Assembly: GCA_965603825.1 (NCBI GenBank)
Contig: CBFDEM010000018.1
Location: 434,001 to 498,000 of the forward strand
Length of the DNA stretch: 64,000 nt
Direction: 5' to 3'
Origin: Blepharisma stoltei ATCC 30299
Lineage: Eukaryota; Protista; Ciliophora
How positions within the stretch are numbered: the first letter of the stretch is position 1; each line of letters starts with the position of its first letter. A model generated the notes under the pieces. The model was given only the letters and a program-made list of their open reading frames with translations, made no database searches and was not told where the DNA came from. This document shows, one piece after another, positions 1 through 64,000 of the stretch. A program made the translations under genes and the position numbers.

Positions 1-969
1 TTAAGAACAGGCGCATCATTTAAAACCAAAAATAGTCCAGTAAAAAAATAAGTCAGCTGGAGCAAAAATAAATTGTGAAACTTAAACTTGATGTAAAAGA
101 TGAGGAAAAATGTTATAGAGTTTATCAAAATAAGGCCTCCGAATAGAGAAAGCTCAAATATGATGATTTTTGAAGTGCAAGCTGAGCTAAGTGCGTTATA
201 AATATACACAATAAGGTATAAAATACATATCAAGTAGTAGTTATAAAAAAAGTGCTTCTTTTGTATCTGAATTTCTAAAAAAGCTTGAAATAAGTCAGAG
301 CCAGAAAGGACTTGGCTTTGGTATGCTTTTTCTGTAGCTTCATTTGAAAATTTCAGAGAAAAAGCTTTTTTGCTTCTGCAAGGTGAATCGCCGATGTATG
401 TGTTAACTGACGCTGCATGTAAGCCATCATCATGGCTAGGAGAAGGACCTATTTTCATTTATAAGCTAGAGATTAATTTTTCATTAGATATTATAGTGGA
501 GAATGTACAATTGGAAGATAAAGATTGAGGGATAAAAATAGCCTTTTGCTTGAATTAATTTTGGAAAATAAAGGATTAATTCTCTCTATAATTCTAAGGC
601 ATCAGCCATAAATTTCACTGATTAAAAAAGAATTTTAAGAAGGTTTAAGATAAGTTGAAGAAAAAAAGGAGCGGCTTGGCTTGTACAGGCAGGGATAAGT
701 GATTAATAAAATTATTATTAGGTGAGCTGTGGGAAAAGCAGGCACTTTTTGTTATTATATATTATAGAGTTCTCAGAGCAAATAGGTCTCTGCCATTATG
801 TAAATTAGACATTAAACCAAGTTGATTTATAATTTTAATTTATACGATATTTTAAGGTTTTTTTAATAAATTGCAATGATCACTCTGGTCTCAAAGAATT
901 ATTTTATTCATTCCAAAACCTTAATATTTTTGTACCGTATATCTTAGAAATGATATATAAATTATTTAT

Positions 970-1569
970 TTACAGTCCACAGCATTTTTTATTTGTTTTT
1001 TTCTTTTTCCTTACCATAGGAGAATTCTTTTTTAGGCATACTTTGATTGCTTCATCAAAAACTTGTTTAAGTCCTTCCTGAGTTAGTGCGCTACAAGGTA
1101 GCCAACTATAAAAGCCAACTTCTGCACAAAGATGCTGAGCTCTATTATCAGGGGCAGGTTCTTGTCTATTGTTTCTAGCTTCAATTGAATAATGATTGAT
1201 CTGGTCTTTTTGTGTTCCAACTAAAATAACCGGGACATGATTTACATTATTTTCTTGGATTTCTGGATACCAATAAGCTCTTACATTGAGAAGGCTAGGT
1301 AAAGAAATCATAGAGTAGCAGACAATAATGATATCTGAAGCCTTTATTATGGGCCTTCTAAAATCTGCATGCTCTTGGTCTCTTCTCCCAGATGTGTCAT
1401 AAATACTTAACGTGACTACTTCACTTCCAGCATTTACAAGAGCATTATAGTTATCTAAAATTGTAGGAGTGTAGACCTGAGGGAATGTGTTGGCAGTATA
1501 AGAGGCGACCATACAAGTTTTGCCTATATCTGAGTCTCCGAGAATTGTGCATTTTATTTCTCTATTCAT
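970..1569 (-). CDS. Rho/Rac-family small GTPase, atypical G1/G3 motifs
   Basis: GDSDIGKT P-loop, YTPTILDNY switch I, DTSG, CSAL, polybasic tail plus CCGL CaaX; TAA stop. Confidence 0.9.
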   Translation of the reverse strand: MNREIKCTILGDSDIGKTCMVASYTANTFPQVYTPTILDNYNALVNAGSEVVTLSIYDTSGRRDQEHADFRRPIIKASDIIIVCYSMISLPSLLNVRAYWYPEIQENNVNHVPVILVGTQKDQINHYSIEARNNRQEPAPDNRAQHLCAEVGFYSWLPCSALTQEGLKQVFDEAIKVCLKKNSPMVRKKKKTNKKCCGL

Positions 1570-2199
1570 TTTTTACTATTTTTCAAAAATTGAATAGGAT
1601 GAGAAAATTGAAAGTTAAGATAGAAAATATAAAAATAAAGAATTTTTAATGTTCTAGGATACACACATTTAATAATATTTTAAATTTAGAGGATTTGGAA
1701 TTATTATATACGATTTATAAAGAATTTTATTTCTTTTAACAAAGCAATTATATTTAATATGATATAGATTTAGGCATTAGAATAGATTTTTGCTTTATTA
1801 AGTTCCATTTTAGCTATTATTCATTAACTTAATAAGAGCTGAACCATAATCGTTTCATTTTTATAAATTCAAAAACTCCAGCATAAATTTTCAATTTCGC
1901 TTATATTAAGCATCTATCTAAAGCCACAAAACATAATTAGCCTCGCTCATGCTGAAACATTGAATAATATCAACAAAAAAACAATTAAAAGAGATAATAT
2001 CATGAATCTCCATATTTAGCCTAAGATCATCAACTTTAAAAAAGCTGGACAAATAACTGTTTCAAATTTAGAATTTAAAAAATTATTACCAAACTTCCAC
2101 AGCTTTTTTCTCTTGCATTTTTCTATCAAAATTGTCCCAAAATAATATCAATTTGCATAGAAATATTCTCCAACCATTCTCAATAATTATAATTAAATA

Positions 2200-3111
2200 A
2201 TGAACATACTAAAAAAGCTTTACAACACTAGACTCCTAGCCCATTTTCTTATCACAGTCGAGATACTAGTAGAGCACGCACAAGTAATGTCCTTCTTGAA
2301 GTCCGCTCCTGATCCCACTGACAATTTATGGAACTCAGATGCCGTAGATGCCTTTGATGGGCTGAAAAAAATTGCCTTAAGATTTGATGACGATGCATTT
2401 ATGGGGATCTATATCACCTCAATTGCCATTGTGGGAGCTACTTTTATCCTTTATTTGATCCTTGCAACAAAAGTCCACAAATGGAATAAAGGACAAGACA
2501 CATGGGGAACCTTAGCTATATGGTTTGTGGAGCATATAATTTATGGGATTGGCTTTGTCCCGATCATATCACAATATGTGGCTCCTCAATATTGCAATCT
2601 TTATAGTGAGCTGAAATCTTATACCTCACTCGATTGCTGGAAAACAGACCAAATGGCTATGCTGGAATTCGGATTTATTTTTACCGGTATTGCCTTGTTT
2701 ATGGCTGGAGTTGTGGCACCAGTCCTTAAATCTGAGCGCAACGGGATCGAGAAAAGGTGGGGCAATGAGAGCTATTTCCCAGGAATGTACAAGTTGTATG
2801 TGATTGGGGTCGCATTTTTACTAGCACCAGTGGGCGTTCCTTATGCTGGGATTATTGTGACGATTTTTATTATACTGTACTTATTCTTTTTCGAGTGCTA
2901 CAAAAGTTTACATGTTGCTAGTATGAGAATGTCGGTGCTATGGGGATCTTTATGGGTTTTCATCTGTGCTGAATCACTGAAAGAATCGACAAGCAGAGGG
3001 TCTGACATGCTTGCAGGTTGGATTCCTTTCTTAGTGTTTGGCTATATCATTATGCCATTGAAAGCACTGATTGTTAAAAGAGAGCTGAAAGTCTTGCCAA
3101 TAGAAAAATAG
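2200..3111 (+). CDS. Multi-pass membrane protein of unknown function
   Basis: 303-aa ORF with ~7 hydrophobic segments, taaataATG start context, TAG stop. Confidence 0.75.
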   Translation: MNILKKLYNTRLLAHFLITVEILVEHAQVMSFLKSAPDPTDNLWNSDAVDAFDGLKKIALRFDDDAFMGIYITSIAIVGATFILYLILATKVHKWNKGQDTWGTLAIWFVEHIIYGIGFVPIISQYVAPQYCNLYSELKSYTSLDCWKTDQMAMLEFGFIFTGIALFMAGVVAPVLKSERNGIEKRWGNESYFPGMYKLYVIGVAFLLAPVGVPYAGIIVTIFIILYLFFFECYKSLHVASMRMSVLWGSLWVFICAESLKESTSRGSDMLAGWIPFLVFGYIIMPLKALIVKRELKVLPIEK

Positions 3112-3183
3112 AAATCATATGGATTTAAGATAAATATTCATCTATACACAGTCTTATAAAATATTTAATAAATGCTAATGTCA

Positions 3184-3771
3184 TTAAGGGGAAGGGGAAG
3201 GACTTACTCCCATACTTCTAAAGAAATCATATACAACTTTTCCCATATTTTTTTGGTCTGAAGTTAAAACTTGTTTTGGATTGTCTTTTATGGAGTCAAG
3301 CCACACAATAAAATCTTGGAAATTTTGCTGATACTCCTATATATAATTTACAGATTTTTCCGAGAATATATGAATCCATTGTAAACTGCCGATATCTTGG
3401 TTAAGTTCTTTTTCAGAGAGATCATTAGGCCTGAGGTTTATTAAAAACTGATTGCTTTTATAATAAATTTCAATATAAACCATATGGAATTTCTTTCTTG
3501 ATACTGAAACTCCTAAAACTCTTACATAAGAGTGCTTTGAGCCAATAAAAGTTCCTTTAAAGCCCCTTATTTCCATTGGGACATACAGAGGGATTATCAA
3601 TTTTAACTGCTCAAGTGTCTTCGCTGATTCAAAAAGACCTGTATAATCGAAAATTTTGACCTTATTGTCTTTAAACTTGCTGAGCTTAGGTGGTGATTTT
3701 GCTGATAAATCATTATTATCTCTATTTGTTTTGCAGGTGCAAGCTTCAAACAAATTCTCTGTGTTTCCCAT
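3184..3771 (-). CDS. Hypothetical protein (MG N-terminus, possibly myristoylated), 2 exons
   Basis: ORF 3337-3771 extends by 50 codons (EYQQNFQDF...SPSP, TAA) when the 15-nt intron 3337-3351 is removed. Confidence 0.65.
3337..3351 (-). other. 15-nt spliceosomal intron GTAAATTATATATAG
   Basis: GTA..TAG, A at position 10; removal restores an open frame. Confidence 0.75.
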
Positions 3772-4100
3772 TATAAATAATACAAGGGGAGAAAATTAAT
3801 GAATATTCACAAATATGTAGTTCTATTAGAAAGAGTACATATTTAAGTGCGTGATTTAAAATAGTCGTTATAATTTTCTTATTAATTTATTATTTGTCAT
3901 TTTTGGAAATTATTTTAGATATATTTTCCATCTCATATAAATTACTTATTTAGATCCTGCATTTATCATATACTTATTAAAGCTTTGATACTCAAATAAT
4001 TAAAATAATTATGATATTTTAGCTTGAGAATACAAAAATTAGCTTCAAAATGATAGCTGCAGCTGGCATTAAAATTGCCCAAAACATGAAAATATGTAAT

Positions 4101-5789
4101 ATGAAGCTTCTTATTTTATATGGTTCACAAACAGGAACTGCAGAAGAAGTTTCATATGATTTAGCAAGAGAAGCAGCTCACAGATCAATAGAATCAGAAA
4201 TATTCCCATTAGACTCTTTTCCTTTAGAAAATCTCATATACCAGCAACTTGCTATTTTTGTTGTCTCAACAACAGGCCAAGGCGAACCTCCTGACAATAT
4301 GATAGTCTTCTGAAGAGCCCTTATGAATAAAAATCTGCCTAAAACTCTGCTAGAAAATATGAATTTTACTGTTTTTGGGTTAGGAGATTCGACATATGAG
4401 CAATTCAATGCTATTGCACGGAAGCTTTGGATTAGGCTAACACAGTTAGGAGGGAAAGGGTTTTACAGAAAAGGACTAGGTGACGAAATGCATGATTTTG
4501 AGTATGAGGCTGAATATCACCCTTGGTGTGAAGGATTATGAGAAGCGCTGGCTGGTTATTTTCCAATTATCAATGAGGTAGAAATCAATAATGAGCTATT
4601 TCCTCCGCTATATGTTATAGAAAATGTAGACTTGGCTGAACAATCGTCGAAGAGAAGCCAATTATCAGTTGTATCTAATCAAATTATCGCCCAAAAATAT
4701 TCAATATCAAGAAAAATCGTATTGAGTGGTGACTTCTCTATAAACCCAGGCGATACTTGTTGCATTTATCCAGAAAATAACCCTTCTGAAGTTTCAAAAC
4801 TAATGGAACTAATGGGCTGGCCTAATAACATCCTCTCAATTTCCATAAATCCTTCATATCCTTTACCCCCTAAAGATCTACCCTTCAACTCCCCTATAAC
4901 CCTCCAAACCCTTCTTACAGCCTACATAGACCTTCACAAGCCAGCATCAAGGTATTTCATATGAATAATTTCCCATTTCGCTGATGGAGCCCAAAAAGAA
5001 AAATTAACTGAAATGAGCAGTAAAACTACAGAAGGCCGCAATGAATACCACCGATATGTGGTAAAAGAAAAACGCAATATCATAGAAATCTTATGGGATT
5101 TTACTACAGTTAGGAATCTTCCTTTAGAATATTTTATTGAAGCTGCAGGATTTTTAAAACCAAGAGAATTTAGCATTGCAAGTCCTCCTGGGAACTGTGG
5201 CCAGCTAGAAATATTAGTGAGCGCAGTGGAGCATTTTACCCCTATGGGAAGAGTTGTAAAAGGACTTTGTACACATTTTTTGGCAAAAATGCAGGCAGAA
5301 GAAAAGGTGTCTGCTTTTGTTAAAAGGGGGAGAATGCCAATTCCTCCTTTTAATGCACCATTAATAGTGATAGCTACTGGAGCAGGCTTAGCACCATTAA
5401 AATCACTGATTTATCATAGGATCCAAAATAATGCTTATGATAATACACTGTTTTTTGGATGCCGACATCCTGATTACGATTATCTTTGTAAAGACGAGCT
5501 TGAATCATTGCAAATTAAAAATCAGCTTACGATTTATATGGCGTTTTCTCAGGTTAGTGAGCATAAATTTTATGTCCAAAACAGAATAAAAAATGAATGA
5601 AAATTTTTCAGTGAAAAAATTTTAGCTGGAGCTTTTGTTTATATTTGTGGGAAATATAGGCAATTAGGAAAAATAATTGAAGATGCTACGAAATTTACTT
5701 TGGTTCAAGCAGGGATAGAGGAAGATGCAGCAAATGATATTGTTCAAAGGATGAAAAGAGAAAGAAGATTTTATTTGGAATCTTGGTAA
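4101..5789 (+). CDS. NDOR1: NADPH-dependent diflavin oxidoreductase 1 (NDOR1/Tah18), 4 in-frame UGA=Trp
   Basis: LYGSQTGTAE, STTGQGEPPDNM, FGLGDSTY, PREFSIAS, ATGAGLAP, FFGCR, YICG, C-terminal ESW-TAA; track fragments all in one frame, separated by TGA at 4311, 4539, 4962, 5598. Confidence 0.93.
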
Positions 5790-6142
5790 TTTAATTTCAA
5801 AGTAAAATAATTAATTTTCTGTGCATTATACATTGGAAACATAAATTTGAGGTAAATAAACAGAATAAATTTGGTTTAACCAAATGGATTAGATTTCTTA
5901 TAGAAAATCTTTGAATTATCAATGAATGGAACACACTAAATTATAAAAAGGATAACAGTTGTTATGAATACTAAAGCTGCAAATAATTTCTATGATAATA
6001 TTCATTATGAAAGAGAAATTAATAAGGCTAAAAGAATTATTGAGAACCGTTTTAAGGAAAAAATTTATTTTTACTAATTTTAGCAAGAAATTATTTTTGG
6101 AAATCAGATTTAATATAAATCCATTATTATTAATTTCTTAAA

Positions 6143-6850
6143 ATGCTCAAGAGTATGGATAATGATCAATTTTTGCAAGAAATATTGCAGAAAAACTACA
6201 GCCAACATCTCCGACAGCTCAAAACCCCAATAAATATGCCCAAAAATCTCAAAAATAATGAAAAAATCCATAAATCTTGCAAGTGTCTTGTAGATTCAAT
6301 AAATTTTGAAATTGACAAAACAATCATCCGTTTCTACAATAAAGATTTCGAGACACATAAAAAGGCTAGCTATGTTCTAAGCCCTAAGCCATCAAAATTC
6401 TATAATGATAAGTTCAAGACATCTCGGCTTTTTGAGCCTTCCGATAACTGCAATTTTAAATACAAAACAAAAAGCTTAAGTAACTTCAATGCAAATCCCT
6501 TGAAATATAAATTAAAGCAGCTTTCTGTACATTTACCTCCAATAATAAACAGTCCAAAAATAAGAAAAACTAAAAGAATTTCTCTTGGAAATTCTTCGCC
6601 AAAGCTAAGCAAGTTATTTGGCAGCAGAAGCGTGAATTTGCATATTCAAGGAGAAAGTCAAATACCATTATATATAAATCATGATAAAAGTAAGCAGCTC
6701 TATGATTGCCTTTTTACTGAAGATTATAGTAAAAACCTTGAAGGGGAGCTAGAAGAAGAAAATTTTGGAAATTTAGAAGAAGAAAATTTTGGAAATTTAG
6801 ATGAAGAAAATTTTGAAGATTTAGATAAAAATATTGCTGAAATTTTTTAA
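6143..6850 (+). CDS. Hypothetical basic low-complexity protein with acidic C-terminal repeats
   Basis: 235-aa ORF, TAA stop. Confidence 0.6.
   Translation: MLKSMDNDQFLQEILQKNYSQHLRQLKTPINMPKNLKNNEKIHKSCKCLVDSINFEIDKTIIRFYNKDFETHKKASYVLSPKPSKFYNDKFKTSRLFEPSDNCNFKYKTKSLSNFNANPLKYKLKQLSVHLPPIINSPKIRKTKRISLGNSSPKLSKLFGSRSVNLHIQGESQIPLYINHDKSKQLYDCLFTEDYSKNLEGELEEENFGNLEEENFGNLDEENFEDLDKNIAEIF
6750..6821 (+). repeat. 3 x 24-bp tandem repeat encoding (L)EEENFGN
   Basis: TAGAAGAAGAAAATTTTGGAAATT x2 plus a degenerate third copy. Confidence 0.9.
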
Positions 6851-6914
6851 GAGTTGCACAACATTAAGAGTATTAATTAAAATTTTGTAAATATTAAATT
6901 TATAAAGAATTTTC

Positions 6915-8405
6915 ATGGCGGGAGATATTTTTCGCATAATGATAGCAACTGATAATCATTTAGGCTATTATGAGCGTGATCAAGTGCGTAAAGATGACTC
7001 ATTTAGAGCTGTAGAAGAAGTCCTATCAAAGTCACTTTCAGAAAATGTTGATTTTTTATTATTAGGTGGCGATTTATTCCATGAGCATAATCCTACAAAA
7101 TATACATTAAATCGTACATTTAGGCTATTTGCAGATTATGTTGTAGGCCAAAGACCATTAAATTTCGAAACTTTATCAACTTATACAAATCTTAATTACC
7201 TGAACCCTTCAATTGATATAAAATTGCCTGTCTTCATTGTTCATGGCAACCATGACGATCCCTCTATGGATACTCATATTTCAGCTGTAAATCTTATGCA
7301 AAATGCCCACTATGTGAATTATATTTATGCTGAGCAAACAGAAGAAACAATTCAAATTAAACCGATTATCCTCAAAAAAGGCACAACTTTATTAGCAATC
7401 TATGGATTAGGACATTTAAAAGATGAGAAACTTAATAGGTATTTCAAAGAAGATGCAGTAAAATTTTTACCTCCTCCTGATGCTAATAAATATTTTCATA
7501 TTTGTGTAATTCATCAAAATCGATTTAAAGGCCACAGCCTAGGCGCGCCAGCCAAAAACTGTGTGATGGATTGGCAGCTTCCGAAATTTATTGATTTAGT
7601 AATATGGGGACATGAGCATGATAGCTATCCTGAAGTCAGAACTCCTGACGGTGCTGGATATGTGATTCTGCAGCCAGGTTCAACTGTAGCTACATCTTTA
7701 ACTGAAGGGGAAGCCCTTCAAAAGCATATGTTTTTACTTGAAGTAAAAAATCTTGGCTATCGACACCGTGGAATCCCAATTGCAAACACAAGACCGATTC
7801 TATACAAACAAATTGAGCTAGATTCTATGTGTAGCAATGCTCTAGAAGCTGAAGAATTTTTAACACAAATTTTCAATGAAATGCTAGCTGAAACTCCAGC
7901 AAGTCCTTTAATGCCACCTCTTGCGAGAATTAAGGTAGAATGCAGCGGTTTCGAGGAATTGAGAGTTTTTCACCTTAATTCAATTTTTTCTGAAAAAGTA
8001 GCTAACAAAGATGTGATTTGCACTTGGAAAAAGGCCCATGCTTCTCAAGATACTTCAAAGGTAGTCCAAACCAATTCAGGCTATGGAGATATTTTACAAA
8101 TTTTAGAAGAAGATGCAAATGAGTTAAATGATGGATGTTCAGTTTTCCATCCTGAAGAGTTTGTAGAATATACTCGCAATGTAGCTTTAAAAGGAGACAA
8201 TAAAGCGCTAGAACATCTATTTGACGCGAAAAAACAAATGGCTATAAATTTATTAAATACACTAATACCACAAGAATATGATGAATTAGCTATGGATCGA
8301 TTAATATCTAATTTAGATATAAAAAACTCTGAACCTACCTTCAAAAGACAAGCATCCCCTAAGACGTCCTCGAAAAAATCTGGGAAAAAAATTAAAAACA
8401 CTTAA
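6915..8405 (+). CDS. MRE11: Mre11 double-strand break repair nuclease (short, 496 aa)
   Basis: ATDNHLGY, GGDLFH, HGNHDDP, IHQNR, WGHEH, QPGSTVATSL motifs. Confidence 0.95.
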   Translation: MAGDIFRIMIATDNHLGYYERDQVRKDDSFRAVEEVLSKSLSENVDFLLLGGDLFHEHNPTKYTLNRTFRLFADYVVGQRPLNFETLSTYTNLNYLNPSIDIKLPVFIVHGNHDDPSMDTHISAVNLMQNAHYVNYIYAEQTEETIQIKPIILKKGTTLLAIYGLGHLKDEKLNRYFKEDAVKFLPPPDANKYFHICVIHQNRFKGHSLGAPAKNCVMDWQLPKFIDLVIWGHEHDSYPEVRTPDGAGYVILQPGSTVATSLTEGEALQKHMFLLEVKNLGYRHRGIPIANTRPILYKQIELDSMCSNALEAEEFLTQIFNEMLAETPASPLMPPLARIKVECSGFEELRVFHLNSIFSEKVANKDVICTWKKAHASQDTSKVVQTNSGYGDILQILEEDANELNDGCSVFHPEEFVEYTRNVALKGDNKALEHLFDAKKQMAINLLNTLIPQEYDELAMDRLISNLDIKNSEPTFKRQASPKTSSKKSGKKIKNT

Positions 8406-8428
8406 TTATACACCAGCTGACAAATTAA

Positions 8429-9364
8429 TTAAATATCTATATCTTGAAATTTAATTCTTCTAGATACAATATTTAAAGCTGTTCTTTTCTTTACTATTTT
8501 TACAGAATTTATAAGTTTCGCATTCAGGGCTTTATTCCTGCTATCTATCTTGAATATTCCTGAAGAATCAGGAGTATTATTATTTTTAGGGGAAACTTCC
8601 TGGCTTATAGATGGTGAATTTATTTGTTTTGCAGAAAGCTGCTTGTTTAGCCCTTTCCTAATTTTAAAAGTTTGAGGTGCATCAGGTGAATTCCGAGACA
8701 TTCTGACGGTAAGGGTTTTCAATTTTGACAGATTTTGTCTCTCCCTTTTTTTACTTTCCAGCTCAGATATTTGCTTGGCTATCCCTTCACGATCAATTAT
8801 GCCTTCTTCTATATTTCTAGGACTTTGATAAGGAGTGGCTTCAAAAATGCCATTATTTTGGGACTCAGTTTCTTTTTCTTTAATAATTTTCCGAGAGCAA
8901 TTATTGAGTTTTAATACTTTCATAAGTGCTTTTTTACTTTCAGTGCATGACATATTTATTAGTGAATCATTTTTTCAGCTAAAGGTTGTTTTATTTGTCT
9001 GGGGTGAAAGGAAGCCTGAGTTTGTAGGAGAGTTATTAACTGAGCAAGGATTTGTCTGTAAAGCTTTTGGTAGTTTTTGCCCTTTTATAATATTCAATTT
9101 TAATATCCTAGGTGATGTCTCAGTATTATTCCAAGTTCTGCACGATTTTTTTATAGGTGATAGCAAGCAATTTTTAAGCGGCTCATTTATTTCTTGTTCA
9201 CCAGTTTCTTCTTCGTCTATTGGAAGTAAAAACCTTACTGACCTTTGGCTTTTAAATGGCTCTGTATTTATGCAGCCTTCATAAGAAGAAGCTCCAAACT
9301 GAGCTTTTGATTCATTAAGTCCTGGAGGTCTATTTAAAGATATCGTGGATTTTCCAGCACCCAT
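8429..9364 (-). CDS. Hypothetical low-complexity protein (MGAGKS, myristoylation-like), 1 UGA
   Basis: ORFs 8975-9364 and 8429-8953 are in frame across TGA 8975-8977. Confidence 0.65.
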
Positions 9365-9601
9365 ACTTCAATTCTAATTATTTATTTATTCTAATTTGGC
9401 ATTAATTAAATTCATAAATTTTTTACTAAAATATTTTAGGGTTCTAATTCCGCTCTTTGGGTTTCCAGAATTTTCTGATATCTAAAAGATTATATAGAGG
9501 AAAATGATATTAATGATAATTAAGGCATAATCTATTATGATTCCACCATTTATATGATTATTACTTCTACTTATATAAAAGAATATTAATTTTTATTTCC
9601 A

Positions 9602-10426
9602 TTAAAATAGCAGGAAGATAATCATAAGCAGCTCGAAAACCAAAGCACCAGCTTGATTATTAGCGGTTGGAGCTCTTGATGGTCTTCTGCGTCTGACTCT
9701 CAGCATAAGTCTTTTATTTAAGGGCTGGATATTTCTATCGCTCCTTATCATACCTTCAAAAGTATTATTTTCGCTTCATTTTTCGACGAAAAACTTAAGC
9801 TGATCCATTGCAAGACTTTGGACGTCAGATAAGACTATCCATTTTACGTTTTCTTGGCATGGATAAGTAGTCATTGATCCTTCAAATTCATAGAAATCTC
9901 CAATAGTATCAAAACCTCCAAAAGCGTCCATCAAATTAATATCGACTACTTCATTAGAAGATTTTATCACTTGAGATATAAAAGGGCTGTTTTCTTTATT
10001 GGAGACTTTAAATAGCAAAGCTAAAATAAAAGTTTGGCCCAAAACATTTGGATTATACATAGTAATCTGCATCTCTAAATCGAATTTTTCGTCGTTAATT
10101 GTATGCTCAGATGGCGAATGAAATTGAGCAAGTTGGCTTTTTAAAGTAATACTTAGCATCTCAGAGATATAAAAAGTTAATGAGCCCATATCTCCGTATA
10201 ATTCAAAAATATTTGAATTTCAGATCCCTTTGATTGGTTTAGGAATAAACTGCAAAGAAATAGAAGAGCCAGTACTGGCTGAGACTGTGACAGCTTCTGA
10301 CTCATTGATGTTCACTGGGGATTGAAGAGTTCCTGATGCGCATTCTCCATCCCAATCGTCCCCTCCGCTCTCATAAGAGAGCTCATATGATACAGCAAGG
10401 CAAAACAAAGTGATTAAATGCCTCAT
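9602..10426 (-). CDS. Secreted or GPI-type alpha-carbonic-anhydrase-related protein, 2 UGA
   Basis: Signal peptide, W..EC..G.LQSPVNI, PSEHTI, FEGSMTTYPCQENVKWIV, RNIQPLN, hydrophobic C-terminus; TGA at 10220 and 9776. Confidence 0.85.
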
Positions 10427-10759
10427 TTTATTACAGTGGTTATAAATTCTGATTAGAAATTCAAAATTTGCAAATTTTGCTGACAATATGGTTTCTATTG
10501 CGATAAAAATGATATTTTAAGGAATTTTCAGCATTAAAAAATAATCCTCGAATAATGAACAGAAATTATTATAATCTAATTATTATAATCGCAGAATATA
10601 AAATAATAAATTATTGAATTATTTTTAAAATTTCTTCAAAATAATTGAATTTTTAAGCACAAAGCTTATTTATTTTAAAAATTATGCTATATTAACTGAA
10701 ACATATCAAAAAATAAAAAATAAAATTTTATTTCGACATTAATCTTCTGCTTTAAAACC

Positions 10760-13453
10760 TTAAAATTCTTCATCCCAATTCGCAGGGATCTGTGCTTTTG
10801 ATTTGCTCGGCTGCATTGGCGTTTCTGCTGAAATTTCATCCCTCAAAATATTATCCAAGAAATTTTTCTTTGACTTCGCTGCCTTTGAAGCTTCCGACGT
10901 CAATGACCTCAATTTTGGCACATAAGGTGGCGTGATCCCTCTTGAAAACAATTTTTCCCACTTAAACCCTGACAAAAACTTGTGTTTTTTCAGCTTAGAA
11001 ATGCTTCCACCAGTCCTAGAAGCCGCTTTTACGCTCAGAAGTTGTGTGATAATCGATTTCAGTGACAAAGTATGCTTAATATTTGTAGGGAACACTAAAT
11101 TATGCTCGATAACTTTTTCGTAAACTTTATATGTATCTTCTTCATTTTCACCGAACGGAACAGTCCCAAATACAAACTCAAAAATCATGACACCTAAGCT
11201 TCACCAGTCGACAGCAGAGTTATAGCCATTCCCCATGATAACTTCAGGGGCCATATAATGAGGAGTTCCTACCGTTGTGTAAGTGCGGCCGTTGACGATT
11301 TTAGCGATTCCGAAATCAATAAGTTTTGGGTATCCTTCTTCATCAATCATTATATTTTCAGGTTTTAAGTCTCTATATATAATTTCTCTTTTATGGAGAT
11401 ATTCAAGAATCACTACTAAACAAGCTGTATAAAACCTTGCATCATCTTCTTTTAGCAGCCCTAACTGCCTTAATACGTCAAATAAATCAATTCCTCTTAC
11501 ATATTCCATAAGGAAATAAATTCTTTTATTGTCTTTAAACGTCTTTACAAGCTTTACAATCATTGTATGGTCTAACTGCAGCAGAATTTTTCTTTCAAGA
11601 ACTAAGCTTTCATATATCCCATAAGCTACAATTTTGGCCCTTGGGACTGTTTTTAAAGCGTAAAACGCTCCTTTTTCTTTGTGGGCCATTAAATATACAT
11701 TCCCGAACATCCCTTTTCCAAGTGGTTTTATCATAACAAGCTGATCCAATGCTATAGTGTTATCTTGTAGCTCAATCCTTTTAAGTAGCTGTGTCCTCAT
11801 ACTAAAGTCTATAATACTTTCAAAGTCATTTTTCTCTAGTGTCCAGCACGTCACGTTGCCTTCAGCTACAACCGTCGCGCTTCTTCTTTCATTGAATAAA
11901 ATTGACCTTTCTCCAAAATAATCATGTATAGTAAGAGTCCTGACCTTTACATTTTCTTTGAAAATATTCACCCTTCCTGTTTTCACTATATACAAAGTAT
12001 CCCCTTCTTCGTTTTCTTGTACAATAGCTTGTCCATCCCTGAAATCAACAATTCTTAAAACATGTATCAAAGCTTTCAATCTGTCTTTAGGCAAGTTTCT
12101 AAGCAGTTGGACCTGTTTTAAAACAACTAAAGCAGCATTATTATTTGTAGCAGGCACAACGACGCCGCCTAAGCATTTTTCAAATTCCTCTTTAGAGATT
12201 TGGGCTATATCCACCTCAGAATCTGCCACATAATTTTCTATATTATTTTGGGTACAAGTTTGGTTAATTTTATCGTCTCCTATACATGCAAAAGTTTCGT
12301 AAACCCCTAGAGGCCCTCTTACCCTCCCTTTCATAATTATACACAATTTAGCACCTTGTAAAGAATTTTTGGATACCACAACTTCGCCTGGGCTGAATTT
12401 GGCGATTTTCATAGTGTCCATCATTTGTTGGGATTGGTCTTTTGTGAGGTTTTTTAATGATTCACTTTTTTCTATAGCTTTTTTTTGGATATTTCTATAT
12501 ATAACTTGTTGCAAATTCTCCCCTAAAGCTTCAAGCAAGCTTCCTCTTCCTATGCACAGTACTTTTACAGCTCCTACACAGGTAATTGTCGCTGTCCTTT
12601 TCGAATTATACAGCAAAGCTTGTTCACCAAAGAAATCCCCTTTGACCATCTGCCTAATCTCGACCCCATCTTTTGTACATGTAACAACGCCTTCTTTTAT
12701 TATATAAAATAAATCTCCAACTTCTCCTTCTTTCACAATGGTCTGTCTGTTATCCCATTTTTGTGTTGTGATAGAAGCAAGTAATGCTTCTTTCTGTTGG
12801 GTGGTTAAAATTTCAAAAATTGGGACACTATTGATAAATAATTTATTTTCTTCATAATTCATCCTATTTACAGCTTCGACTGCTTGCTTAAAGGTCATTC
12901 GGTCGACCCCTCACAAGGTCGATTTTTGTGCTGATTTAATTGTGGCTGTCCTTGGTTTGTCATCTAGCAGTGCAAGTTCTCCAAAGCTGGTGCCTGGCTT
13001 AAGCATGTTCTGTCGAATCCCGTTAACAATCACTTCAAGCCTACCTGTGGCTAATACAAAAAAATATTTCCCAGGCATTCCTTGTTGGGTTATAACCTCG
13101 CCTGAGTTAACTGAAAAGTGCTTCATTTGGTCTATAATATGCCGTTGACTATCTTCATCAAGATTCCTTAGGATAAAATGACTATTCAAAGCATTATTAA
13201 TCATCCCTATATCTTCGGCTGTTTTAGGACGTGCTGTTATGACGGCTGTCACGGCTTCGTTGACTTCTTTTACTTTTTGCCAAGTCACAGCAGCTATTTT
13301 TGGCTTTGATTTACGTTGGGCTGAGGATTTTGGCTCCTTTGTTTCTTCGTTAACTCCTTCAAAGCTTATAATAGGTTTGGAAGAAATAGGCTGAGTGGAG
13401 TTGCTGGGGTCGATTATTTCTTTTTGGAAGCATCCATTGCAAGCGTTACCCAT
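10760..13453 (-). CDS. cGMP-dependent protein kinase (PKG) paralog 1, 897 aa, 2 UGA
   Basis: MGNAC acylation motif, several cNMP domains (FGELALL..PRTAT, FGEQALL, FGERS), AGC kinase (GKGMFG, YRDLKPEN, DFG, GTPHYMAPE), WDEEF end. Confidence 0.93.
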
Positions 13454-13674
13454 TTATATATTGACAGTAAAAAATTTTTTTAGGATGAATCCATGTTTTC
13501 AGGAGGAAAAGCTATTTAAAAGAATGAAAAATGGAAAATTTGGCTGGAAAATGAAATTTGTGAGAAAAACAGAGAAAAATACAAATAAATAGAGAATCGA
13601 ATTTTTTGAAGAATTTATAGGGTGGATTATTAATATTATTTAAGGCATGATATTACAAATAATTTTTTGCTTGA

Positions 13675-15840
13675 TTATTTTCTTAGGTTTTCACTAGCTT
13701 TATGAAGAATTGCAACAAGCTTGAGCATACCTTCAGGGGTCTGTTCAATCTTCTTCGATGCTATCTGATTCTTTAGCTTTTTACAATAATCCTGCAGTTT
13801 CACATACTTTTCTTCCTCATCTAAAATCTGCCTCTGCAATTCTCCATTTTCTTGCTCTTTTTCCTCGTTCATCTTTTTAAGCCCCTCATTAATCACTTTC
13901 ATCTTATTAAGCTCCTCCTTATATCTCTGAAAATCTTCTAATATTTCTTCATCAGTATTCCCCCTCTTCAAAAGTTCAATTTCTCTTTCATTTCACGATT
14001 TTTCCAACAATTGTTCTTTTTCTCTCATTTCTTTGGCTTCTAGCTGAAGATTTTCTTTTTGTGTCAGAATTTCTTGGCAATTTTGATAAAGTTGGTCATA
14101 TTCTTTTGCCAATTCTTCTTGATTTTTTTGGATTTCTAACACCTTATGCTGTTCATTGAAATAAGAATTTTCTAAGCTCAAGCATCTTTTTCTCTCTGAA
14201 ATTAATTCTTCTTCATACTGTCCTAGCTGAAACTTAAGAAGCTCTATATCTTTGTGTGTTTCTGCGAACTCTCTTTGATGACTAAACACGTCTTCAATTA
14301 AACACAGATACCTTTCTGTGGTATTTTGATTTTCTTCAGACCTTGCCTCTTTTTCTGAAAATGCTTGTAATTGCTGGTTTAAATAGTCATTTTCGTTTTC
14401 TAGCTCAATTTTTTTTTGCTTTATTTCATTTAACTCCTGCTGAAGAATTTCAATAAAACCTTTTTTTTCTTCAATAAATTGTAAGGCGGATTGGTATTCT
14501 TCATTTGTTTTGCATTGATAAAACTCGATTCTGCATTTTTCGTTCTCTTCTTTGAGGTTTTTATTTTCAGCTTCTAAGGCTTCTTTAGTTTCTTTCCATT
14601 CTTTTTGGGTTGATTTTAGCTCTCTATAAAGGTCGATTTTTTCTCTGATGAGTTTTTCTACTTGTTTAGTGTTATTTGACATGTTTTCGAAAAGGAGTTT
14701 TTCTTTTTCATGGACGATTTTTTGCATTTGGTGAAGTTCTTCTTTGATTTTGTTAACCTCAGCCCTTAATCTGTTGTTTACTTCTTTTTCATTGTCAGAA
14801 AGCTCTTTCGTAGTTTTTATTTCTTTTTCTTTTTGCAGCAATGCTTTCCTGAGTGAAGCAATTTCAGGTTGAGCATTGATAAAATTTTCTTGGGTAAATT
14901 GGAGCTGTTGAGCTGATATACCTTTTTCATATTTAATATTTTCAAGCTCAGCTTTTAATTTTTCTAGGGTTGCTGATAAAGAATTTTTTGCAGCATTAGT
15001 TGCCAAAACTGTTTGCTCTAGCTCAGCATTTTTCTTTTTCATCTCAATAATCTCTTTTTCACTTTGTGCATAAAATCTTTCAAGATCTGAAAATTTTTCA
15101 ATTCCAGTTTTATACACATTTATTGGTGTTTCTTGATATTGTTTTACTTTTTCTTTATACATCTGCAATTCTTTCCCAAGATTTTCTATTTCTTCAATAA
15201 GCAATTTTTCGTCTTGCGAATATTCGTCAATTTTGTTTTCTTTTTTGGCTATTTCTTTTATAAATGCAAATAAATCTTTCTTTAGCGATTCTCCATCAAT
15301 TATTTTGGCATTTGTAAGAAAATTGTTTTGGAGCTTGAACTTTTGGTTCTCAACGATAACTTGACGGATTTGCTCTATTAAATAGTCATTGACGTTTTTT
15401 ACTATGCCATTCTCTTCAAGTATTGCAGACAAATACTCCTTTGTTCTCTGCAGCTCATCTATAGCAGCTTCATACTCTGGGACTAAATTTTCATGGTCAA
15501 ATTTTAGGTTATTGTACGTGATGATTAAGCTTTCATAGTTTTCTTTCTGCTGAGCTAATATTGGAGCTTTAGCTTCATAACTGTGTATATATTTTTCCAA
15601 TTTAGCCTTTAAATCATCAATTTCTTCTTGTGAGTTCAAATATTTTGACCCGAATTCTGTGAGTTTTGATGTAAGATAAGTGAATTGCTCGTTTCTGTCT
15701 TTTGGGTAATTTATAACTGGAATATTCATGTCTTCAGTTTCTGGGATCATTGCTTCTTGGTTTTCATTAGAGCTTTCTAGCTCAATTGTGTTTTCTTGAT
15801 GGTTATTTTTGTTTGATACCCTGTGCTTGAGCAAAGACAT
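13675..15840 (-). CDS. Long coiled-coil protein (721 aa), 1 UGA
   Basis: E/K/Q-rich heptads; two track ORFs joined across TGA 13993. Confidence 0.8.
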
Positions 15841-16115
15841 TTTATTATGGAATTAAGAAATGGAACCCCAAGCACTAATTTTGCATATACTTGAGAAATT
15901 TATTATTTTATATTTTGATTAGTATATATGCTCACAAAATTTTACATTTAAATCCATAGAAAAGGATAGCATAATAACGTAATTTTATATAATCAATACA
16001 AATTCATGGAAAAATATAATAGCTGTTATTAAAAACAAACTAATAGAAAGCATTATATTTTAAATAAAATTTGGCCATAAATAAATAAAAAATGTTATTA
16101 CAATCTATGATTCTC

Positions 16116-17384
16116 CTAATTTTCGTCACTTTCTCCTCCGACTTGAATTTTAACCTGAGCATCTTCTCTATCTTCAATCCTCTGCAAATTATCAGGAATT
16201 TCCCCTGATAGCAAAGATGGATACGTAAAATTCAACGTTGTGTTAAATCCAAAAAATGGAGAGTCATTTCGAATCAAATTTGGCAGGTTAGAAACAGGCG
16301 AATTTAAATCATTATCACTTTGATTGAAATTATTGCGATTTGCATTATTTCTGTGATCAGTTCCATTGCATGGACTATTACCTCAGATATCAGGGATTTG
16401 AAAAGGTCCATTTTGATTAGTAGAGTTGCCAGGTGGACTATAAGAATGAGTGGTATTTACAGATGTATCATTAGAGTTGCCTGTATTATTGGATGGTCCA
16501 GTTTGAGGATCGCTTGAATTTGATGACTGAGAGCTGCCGTTTGAATCTGTAGAGTTTGTATCTGATTGCTGATTAGTAGCGTTTGAATCTGAATGGCTAG
16601 TAGATGAATTATCCTTTATATTATTTTCTGAGTTGGATGTATTAGAGTTTGTAGAATTTGAGTTTTGATTACTAGAAGTAGAGTTAGTTCCAGATCAATT
16701 AGAAGTATTATTGCTAGCTTGAGAAGCATTTGAAGGATTTGTGTTATTTGAATCAGGAATATTTGACTCAGATCCATTATCAGTACAATTTGGCTGAGAA
16801 GAATTAGCATTAGAATCGTTTGGTATCGACGAAGTTTGGTTTGATAACTCGTTTTTAGTTGTATTCACTTCGGAGTTCGATGAATTATTTTGCAAGATTG
16901 AATCTGATGCGTTATTATTGGTATGATTTGCTTCTTGGCTATTTGATTGATTGTTGTTAGAAGTTGAATTTGATGGCTTTGAACAGTTATTGCTTTCATT
17001 ATTTTGCTGATTATTTATAGTAGTGCAATCAGTATTGTTGGCCTTCGAGCAACATGTAGGATCTTTGCTATTTGTTGGAGCCTCATTGCAATAGCAGTGG
17101 CATCGGCAAAGATCAATATTTTCGCACTCACAGCTGCATGCACAATTTCCAGGACCTCAAGTTCGTGTTTCAATTAGTCGTAAATTATCAGCTTGATCAT
17201 TGTTGCTAATATTAGTAGAATTATTGTAAGAATCAACAAAATTGTAATTTCCATCAGTATATCCATGATCACAAGTGCATACATTTCGTTCTAAAAGAGG
17301 ATCCTTAACAAAATCTTCGAAATTATCATCTTTCCCAAAAGTTAAACTAACCGAGCATAGAAAAATAAATAGAAAAATCTTCAT
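16116..17384 (-). CDS. Secreted Cys-cluster, Asn/Ser/Thr-rich glycoprotein (422 aa), 3 UGA
   Basis: Signal peptide MKIFLFIFLCSVSLTFG; CACSCEC..LCRCHCYC; long N/S/T tract with many N-x-S/T sequons; open frame to TAG at 16116-16118 when TGA=W. Confidence 0.8.
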
Positions 17385-17570
17385 CAGAAAAAAAATAATA
17401 TGTCGACAAAAATATCCATTTATTTAATTAAATCGAAAATAACGGTATTTTATACGTTTAAAATAAGAAAAATCTTAAATGTAATTAAAGTATAATAAAT
17501 ATGCAATCTTCGATCTTAAAAGAGTTAATTTAATTCAATAGGTGATTTTAAGAAAAACTCAATCAGAATA

Positions 17571-17584
17571 TGTCCCATAATAAA
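17571..17584 (+). promoter_or_regulatory. Putative snRNA proximal/upstream sequence element (TGTCCCATAATAAA)
   Basis: CCCATAA core ~55 nt upstream of the inferred U1 start, resembling the upstream element of ciliate snRNA genes as recalled. Confidence 0.4.
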
Positions 17585-17627
17585 ATAATTCAAAAAGTTA
17601 TTATAAAAAGAAATATGAAAATTATAT

Positions 17628-17790
17628 TCAATTACAATGGTTGGAGTGAATCATTGATCAATCAATACAATCACTTAGGGTGGAGCAGATCCTTTGAACA
17701 CTGATTTCTGTAAAGCCCTATAGCTTCCCGCTTGGGTTGCTGACTACTAAATTTCTGGTAGTGGGGATGTGTGCTTGCCGCCTCCCCGCC
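17628..17790 (+). ncRNA. U1: U1 spliceosomal snRNA with divergent 5' end
   Basis: ~160 nt; SL1 AGUGA/UCACU with GAUCA loop; SL2 UAGGGU/GCCCUA; SL3 UAGC..CCC-GCUU-GGG..GCUG; Sm site AAUUUCUGG followed by UAGUGGGGA..UCCCC SL4, as in the U1 3' end. Confidence 0.85.
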
Positions 17791-17891
17791 TTCAATAATT
17801 AACGAAATCATACCTAAGAACCTATTTTAAATTTTATACTAAAATATTCATAAAAATTCTATAATGATGACAAGAAATCTCCCTGTCATTG

Positions 17892-18737
17892 ATGACACTA
17901 CTCATCCTTGCACTGAATAAAATAAGTACCGACGAAGCCAAAAACCAAGACCCAGATCCAGTCCTAGTTATTTATCCTCCAGACTCTAAATCCAGCATCA
18001 CTATCAGAGAGTCAGATTTTTCTCGACTAAACCCAATTGAATTTTTGAACGACAATTTAGTTGATTTTTTTATCAAATATTTCATCACAGAAAGCAACAA
18101 AGACAATTTTTTCGCATTCAGCAGTTTTTTCTATGTCTCAATCGTAGAAAGTGGCTATGATAAAGTTTTGAAGTGAAATAAAGGCTGCGACATTTTTGAA
18201 AAAGATTTTTGGATTATCCCAATCGCTGACAATAATCATTGATTACTTTTAATTGTCGCTTATCCTCAGTATGTTTTTATAGAAAATTCTGAAATTCAAC
18301 CAGCGATTTTATTATTTGATTCTCTAAGTTTTGGAATGGAAGATCTGGCCCATATGGTCAGAATTTATATAGGGCTTGAATGAGCACAAAAACAAGGGCT
18401 GGAATATGACTCAGTGCAAGAAGACGATATTCCACTAGTTATCCCGTCAGTTCCTCAGCAAAACAATTGATGGGATTGTGGGATTTATGTGATTAATTAT
18501 GCCAAAAAATTTATTGAAAGCCCTGAACCATTTTTGCTGGATTTAAATTGTGAAGAAATTTTTGATATGGATGAATTTAATAAGGGTAGGTGGATTTATA
18601 AGAATATTTTGAACCAGCTAGGAACAGGAAATATTGTAAAAGAAGGGGTCAATATTTATCTGAAAAAATCAAAGAGAAGACATAGGAGGAAGCCACAAAG
18701 GCCGTTAGATGAAGAATTTTATTATGAAAATAACTAA
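17892..18737 (+). CDS. Ulp/SENP SUMO protease (peptidase C48), 4 UGA
   Basis: FLNDNLVDFF, FSSFFY, IPI..NH[W]LL, FDSL, PQQNN[W]WDCGIYV catalytic H-D-C; start codon uncertain. Confidence 0.9.
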
Positions 18738-19224
18738 TAAAAACTCAAAATTTTTTACTTATTCCTTTAATTTTCTAGTGTTTTTTAAAAATTAATTTTT
18801 GAATCTCTTTACTTTTTCTCACAGGATTTCTTAAAAAGCCCGTTTTTCTTAATTCTGATCAATAGCAAATCTGTTCCATCTGTCTGATCAGTTAAAAATG
18901 GAACCATATTCATATAAACTTATGGAATAGTTCCTACATGTTGTTACTCAAGATCTAAGCAAATTCCCATAGCCAGGTCTTATCTAATATAATCGCATAA
19001 AATTATTCAGAAATACAACAAACACAACAAATAATAAATAAATTTAAAATCTTCAAAAGTAACTTATATTAAACTTTCTAAATATGATAATCATACTTGG
19101 GATAAGAGAAGTGCTTTTAATCTTTTTTCTTGTAATTGAATTCACCACATTTAGTCTAAAATAACTATTTTTTACTTAATTTTATGACTTAAAATGGTGG
19201 CCATCATTAATTTAAAAAAATAAA

Positions 19225-20040
19225 ATGAAGCTATTAGTTCTGATAATCCTTGCAGGCTCCAGCTTTGCTTATGCTCAAGCCGATCATAAAGGAAGAAATG
19301 CTCAAGACGATTCAGGTCTTTGTTTATGCCAAGGCAACCAGTCTTCAGTAGTCGTGAATAATTCTTCTGGAGTAGAGACTCGGACTCAAACAAGACATAT
19401 TCAAGGAGGATGTAATTGTTCTTGCATATGCAATTGCACATCGCCAAACATGTGTAGCTGTGATTGTTCATGCTTCAATGGTTCTGCAGTTAACCAAACC
19501 AGTCAGCCTAACCAAACTGGCCAAAATGCTTCTTCACAAAATCAATCACTTTCTAATCTAACTTGCAATTGCAACTCGTCTTCTGCTAACCAGACCGTAC
19601 AAAATTCTTCAAATTCCTCACAGTTTATAGTGATTATTACTAATCAATCTGAGCTTGGAGATCTTATATGTGAATGCAATCAAACTAGAGGAAATCTAAG
19701 CGGTGGAAATCTATTGAATGTATCTGGCTCGCCACAAGTGATAAGAGTTCCCGCAAATGAAACGGATATAGAGTGTGTATGCAACACAACTACTATTGAA
19801 GTAAATATTACGAATATTAGTGAAACCCAAAATCAAACTGTTGTTAATAGGAGCAATACAGCTAATACGACTTCGTCATGCCGATGCAATGTTAGTATTC
19901 TGAATTCAACTATGGCGAATATTAGCAGCAGCTCAAGAAGACTTCTGGATATCCCTGAATTTATGAGAATTAAGAAAGATTTCAAATATACTGAAGATTT
20001 CTTGAAAGATAGGAAAAGAAGACTAAGTATGCATTATTAA
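19225..20040 (+). CDS. Secreted Cys-rich, N-glycosylation-rich protein
   Basis: Signal peptide MKLLVLIILAGSSFAYA, repeated CxC motifs, many N-x-S/T, RRLL and RRLS near the C-terminus. Confidence 0.8.
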   Translation: MKLLVLIILAGSSFAYAQADHKGRNAQDDSGLCLCQGNQSSVVVNNSSGVETRTQTRHIQGGCNCSCICNCTSPNMCSCDCSCFNGSAVNQTSQPNQTGQNASSQNQSLSNLTCNCNSSSANQTVQNSSNSSQFIVIITNQSELGDLICECNQTRGNLSGGNLLNVSGSPQVIRVPANETDIECVCNTTTIEVNITNISETQNQTVVNRSNTANTTSSCRCNVSILNSTMANISSSSRRLLDIPEFMRIKKDFKYTEDFLKDRKRRLSMHY

Positions 20041-20792
20041 TAAGCAAATTAGCTATTTATCAATATATAAAGCCTTTTTAAATTAAATTAAAATTTTTTC
20101 TCAGGATAAAAAATTATGCTTTGTTCTGTTTTGGGTAAGCAAAATTCCTTAAATAATTAATAGAATAATTTAATCAAGATAGCAACACCTTATATATCTG
20201 CCAAGGCAAATAAACATATATAAATATTTTTTTTAAGCAAAATCATAACTTATAAATAATTATCTTAAATGATTTATGCAATAAATTGCTATTAATATCT
20301 GCGTTGACTAAATTAATGCTTTCATACAATGACCTTTAATTCTTGATCCTCTGTACTTGAAAATTATAAAATGCTATGCCGCTTTCACGGCCTGAAATAG
20401 CTCTAAAATTTAGAAACTAAGTGTCTCTATCTAATTAAGCTTATTGCCATCGGAACTCTAATCATTGAAATCAAATTTTATCCTTCTGATATCTCTTATT
20501 TAAGCAATAGCTATTTTCATTAGTGCTATATTTGTTAAGCGGCGTATTAATAAAATATTTTTTATAAATTTTAAAAATTCAAGCTCAGACTTATTTTTAA
20601 AGCAATTCTGATTTAATGCCATAATTTAAATATTATTTCTAGAGCTCACTTTCATTTTCTAGATAAAATTTCTATTGTTAATTGCGAGATTTCCCTTTTG
20701 CTTTTTATCATAGCTTCTAGAAAAGTTCGATTACTGCTTAAGTTGTTTATATCTAATTTTACTTCTCTCTGCCTAATTTCATATAAGTAAAT

Positions 20793-21305
20793 ATGGATAT
20801 TAGCCAAGAATTTTCAGAAAAACCATCTCCGCTTCCTCATCCAATAAGTTTAATACTAGTGAAAAGCACAAGAACCCGAAATAGCATTCCGTGCACTACT
20901 TGTGGCATGCTTTTCAAGCTTAAATCAGATTTGGTTCTGCATAGATTTTCCAATCAGGAGGTGATGATGAGCAAAGACATAGCAAAAACTTGTTCAAAAT
21001 TAGTGGAAAAGGAAGAGTCGGACCTTGAACTTTCAGATGACGAAGAGGGTAAAGAATTTTTTTGTAAAGAATGCAATATTGAATTTAAGTCCAGAAAAGG
21101 AATGAGACAACATATGGGGAAAGTCCATGATACAAAATACAAACATTCAAGATGCTCGATATGCAAAAAAAAATTTCGTAACAAGTATGCTGTTAAGTTT
21201 CACTGAAAGCAGGTACACGAAAAATCAACGCGAGCAAAATGTGAGAAGTGTGGAAGAGTTTTTTACAACAAATACCTTTTAATTAACCACTCTGAAAAGT
21301 GTTAA
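20793..21305 (+). CDS. C2H2 zinc-finger protein, 1 UGA
   Basis: CxxC..H..H fingers; reading TGA 21204 as Trp completes finger H[W]KQVH and adds CEKC...H; TAA 21303. Confidence 0.85.
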
Positions 21306-21670
21306 AATAATCGCCATTTATGGATAAGTATGTTTAAAAATAAATTTTCGACCCTCATGAATTTCACCAAAATCTCGTTACAAATATTAGAATATTAAAT
21401 ATGCCGAATACTATACTTATATTTTTTCTAGCTTTCAATTTTAAGCCTATTGAAATAATAACTTATTTGGGATTAAATAAAAGAAATTAAAATTATTGAT
21501 ATTAGCCGCAGACAATATAGACGAGATTTATTTTTAGATAAACCTAATATATGATTTTATCACCTAAAGTGGAGTTTATTTGTCATTTCATGTCAAAAGA
21601 TTTTATCATAAAAAGTAATTTTAAACGAAAAATACGAATAATCAGAAATAAAAGCGATTTTTTAATATAA

Positions 21671-22312
21671 ATGTCTGACTTAATTGCAGGGATTTTAGAA
21701 CTTTGCTTTAGCACTGATATGTGCTCAATCTGCTGCTCACTGCCAGCTCATCTACTTAAATATATTGGTAATTGCACTTGCTTTATAGCTCGTGTATGCT
21801 GCAATGATATAAAAGCTTGCCATTGTTCAGGCTGTGCCAATTGCATATGTGAAAGTTGTGAACCTGCTTTAGATAATTTTTCTTTTAGTGTAGGAGAATG
21901 TACAGGCTCTTGCTCAGTTTGATGTGATTGGTTTTGCAATAATGTGTCATCTTATTTTTTAAAGTTTTGTAATCCATGCAACTGCTTAGAACGCCTTCAT
22001 GTGCCAATAAGAGATTCAGATGAAATTCTAGGGAATATTGATAATCCAGTTTTACGAATACTTACTCCGAATGATGCTATAGGTGTGCTAAATTTATTTA
22101 GTCATCCAACTTTTAGCCCTTTTTACATTTTTGACAAAAATGCTTTTGTTCCTGCTGATATGGGTGCCATTAGAAGGGTAAAAAGCGCCAAAGGAAGAGT
22201 AAACCAAAATGAAGAAAATGATGAAAAGCACAAAGAAGAAGCAAAAGAAAATGGGATGGGAGGAAAAAGACATACTTTTGATGCAAGTGACTTTAAAATA
22301 GCTCCTATTTAA
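21671..22312 (+). CDS. Cys-rich hypothetical protein, 1 UGA
   Basis: Two track ORFs in frame across TGA 21920; very Cys-rich N-terminal half. Confidence 0.7.
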
Positions 22313-23150
22313 ATTATTCACGAATGAAAATTACAAGGCAGTCTCAGAAAAAAAATATTAAATCTAATATTTACTTATAGTAGCCTCGATATGTTAAACT
22401 AGAAAAATTCGAAATTAAAAAAATTCGAAATTGTAAAAATCCTCACGCATATAAGATTGATGCGATATCCTGAATAAAATATAAAAGGATTCATTATAAA
22501 ATGATTTTATTATAAGCGATTTAATTCACTAGAAGATTTGAAGTATATGATTTTAGTTTTAAGTGCTCAAGGAATTAAAATATCATTTTATTAAGAGTAT
22601 TATCAAAACATTGCTGCACCTGTAGTAATTTTAAGTTATTTTTCCATTATAGCTTATCAGATTTGTATATGAGCATCCTTATTCTTCAGAATCTCGAAGG
22701 CTGTTAACTTTAACTAAAATGGCTTATTTTTAAACATGGAATGTCGAAGTATAATTTAGGATAGCATTATTAATATAGAATATAGTATCAAGATTATTTA
22801 TAATAAGCAAAAATAAATTTAATATAGACATATATAAATCTGATAAGCAAATTATTATTAGCAAAATAATAATTAAAGCTTTTACAAGTAATAAAAATTA
22901 ATAAAAGAGTTTTAAGAACAATTCAAGGAAATTAATATATATAGCTGTATTAAAAATACTAACTTTTACAGCAAAATTTACATATTAAAATTTATCTTCT
23001 ATGTTTTACTAAAATAAGCATAAATCTAAAATTTTTGCATATATTTTGTGATTTTCCTTTAAAATGATATCAAATTATCCATAAATAATTGCTAAGATCT
23101 TATGCTAAACATTTTTCTAATATCTTTACAGATAAAATTATAATTTATAA

Positions 23151-23561
23151 ATGGAAGTGTCTCAAATTTCTCTTGATTTGCTAATACACAGCACATCATT
23201 AACCAATGTATATTTATGCCCAACCCCTGTGCTTCCAGGGCATATTTTAATCGCCCCCAAATCAAGAGTCCGTAATTTATTTCAGCTAAGTGAAGATGAA
23301 ACATCTGATTTGTTCAGAATTATATTGAGAATAAACAATATTTTAGAAAATGAATATCAGTGCAGTTCACTTACTCTTGATTTAAAGGACGGAGTATATA
23401 ATCATTTATTTTTTAGCTTAATTCCAAGAAAATTCAATGATTTAGAAGAAAATGACGAAATTTATTCATTGCTTGAAAAAATGGAGCTAGTGCAAGAGAA
23501 TTCAGGGCTTAATCAAAAAGCTGAAGAATTAAGAAAAATAATGATTCATTGTGAAGCTTAA
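23151..23561 (+). CDS. HIT-family (FHIT-like) protein with degenerate histidine triad
   Basis: PVLPGHILIAPK, LSEDETSDLF, LIPRK.NDLEENDEIY resemble FHIT; HxHxH is replaced by HLFFS. Confidence 0.75.
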   Translation: MEVSQISLDLLIHSTSLTNVYLCPTPVLPGHILIAPKSRVRNLFQLSEDETSDLFRIILRINNILENEYQCSSLTLDLKDGVYNHLFFSLIPRKFNDLEENDEIYSLLEKMELVQENSGLNQKAEELRKIMIHCEA

Positions 23562-24911
23562 TAAAATTTAATTTCTTATTTTACAGTTTGTGATAAAACC
23601 AAAACAAATAGGCTATGATTATTCAAGGAATTCAGTCTGAGAAATAGCTGATTGTTCAGAAAAGTGACTATTTTATTGGTTCTTATAAGCAGGGATGAAA
23701 TCAAAGTGCTGATAAAGAGAAAGCGTCCATGATAAATATATGCTAGATGAGCTATTAAGCTCAAAATTCAGGCACAAATAGTTTCAAAAAGAATAAGCAA
23801 GCAGAGATGATATAGATTCTCATGCCTTTAGGACAAATTCTGAACGAGAAAACAATTCTAAGCAAGTAAGCTATTTCGAAATTTTACATGGCAGGCTAAA
23901 TAGCATTCTTAACGATACTGAAATGATATCTGGTGGAAGAATTATCGCAATAAATGCTTTAGGTGCTAAAATTTTTATCCTTTCTATGACAATAAAACTT
24001 ACTCCTTAGTGTCAAGATACTCAGAGGGTTGCTTTGAGAATAAACCAAAATAATATAAGAGTGATACAATAGCACAAGGGGATCAAATAATCCCGAAAAT
24101 GATATTTTATTAAAAAAAGAAGTGATAACTGCTCTAAATAGCGAGGATAAGATCAATATTATTTAATCCAGCCTTGGAGATAATATTGATAGAATTTTTC
24201 TTGATTTATCAAAGCAAGCCTACATATCCGGTTTATAAAGCTTTAAAGATATGCTATTGAAAGCGAGCAAGTTAAGAAAAAAACTAATTCTAGGCAATAG
24301 CTTGTCTTCGTATAAATCTTGTAATAACACAAATTAACAGTTAGTTGCAAAATATTTTTGATTAATGAAGTGAATATCAAAATCCACGATTTTACAAGCC
24401 AAGACTGCTTATTGCTTCCTAGAGAATCTAATGATAACTCCCGCCTAAATCTCAAAGTCTTAACAATATCACTAATTGAGTTTTTATTATACTAAACCAT
24501 TAATAAGTTTTTAATTGCATTAATTTATTTGTTATTGCATATAAATCTATTAATTTAGATAATTTTTATTTATTAAACCTTGATTCATTTAAATTCAGAA
24601 AATCATTAAAATAATTTTTCTATATTCAAATTTCCTCATTTCTCGAAAACCCATTAAATTTAATAGTAGAATCTCACAATAAATTTTTGGATAGAATATT
24701 ATTTAAATCCATAAACAATTGTATCAAAATTTAATGGATTTTAAAAGTTACCTGCTATCAAGGATATAATATCTCAATAAAATTTAGCAAATTATTTTTC
24801 TTATTATATTTGGTCTTCTTTTTCCTTGACATTTATAATAATCAAAAATTTTGCACTGCAAAGGAAGTAATGTTTTCTATGGTTTCTTTGTATTAATGGC
24901 CCACATAATAA

Positions 24912-25763
24912 ATGTTATCTAGAGCCAGGCTGATTACTCGTTTCGTAACAACTCAAGCAGCCCCTCAAACTGAGTTATCAGAAGCAACACGAAGATATTG
25001 GAACAGAGTTGGAGACTGGTACCTCAAATATAACTATGAAAATTCCACAAAGATGTACGAAACCATGGCAAGTTTCCTCAGATTAGAAAAAGCCAAAAAA
25101 GTCCTAGACGCAGGATGTGGCGCAGGTAACGGGGTTCCAGCTATGAAAAAGTTCGCTGGCCCAAACACTAAATTCACCTTAGTGGACATTAGTGATTACT
25201 TTGTTCAAAAAGCTAGAGAATCAAACCCAGGGGTAGAAGTTCTCCAACAGGATGCTGAAGCTTTGTCTTTTAATGATTCATCGTTTGATGTTTATATTTC
25301 CAATGGACTCTTAGAAATCGTTAAGAAGCCTGATTGGGTTGTTAGTGAAGCTTATAGAGTATTGAAACCAGGCGGAGTTGCATCATTCTCTATTTATGGA
25401 AGAATGGGTATATGCAACACTCTAAGAATTTACAAATCAATTAGAAACAAGCTAGGAATCAAACGTGGAACTGCAGAGCCTAAATTTGAGCTTGCTGACC
25501 CAGAAAAAGTAAAAGCTTTGGTAAAATCTGTAGGATTCAAAAGAGTGGTTTATTTCTACGAGCAGTATCATTTCAATGTAATTGAGCCAAAAGATATTTT
25601 CGGGATGTATCTAGATAACCCAGTCCTAAGAGAAGGTGCAACTCAAGTCGGAAAAAGCCATGAATTCGAAAATTTAGTCAAACAGGAGCTGGAAGAAATC
25701 TTATTTGAAAAAGAAGAGCCTCTTATTTACGAAGCATTAGTAGTAACAGCTTATAAAGAATAA
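24912..25763 (+). CDS. Class I SAM-dependent methyltransferase with mitochondrial-type presequence
   Basis: VLDAGCGAG, VDIS, DAEALSFNDSSFD, RVLKPGG; N-terminus MLSRARLITRF. Confidence 0.88.
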   Translation: MLSRARLITRFVTTQAAPQTELSEATRRYWNRVGDWYLKYNYENSTKMYETMASFLRLEKAKKVLDAGCGAGNGVPAMKKFAGPNTKFTLVDISDYFVQKARESNPGVEVLQQDAEALSFNDSSFDVYISNGLLEIVKKPDWVVSEAYRVLKPGGVASFSIYGRMGICNTLRIYKSIRNKLGIKRGTAEPKFELADPEKVKALVKSVGFKRVVYFYEQYHFNVIEPKDIFGMYLDNPVLREGATQVGKSHEFENLVKQELEEILFEKEEPLIYEALVVTAYKE

Positions 25764-25876
25764 CTTATATTTCTCATAAAAATTAAATTGCCAAAATCTC
25801 AAACTATTCTAGAAATAATTTCAAATATTAAGATATTGCTGAGAGGAAATTTCAGTAATGCCAAGGTTTTTATAAA

Positions 25877-26584
25877 ATGGAAGTATTGATGTCACAACCG
25901 AATTTCGCACAAGAAAAATCCATAAAAATATATGAAAAGACGTCGGAGCATAGTTCTTATCAAGACTCATTGCTATTTATTAGAGATTTAGCTATCATGC
26001 TCCGATTGTCACAGCAGTGTGTCGCTACTGCTCAGTTTTATTTTAACTCAGCAAATATAAGTTTTTTTTCTATAAGTAGCGACATTTCTTCTTATGATAG
26101 CCTTTTACTGGCTACTTCTTGCTTATTTATAGCAGGAAAAGCTTTAGAACAGCCTAGACATTTAGAGCTATTTTGCAAAGTTTTTTATGATCGACGTTCT
26201 GCGATTCAAATAGGTAAAAACTCAAGACTGCAAATTCCTCCAATGTCTAAGGCAATGCTTGAGAAATTCAAGCAAAGTATAATATATTACGAGTTCATTA
26301 TTTTAAATACCATCGGATTTAGCACATATATCCCACTACCTTATTCCTATATCACAAATTTCGTAAATTTAACTGATTTGGACGTAAAAACGAAAGATAG
26401 TTTGCTTAGATGCGCAAATAGCTTTGCTAATGACAGTTTTAGAAGCTTAGTTGCATTAAAAAAAAACGCTGAAAATATTGGGAGGGCCTGTATATTTTTA
26501 GCTTCAAAATATTTACAAATTGAAACTACCATTTCAGCAGACCCTGAAACGATAAACTTTATATTAGAATGATATAATAATTAA
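25877..26584 (+). CDS. Transcriptional cyclin (cyclin K/T/L-like), UGA 4 codons before TAA
   Basis: LRLSQQCVATAQFYF, CLFIAGKALEQPR, EFIILNTIGF..PY cyclin box. Confidence 0.82.
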
Positions 26585-26587
26585 TGT

Positions 26588-27952
26588 TTATAATTGAAAT
26601 GGCTTATCTCCAAACATATCTTCCATTTCATCCACATCAATTCCACTTTCCCTTTGGTCGTACTCATAAAATAGTCTTGCATCGCTAAGTATTGACACTA
26701 TTGTATCGCCAACCCCACAGCTAATCAGATCATCTAGTGTAATTGCATAAAGGCACTTAGGCTTTGCCATATCCCAAATTTCGTCCTTTATATCGTCAAC
26801 TTTAAACCCGAATTTTTCTAAAGATTCTAGCTTCGCTATAATTGACCTCAAAAACAAATTAACCACAAAAGTATCAATTGCCCCTTTTTTATATATGTCT
26901 AAAATCTTGAAAAAATATTGCAGGCTTGGCGTTGTTTTTTTATTTTCCATTGCTAATACAAAATCCAGGAACGTTTTGTAGTCCATTTCTCCTTCAAAAG
27001 TTTGGTATTCTTCAAATAAACGATCCACAAAAATGCTTGTAAGTCCGCCTGAGTAACGTGTTAATTCTTGCTTTCTAAGCATTCCATTTCTATCTAAATC
27101 AAGCCTTAAGTAATGGTCATATACCCTCAATGTGTATTGAACAGAGAACCAATTTTGAGCGGCTTCTTCAGGGCTCATATTTTCTTGTCTCAGTTCATAA
27201 AGTTCAGCCAGAATTGGCGAAGTCAGCATATCTTTGATCCAAATCCTCCCTGTCTTTTTAGGATCCAAGAAAAAGAAAAATTTCCTCACAGCTGTAATCA
27301 CATAAAATGGATAAAAATTTTCCTGCAGACTTGATAGCTGTGCAAAAGAAGGAATCAGCTCAAAAATAAAGTTTTCTAAGTCTTTTTCTTTTAAATAGCC
27401 ATATCCAGCGCTATCATATAGAGAAATTTGGATTCTAGTTTGGTGTAAATTTACTTTTCTTACAATATAATGGAAAAAAGGAACAATTTCAATTCTTCCA
27501 TACTCATCACGATCGCATTTTAGGAATACTGAAGGCTGGAAGAATTGCCTGTATTTTGGATGTAATTTGTTGGCGACTTGACAAAATTGATCATAATTCA
27601 TTCTTTCAGAACCATCATCAGGGAAACTAGTATTGTTTTTCAATAAGTATCATAATTTCTCTAAATCCTCTTTATCTAGGACTTCAGCTGATTTATTATG
27701 AAGAAATCTTGTCCTAGCTTCCTGTCTAAGTTTTAAATATAATGGATTTTCTAATTGAGGCTTTTTGAAAAAGAAGCGAGGGATTTTTTTAAAGCTTTCA
27801 TTGCGTTTCTTTTCTTCTTCTTTTTCTTCTTCGAGGAGATTTAAAAAAGCAATGTCAACTTCTCTATCTAATTAGCTTTTACCGTTTTCAACTGCTGACT
27901 TGCGGGGCTTGTCTGCGAGGTATGATTCTAATAAGCTTACCCAGTTGGCCAT
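26588..27952 (-). CDS. PPP2R3C: PP2A regulatory subunit B'' gamma-like (EF-hand), copy 1, 1 UGA
   Basis: YLRLDLDRNGML, EMDYKTFLDFVLAMENK, DEIWDMAKP; extends to ATG 27952 through EKL[W]YLL. Confidence 0.88.
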
Positions 27953-28189
27953 TTTATAATGATTTATTTGAATTATTCTTGAATTAAGCTTATCTTTATC
28001 TCCTACTTTAGAAGTCAGCAAACCATTAGAAAATTAACCCCTATTTAAGAACAGCAAATTTTTTTTATATAAATATAATAGTTAAATAACTAATGCTTAT
28101 TCTTTGATGATTCCTAGGATAAAATCTTTATTTAAAAAATTTTAATAAATTTTTTAGTTTAATATATAAATAGCATAATGAAAAAATCA

Positions 28190-28745
28190 GGGCATAGTCC
28201 TTATTAAGATTCATTGCTATTTATTAAAGATTAGCTATCATGATTTGATTGTCACAGCAGTGCGTCGCTACTGCTCAGTTTTCATTTAACGCAGCAAATA
28301 TTAGCTTATTTGCTATAATTAGCGAGATTATTTCTTATTGCTCTTTTTACTGGCTGCTTAATTTTTATTTCTAGCAGGAAAAGCTGTAAAATAGCCAAGG
28401 CATTAGAGCTGCTTTGCAAAATTGTTTAAACTAACACTCTGCTATTCAAATAGCTAAAACCCAAAACTGCAAATTCCTCCAATGCCCTAGGCTATGATTG
28501 AGAAATTAAATGCATTTTCTCTTATATTTACTGCTTAAATTTACTATCAAGCAATAAAAGCAAAGGTTATAATATATTGCAATTTCAATTATTTTAAATA
28601 CCAGCGTATTTAGCAGATATATCCAACTATCTTATTTCTATATCACAAATTTGGTAGTTTAACTAAAGTGAACGTAAAAACGAAAGATATTTTGCTTAAG
28701 AAAAATTTGTGGTCTGAAGCAATAAATCTTATATTAAAATATTAT
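28190..28745 (+). pseudogene. Decayed duplicate of the cyclin gene at 25877-26584
   Basis: Colinear matches (e.g. GATTGTCACAGCAGTG.GTCGCTACTGCTCAGTTTT; CTGCAAATTCCTCCAATG; ACGTAAAAACGAAAGATA) with many indels and TAA/TAG stops. Confidence 0.9.
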
Positions 28746-28756
28746 AAATACGATAT

Positions 28757-30121
28757 TTATATTTGAATTGGCTCATCTCCCCAAATATCATCCATTTCAT
28801 CCACATCAATTCCACTTTCCCTTTGGTCGTACTCATAAAATGCTCTTGCATCGCTAAGAATTGACACAATTGTATCTCCAACTCCACATTTAATCAGATC
28901 CTCTAGCGTAATTGCATAAAGACATTTAGGTTTTGCCATATCCCAAATTTCATCTTTTACATCATCAACCTTAAAGCCGAATTTTTCCTTAGATTCGAGC
29001 TTCGCTATAATTGACCTCAAAAACAAATTAACCACAAAAGTGTCTATCGCCCCTTTTTTATATACGTCGAAGATCCTGAAAAAATATTGTAGACTTGGCA
29101 TTGTTTTTTTATTTTCCATTGCTAATACAAAATCCAGGAACGTTTTGTAGTCCATTTCTCCTTCAAAAGTTTGGTATTCTTCAAATAAACGATCTACAAA
29201 GATGCTTGTAAGTCCGCCTGAGTAGCGTGTTAATTCTTGCTTTCTAAGCATTCCATTTCTATCTAAATCAAGCCTTAAGTAATGGTCATATACCCTCAAT
29301 GTATATTGAACAGAGAACCAATTTTGAGCGGCTTCTTCAGGGCTCATATTTTCTTGTCTCAGTTCATAAAGTTCAGCCAGAATTGGCGAAGTCAGCATAT
29401 CTTTGATCCAAATCCTCCCTGTCTTTTTAGGATCCAAGAAAAAGAAAAATTTCCTCACAGCTGTAATCACATAAAATGGATAAAAATTTTCTTGCAGACT
29501 TGATAGCTGTGCAAAAGAAGGAACCAGCTCAAAAATAAAGTTTTCTAAGTCTTTTTCTTTTAGATAGCCATATCCAGCGCTGTCATATAGAGAAATTTGG
29601 ATTCTGGTCTGGTGTAAGTTTACTTTTCTTACGATATAGTGGAAAAAAGGAACAATTTCAATTCTTCCATATTCGTCGCGGTCGCATTTTAGGAATACTG
29701 ATGGCTGGAAGAATTGTCTATATTTCGGATGTAGTTTGTTAGCGACTTGGCAGAATTGGTCATAATTCATTCTTTCGGTACCATCATCAGGGAAACTAGT
29801 ATTGCTTTTCAATAAGTATCATAATTTCTCTAAATCCTCTTTATCTAGGACTTCAGCTGATTTATTATGAAGAAATCTTGTCCTAGCTTCCTGTCTAAGT
29901 TTTAAATATAATGGATTTTCTAATTGAGGCTTTTTGAAAAAGAAGCGAGGGATTTTTTTAAAGCTTTCATTGCGTTTCTTTTCTTCTTCTTTTTCTTCTT
30001 CGAGGAGATTTAAAAAAGCAATGTCAACTTCTCTATCTAATTAGCTTTTACCGTTTTCAACTGCTGACTTGCGGGGCTTGTCTGCGAGGTATGATTCTAA
30101 TAAGCTTACCCAGTTGGCCAT
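28757..30121 (-). CDS. PPP2R3C: PP2A regulatory subunit B'' gamma-like, copy 2, 1 UGA
   Basis: Same length (1365 bp) and near-identical to copy 1, offset 2169 bp. Confidence 0.88.
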
Positions 30122-30308
30122 TTTATAATGATTTATTTAAATTATTCTTGAATTAAGTATCCTAGGAGTCAAGTAAATAGCAGAAGTATTACTGTAACTT
30201 TCGATATAAAATAATTAATTATTTGATAAGAAACATATTTTCGAAACTATTAAAATATAATAAATGAAAATTTTTATACTTTAAGTAAACTTTAATAATT
30301 AATAATTG

Positions 30309-31472
30309 ATGAATGGAATTGAAGAAAGTCCTAATGGAACTAAAAAAGAAGCAGCAATGTAATTATAAATCAGATCAATAGATAAGCTCAAAAAACAAAA
30401 CCAGACTTTAAGAAACAACCTTAAAAATCTAAGTCAAGCACTTGACGAAGCTCTTGATAAACAAGCCAAAACTAACAACCCCAAAGAAAATCCAGAAGTC
30501 GCTGAATTTTCTGAAAATCCAGAAGACAAAGGTGTGTCCCTTGCAAGAATCAAAAAATACAAAAATCAGATTTTCAGCATGAAAAAAGAGCTAGAAGGCA
30601 ACAACGAAATGAGAATCGCCGACCTGGAGAACCAAGTCTCCTACCTAAAAAATAAAATCCAAGAATACGAAGACGAAAACGCTGCTCTGCTGAAAATCGA
30701 GCAAGAACAAAGCGAAGCTGCCTCATCCAATCTAAACACGCTTCAAATAAACTCAGCAAAAGTCGATTCTTTAAAAGAAGAGCTAAAATCCTTAAAAGAA
30801 ACACACAAAGATCTCCTTTTAAAACAAAAACAAGGCGAAAAAACTCTTAAGGATTTCCACGAAAAATATGTGAATTTAGAAGAATTTTGCAGAAAAACAA
30901 AAGCATTGATAAGGCAAAGGAAATTAGAAGAAAACCTACCGCCACTGCCTGAGGTGACTGATGAAGAAATAAGAGAACTTGAGGATAAAATCAAGGAAAC
31001 GGAAAAAATGAAAAAAGAAGAAGAAGGGAGTTTGAAAAAGAAAATAAAAGAACTTGAAAAACAGATAAAAGTTAGCAAGGCTAATATTAATGATTTGCAG
31101 AGCAAGCTGAAAGAGAAGGATCAGGAATGCAGGGCGACGATGCTGAAAATTAAAGAGCTTAGAAGAGCTGTGAGGCAGTGCAAACTAAGCCCTATTAATA
31201 GGTCTACAAATACAGAGGTAGCGCCAAGGCCAAGCACGCTGAGATCTTATGAATCGAAAATTGAGATAAAAAGACCAGTAGCTGTTGAAAGATATGGGAG
31301 AGAAATAAATCAGTATAAAAGTGTAAAATCAAACAGAAAATCAAGTAGTCAAGATCGAGACAATTTAAAAGTGACCCCATTTTCTGAAGAGAATTCAGAT
31401 GGGATGATGCCTATGAAGCCTTCATCTTTTGGGGATATGGGGAGCTCATTTCTCACTCAAGACCACCAATAA
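30309..31472 (+). CDS. Coiled-coil protein, 2 exons
   Basis: ATG 30309 is in frame with the track ORF once intron 30359-30373 is removed. Confidence 0.75.
30359..30373 (+). other. 15-nt intron GTAATTATAAATCAG
   Basis: GTA..CAG, A at position 10, contains an in-frame TAA. Confidence 0.75.
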
Positions 31473-31591
31473 AGCTTTATATTTTGCCTTTGCTAGCATA
31501 AATATACCTCAAAAATTCATAGTAAATAATTATCCTACTGAAATTCAGATAATTTTTTATTTTAATAAAAAAAATTCCAATTTAATTCACA

Positions 31592-32105
31592 TTATTTATA
31601 TTTCACATCATTTTCAATTTTAGCATACTCCAGCTCAAAATTCGCTTTTTTTTGCTGAGTTCAATTAATTTCATAGTCAAAATATAGATAAGTTCCTTGC
31701 TCTTTTTCTGGAGTTGTTACTTTTGGAGCGCCTTGTCTTTGAAACCAAGTTTGATATTGCATATGGTAAATCCAATCTTTGGATTTTAGTAATTTGCTGG
31801 CAAGAAATTGCTGATATGTTCCATGCTGATGATAAAATATAAAGAAAAGGGCATCTTGGTCAAGCTTTTTATACTGCTCCAGATCGTTAAATAAAGGTCT
31901 TTTAGGAAAGCTATTATGACATTGGTAAGGTGACTTCAAAATCTGAAGTTGAGACTTTTTTCTTTCATCTGGTCTTATTCCATATCTGCACGCTGAGTCT
32001 AGAGCTTCTTTTGAGTCTCCTGAACTGAGTTTTATATAATCCTAAATTCTATCATACTTCAGCGGTATCTTCTTGCTCTTCTGAATCCTCTTGGCTTCTT
32101 TCCAT
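31592..32105 (-). CDS. NOT2/NOT3/NOT5 (NOT-box) domain protein, 2 exons, 1 UGA
   Basis: LDQDALFFIFY..GTYQQFLA..L..KDW.YH..YQTWF..GTYLYFDYE.N[W]; start via a 16-nt intron. Confidence 0.85.
32042..32057 (-). other. 16-nt intron GTATGATAGAATTTAG
   Basis: Joins a 16-codon exon from ATG 32105 in frame to the NOT-box ORF; A six nt from the 3' end. Confidence 0.7.
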
Positions 32106-32488
32106 TTTTTGACTTGAAAAATCTGAGAGTGAGGGTTTATCAATCAATAGATTTATTGGTATTAGTGATAAGAGACAAAATGAGCTAATAAGAAATTTTA
32201 GCTATAAGTTACTGTGATTTTTAAAAGTTTTTAGTTAATTTTTAATAATTTTGCATCTGGAGAAGTTGACTAGCCACTCCAAAATAAAAAAAATTGCAAA
32301 AGAATATCAAATAAAATTAGGAAATTTTAAAATTTTTTGAGCAATATTGCCAATTTATTAAGCTTAAGCACATTAGCTACCTGACTCAATAAATTAATTT
32401 TAGTTAGTTTCATTAATATTTGCAATAATTATTCATAAAAAAGTTTCTGTTTCTCATAATAAATTCATAGATTAAAATTATAAATAAA

Positions 32489-33670
32489 ATGTCAGGTCAT
32501 GCTGGTCTAAAGTCTTACTATCTTTCTAAGATAGAAGACCTGACTCATAGAGTTCAAGCCAAAATGGCTGAAGTAAAACGCCTTGAAGCCCAGCGCAACG
32601 AAATGAACAACCAAGTCCGCAATCTTCGTGAAGAAATCCAGCTCTTGCAAGAACCGGGCTCATACGTAGGCGAAGTTGTCAAAGTTATGGGCAAGAAAAA
32701 GTGTCTCTGCAAGGTGAATCCTGAAGGAAAGTTCGTTGTAAATATAGCCAAAGAGATCCCACTTGACAAATTGACCCCTAACACTCGTGTTGCCTTAAAA
32801 AGTGACTCATATCAGCTTCACAAGATTCTTCCCAGCAAAATTGACCCTCTAGTCAGCTTAATGAAGGTCGAAAAAGTGCCTGACTCGACCTATGACATGA
32901 TTGGAGGCTTAGACCAGCAAATAAAAGAAGTCAAAGAAGTCATTGAGCTCCCTATTAAGCATCCAGAAATATTTGAAGCCTTAGGAATTGCGCAGCCTAA
33001 AGGAGTTTTACTATATGGCCCACCAGGAACAGGGAAGACTTTATTAGCAAGAGCTGTTGCCCATCATACTGACTGCACATTTATCAGAGTTTCCGGAGCT
33101 GAATTGGTCCAAAAATACATAGGAGAAGGCTCCAGAATGGTAAGAGAGCTCTTTGTGATGGCTAGAGAGCATGCACCTTCTATTATATTTATGGATGAAA
33201 TTGACTCTATAGGTGGTACCAGGATTTCAGGGGAGCATGGAGGGGATTCTGAAGTCCAAAGAACTATGCTTGAGCTGCTAAACCAATTAGACGGATTTGA
33301 AGCCAATAAAGACATCAAGGTTATCATGGCCACCAACAGAATTGATATCCTTGATGAAGCTCTATTAAGACCTGGAAGAATTGACAGAAAAATCGAATTT
33401 CCAAACCCCGACGAAGACGCCAGAGCCCAAATCTTAAAAATCCACTCCAGAAAAATGAACCTAACTAGAGGAATTGACTTCAAAAAGGTCGCAAGTAATA
33501 TGAATGGCGCTTCAGCTGCAGAAACCAAAGCAGTTTGCACAGAAGCTGGGATTTTTGCATTAAGAGAAAGAAGGGTGCATGTGACTCAAGAAGATTTTGA
33601 GCTTGCTGTCGCAAAAGTGATGAAAAAAGATACAGATAAGAATTTATCATTTGCTAAGCTATGGAAATAA
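32489..33670 (+). CDS. PSMC5: 26S proteasome AAA-ATPase Rpt6
   Basis: [52 protein letters not shown] end. Confidence 0.97.
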
Positions 33671-33732
33671 GGTAAAAATATTCTTTATATGTCCTGTCCT
33701 TAATTACAAATAATTTTTATATATTATGGAAA

Positions 33733-36423
33733 TTAAAAATCGTCATCCCAATGAAGAGGTGCAGCTTTGTTTCGGAGCCTCCTGGCGTCAATGGTATCTT
33801 TGCTGTCTTCTCGTTTCATATATGGAAAAATGTCTTTCGGGTTTCGCAGTTCTCTAGCAATCTCACTGTCAATACTTTCTAGCTTTGGGACGTGAGGGGC
33901 TGGGATCTGTTTGCCGAGCAGCCCATCTCAATCTAGCCCTTCAAACCACTGATGCTGCTTAATTGTTTCATATGTTCCTCTCATCGCGGGGGTTTTATTC
34001 AGCAAAACCTCAATTATAGGGGCAGCTTTGAAATTTTTTCCGATAAAGTTAGGATAAATGAGTCTTCTTTCTAGGACTTTTTCGTAGATCTTGTAGGGGT
34101 CGTCTTCTTCTTCGCCGAATGGGACTCCTCCACACATAAATTCGTAGATCATAATTCCGACCGTTCAGTAGTCTGCAGTTAGTCCATAGCCTTTGCCCAA
34201 AATTACTTCAGGTGCCATATAATGAGGTGTGCCAACAACCGTATAAGTTCTATTATTAACAAATTTCGCAGTGCCAAAATCAATCATTTTAGGATAACCG
34301 TCTTCGTCTACCATGATATTTTCTGGCTTAAGGTCTCGGTATATGATTTTCCGCTCATGCAGATGCTCAAGCATCAGCATAATGCAGCCTGCGTAAAACC
34401 GTGAATTGTCATTGCTTAAAATATTTAAGATTCTGAGGACATCAAATAGGTCTTTTCCTCTGACAAATTCAATCAGAAAATAAATTCTGTCTGCGTCTTT
34501 AAGTGTTTTTACCAATTTCATGATCAATGGATGATCAATCTGTAGAAGAATTTTCCTTTCCAGCACCAAGTTATCATAAATTTCAAAGGCCTGGATTTTA
34601 TTTCTGGGGACTGTTTTTAGTGCATAAGGAATTTTAGTTTTTTTATTAACTGACAGATAAACTGTACCAAACATTCCTTTTCCTAGCCCTTTGACAATGC
34701 AGAGGTCGTTTAGCGTCACTGAATCATTCTGCAGCTGAATTCTTTTCAGTAATTGGTTCCTGATCCCTTCGTCAATCAAGTTTATAAATGCTTGTCTGTC
34801 CAGCACCCAGCATGAGGCGTTTCCTTTAGCTATAACTGTGGCTGTTCTGTTTTCGTTATGAATAATTGACCGCTCCCCAAAAAAATCATGCTTTATGATG
34901 GTCCTTATAAAGATATTATCTTTAAATATGTCGACCCGACCTTCTTTTACTATATAAAAAGAGTCTCCGGCATCGTTCTGCATAAAAATAGGCTCTTGGT
35001 CGTGGTATTCTTTTACCTTTAAAACAGCAGAAATGGCTTCTAGTTTCTGATAAGGAAGAGCTCTAAGCAGCTGAACTCTCTTTAAAATTCCCAAAAGCTC
35101 ATTATGGTTAGATATCGAAGCCAGCTGACCACCTATGCACGCCTCAAAATCCTTCCATGTGATTTCTGACAATGTTGTGTCCCCTTGTGTAATAAAATCT
35201 GTATCATACACAGAATTTTCAGATTTTTCACTATCATCACCTACACAGCCAAAAATTTCGAAAATTTGACTACTATTTGCAGAGATTAACCTACCTTGAA
35301 GAACGATTCAAATTTTTTCTTTTTTTGGGGTTCCTTGGTGGATGACGACTTGGGAATCAGAATAGGAGATTATTCGGGTATGGGCTATGACGTTTTCTAC
35401 CTGTACAGATGTGAGGCATGCTAGCGTTTTGCTTTGGTTTAGGGCGATTCTTTGTGAATTTCTGTATAGCAGCTGCTGTAGCTCACCTCCAAGAACTTTT
35501 TGTAAGCTTTCTCTACCAATAGATAGAACTTTTACTTTAGAAATCGCTATAACTGTTGCAGTTCTGACAGTATCATAGAGAAGAGCTTGCTCTCCAAAGA
35601 ACTCGCCATGACCTAGCTGTCTAATTTCATTTCCTTTATATGTGCAGCTTACAGTTCCAAGTTTTATTATATACATTAAATCTCCTGGATCTCCTTCAGT
35701 TACTATTTTCTGACCAGGGGAATATTCCATTGGGACCATTACAGCAAGTAATGATTCTTTTTGAGCTTCAGTTAATAAATTAAGTATAGGGATGCTTTCC
35801 AAAAATTGCTTATTTTCACTATATTTTTTAGCGTTGACTGACTCTACAGCAGATCTGAAAGCTTGGCGGCCGATTCCTCAGAGTCTTGCTCTTTCTACTG
35901 TTTTTATAGTTGCAGTTCTCTCTGAGTCATGCAGTAATGCAAGTTCTCCAAAGCATTTGCCCTTTGTGAGAAAACCTTTGGGTTGATCGTTAACTATAAT
36001 TTCAACTCTTCCAAGGGCAATGATAAAAAAATTATTTCCAGGCTGGCCTTGCTCAAATACGAATTCTCTTGGTCCCATTTCAAAAAGTTTCATCTGATCA
36101 ATCACCAATTCCACATTTTCTCTTGGCAAGTTATTAAACAGTGAATGTGTCGAAAGTGCTTCACGGATGTCTTCTTTTTCACGATCAGTTTTAGGTTTTT
36201 CTGTGACGATGGCAGTTGCAGCGTCTACGTCTTCAACGCCAATTCGTCTGCGATTGTCTGCAACTGGAGCCTTTTTTTTGATGTTTTTGCGACTTAGCTG
36301 AGTTTCGTATTTAGTTTCTTCTTTTACAAACTTTGGAAATGAATGATGGGATGGAGCTTGCGAAAAATCGGTTTCTTGGGTTTTAGGGTTTTTTACTTTG
36401 GACTTTGAACATACACAGCCCAT
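33733..36423 (-). CDS. cGMP-dependent protein kinase (PKG) paralog 2, 896 aa, 4 UGA
   Basis: MGCVCS acylation motif, cNMP domains, AGC kinase, HWDDDF-TAA; TGA at 35878, 35308, 34165, 33928. Confidence 0.93.
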
Positions 36424-36760
36424 TTTAATTCAATATTTTATTTAGAAATATATTTTAAAGAAGCAATTAACTCCAGTGCTAAATAGCAATAATAATTTCT
36501 ATGTAGTATTTGCATTAAAATTTTAAAAATTGCTTGCTGAAAATTCAGAAAAAGTATACATCTAAAGAATGAAATCTAGCACATTGCGATATTATAAATT
36601 AAGAAAATAAGCTTATTTAGAATGCATATATAAAACAAAAATTCTTACTTGCTCTCTTTACGAATAAGGGTTTAACATATTTTTTAATCCATATCACTGA
36701 AACCTGCTCTTTTAACTCTGAGTAGTGCCGTCATTGGTATTCTTCCTAGCATATAGCGCG

Positions 36761-36907
36761 CTACTTTCCATCACAAAGCCTCTCAAGGTGCATTGTCTCA
36801 CTATGTGCTTGATTCCTCTTCGTGCTTCGCCTAAGGGCTCCAATCTCAGTAATGTCAAGGTGCAATAAAATAATGCAAATGATCAACGATAAGGGTAAAT
36901 GCAACAT
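36761..36907 (-). CDS. Possible small secreted peptide (48 aa) or gene remnant
   Basis: MLHLPLSLIICIILLHLDITEIGALRRSTKR... in a GC-richer island; no homology recognised. Confidence 0.25.
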   Translation of the reverse strand: MLHLPLSLIICIILLHLDITEIGALRRSTKRNQAHSETMHLERLCDGK

Positions 36908-37440
36908 TAAAAATAAATTCAATATTAAGCTTTTTGTAAAGCAAATTATATAATTTGCTGAAGTTTTTATACTCCCTTTGATTGCTATTGAATTGAAAGT
37001 TATTTATGCAAAAATAAATATTTGATAAATGGAAATTAGGTTTTATAAAAAATAGCTAAAAACTTTCAGTTTATTTGGTGATAGCTTAAAGTAACAGAAA
37101 TTCTATGGTTTAGTAAATATTTATTTTTTAAATGCATAATACAGTAGTTATAATCAAAGAATCAGTATGATTAAATTTTTCGAATGAGCAGTAATGGATA
37201 GAAATAATTGAGAATTATTTAAGCAATTAATCAAGCTTTCCTAATTTAAGTTGTGTATTTCTTCTATCAGACTTCCCTTGCTATTCTCTAATTTTAAATC
37301 CCGTAAAAATTCATTTTAAAATGGCTCTTAAAATCAGGGGTACCCACAGGCACTTTTTCCTATACCCTTTTAAAATCATGGGGTATCTAATTTTCCATAT
37401 TTTTTATTTAAGGCCACCATAACTCCCAGCCATAATTTAA

Positions 37441-38808
<1,368 letters not shown>

Positions 38809-39571
38809 GTTAAGTAAAATTCTTAAAATAATTGTGGGTAAAAAATATAAATAGCAGAAAATGATGAGTTGATTATAAAAAACGAATAGAAAAGTCAAAT
38901 TATAAATTTCAAATAGCTCAGTCAAAACCAGTTTGAGTCTATTCAGCTCTTAAAAGAACTATCTCCCTATCTGCCATCGGTAGCACAATCCAAAAAGTTG
39001 TTTCCAAGGACAGATCCTCTCCTTGCAGTGTATAAGCTCTTTTACTATAAAAAAGAATTTCTCTGATTGAAGCTAAACCTATTTCAAAATATGCCAAAAG
39101 GAGGAATTCTATTGAAAAACAGAGTCCCTGAAAACATCATATTTTGATTATCTCATTTTGAAATCAGTATAAACTTTCCTAGGCTCTATTGAAGTCAAAG
39201 GATTTTAAATTTTATAGATGAGCTACTCCAGCAAGTTTCAACTGGCCACAAGTTTTCTATCAAAAAGTATTATCATCCTAGTCAAATTAGTTCTCAGGTA
39301 ACCAGCTTATACATTAAGAGCATGCATCTGGGTTTCTTCGTTTTAAAATTCTGTATCTCTCATAATTCTCTCCAAGTATTTTTAATTATGAGATATCATA
39401 GTTTAAAATCCTTCCAAAATTCTTTCAAATATTTTCCAAAAACCATCCCCTTATAAAACTTAAAAAAATTTTTAGTTTTGCCTAAGAATTTAAATTCCCT
39501 TCAATATATAACCTTGAGCGCTTTTCAGTATTTTGTATAACTGCCAGGAAATGCATGGCTATAATAATAAA

Positions 39572-39883
39572 ATGTCAGAGTGGAAAGCTCAATTTTGTGA
39601 CTGCACACAAGCATTGCCAGCATGCTGCATCTCGTGTCACAGCACAGCGATTATGCAAGGAATTACAGCTTATGAAATGGGGAAAGGAAATGGATGCAGC
39701 GAGTGCTGCCTTGTATATTGTCTGGGGTGCATCGGAGCAGCTATGAATAGAAATGCGGTAAGAGCGAAATACGGCTTAAGCGGAAACTGCTGCTTGGATT
39801 GCTTACTTTACTGTATCGGCTGTGGTGTCTGCATGGCGACTCAAGAATTCAGAGAAGTTTACCAGAGAAACAACGGTCTATAA
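39572..39883 (+). CDS. PLAC8/cornifelin-family Cys-rich protein
   Basis: W...FCDC......CC, RNAVRAKYGLSGNCCLDC, C..C...QE.RE. Confidence 0.85.
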   Translation: MSEWKAQFCDCTQALPACCISCHSTAIMQGITAYEMGKGNGCSECCLVYCLGCIGAAMNRNAVRAKYGLSGNCCLDCLLYCIGCGVCMATQEFREVYQRNNGL

Positions 39884-40702
39884 GCTAAATAGTTTAATCG
39901 AATTTAATAATTAGGCATTCCCTAAGCAAATTGCATTAAATGTAAAAACTAGGGTAATTAGTAAAAAATAAGGGGGAAAAAGAGCCAAACATTTAAAGGA
40001 ATAAAGAACCTATAGAAAACCTCCTAAAATAATAAGAAAATGAGAGTTAAAGGATATTAAAGATATCTTTAATTATAAAAATATTCAACGCAAAAACTTT
40101 AAGAAATTAATCCAAGAATAATAATATGTAATTGAAATTTTTAAAGAGAAAACACATCTATTTATTGTGCTATAGAAGTCTTTAGAAGTAATTTCATGGC
40201 CATCAGAAGCAATTCTTTCAAACAACTTATTGATTTCGTCACTATATAGCTTTCTCAAAGCTCTTTCAGTTTTCTTAAGTTATTTAAATTATTGGCTCAA
40301 GTTTTATCGTTATGAAAGATGTCAAATATATCTCTCAATGCTTGGTTTATTTATCACAAAATTTATCTATAATCTAATCTAAGAACATACCAAAATCAAT
40401 TGCAAATGATTTTACTAAATCTTATATCATTGAAAAAATAGCTGGATTTTTATTTTCAAGGTCAAACAATTGGGCTGCTACTTTAAGTTCTGCAATAATA
40501 AGCATTTATTTGCAGTAATAATAGCATTTTATATAAATAATTATAATTTTCTTCTTAAAATATATCTAAAATTAAGAGAATTAACTAACCACAAAAAGAG
40601 ATTCAATACAAGCACATAATCAATTTTTATTTTATTAAAAAATAATACAAAGTTATCATGTTGCCATTTTTAACTTATCAAAATAATTGAAATATTAAAT
40701 AA

Positions 40703-43102
40703 ATGACTACAGTCACACTAAATGAAGCTTATTCAATTGTGGCTGTTTACAAAGACCAAATTGCTGTAGGAGGAACCAATGGAATTTCTATTGTAGACCT
40801 CCAAGGTCAGCAAGAACACTTGTCTGATATTGAAACCCAAAATTTAAGCTGAAGCAAAGATGGACTTTTAGCAGCTTCAAGAGGGAAAGTTCTAGACGTT
40901 TATAAAGGAAAAGAGCTTATTTGGTCTGTTACCAAACACATAAGGAATATCCGAGATATCAAATGAAACGATGCAAATTTAATTACAAGCTGCAGCACAG
41001 ATTCTAAACTTTTTGCATGGGATATCAGAACCAAAGAGCCTGCAATCACTTTTAACGCTACAAAAGGGGTTGGGGTTTATCGCCTGGCATGGTCTCACCA
41101 TTCTTCTGATATTTTGGCTTCAGCCCATGACACTGCTTTAAAGCTGTGGGATGCTAGATTGCCTAGAAAATCATTAGCAACTGTAAAAGCAGCGCACCCA
41201 GGAAGAATCCTATGCTTGGATTGGCATCATACAGATTCCTCTAAATTACTATCATCTGGCGTCTTATCCTATATAAAAGTCTGGAAATCATCCTCTACCA
41301 ACGTTTCTGTGCTAAATTCTGCACAATATCATCCTCCTATAGTAAAAACTTTATTTACCCCTTCTTCTAATAGAATTGTATGTGTCACCGAACAATCTGA
41401 AGGGAAATTGCATATTTTGGACGCTGATGATTTGAGGCCGAAACTTTATTATAACTTAAGATCAGCTTCAATAGAAGACGTCGCGTGAGGGGAAAATAAA
41501 TTAATTGTATTATCAGCTGACCGTGTTTTAAATGTTATTGAGGGACAAGCACTTATAGAAGAAAAAATAAAAGAAGACGAGGACTCTGCTGAGGAGGAGT
41601 TTGAAGGGGAAGTTTCGAATTTATATATTGAAGAAAAAGGCTCTATTTCATTAGAAGAAGAGCTAAATAAAGCAGAAAAAAAATTCAGAGGTCAAGGAAT
41701 GAATATAGAAGACAAAGGAATGGGTCAGAGATACTGTGTAGTCAGAATCTCTAACGAAAGAAACTATATCCGCTACCTTTTCAAGTTTCCTCAAGACTAC
41801 CCTAAGTCTCCACCAATTTTGACCCTCCAAGGATTTTCAATTGATGTAAAAGAACACATAAAATCAATAGAAAAAAAAACCTTGAAAATCTCCACAAATC
41901 GAAGCAAAAACAGTCAAAATTCCTTCATCAAGCTTTGTGATTATATCTTAAAAAGTATTAACAAAATATCGCCTCCACCTGAAATGTTATTTGATGGCCT
42001 TGAAGCTGATATAGTCCAAGATGAAGAAGATATAATAGAAAACACGTATCGGTCTGCACTAATTTCAAGCTGTCCAGCGTCCTCAGGACACTGCTGGCAC
42101 CCTAGTGGGAAACTATTCACTTTTATTTGTTATAGACCTACAGAACAGAATACTGACGAAAATGAAAATACGACTGACGACTTCTTCGAGGACATCAAAG
42201 CTCAGCATTTTGAGATGGGAATTAACGCAGAAGAGCTAAACCCTGCACAAAATAACGAAAATAACCAGAATTTAGGGATTTTATTGGTAGAGTTTATGTA
42301 GTGGGCGGATTATAGCTGGCTGCTGCCGTATACGCCGGTATTTGTAAAAGAGCTGTCGATGGACCCGGCGGAAAATTTGATTAATATATGCAAGGTAGTT
42401 TTTATATAGAAAAATGCAAGTGTCTGTGAAAAATACGGGCATGCTGAGGTGGCTAAGTGCTGGGAACTTTTTATACCTTCACTAGAGCTTTTTGTGAACG
42501 TCAGATCTTGGGTTTCTCATCCTTTAGGGCTTTCACTCGCCGCAAAATTTCTTTCTCATTTCTGCCAAACTTCTAATATCACAGGCCGCCTTATGATCTG
42601 TTTATTCTGTATTTTAGCTTTAAAAACTACAAATTCTGAGGCATGCTCTATAAAAAGGAGCATAACAATATCTTCTTCAGACCAATCTTCTCCTGAATCT
42701 ATTGAAAATTACTATAAAAGAACCCCCTGCCGATATCTGATATTTCTAACCCTTAAAGAATTTTCTGAAATTTTGCTGTCTTGGGGAATGCAAAGTACAG
42801 CAATAAAAATCTTAAAAATGATGAATGTGCTTTCCCTTAATAATATGCTTTTGTCTGGTGAAGAAAGCTTAGGATTTAACATGATCCATCCTAAAACTAC
42901 CCATCTACAGGTTAATTGCAATAAATGCAATACAAAATTCCTTAAATGCAGTATCTGCTTAAAAGCAGTTTTAGGTTTAAGCGTGTTCTGTGAGATCTGT
43001 GGCCATGGCGGACATTTGATTCATCAAAAGCAATGGTTTTCTAACGAAGCTAAGTGCGCAAGCGGTTGTGGCTGCAGCTGTGTATTCAGAAATTCAACAT
43101 AA
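40703..43102 (+). CDS. WDR59: WDR59/Sea3-like GATOR2 subunit (WD40 - RWD - C-terminal zinc finger), 3 exons, 3 UGA
   Basis: WD repeats (AWDIR, LWDAR), RWD motif FPQDYPKSPP, W.SHPLG, CSIC..C..CGHGGH..H...WF....CASGCGCSC. Confidence 0.82.
42287..42301 (+). other. 15-nt intron GTAGAGTTTATGTAG
   Basis: Removes an in-frame TAG; A at position 10. Confidence 0.8.
42395..42409 (+). other. 15-nt intron GTAGTTTTTATATAG
   Basis: Removes an in-frame TAG; A at position 10. Confidence 0.85.
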
Positions 43103-43172
43103 ATGAAGAAATTCCTAAGAAAGCAGCCCTTCAGTGCATAACTTCTAGTTTTGATAAAAATTTAAAATATTA

Positions 43173-44396
43173 ATGGAGTCTAATTATGTAAGAGTCGGTG
43201 GCAAATACGTTTTGAGAAAAAGAATAGGCGGAGGATCATTTGGAGACATTTTCTTTGGGTCGAATTTAGAAACCCAAGGAGATGTGGCCATTAAGCTAGA
43301 AAATTTGAACTCAACCTTTCCTCAGCTTGTAAATGAAGCCAAAATTATTAGAAGTCTTAGAGGAGAAGGAGTCCCAAAGGTGTTCTGATCTGGAACTGAA
43401 GGAAATTATAACATTATGGTTATGGAGCTGCTAGGGCCATCATTAGAAGATATTTTTAAGACGCAAGATAGAAGAATGTCAACAAAATCAGCATGTATGA
43501 TTTGTGATCAGATGATACAAAGAATAGAAACTATCCATAATCAAGACTATATACATAGAGACATAAAACCTGAAAATTTTTTATTTGGGCTGAACGACAA
43601 AGAAAGCACTGTTTATATTATCGATTTCGGACTATCAAAAAAATATAGAGAAAGTAAAACAAAGCAGCACATTCAATACAAAGATAAAAAGAGTTTAACT
43701 GGCACTGCGAGATATGCGTCAGTATATGCCCATCAAGGCATAGACCAAACCCGTAGAGACGATTTAGAAGGAATAATATACGTTTTCATATACTTTTTAA
43801 AAGGCGAATTACCTTGGCAAGGCTTGCATTTAAAAAACAAACAAGAAAAATACAACAAAATTATGAGTGTAAAAATGAGCACCACTGTAGAAAATTTATG
43901 CAAAGGCTGCCCTTCTGAAGTAGCACATTTACTTAATTACTGTAAAGGACTGAGATTTGAAGAGAATCCAAATTATAATTATATGAGAGAGCAGCTTGCT
44001 TCTGTTGGACGAAAAGAAAATTTTAATTTTGATTTGATTTTTGAGTGAAATAAATTCAATCATGCCCGTGCTCCAGAAAAAAAACAAGCGGGCCAGCCAG
44101 CTTTGAAAGAAGCAGAACCTCAATCACAACAAAAACACAAAAAACAATTAAAAAAACCAAGAAAAAAACAGGGAAATGCACAGCAAGAAATAGAAGGCGA
44201 AAAAAATCCAGAAAACCAAGGAGAAATTAGAGAAGATGACTGCGAAACTGTAGCAGGCCATAGATGACCAGAATTCTGTGACCGGCAAAAAATTTTCAGT
44301 TTTAGGCTAAAAAGTGGAGAAAATTCTCCTATGAAAGTGGAAACTGAAGAAAATACAGTAGGAAAAAGAAGAGATAGTGGCTGTATATTGTTTTAA
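43173..44396 (+). CDS. Casein kinase 1 family kinase with C-terminal CaaX (CILF), 3 UGA
   Basis: IGGGSFG, MELLGPSLED, HRDIKPEN, LTGTARYAS, RRDDLE, LPWQG, FE[W]; TAA 44394. Confidence 0.92.
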
Positions 44397-44405
44397 TAAA
44401 AAAAT

Positions 44406-44972
44406 TTAATTATTCAAATAAGGAAGCTTAGGTCGGTTTGTTGTTTGTAAAAATGAAGGAAATCTCAAGTGATTTTCTTTTAAATATAATTTGTATTTTT
44501 TAATGCTTGGGAGGCCTCGGAGCTGCTTTTGGACAGTCTCATAACGAACTGAGGTGACATCGGGGGAGTTTTCTTGTGGAAATAAGTGCTTTGGAGAGTG
44601 TAAGTGATAATAAAGATTGACAGCCCTTTCCACTTCGAATTTCTGTTTTGCAGCATTAAAAAATTCAATGCTTTTCTTTGATTTCTCGATCAATTCTTTG
44701 TTTATTTCTGTTTTTTGTGCAAAATGTTTCGGTATTATTATTGAACCTCTTGGTGAACTTGCCAAAGAGTTCGGACTAGTTTCAAACTTAAATTTTTCTA
44801 ATATAGGGTTATCGTTTATTTTGAAATCCTCAATATCTTTCTCCTCAAAATATTTAGCGGAAGTATGCCGTATAGAGGAATGTTTTTCAGAATGGAGTTT
44901 TTCTATTTCTAAAAGTGATTGATTTACTTTTGAAAATTTATATCTTCTTCAATTTATTGGTTTTTTATTCAT
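44406..44972 (-). CDS. Hypothetical protein (188 aa), 1 UGA
   Basis: Open from taataATG 44972 through one TGA into the track ORF. Confidence 0.6.
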
Positions 44973-45008
44973 TATTAAAATTAAAATATCAAATTTCACA
45001 AAATTTCT

Positions 45009-46082
45009 CTAAGCTGGAGGCTCTGGTGTCCCATCCAATGTATTGCAAATATTTCCAAACGGTCCTTGAGCTAAAAAATGACTAAAATGCTGTTTTTGAA
45101 CTAATGGCTTCCCGCAAAGATTGCAAAATGGTTGCGTACCTCTGCATATTGGTGATTGGCAAATGACATAATTGCAGCCATCTTCTCGCATACAAGCTGC
45201 TCCACATTTGGGGCATCTTTTTCAGTTTCTGCTAAGCATCATTTCATCAAGTTTAAATTCTGCGAACTGGCTTTTATAAGCCTCACAGGTCATTCCTGGG
45301 TGAGCTCCATTCTTGCAAACCACACAAATTCCTGCTTTACATGCACTACAGGCTGTATGTATATCATTAGGAGAAATATATCCAAACCCTTTGCAATCTG
45401 GAACAGGGCAATGAACCGCTTTATTTTCAGCCACAAGTTTCAGCATCTTTATATTTACCCTCAGTTCATTTATTTTAGTTTGCTGATCTTGAGAAATATG
45501 CTTGTTTACGAAATCATCCGAGATCATTGTATTGCAGTTTGGGCATAAAATCTCTTCTGGCATAACTCGGCCTAGGTTTATCATGTTTTCAAATAATAAA
45601 AGGATACATTTTTTGCAAAAAGTATGGTTACAAACAAGTTCAACCCGTTCTAGTTGTGTGGAAAAGCAAATAGAGCAAAATATCCTGATGCTTGGTGCAT
45701 TTGAGTCAGATGTTATTGTGGACTCTAGGTATATCATTTTTTCCTCCTCTTTATTTTCTACTTTTTTATGATGACCAATGGAAGAATCATGGCTTTTAAC
45801 TAATATATCTTTAGGTTTTTGGTTCTGTTCTGAAGGCTGTTTTTCATTTAAAGCAATTTTTGGAAGAAGATGTGGTTTTTTAAACAAAAATCCATTAAAA
45901 TTTGCCTCATTCTCTGAAATTTCTGAATTTTGATTACTTTTCTTTAAACTTGCATTTTCTCTTGGCTCCCTAGCTCGAAGCTTTTTAGAGCTTTTAGGAT
46001 CAGATTTTTCTTTAAAATGATTTAAGCGCTTCGCGGCAATGAGTTCTTCATGAACGTCATCATTAGTACTAATTTCATCCAT
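45009..46082 (-). CDS. RBR (RING-IBR-RING) E3 ubiquitin ligase, 1 UGA
   Basis: CSIC..CNHTFCKKC..CP, HCPVPDC..C..C..C..C...H, [W]KRCPKC..EDGCNYVIC..FCNLC. Confidence 0.88.
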
Positions 46083-46527
46083 ATTAATACAATAGCCAGA
46101 TTCTGACAATAAAAATAATTAGAATATAAGAAAACAGAATAAAAAATAGCTATCAATTACTGTTTGCTTGCTTTGCTTGCCTGTTTAGGAGTGCAAACTA
46201 ATTGAGGGACAATCCTAGATATTTATATTATCCGCTATTATTATGCATATTAAATTAAGTGATCATACACGTTTACAGAATGCTTCCAAATCTTAAATAT
46301 ATTAATATCTCACTATTTTTGATCTAATTGTAATATAAATGTATTAGAAAGCTTTATTAGATTACAATTATTATTGTGACTTCATGTAATGATATAAAGC
46401 CAGCTTTTTCCGTTTAATATCCATCTAATATTCTAAATATTATTTACTTATAATTCTTCAAAAACCCTAGCTTTTAGGGAAATAGTATTAAACGATATGT
46501 TTAAATTAAACTTTTATAAATACAAGC

Positions 46528-47160
46528 TTATTCGTATAGTGATTGTTGCAAAGCTTGCTCTAGCATTTCATCCTCGTTCATAGTAAAGTCCTATATAATT
46601 TTTACTGCAAAATTATCATAATCAAACTGATGACTTGTCTGCAGATGGTCACATATATCAGGAAATTCCTCTTCAGGGTCTCCCCATGGTAATGCTTTGC
46701 ATATCGTGCAAACCCCGGACATCCCAAGGTGCTCATTATCTACATGAATTAATAAAGACTCCCTATCAAAATGACTTAAATCACAGCAAGGGCATGAATA
46801 AGTCCATCTATTAATAACAGGCTCGCTAGGCTTCGGAATTTCTTGGCTAGCTTTTTTAATTAAATGCTGAATATGGCTGCAAACAGCTAAATGATCATTA
46901 TAATTTACATAAGGTAAAATTGCACCACATTGACATACGAAATTCGTTGATTTTATGCTTTCCCAAAGCTGACTTTGAAATCGGAACTGATCCGACGTCA
47001 GAGGTGAACGGCAAATCGGACATGGAGATGTTGTCAATGTAATTACATTCTTTATGCACTCTGAACAGAAATTTTTCTTGCATGGAATATGCAGCCTAGG
47101 CTCAATTAAAACCCCAAGGCAGATGTTGCATTGGAACTCTTCCTTTATATCAGAATCCAT
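46528..47160 (-). CDS. RNF114/125/138/166-type E3 ligase (RING, zinc fingers, UIM), 2 exons
   Basis: RING, YSCPCC..H....H, C.IC.ALPWGDP; splicing 46591-46605 adds the UIM-like tail DEMLEQALQQSL. Confidence 0.85.
46591..46605 (-). other. 15-nt intron GTAAAAATTATATAG
   Basis: Removal yields the family-typical C-terminal UIM. Confidence 0.88.
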
Positions 47161-47315
47161 TTAAATAATTTATTATTATTCGAAAATATTTTGGCTTTGT
47201 AGAGTATTCATTTATAAGCTATTTTTATGCTAAAATGCCAGAAAACCTCTATTTTATTTACAAAAATGTGGAATTTATACGCTATACTGACCTTAATAAT
47301 CTAAAATCATATATA

Positions 47316-48212
47316 TTAAAGTGGGCTTAATGATAAATACATAAGTGGCGAATTTTCTTCTGCTTTCTGCCTTTTTCCAGGCTTAGCAAAGGAAGGCTGG
47401 CAACAACTGATATCTTTGCATGCAGAAGTCCCTGGCTCTTGTAAGAGCTTTAGCACATTTTCTGGTATATTTTCTCCTTCTTCAATTTTTGTAATATATT
47501 GCTGCACAGTTTTGTATTTTTTTACATAGGCTCGTAAAATACCTACTCTGTCATCTTTGTGCTCTTGGAAATTAAATCCAAATTTTTTAGCTGACCTAAG
47601 CTGTAGTAAATAATCGTCAAGTGATTTTTTTGCGATCCCTACTTTTCGTGCAGCGTCTTCCAGAGTCATTTTTTTTAAATCTCCTTTGCCATCGATTACT
47701 CCAGAGTACAATTTTCTTCATTTCATAACTTTATCTATAATATATCCAATTTTCCTTTCTGTTGTTCTCCTAGAGATTTTCGGTACCAATGTCGTTGGCT
47801 CCTCTTCATGCATTTTCTTGGCTGCAACTGAATTCTGTGCTTGCAAAACTGGCCCGATTTCATGACTGACGACTCCATAGCATAAAAGTACTAATTTCCT
47901 ATCTTTGATTTCAAAAATAGGGATAGAAATAGAAGGCGGAATTGGGTCTGTTCCACAGTAAACATTTAGTTTTGCAGTTGGGGAATAATACCAAATCATA
48001 GATTTATCTATTGGGTACCCTTCGTTTTTCAAATAAGTTATGATTGCTGATAAGTTAACTTCTCCTTCTCTGCTGAATGTCAGAATCGGCTGCTTTATGT
48101 TTAGGATTAATTCTTTTTCCTTTGTGAATTTATCTCCAAAACTTAGCTCGATATTAATCGTATTAAGCTTGTCATGTGAAAATTGGTTATTTTCATCTCG
48201 GTCAGATTCCAT
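47316..48212 (-). CDS. Putative helix-turn-helix DNA-binding protein, 1 UGA
   Basis: KVMK[W]RKLY..MTLEDAARKVGIAKKSLDDY, HTH-like. Confidence 0.7.
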
Positions 48213-48456
48213 GTTTGTTATGTAAAGTAATGAATATAAAATTTTGAATTTGTTAAATTAAATTATAAAACCAAAAAAAGCTATAATTATAGATAGTCAG
48301 AGAGAAATTCATTGTTATTTGCAATTTATTAGTATATTTTATACAGAATGATTGTTTCAATAGCACCAAAGGCTATTAAAATACTCATTAAATTATTATG
48401 ATTTTTATATTGAAATTGGCTTAAATTCTAAGATATTTAACTCTTATAATCATTTC

Positions 48457-49875
48457 TTATAAATCTTGTTTCTTTTTTTCAATAAAATCAATAATAGAGC
48501 CTTCGGAAAGCCCTTTCTCATAGGTTATCTCTATAGCTTCCGTGTTTTTAATAAAATAAAACGAAGGGACCTGGGCTGGACTTATTGTTTTCGGCAAGCC
48601 ATTTTTAGATGCATTAATCTGGGCAATATTAACTTCAATTTTCTTGTTTTCCTTCAATTTCTTAATAAATAATTTTGCTTTTTCACAGCCTTCGCAATCA
48701 TCTGCAAACACCAACAAAAGAAACTCAATTTTAGGTTCATTTATTGCTTTTATCAGTGAAGTTCCTACATAATTTATTATTCCATCATTGTCAATAGGTT
48801 TTGGCAATTCTGATTTGAGGCTCGGGGAAATTTTATTATTTTCGAAATCTTTGATGGTGCTAGGAACCAAACCAGTGCTCAGTACTCCATGATATCCTAT
48901 TTTTTCCTTTTCTAAAATAAATAAATGAGTAGAGTTATCAATTGCTAATATAGGTAAATTCTATATAATAATTACATTCTTATCATATCCATATTCTGCT
49001 AAAAATCATGAATAATCAGCATACCTTGCGATGGCTATTTTATATTTTTCGCTATCAATTCTTAATAATATCTGAACTATATCCTTAAAATTGTTCTCTT
49101 CTTTTGAAGGAGAAATATCAGTAAATAAAGTAATTGAAGTTTTTCTTTCTGAAAGCAGCCCTTCTGTAAATGGAGTAAGCCATAATACTTTTCCAAAATA
49201 ATTCTTATAAATTTCATCTGCTAGTTTATCAATATCATCAATATTTTTTATTTTATAAGGATCTGATAAAGGATTATTTCCCAAAATACTTGGCCTAAGC
49301 AGTATGACTCCGTTTTCTATGTTAAAGTGTTTTGCAATGTCTTGGCTAAAAGTGTATCCGAAGCGATAAAATTGTTTAGCTGAAACAGCAAGACGGATGA
49401 ATTCCTCTTTGGCTTTATTGCCACTAGTAGAAAATACTCCTAAAACAAGCCCCTCAAATTTTAAATCATCCTCAAATTCTTTCAGAGTATAATATTCAGT
49501 TATTGGCTTAGCCATTCTACTTGTAGTGGCTCGAATTTCTTCAGGATCTATAGATCATAAATAAGCGAAATGATTTGTATCACCTTTTAAGGTACAAATT
49601 ATATGAGGTAAGCTAGTTATCGAAAACTCATTCTTTATCTGATCTTTATCTTCTTCTGGGATTTGATAGAGGCCAAAAACTGAATCAGTGGTAAATTCGC
49701 TATTCAGTAATGAATCTCTTAATGGCCTATAAGAATTAGAATCTTTGAGGGAAAAAACTAAAAACCGATTCTTATTAATGCTTTCACTAAGGAAAGCTCT
49801 TGCAACTTTTATATCTTGTATGTCAACTACTCCCACTACTACCTTTAGAAGAAATAGCAAAACCAAATAAATCAT
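48457..49875 (-). CDS. PDI-like ER protein (single CEGC site, KQDL end), 2 exons, 2 UGA
   Basis: Signal peptide, thioredoxin-fold spacing, LKSELPKP, FADDCEGC, INASKN, KQDL. Confidence 0.78.
48961..48975 (-). other. 15-nt intron GTAATTATTATATAG
   Basis: Removes an in-frame TAG between PDI-like segments; A at position 10. Confidence 0.85.
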
Positions 49876-49934
49876 GTTTCTATAATTATTAAAAAATGTT
49901 ATTTTTGCTAATAAAGCTGCATAATCTTAAATTA

Positions 49935-50819
49935 TTAGACACTTTTAGTCACCGAAGCCCCTGAAGTAGTCACTGCAGTTGATTCTGTTGTTTCATGCAA
50001 TGGCTTTTTATTGCATGCTTTATAAACTCTGACCCAAATAGTAAACACAATCAAAAACCAGCTGATTTTTTGTTTATATACCATTAGATTGTAAAACACT
50101 GCGTCCAAAAATTTTTCTTCCCCTTCATGCTTTTCTAATAATCTGGCAATTTTTTCAATAATAAAAAATTCATAAATAGCGACTACAGATCCACAAATAC
50201 ACATAGGGATCAAGATCCACTTATCTAAAAATATCGCCATAAGCACAAAGAACCCAATAAATATAAATAACGCCACAGCTCTTCCTCCATTATATCTATA
50301 ATGCCCCAAAGCAAGTTGAGAATACATTGCACAAGCATACATAGAAACGGCATAAAGTGCTAATAAAAGAGCTACTAATTCTGCTTTCCAAAACATCGCG
50401 ATGAAAGCTACCAAAACTGCCTCACTGAACATCAAAGTGGCTACAAAAAGGATACAAGAGCTTGAAACCCTTAGTCTCTTTTTAAAACGCCATATAATTA
50501 GGAAACAGACAATATAGACAGCAGCAGCAGCCACAGGTAACCATCATAATGGCCATATAAGCGGTACTAAAATAGTGTCAAAAATCCAAAACACAAAGGC
50601 TGCGATCATTCCAAATAAAGATTGGCTTGCTGCCATTGTAAGCACTAATGATGATAACGTAAATTTTCCTGGCATCGGCGCTGCTTTGATTTGTGTTCTT
50701 ACCCCCATATGCTGTTTTAGTAAAGGTCCCAAAGGAGCTCCGAACTGTTTTAAATCGAGAGCTGGGTTATTTGCTATAGGAAGCAATGGTGTTGTAGCAT
50801 TATCCTTATTATCTTCCAT
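49935..50819 (-). CDS. ~7-TM membrane protein, possibly Bax-inhibitor-1/TMBIM-like, 1 UGA
   Basis: Two track ORFs joined across TGA 50544; consecutive TM helices; family assignment tentative. Confidence 0.6.
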
Positions 50820-50856
50820 TTTATTAGGCAGATTTTAATTTGAAAACTAATTAGGC

Positions 50857-53211
50857 TTAGAGGTAAAAGAAGGTTAAAGCTAGTTTGGTGTCAAAGTCAG
50901 CTTTGGTGTATTTTCCTACCAGGTAAGCAATTTTATGAGCAAACATACACGGTGCAGGGACTCTGATTGCTCCTTGCCAGTTATAATAAGTGTGGCAAAG
51001 TCCATATGTTAACTCATATAAAGCCTTACACGGAACTTGGCTATCATTTACTATCACATTATAATGTGTCGGAGTTACTGTTCCTGCTGTTACACTATGA
51101 GAAATCATGTAAAAATTGTAATGGGGAACTACCACTTCGTCTTCAATTACAACCCCAGGGCTGGGATTTGATAAAACTCCGTTATTTTCTAAGAAAAACC
51201 TTTGGTTTATCCTTTTATTTACTATTACAGCCATAATTGAAGGGCTCCAATTCCTATCAAAATCCCTGATTGAGTTTACAAGCTGAGGGATTTCTATATT
51301 GACTACTTGGGAATACTGAGAAATCCCGACCCCATCTCTATATAGAATTATGCATTCTGGTTTTTGTTTTTTGTTATATTTATAGAACTCTTTTAGAGCG
51401 TCACGAAATATTGGAGCAAGAACTGTAGATATTTCTTGGATGCCATCATGAAAAGCAATACGATTATAATATTTCGTAAAATTGGCGTCGACTGAAGAGC
51501 TGAAGCCTAAAACACTACCAATTTTGGTCAAGCTGGTATCATGACAAACGTCGATCCCTACTACCATTGTCAGTGGAGGGATATTTCTAGGCACAGCAAT
51601 TGACCATTGTCCTGAGCCTATCTTTGTAGCCATCTGTGTCAAAATTTTTGAATAAATGCTATAGTCGTCTCTTTTCGCAGTCTCAATCAGCACTACTTGA
51701 CTAGGGATTGGTCTCTCTTTTGTGAGTAAAACCTTAATTTTTTCATAAAGCTTAGTAAAAGACCTAGGTATCAAAGTTACTATAAGCTGGGCATTTGGCT
51801 TTACATTAGTAAACAATGAATTAACAAGGTTTTCTTCAGTAAGTTTACCTGTAATAGGAATCGCCAGAGGGTTATTTATAAGAATCCCGCAGCCGTGGCT
51901 AGCTTCTCTAAGACCTGCAGTCAAACTTTTGGCGACTTCTACGTCTCTTTCAGGGTAAAAAAGCATCCATTTTTCAATTGACGCAGCATTTCTCAAAATT
52001 TTGTTTGTCAATTTAAATGAGCCATTATCGTTGACCCTGACTGTGCCTTCTCCTAGTCTTATAATAGGCTTTTCTAGCATAAGTCCTCGAGTGATTATTG
52101 GCTGTCTAGAGTACTGGATTTTTCAGTCATCAGGAGGTAGTGCTTCAAGCCTATCAGCAATGCTCTGGATTTTTGATTTTCGTTGGTCAGGTCTTAAAGT
52201 TGTAGTTAAGGCCAATTCTTTTCTAAATTGAGGAGAACTATCTAAAGAATCAGCGCCAGCAAGTTTGCATAACTCTGGGATCAGCTTTACAGGCACAGCG
52301 TTTTTCGAAATTTTCGCTAATAAAAGTGGCTGATTTCTGACTTTAATATCGATTTGATATCTTGTGCAGAAATAATCAGTGTAGCTGATTTCATCATTTC
52401 CTTTTGGAAATGTAGATGCAGGACTTTCCTCAAAAAGGACATCAATTATTCTGTAAAGTGCCTGGTTTCCATAGCTTGTCACTATAAGTGAGCCATTTAA
52501 TGTATTTTTAATAATTTCTCTAGGATTATTGTTTTGCTTTTTAGAAATTTCTTGGATTACGTCTAACACGTTATCCTCTCTTACAAGCTTAAAGGCACAG
52601 TCTAAAGTAATTTGTAGTCCTGAGCGCGCTATATTTACACTAGCAAAGTACCCAGGCCAGACTGTGACAGGGTATCTTTGGAGTGTTTTAGTGTTGTTTG
52701 GGTCATATAGATGACGGTCATTCCCAAGCTGAATTAAGCCAAGCGATTTTAGCTTCTCTTTGAGCAGTAAATTGAAGAACATAAGGGTAGCTTCATTCAT
52801 AGTCCCAAAGTCTTTGAAGTCAATAGTTCCAGCTTTTTGTATCCGAATTCCATATTCTTTTTCGTTTATGATAGAATTTACAGTTAGGATATTTTGACAG
52901 AAATCATAGAGCGCTGGGTCTGGACTGAGCTCTGGTGGCATCTCAAGGTTATTTAGTGAGAAAAAACACATGCCACAGTGAATGAACTTGTGAAGGAACA
53001 GGTTTATAGTGCTTCTTGAGTCTCTGACTATTCTGCGCATGAGAGACTTGTTGTTTAAATCGACATCTGGAAAGAACTCTAAACTGTAGATGTAGATTTT
53101 GAATGGAGGCAGGATGTGGAAAGAGTATTGATTTGTTATCAAGTCCACGCGGCGGTCTCTAGGACTTCTAATTAAAGTTGGGTGGGGTGGTAAAGCTCTG
53201 ACTAAGTTCAT
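50857..53211 (-). CDS. PIWI-clade Argonaute protein (784 aa), 1 UGA
   Basis: VWPGY linker, PAZ (YGNQ.YRI.D, QPLL, LIPELC), IPSQV, GIDVCH, YRDGVG, PTHY, CHTYYNW.G.IRVPAPC.FAHK, FFYL end. Confidence 0.95.
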
Positions 53212-53365
53212 TTAGATATTATATTAGACTTCAAGATACTCAAAAAAATCAGTGCGTTAAAATGGATTTTACTATTAAAATTTTATTAGTAAATATTTTA
53301 CTTAAAAGTTTAATAATTAAGGCTAGATAAAAACTATTAACAATACTATAAACTTATATTCACGA

Positions 53366-54346
53366 TTAATTCCAGAAATCCATTTGTGAAGTATGTGGAG
53401 AAAACACACTGCCTGCTGGGGTGGATAATGAAATTCTGCTATTCAGTCCTTGCATAAATGACGGAAAAGGACAATTCATGTATTTTTCTCTTGATGAATA
53501 TTTAGTGAAATCCAGTTTCAGAGGCCTGTGAGTGACTAAATCATACTTTACGTCATAAGGGTCAGGGATGTGCCTCAAATTTTCACTTTTCCTGCCTATT
53601 GATTTTTCTAGAGATATTGATTTGACTAGCTTTCTCAAGAAAGGCTCTTTGTTTGCCTCGTATTCTGGAGAGCAATCAGAAACCGTATGAAAATCTTTTC
53701 TTGATAGCTGCTTTGATAGGTCTGGAACCTTCACTTTTTTAAACTTTGTACACACTTCTGGCGATAAATTCTGCTGGATAAACCTTTTTTCATTAACAGA
53801 CAGATTATAAAACAATCCTCTATCCAGCTGCTTATTGAATGGAATTGCTGACTGCAGATGAGCACTATGATAATCATTATTTTCTATTTTTCTTTTGAAT
53901 CGAAATTCTTTTTCTGCCTCTGTTGTCGGCCTTCGTTCGATTTTTGCTTTAGTAAGCCTAGGCGACTGTATATGTTTTCTGGTAACTTCGAAATTTGGGT
54001 TATAATGGCCACATGGAGGTGCACAATTTTTCCCAAAAGTGTGTTTATAATAGTCATCACGCGTTTGCGCTTTAAAAAAAGATGACAATTTCGCAGCTTT
54101 CGGATAATTTTCTTCAGCAGCTGCTTGAATCATTTCTTCTTTTTTAATTAATTCACTTATCACAACCGCTTCTTTTGGCTCATCTTCCTCTTCTACCGAG
54201 CTGAACCTGAACTTTCTCTTCAGAGTTTTCCCTTTAATAATTTCTTCTCTTTGCCCTAAAATCATAAAGCGATCTGCGCTATTTTTGCCTATTCTCGAAA
54301 TCATTTTTGGGGTAAAATTGCTGCTTGGGGTAAATGTTTTTGACAT
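53366..54346 (-). CDS. Hypothetical basic protein (PPCGHYNP motif)
   Basis: 326-aa ORF with TAA stop. Confidence 0.65.
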   Translation of the reverse strand: MSKTFTPSSNFTPKMISRIGKNSADRFMILGQREEIIKGKTLKRKFRFSSVEEEDEPKEAVVISELIKKEEMIQAAAEENYPKAAKLSSFFKAQTRDDYYKHTFGKNCAPPCGHYNPNFEVTRKHIQSPRLTKAKIERRPTTEAEKEFRFKRKIENNDYHSAHLQSAIPFNKQLDRGLFYNLSVNEKRFIQQNLSPEVCTKFKKVKVPDLSKQLSRKDFHTVSDCSPEYEANKEPFLRKLVKSISLEKSIGRKSENLRHIPDPYDVKYDLVTHRPLKLDFTKYSSREKYMNCPFPSFMQGLNSRISLSTPAGSVFSPHTSQMDFWN

Positions 54347-54476
54347 TTTATGATTTTTTTATTATTTATTAATTAAATCTCAAATTGGAATAATTTTATT
54401 GTTTTTTATGGGCAGTTTATGAAACTAAGGAAATGAGAAAATTCCATTTCTGTTTGATTTTCAATTGCAAATATAA

Positions 54477-57400
54477 ATGGAAGACCCGATTATATGCTTT
54501 GGGGCATTTTTCTTCGGTCTAGCCATGGGTTTAGTGAGTTCCAAGCCTAATATAGCTCCAAGTCCTCAGGTGAACGCACAAGTTCCAGCGAAAAAAAGAA
54601 AACGCCATAGAAAACGTCATAGTGTGTTAATATCTCCGCCTCCTCTTGTTTTAGATGGTCCTTCTTCTTATGATATTCAAAAAGAAGAAATGGAAGCCTT
54701 AGCTGCAATATACGAAGAAGATCTAATAATCCTGAAGCCGCTCACAGAAAAAAGTGAAGCTTCGTATAAAATATTTTTACGTCCAAATTTAAGATCTTCC
54801 CAAGACACATTTTGTTCTGTATATCTATTGGTAAAATATTCAAATAAGTATCCTCAAATTGCTCCAGAAATTGACCTGATAAACTCAGTGAATATTCCAA
54901 TAGAAGTTATCAGAAGAACTAAAGAGCAGTCCATTTCTTTAGCAAATGAAAAAGCGAAGGTAAATGAGCCAATGATATACAGTATCTGTGAGCTGATCCA
55001 GTCTGAACTTTTAAACCAAAACTCTTTGCCCACAACTGTGCAGCCTTTTATTGAAGAGTCTAAAGTGAACTCAAACCTCATGGATGAAATATATGAAGAG
55101 TTTAAAAAAAAGCGAAAAAGGAAAGAATATGAAGAGCCAATGCAGCTGAACACTGTGATTGATATAAAAGAAATTGACAGACAGCTCGATATTGACCTTG
55201 AGCCTGGTGACTGCCACGCAATCAGCGGGTTTGACTACAAAAGATACTTTGATGAAGAAGTAAGGATCGGACAAGGTGGTGGCGGAAGTGTTTATAAAGC
55301 CAGAAACAAAATTGATAAGTGTTTTTATGCTATTAAAAAGATCAGATTAAAAGGGAAAAAGAAATCCTACATTAATTACATCTTAAAAGAAGTTTTATTG
55401 CTATCCAGACTTCAACATCAGCACATTGTGAGGTACCATAACGCCTGGTTTGAAGAAGAAACTGAAAGTGACAAAGAAGACGAAAGCAGCGAAAGCGAAG
55501 AGTCCAATGAATCAGAAAGCGAATCATCAGAAGAGTCCAGTGAGTCCAGCTCAAGTGAAGACAAAAACTGGATCCTTGCTTTTGAAAGGTCAAGTGGGCA
55601 TGTAGAACCTGTCGTCTGACAAGATGAAGGAGACATGACTTCTAATGCTAGCAAACTTTATATACAGATGGAATACTGCGCAGGAGACACGCTCAGAAGT
55701 GTCCTGGACGAACGTCTGCCAAGTGCTGTAGAAAATTGAAAAATGTTTAGGGAAATCTTACAAGGATTAGTTTACTTGCACTCAAAAGATATGATTCACA
55801 GAGACTTGAAACCTTCCAATATCTTCTTAGACGGTAATGGAGAAGTAAAACTTGGCGATTTCGGATTAGCTACGACTACAAATTTAAAGCAGGAAAAAAA
55901 AGATCAAAATAAAAATAAATCAGGGACGGAAAATTTCAGTGCAGGGGTGGGGACACCTTTGTACTGCTCTCCGGAACAGCTAAATTCAGGTAAGTATGAC
56001 CAAAAATCTGATATGTATTCATTAGGTGTTATTTTTTATGAAATGTGGAGAAATTTTGGATCAATGATGCAGAGGATTGATGAACTTAATCAGCTGAAAA
56101 ATGGACGGAAATTGCCAGAAGACTTCGAGAAAACGGTTTCCTCTGAAATTGTAAGAATCATTATGTGGCTGACTGATCCAAACCCAGAAAAAAGGCCGAC
56201 TGCTCAAGAGCTGCTACAAAGCGGCTTATTGCCACATAACATTGATAAGCAAGCTTTTGACGATTTTGTGAGGGTTTCACTGAATCCGATTAATACTGAA
56301 TATCGAATGCTGATGGGATCAATATTTTCTAAGCCAAACCCAAATACGTCAGAATATACCTATAACATGACAGAATGGATTACTGAAGCTCCAACAACAA
56401 AGAGGAGGAAGAAAAAGGTAGAAGCAATGCTGAGGAGCAATATCACAGGAAAAATTAGAAAGGTATTAAAAAAAGCAGGAGCAGTCGAGCTTGATGCACC
56501 ATTAATTTATCCTTTTTCAGGAAAAATTTCGGTCTCTTCGCAAGACCGCAAAGGTGTAACAAACCAGAAATTGATCGATTGCCACGAAAGCATACCCAGG
56601 TTTATGGACCAGTCTGGACTGATTGTTCAACTTAGTAACAACACTGTTTGCCCTTGGACCAGGATTATTTCAAGGAAAAATCTTGGAGGTATCCTTAAGC
56701 GATACTCAATTACAAATGTTTACAGAAATCATGGAGAAGGTGAACAGCCAGAACAGATTGCAGAAGCAAGTGTTGATATTCTCTATGACCCAGACTCTTT
56801 GGGAATGTATAAATATTGGTTTGAGGCTGAAATTATAAAGCTGACTCTACTGTGTATTGAGCAATTTAATAAAGAATTGCCACTAATTAAGGTTGCAGTC
56901 AGCGATTCTCGCATCTTGGATTCAATTTTTGATTTTTGTGAAATCCCTGCCGAAAAAGAGACGATGGAGTTGAGGCACAAAGTCCTAAGTACTTATGCAA
57001 GTATAAAAAGAAGAAAATGGGCAAAAGTGAAAGAAGATTTAATCAATTTAGGCATCCATTCTGGAACTGCTGAAAAGCTCGGGGCATTGTTTAAAATGAG
57101 AGGCAGCAGAGAAAGTATTATTGAAGGGTTAAAAAAGCAGCCGATTTGGAGAGATAGAGCACTGGTAAAGATTTTGGACGATGAGCTCAAAAATCTAGAA
57201 GAGAAAGCCAAAGAGTTCGGGTTCGATTTTGAAGTAGACCTAGGACTAGTTCCTGATGAAATCCTTCATTATTCAGGTCTCCTTTATAATATCAGTTCAC
57301 AACAAAATATCGCCAAAGGGAATAAAATTTCAAAAGAACGAGTAATTATTGCATCTGGTGGGCGGTATGACAATCTTCTTTCTCATTACGCATATCCTGA

Positions 57401-57950
57401 AGAGCTCAACAAAATAAAGCCAGGTCATATATGTGGGCTTGGTTCAAGGATTTTTATTGAAAAAATCTTTTTAATTCTATTTCAAGGAGACTTTGATCAT
57501 TTAGTCAAAGGTCCATTGATTTTTGTATCTTGTAATTCACAACTACAAAAATCATCAAAACTGCAAGACGACAATACCCTTCTCAACCGTGAAAAAATCA
57601 CCTTAATCTTAGAGCTCTGGAAAAAAGGCCTTGCTGCCATCTACAACTACAACGACATGTCAGACGAAGAAATCATCGACTCCTGCCGACGGTATCGCAT
57701 CAGATTTTGGGTGTCCCTAGAAATCGCTCCACAAGAAGAATCCAAAGACCTGATCAGAGCCAAAGTAAAAGACTTCGGCAGGGCCATCACAGACGAGTTC
57801 CGAAAGGACCGAAGCGATTTTGGCAAAGAGACGTCAAGAATCACCACAGACAGAAATGGGGTGCTAGGCTTCATACAGGATCGCATGAAGAAGCACTCAG
57901 GAGACCTGGCGATGACTTATCCACAAAGTGCTATGAAAGTGATTAATTAA
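54477..57950 (+). CDS. GCN2: eIF2-alpha kinase GCN2-like (RWD - kinase - HisRS-like), 1157 aa, 2 UGA
   Basis: RWD (EEMEALAAIY, YPQIAP), IGQGGGG..YAIKKI, LYIQMEYC, HRDLKPSN, GDFGLA, GTPLYCSPE, ASGGRYDNLL; TGA at 55617 and 55738. Confidence 0.9.
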
Positions 57951-57975
57951 ATATGAATTATTCTCTTAATAAGTA

Positions 57976-58587
57976 ATGGAGGAAGAACTCTTATTCAGAG
58001 TCATCATTGTAGGAGATACTGGGGTTGGGAAATCCTGCGTATTGTTAAGATTCAGCGAAAACATTTTTAAGGAGCAGCACAATGTGACGATTGGGGTGGA
58101 ATTTGGCACAAAAACTGTTAGGATTAATGATCAGCCTATAAAGTTACAAATTTGGGATACAGCAGGGCAGGAAAGTTTTCGAAGCATAACCAGGAGTTTT
58201 TATAGAAGGGCAGATGGCGTTTTATTAGTATATGACACAACCGCAAAACACACCTTTGAAAATTGTGAATATTGGCTAGATGAGATACGCCAAAATGCTT
58301 CAGCTGATGTTGTTTTATATCTAGTTGCCAATCAAGTTGACCTAATTGACTCTGGAGAAGCTAGAGAAGTTACTACAGAAGAAGGCCGGAAATTCGCTGA
58401 AAGACACCAGCTGGCAGGCTTTAAAGAGACTTCTGCTAAAAGTGGCCTTAATGTTGAAGAAACATTTATGGACTTCACAAGGGTTCTGTATGAGAGGTGG
58501 AAAGATAGGAAAGAAATAGAGCCAGCACCACAGCCGAAAATTGAGTTAAGGGCGACAAAGTTGAAGAAAAAGAAGAAATGCTGCTAG
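57976..58587 (+). CDS. Rab GTPase (Rab2/4/14-like)
   Basis: GDTGVGKS, TIGVEFG, WDTAGQESFRSITRSFYR, ETSAK, CC end. Confidence 0.93.
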   Translation: MEEELLFRVIIVGDTGVGKSCVLLRFSENIFKEQHNVTIGVEFGTKTVRINDQPIKLQIWDTAGQESFRSITRSFYRRADGVLLVYDTTAKHTFENCEYWLDEIRQNASADVVLYLVANQVDLIDSGEAREVTTEEGRKFAERHQLAGFKETSAKSGLNVEETFMDFTRVLYERWKDRKEIEPAPQPKIELRATKLKKKKKCC

Positions 58588-58610
58588 TTCTTTTGATTAT
58601 TTAAAATAAT

Positions 58611-60086
58611 ATGGATAGTGATATACACGGGGTCGTCGAAAAATACCTGACGTCTGGGCAAGATATTGATCAGATTTTAAAGGAAAATAAAGAAAGAATT
58701 CAGACTATCACGCAAGCCCTTCAGGATATCATGAATGCTGGGTATTTTGATATACTAAATAGTGCCCAGGATTTAGTAGACTTAGCAAACAGCCAAGACT
58801 GCAAGGCAAGCTTAAGTATCCCAGAGCCGGTTAAAATCCTAGAAAAACCTGATATGACTGAAAAAACAGAAATTTCTGAAATAATTTGGAGAGCTGTGGA
58901 CTGTGAAAAATACTTTGAAGCTATCGAAATGATAATAAAGGAAATAGAAAAAGAAAGGTCAGAAGAGCTTATAGATATCCTTATTTATATTTGTGACCCA
59001 AAACAAAGATCATTATTTTTAGAGGACGAGGAAAAGACCAGGGAATGGCTAGCTGGGTTTACGCTTATAATTAAAAATTTTGAAAAATTGCCTGAATTGG
59101 ATTTTGAGATTGGGAAATATTGTGAAGGCGATTTATCAGAATCTTTGTGCAGGTTTTGGCTGGAGCAGTTTAGTATATGTTTAAAACAAGTTACAGATAA
59201 ATCTAGCATAGATGATATCCAAAAAATTTTTTCTAAGGCAATTTCTGTACTAAAATATGAGTTCCACGAAGGAAAACTCCAAGATTTTTTGGCTAATAAG
59301 AGTTTTGATGTAAAAATTCACCTAGAAAACACAAGTAAGATAAGTGATTTTATATTAAAAGACTCATTAGAAGCTATAAAGCCACATATTGTCAATATTA
59401 TCCAAAACACACAAGATCTCAAAAAACTTATGATTTTTTTAACAAACAGAGAAAAAAGTGATTATGGCATTCCTGATTTATGAGACATAATCAAAGACGA
59501 CTGGCAAGAAAAATTAAAAAATATTACTATTGAAGCTTTATTTTTTTTAAATAATTTAAATGCAGAAGACTCTGAAAAAGACTTTGAAAAAAGGACTGAA
59601 GGTATAGTGGAAATATTAATGATGCTTAAAACTGAAGAATTTGCAGATTACTTTGAAGAGCTAAGAGAAGAGTGTATAGATAAGCTTAAGGAGGAATTAA
59701 AAAAATATGAAAATAAGCTCTATGTGGCTTGTCTGCTGCATCATTTGCAGACTTCTAAGTTTGTGAATACACTGTTCCAAGAGATTGCGCAGTTTTCAGA
59801 GCTTCAGGAGGATTATTTGATGGAATGGATAGAAAATTCGAAAAATAAAAGTGATTTTGAGGTAGCAAGAGAAGTTAGAAAAATGTGTGGGGATGACACT
59901 TTTATTTTGAAAGGGAAGCATTCGAGCTTATTAGAAATTTCGGAAGATAGAAAATTATTTGCTGATATTCTTGGATTACAAATATCAGAAAAAGAAAGTG
60001 AAAGCATTAGTCTGCCAGAGAAAAAGCCAAGAATTGAGAGGTTGCAGCTTCCTCCACGGTTTATTCCACATCTCATCCAAGCTTAA
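58611..60086 (+). CDS. Helical protein with Vps51/COG1-like N-terminus, 1 UGA
   Basis: LQDIMNAGYFDILNSAQDL..L and EIIW resemble the COG1/Vps51 N-terminus; ORFs joined across TGA 59481. Confidence 0.55.
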
Positions 60087-60263
60087 TAATTAACACTGAA
60101 ATTTATTTCTTAGGTTATTCAATAAAAACAGTTATTTTATCTGCAAATATCTGAGTTTTTATATAAAATTTTTGCAATAAAATATTATGATTCTATAGTA
60201 CCCATGTTTATGTAAAATTTTCACAAATTTTATTTTAAAAATTTCCCATTTCAGTCACAGAAG

Positions 60264-60863
60264 ATGAACTCAAATCTCCCTATCCAAATCAAAGTTGTAA
60301 TTCTCGGAGACTCCGGCGTTGGCAAATCCAGCATTATCTTACGTTTTGTCTATGACGACTTTAAAGGCGAAACAGATTCCACCATAGGAGCAGCTTACAA
60401 AGGCAAAGTCTACCAGCACAACAACTGCAATATCCAGTTCAATATTTGGGATACTGCAGGTCAGGAAAAATTCAAAAGTTTAGCAAAAATGTACTATAGA
60501 GATGCAACAGCAGCAATTTTGGTTTATGATATCACAAATTCACAGACCTATGATGGGCTGAAAGAATGATACAGAGAACTTAAAGAGTTTGGCCCAGAAG
60601 ATATTATTCTGTGTATTGCTGGAAATAAAGAAGACTTGGTGGATTCAGAAAGTGTGCAGCTTGACACTGTTGAAGAATTTGCAGAATCGATAGGAGCTTA
60701 TTATAAGAGGACTTCTGCAAAAACTAATTATGGAATTGATATGATTTTTAAAGAAATTGCTAATAAAGTATGTGCTGATAAGAGGACAACCCAACAGACG
60801 ATTTTAGGCTCAATGACACTTTTACAAGAAAATATACCTCAAAAGAAAAAAGGATGCTGCTAA
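60264..60863 (+). CDS. Rab GTPase (Rab5/21/22-like), 1 UGA
   Basis: GDSGVGKSS, STIGAAY, WDTAGQE, MYYRDA, LKE[W]YREL, GNKED, TSAK, GCC. Confidence 0.93.
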
Positions 60864-61109
60864 GAGATAATTTTTATTTCTTAAAATGCGTTTTTTATAA
60901 ATGAATTAATTTAATAATCACGAAATGCTTTAAAATTTCAAATAAAAATTTTGCGATTTTTAATAAGATAATTATTTAAAACAAGCATTATTCTTGTTTA
61001 AAACTAATAAGGTTGCATACGCTAAATATACTATAATACCAAATTTAAATAATTCACTATAGATTTTAAAGAAAGCTGCATTATATTGCTACGTCACATT
61101 ATTTACAAA

Positions 61110-63068
61110 ATGGGTCTTGAAGAAGAGAGACAAAAAGTTAATTTTTGTGTCACGAACCTTTCCCGTTTTTTAATTTCTCAAGTACTCCCAGAAGTTTCTT
61201 TTGAAAGATGGAGAGAGCTAAAAGAAAAAATCATTAAAGTCCCAGCCTTAATTAATTCATTAGAATGCTACTCAGATACAAGAGAAGATGCCCTCAATAG
61301 AGGAATCAGACACGGCATGGCTTTGAGAGATTTTAGCATCAGAGAAAAATTAACCTCTGCAGAAAGAAGAATTGTTATGGGTTTCTTTCCTCAGTTGAGC
61401 CCTTACATTCTTCACTATGATTTCTTTATGAATGGCTTCTTTCTTCAGGCTAGCGAGGAACAAAAAGCTCAATTTGCAGATAAATTTGAAACCTTAGAAG
61501 TTGTCGGTTGTTATGCCCAAACTGAGCTTGGCCATGGCTCAAATGTAAGAGGCCTTGAAACTCAAGCCATTTATCATGCTGAACGAGATGAATTTATTTT
61601 AAACAGTCCTACAATAACATCAATGAAGTGGTGGATTGGAGGACTAGGCATTGCTGCAACACACGCATTAGTCGTTGCTAAACTTATTGTCAAAGAACAA
61701 GATCTCGGGCCACATACATTTTTTGTCCAAATCAGAAACATGAAGACTCATTCTCCATTGCCTGGAGTTTTTGTAGGAGATATTGGCCCAAAGCCAGCAA
61801 ATCACGCCACAGATAATGGATTTTTAAGGTTTGAGTTTGCTAGAGTCCCAAAAAGTGCAATGCTAACAAGATTTGCAAGAATAAACGATAAAGGAGATTA
61901 TGAAATTTTAGATCCAAACGCTTTAAAAATTTTATATTCCTCAATTGTAAGAGCTAGAACTAATTTAGTCAAAGACGCCTGGCATTTTTCAGTTATCGCA
62001 GCAACCATTGGTATTCGCTATTCACTAGTAAGAGAGCAATTCCCAGACCCAGAAAATCCTAAAGCTGAGCGAAAATTAATCGACTATCAAATCCAAAGAT
62101 ATAAGCTATTCACAGTCTTATCAAGACTCTATGCGACCGTATTTGTGAGGTCGTCAATTACTGAGCTTTATAATGAATCTGAAAGAAGAATGGTAACTTT
62201 TGACGGCTCTTTACTAGGAGAACTACATGCTTTATCGTCACTTTATAAAGGATATATCACAGCAATAACATTAGAAAATATTGAAACATGTAGGAGATGC
62301 TGTGGAGGACATGGATACTCCATGTATTCAGGCCTCCCAAGCTTATACGCTACCTATTTGCCGTCAGTCACTTATGATGGTGACAATAGTATACTAACCC
62401 TTCAAGCAGTCAGATATATGGTAAATACCATTAAAAAAATCAATAAAGGTCAGCCTGTCCCTGATAAATATTCATTTTTAGCTAAACCTATCCCCAATCT
62501 TTCAGGAACCCAAAACCCAGCCTGTCCTAATTTCCACCAAGCTTGTTTCCAGGCCATTTCTCATTACACGCTACATAAGCTCGCCAAAAAAGAAGCCGAC
62601 TATCTCAAAATTGGTGCGAAAAAAGAAAAAGTTTGGTCAGATTATTTACAAGTAGAAGGGATAGAAGCTGCAGAAACCTTTTTCTATGTCTCGTCCCATG
62701 AAGACTTTATTAAAGGACTGTCATTAATTACTGATCAAAACACTAGACAAGCTGTTGAGTATTTGCGTCAAATCTATGCTATAAGTGAGATGGAGAAATA
62801 TAATGGACTTCTTTTAAACCTAGGAGCCTCTGTAGAAACAATTGAAAATATGAAGCAGACTTTATTAGAAGCTCTGGATAAAGCAAGAAATAACGCGATT
62901 GGACTTATAGAAGCTTTTGATGAGCCGGATGAAATTTTAAATTCGGTTCTTGGGAGAAGGGATGGGAATGTTTATCAATCTATGCTGAATGCAGCAAAAT
63001 ATTTGAACCCTATTAATAAGACTAGTGTCTACCCAGGGATTCAGCAGTATTTAAGGCCTAAAATTTAG
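61110..63068 (+). CDS. Peroxisomal acyl-CoA oxidase
   Basis: GCYAQTELGHGSNV, KWWIGGLG, GDIGPK, RRCCGGHGY, PKI PTS1-like end. Confidence 0.93.
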   Translation: MGLEEERQKVNFCVTNLSRFLISQVLPEVSFERWRELKEKIIKVPALINSLECYSDTREDALNRGIRHGMALRDFSIREKLTSAERRIVMGFFPQLSPYILHYDFFMNGFFLQASEEQKAQFADKFETLEVVGCYAQTELGHGSNVRGLETQAIYHAERDEFILNSPTITSMKWWIGGLGIAATHALVVAKLIVKEQDLGPHTFFVQIRNMKTHSPLPGVFVGDIGPKPANHATDNGFLRFEFARVPKSAMLTRFARINDKGDYEILDPNALKILYSSIVRARTNLVKDAWHFSVIAATIGIRYSLVREQFPDPENPKAERKLIDYQIQRYKLFTVLSRLYATVFVRSSITELYNESERRMVTFDGSLLGELHALSSLYKGYITAITLENIETCRRCCGGHGYSMYSGLPSLYATYLPSVTYDGDNSILTLQAVRYMVNTIKKINKGQPVPDKYSFLAKPIPNLSGTQNPACPNFHQACFQAISHYTLHKLAKKEADYLKIGAKKEKVWSDYLQVEGIEAAETFFYVSSHEDFIKGLSLITDQNTRQAVEYLRQIYAISEMEKYNGLLLNLGASVETIENMKQTLLEALDKARNNAIGLIEAFDEPDEILNSVLGRRDGNVYQSMLNAAKYLNPINKTSVYPGIQQYLRPKI

Positions 63069-63069
63069 A

Positions 63070-64000
63070 TTATTTAGAACTTTTCTTAATTTTAAGATTT
63101 TTTGAATTAACCATCATCAATTGAAGCATTTTTTCTAAAGCTTCACATTCATTTGTGATCCTTTCTTTATAAAATCCGTAAATTCCGATATACGTTATGC
63201 ACTGTTCAAATTCGAGATAGGAAATTCTATCAGCAACTGTGTCAACACTCATAACAAGTCTAAAAATTCGAGCTGTTTCTAGATTTGTGACTAGTCCAGG
63301 AATGAATTTTACATCTATTCCAAGCTGGACCATATTAGCAAGTTTTATCATTTTTGGAGAAATTAGTTCTTGTGTGGAATATCTTATGAACAAAAATTGT
63401 AATAATTTTCGATTTTTTCGTAAAATTTCTTCAATTTCAACTGACTCAAAAGCTTGCTTCCAGTTAGAAAAATTTATGTCAATATAATCCAGTCTATGCC
63501 CAGGTATCGTTATATTACTCAATAAAGCTTCTAAATTACTTTGTATGCTTTTTCCTTGAACATTTAGCTCTGATATCTCTACCATCAAGTTTATAAACTT
63601 AAACAAATCGACTTTTCCTTTGAGGCACACCTGATGAAATATTAAATTTGCTTTTTTTATAGTAAAATGCTTTGATAATAAGTTAAGCTCGGTAACCAAA
63701 ATTCTGAACTGTGTAATGGTTATACAATTTTGGCTTCAGTCTGAAAAGCTGGAATATTTCAAAAAAATTTCCTTTAAAATTTCTAATTATTTCATACTGA
63801 AATTCTGAAAACCAATTCTAAGGACTATTCTGTCGACTTCTGGGTCAGGGGTTGCTAGATTTCCTGCACATGTGTTTGCCCGTGATCCCATCGTTAGTGT
63901 GGTTTGGCGAGAATCAGGCCTTGAAAGGTTTCCTGACTGAGTCCTTTGTAATGTGGTTCTTTCTAGGTCTACTCTTAAGTCATTCAGCCCGTTTAGTTCA
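63070..64000 (-). CDS. Hypothetical protein, 5' end outside the window; 1 UGA and 1 intron
   Basis: Frame open to the window edge after reading TGA (63736-63738) as Trp and removing intron 63783-63797. Confidence 0.7.
63783..63797 (-). other. 15-nt intron GTATGAAATAATTAG
   Basis: Removes an in-frame TAA; A at position 10. Confidence 0.75.

Follow-up and report, generated by a model that had tools for sequence, protein, structure and literature searches.

Human variant U1 (vU1) snRNAs are encoded by paralogous U1 genes that have their own snRNA promoters and are transcribed. The 5' arms and protein-binding loops of these RNAs are altered; how well they can splice is uncertain, and their processing, capping and snRNP assembly have been shown (PMC3561869, PMC10870369, PMC5159530). 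In Entamoeba and Mastigamoeba, the altered 5' arm of U1 complements an atypical donor consensus. The altered RNA serves these organisms as their U1, and their donors are almost all alike (bioRxiv 10.1101/2022.06.08.495308). Published surveys of ciliates describe their snRNAs only as conserved (PMC13685798, PMC9505925), and the U1 of Stentor coeruleus is canonical (PMC9505925). Because tiny introns with GUAAWW donors are reported to be ancestral to heterotrichs (PMC13685798), and a canonical U1 is present in Stentor, in Blepharisma stoltei and in a relative of the latter, these introns have been spliced with a canonical U1 throughout. The GUAAWW donors of heterotrich 15-nt introns pair with the canonical U1 arm over little beyond GUAA, which poses the question of whether U1 has adapted to them; the results below indicate that it has not.

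Here we describe a locus in Blepharisma stoltei that is a real variant U1 snRNA gene, lineage-specific, promoter-intact and transcribed. It adds to the published surveys a variant U1 paralogue whose promoter is intact, whose locus is transcribed, whose origin can be dated and whose rate of change differs strongly from that of its twin. The locus shares with the human vU1 genes a paralogous origin, an snRNA-type promoter, transcription, and changes in the 5' arm and a protein-binding loop with uncertain consequences for splicing. It differs from them in being single, in having arisen from a large duplication, in belonging to a ciliate with 15-nt introns, and in being known from the gene and from RNA contigs. 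Compared with Entamoeba and Mastigamoeba, the altered arm is likewise complementary to the commonest donor sequence; however, in Blepharisma a canonical U1 persists, the GUAAWW donors are degenerate, and there is no net gain in pairing.

The window analysed here is a 64,000-nt stretch (contig 18, 434001-498000) of the B. stoltei genome, the MAC version of which has been described (PMC9942806). The Rfam U1 model (RF00003) matched positions 17628-17788 of the window (+) over its full length (model positions 1-166) with a score of 55.9 bits, and the E-value was 2e-13 in a search of 401 nt and 5e-12 in the covariance-model search of the whole genome. The U1-type element proposed in the first-pass annotation is thus present and lies far beyond chance expectation. 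Because its score is below the RF00003 gathering score of 69.5 bits, a default Rfam scan of the window at the gathering threshold is blank, and the match surfaces only under E-value thresholds; annotation pipelines should therefore be used with caution for genes of this kind.

The U1 searches covered the whole assembly (41.46 Mb in 64 contigs), and the covariance-model and DNA searches agree that it contains exactly two U1 genes. The second gene, on contig 29 (114848-115008, -), scored 87.3 bits with the arm UCACUUACCUGG; it carries the canonical ACUUACCUGG where the window copy reads AAUUACAAUGG. The two copies are 88% identical across 161 nt, and the GC content is 0.45 for the window copy and 0.52 for the canonical one. 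Asked whether every U1 copy shares the variant arm, as the first-pass annotation supposed it might, the genome-wide Rfam search returned one copy of two. That annotation had also named a separate, expressed canonical U1 as the observation that would speak against its proposal, and the contig-29 gene, which is represented among the RNA contigs, is exactly this.

The arm itself was read correctly at first pass. At the predicted 5' end of the RNA, the variant 5' splice-site recognition arm is UCAAUUACAAUGG (17628-17640, +), and the corresponding sequence is UCACUUAC-CUGG in the canonical copy and AUACUUACC-UGG in the Rfam model. The changes are C to A facing donor position +5, C to A facing position -1, and one inserted A; that is, in place of the U1 arm ACUUACCU the window copy has AAUUACAA, with two substitutions and one insertion. 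The core UUAC, which faces G1-A4 of the donor, is retained.

The remaining parts named in the first-pass annotation, namely the GAUCA in the SL1 loop, SL2, SL3, the Sm site and the GGGGA/UCCCC stem of SL4, were all found, and the variant resembles canonical U1 (RF00003, the contig-29 copy and that of Stentor coeruleus, PMC9505925) in its length of 161 nt and in possessing helix H, SL1-SL4 and the Sm site. The 5' strand of helix H (17640-17643, +) pairs with 17744-17747 and is the same in both copies, with three of four pairs forming in each. The proposed fold needs a caveat at SL1 (17644-17676, +), in which the lower stem is intact and the upper stem retains just two of five pairs. The 10-nt U1-70K-binding loop reads GAUCAAUCAA instead of the canonical GAUCAAGCAG, so that GAUCAA is kept and two of the last four bases are altered. 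When forced into the canonical fold, SL1 has a predicted energy of -2.4 kcal/mol in the window copy versus -8.4 kcal/mol in the canonical copy, and an alternative 5-bp helix in the window copy reaches -6.5 kcal/mol. We considered whether the latter is a remodelled SL1 (a new helix AUUGA/UCAAU arising from three changes) and rejected this idea, because among random AT-biased mutants 38% fold no worse. In SL2 (17677-17719, +), the loop is the same as in the canonical copy, one G.U pair has become A-U, and one U.G pair beside the loop has become U.U. SL3 (17721-17742, +) shows one C-G pair changed to U.G, one pair lost, and one A deleted in the internal loop. The Sm site, AAAUUUCUGG at 17749-17758 (+), comprises the AAUUUCUGG annotated at 17750-17758, lies between the junction and SL4 with the form AAUUUNUGG, and is identical in both B. 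stoltei copies and in a related heterotrich. In SL4 (17763-17787, +; GGGGA/UCCCC plus GUG/CGC) all eight pairs are kept, and all four differences fall at unpaired positions. Overall, the four-way junction and SL4 are present, with 34 of 40 drawn pairs forming in the window copy versus 39 of 40 in the canonical copy; three of the five pairs lost are in the upper part of SL1.

The regulatory sequences of the variant gene are those of an snRNA gene. The upstream sequence element (USE) TCCCATAA (17573-17580, +) lies 55 nt before the RNA; its motif TCCCWTAA is found at -55 or -56 of the U4, U5, both U1 and both U2 genes, and in U6 it lies at -61. Its counterpart in other ciliates is AAACCCATAA, the snRNA/snoRNA USE of Tetrahymena and Paramecium (PMC3273799). 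Fifteen nucleotides of the USE region, GTCCCATAATAAAAT, are identical at the window locus and at the U1 locus of the related heterotrich. The TATA-like box TTATTATAAAAAG (17598-17610, +), at about -30, is the same at the canonical U1 locus and has 12 of 13 nt in common with the relative, whose locus cannot be aligned in the spacer around the box. A 3'-box-like element, CCTTCAATAA (17789-17798, +), also follows canonical U1 in the same sequence, and motifs of the CTTCAA/TTCAAT type occur 3' of U2a, U4 and U5 as well. The flanks of the two U1 genes can be aligned in three blocks only, GTCCCATAA (with TCCC at -55), the TATA-like box and the 3' element. In the approximately 38 nt of promoter and 3' motifs, the window copy shows 0 changes, and about 4 would be expected at the rate of the RNA body. 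As an observation of more general use, TCCCWTAA at a fixed distance is common to all spliceosomal snRNA genes of B. stoltei, most of which also have CTTCAA/TTCAAT directly 3'; together these motifs provide a usable signature for unannotated Pol II/III small-RNA genes in this organism.

The variant U1 locus is transcribed. The RNA evidence consists of contigs assembled from four small runs (X1-X4) of one 2022 study, made from poly(A)-type libraries, as seen in the patchy cover, the zero depth at 15985-17560 and a non-templated A run at 18759. Exact contig cover begins within the U1 body, crosses the downstream protein gene and ends at the non-templated poly(A) (17648-18759). The individual contigs span 17648-17902 in X1, 17668-17866 in X2, 17668-18759 followed by AAAAAAAAA in X3, and 17674-18704 in X4, all with 0 mismatches, and the genome has no A run after 18759. 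The contigs start 20-46 nt inside the U1 body and pass its 3' end, continuing into the downstream protein gene in two runs; contigs of this kind give neither the strand nor the mature 5' end. No contig in the four runs starts upstream of 17648 and, thus, of the predicted snRNA start. X1 and X2 also contain a contig of canonical U1, recognisable from 14 differences and from the 3' flank that it shares with contig 29; much like the variant contigs, it is truncated at the 5' end and extended past the 3' end. The word depth in X1 and X2 was 6.9 and 4.8 for the canonical copy versus 4.7 and 3.6 for the variant, which is a measure of contig depth and not of the mature snRNA level. In X1, the downstream mRNA has contigs with a depth of about 179, about 40-fold above that of the contig containing U1 (4.7), from which they are separate; the downstream mRNA therefore has its own start. 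Variant U1 is probably transcribed from its own promoter.

The downstream protein gene has its ATG at 17892 and its stop codon at about 18735, with poly(A) added at 18759, about 20 nt past the stop. The protein shows H...D...Q...C motifs reminiscent of C48/Ulp proteases, and a Pfam search with two TGA-free pieces of the gene assigned it to no family; with motifs as the sole indication, we do not claim a C48/Ulp-like protease identity. On the other side of the U1 gene, the region 16119-17384 (-) encodes a signal-peptide-bearing, extremely Ser/Asn-rich protein whose start is 244 nt upstream of variant U1. This gene has no RNA contig cover in the four runs.

The origin of the two copies can be read from their surroundings. 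Genes flanking both U1 loci are paralogous, with 70-99% amino-acid identity and a four-fold-site difference of about 0.50. For comparison we used a related heterotrich (contigs from Logan SRR24908292), which was found through the protein gene just downstream of variant U1. The U1 of this relative (L146:4629-4789; 90.9 bits) has the canonical arm UUACUUACCUGG. Upstream of it, the genes are collinear with contig 29, and downstream it adjoins the homologue of the gene that follows variant U1 in the window, a gene that has been lost from contig 29. A second contig of the relative, reached through the cGMP-dependent kinase (PKG), interleaves genes of which B. stoltei now has some in the window alone and others on contig 29 alone. 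In gene content and order, this is the pattern of a large duplication that would have occurred after the split from the relative and been followed by alternate gene loss, leaving fractionated duplicates. The 88% identity of the two B. stoltei RNAs, the location of both in duplicated, fractionated regions, and the synteny of the relative's U1 establish that the window copy descends from a U1 gene.

Gene order and distances are the basis for placing the duplication after the speciation. A single kinase of the PKG pair's type was found in the relative; its identity is 79% with each of the two B. stoltei paralogues, which share 89% with each other. The PKG tree, which was built from a translation with TGA as Trp (in-frame TGA encodes Trp here), does not separate the duplication fork from the speciation fork. 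Ordering the two events by four-fold sites was also tried and rejected, because the values of 0.50 and 0.56 are too near saturation. An MMETSP transcript is 98% identical to the kinase in the window. When we looked for an orthologue of the variant locus in the relative, the coiled-coil anchor matched only B. stoltei's own protein, and the PKG anchor led to the relative's 52-kb contig used above for gene order, which has no U1 within 10 kb. A metagenome pattern scan for the U1 of relatives yielded more than 118 loci, none with U1 features downstream, and all of them are therefore chance matches.

Several details of the compared regions (window 7600-36300, contig 29 95001-135000, and relative contigs L146/L147) illustrate the gene loss. 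The PKG gene (window 10763-13453) is retained in both duplicated regions. A coiled-coil protein gene (13678-15852) is present only in the window, and a TFIIB-like gene and others are present only on contig 29. Of the gene that follows variant U1, contig 29 keeps only a remnant of about 42 nt from the start region. The N-terminal domain of U1-70K (PF12220) has a single match in the genome (contig 10, 272331-272582, -) despite this duplication history, and both U1 RNAs would therefore share one U1-70K.

With the relative as the third sequence, the changes that separate the two copies can be assigned to a lineage. Across 162 aligned RNA columns, the variant alone differs at 18 sites, the canonical copy alone at 0 and the relative alone at 4, and all three differ at 1 site (Tajima's test, chi-square 18, p 2e-5). 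The 16 substitutions unique to the variant comprise 13 GC-to-AT changes, 1 AT-to-GC change and 2 A/T transversions. Three of the variant's changes are in the arm, six are in apical SL1, where the upper stem loses three of five pairs and the 10-nt loop is altered at two positions, and four are in SL4, all of them unpaired. No change falls in helix H, lower SL1, the SL2 loop or the Sm site. The two copies differ at 9 of the first 42 nt, a stretch spanning the arm and SL1. Differences between the copies are evenly spread, without a conversion tract.

The divergence of the U1 body is about 11%, compared with about 50% at four-fold sites of the neighbouring paralogues; the rate is about one third of the neutral one. 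When the 17 substitutions in 160 sites were compared with the expectation for one neutral lineage (per-lineage p of 0.2 to 0.3), the binomial p ranged from 0.001 to 4e-9. The divergence is far below that of a neutral lineage, and the variant is therefore under relaxed constraint rather than free of constraint. We found no structure-sparing signal beyond the low overall rate: seven of 17 substitutions are at paired positions, and about half of all positions are paired.

To relate the arm to its potential targets, we searched 264 kb, consisting of the window and a further 200 kb of the genome, for predicted introns. An earlier filter that accepted any GT..AG segment of 12-25 nt was too noisy and was abandoned in favour of GTA..AG segments whose removal joins two open frames. 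Under this criterion a length of 15 nt stands out, with 36 candidates versus about 8 at neighbouring lengths, and roughly 8 of the 36 are expected to be false. An A is present at position 10 in 33 of the 36, and position 10 is the published branch position (PMC13685798). The donor counts (n=36) are A 22, C 1, G 8 and U 5 at +4; A 11, C 5, G 4 and U 16 at +5; A 11, C 3, G 1 and U 21 at +6; and A 13, C 1, G 14 and U 8 at -1. The predicted donors thus have the form GUAAWW, in agreement with the B. undulans donor motif GTAAWWTTTATWTAG, GTAAWW (PMC13685798), and the commonest hexamer is GUAAUU (8/36).

The first-pass annotation had proposed that the arm was re-matched to such donors through compensatory co-evolution of U1 with 15-nt introns, giving a re-tuned spliceosome. 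Parts of this proposal stand. The arm does differ at the positions facing +5 and -1, and on the intron side it is perfectly complementary to GUAAUU over 6 nt; the two AAU|GUAAUU donors cited in the window exist, at 48975 (-) and about 30359 (+), and G at +5 is rare in the larger predicted set too (4/36). On the other hand, G at -1 is commoner than claimed (14/36), and no overall gain in pairing follows from the variant arm. Over positions -3 to +6 of the 36 donors, the mean number of Watson-Crick pairs is 5.56 with the variant arm versus 5.08 with the canonical arm, and the same calculation on mostly false GTA..AG decoys gives 4.98 versus 4.66, a similar margin. The duplex energy is better with the canonical arm in 23 of the 36 donors. 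The eight GUAAUU donors show no preference for U at -1, and the exon-side changes of the arm (the A facing -1 and the inserted A) match no donor preference. The fit of the variant arm is confined to +5, as expected of an A-rich arm in an AT-rich genome. Co-evolution of the kind proposed finds no support in these results, and the canonical U1 present in the same genome, in the relative and in Stentor speaks against it. Since the canonical arm is frozen in all three, recognition of the tiny introns is independent of a rewritten U1.

We conclude, with a probability of about 0.58, that variant U1 is a paralogue under relaxed constraint whose changes arose by drift, and not the product of a re-tuned spliceosome. 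The large duplication made two U1 copies, and its products then lost alternate genes. The contig-29 copy remained unchanged as canonical U1; it is most likely the one that recognises 5' splice sites, and it presumably carries out the bulk of splicing. The window copy is still transcribed and retains the promoter, the Sm site, the loop of SL2, SL4 and the 3' box. It has taken all 18 changes, mostly GC-to-AT, and evolves several-fold faster than its canonical twin and more slowly than neutral sequence. Three of these changes lie in the arm and three break the upper SL1 stem that bears the U1-70K-binding loop; the fit to GUAAUU is best seen as a by-product of AT-biased drift at arm positions facing the non-conserved +5 and -1. 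The locus may accordingly serve as a natural test case of a duplicated snRNA gene that is decaying while expressed or, less likely, as a protist counterpart of human vU1. With regulatory motifs unchanged and a rate only one third or so of neutral, the gene must still be under real selection, and a distinct function is possible. The arm, in which the UUAC core is kept and the changes face only variable donor positions, would also fit a working recogniser.

These considerations lend some weight to a specialised functional U1 snRNP, sub- or neo-functionalised for AU-rich donors of the UU|GUAAUU type in tiny introns and acting beside canonical U1, which we regard as a tentative alternative. It would account for the perfect 6-nt intronic match to the commonest hexamer in a genome whose donors have U at +5 in 16 of 36 cases and G in only 4, for the GTAAWW motif of B. 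undulans (PMC13685798), and for the transcription of a gene whose promoter and conserved RNA parts are intact at about a third of neutral divergence; human variant U1 (PMC3561869) and the co-evolved arms of Entamoeba (bioRxiv 10.1101/2022.06.08.495308) provide precedents. However, the upper part of SL1 and the U1-70K loop have suffered damage that nothing compensates, in an organism with one U1-70K gene, the exon-side changes fit no donor preference, and the pairing gain equals that on decoys, with duplex energy favouring the canonical arm in most donors. The substitution spectrum is also what AT-biased drift gives, and the alternative SL1 helix is unremarkable. A bolder form of the idea, in which Blepharisma runs two U1 snRNPs and the copy with the A-rich arm serves the GUAAUU donors of 15-nt introns, possibly without canonical U1-70K binding, seems to us rather doubtful; if true, it would represent a natural division of 5' splice-site recognition between two U1 paralogues in a protist. 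At the opposite extreme, the window copy could be a non-functional pseudogene, with RNA contigs that represent an extended 5' untranslated region or read-through and a low divergence that reflects past gene conversion. The score under the Rfam gathering threshold, the concentration of AT-biased changes on this copy, the broken SL1, and the two runs in which one contig joins this copy to the downstream mRNA as far as the poly(A) would all agree with such a reading. We consider it unlikely, however, because the USE, TATA-like box and 3' box carry none of the roughly 4 changes expected at the rate of the body, no contig starts upstream of the predicted snRNA start, and the canonical copy has the same contig pattern. 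Moreover, the X1 contig of U1 stands apart from those of an mRNA that has its own start, and the evenly spread differences leave no trace of a conversion tract. Least credible, to the point of being very improbable, is that the window copy is the organism's U1, rewritten for tiny-intron donors in a spliceosome re-tuned as a whole. The arithmetic of complementarity and the rarity of G at +5 are all that speak for it, against a canonical, higher-scoring and transcribed U1 in the same genome and a canonical U1 in the relative and in Stentor (PMC9505925). The other splicing RNAs give no sign of retuning either: the ACAGAGA of U6, the U-rich loop 1 of U5 and the GUAGUA of both U2 genes are all canonical.

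The degree of constraint on canonical U1 in this group can be gauged from the relative, whose U1 differs from the canonical U1 of B. stoltei at 5 of 161 positions; neighbouring protein genes of the relative are 52-75% identical, with four-fold sites near saturation. U2 snRNA is likewise encoded by two diverged genes in B. stoltei, on contig 64 (37294-37484) and contig 24 (257359-257550), with scores of 160.1 and 127.2 bits, respectively. The weaker copy diverges in stem-loop I and in the 3' half. The same duplication may have produced this second pair of snRNA genes, again with unequal rates of change, and both U2 genes retain the GUAGUA branch-point box and the upstream element TCCCTTAACAAAAA.
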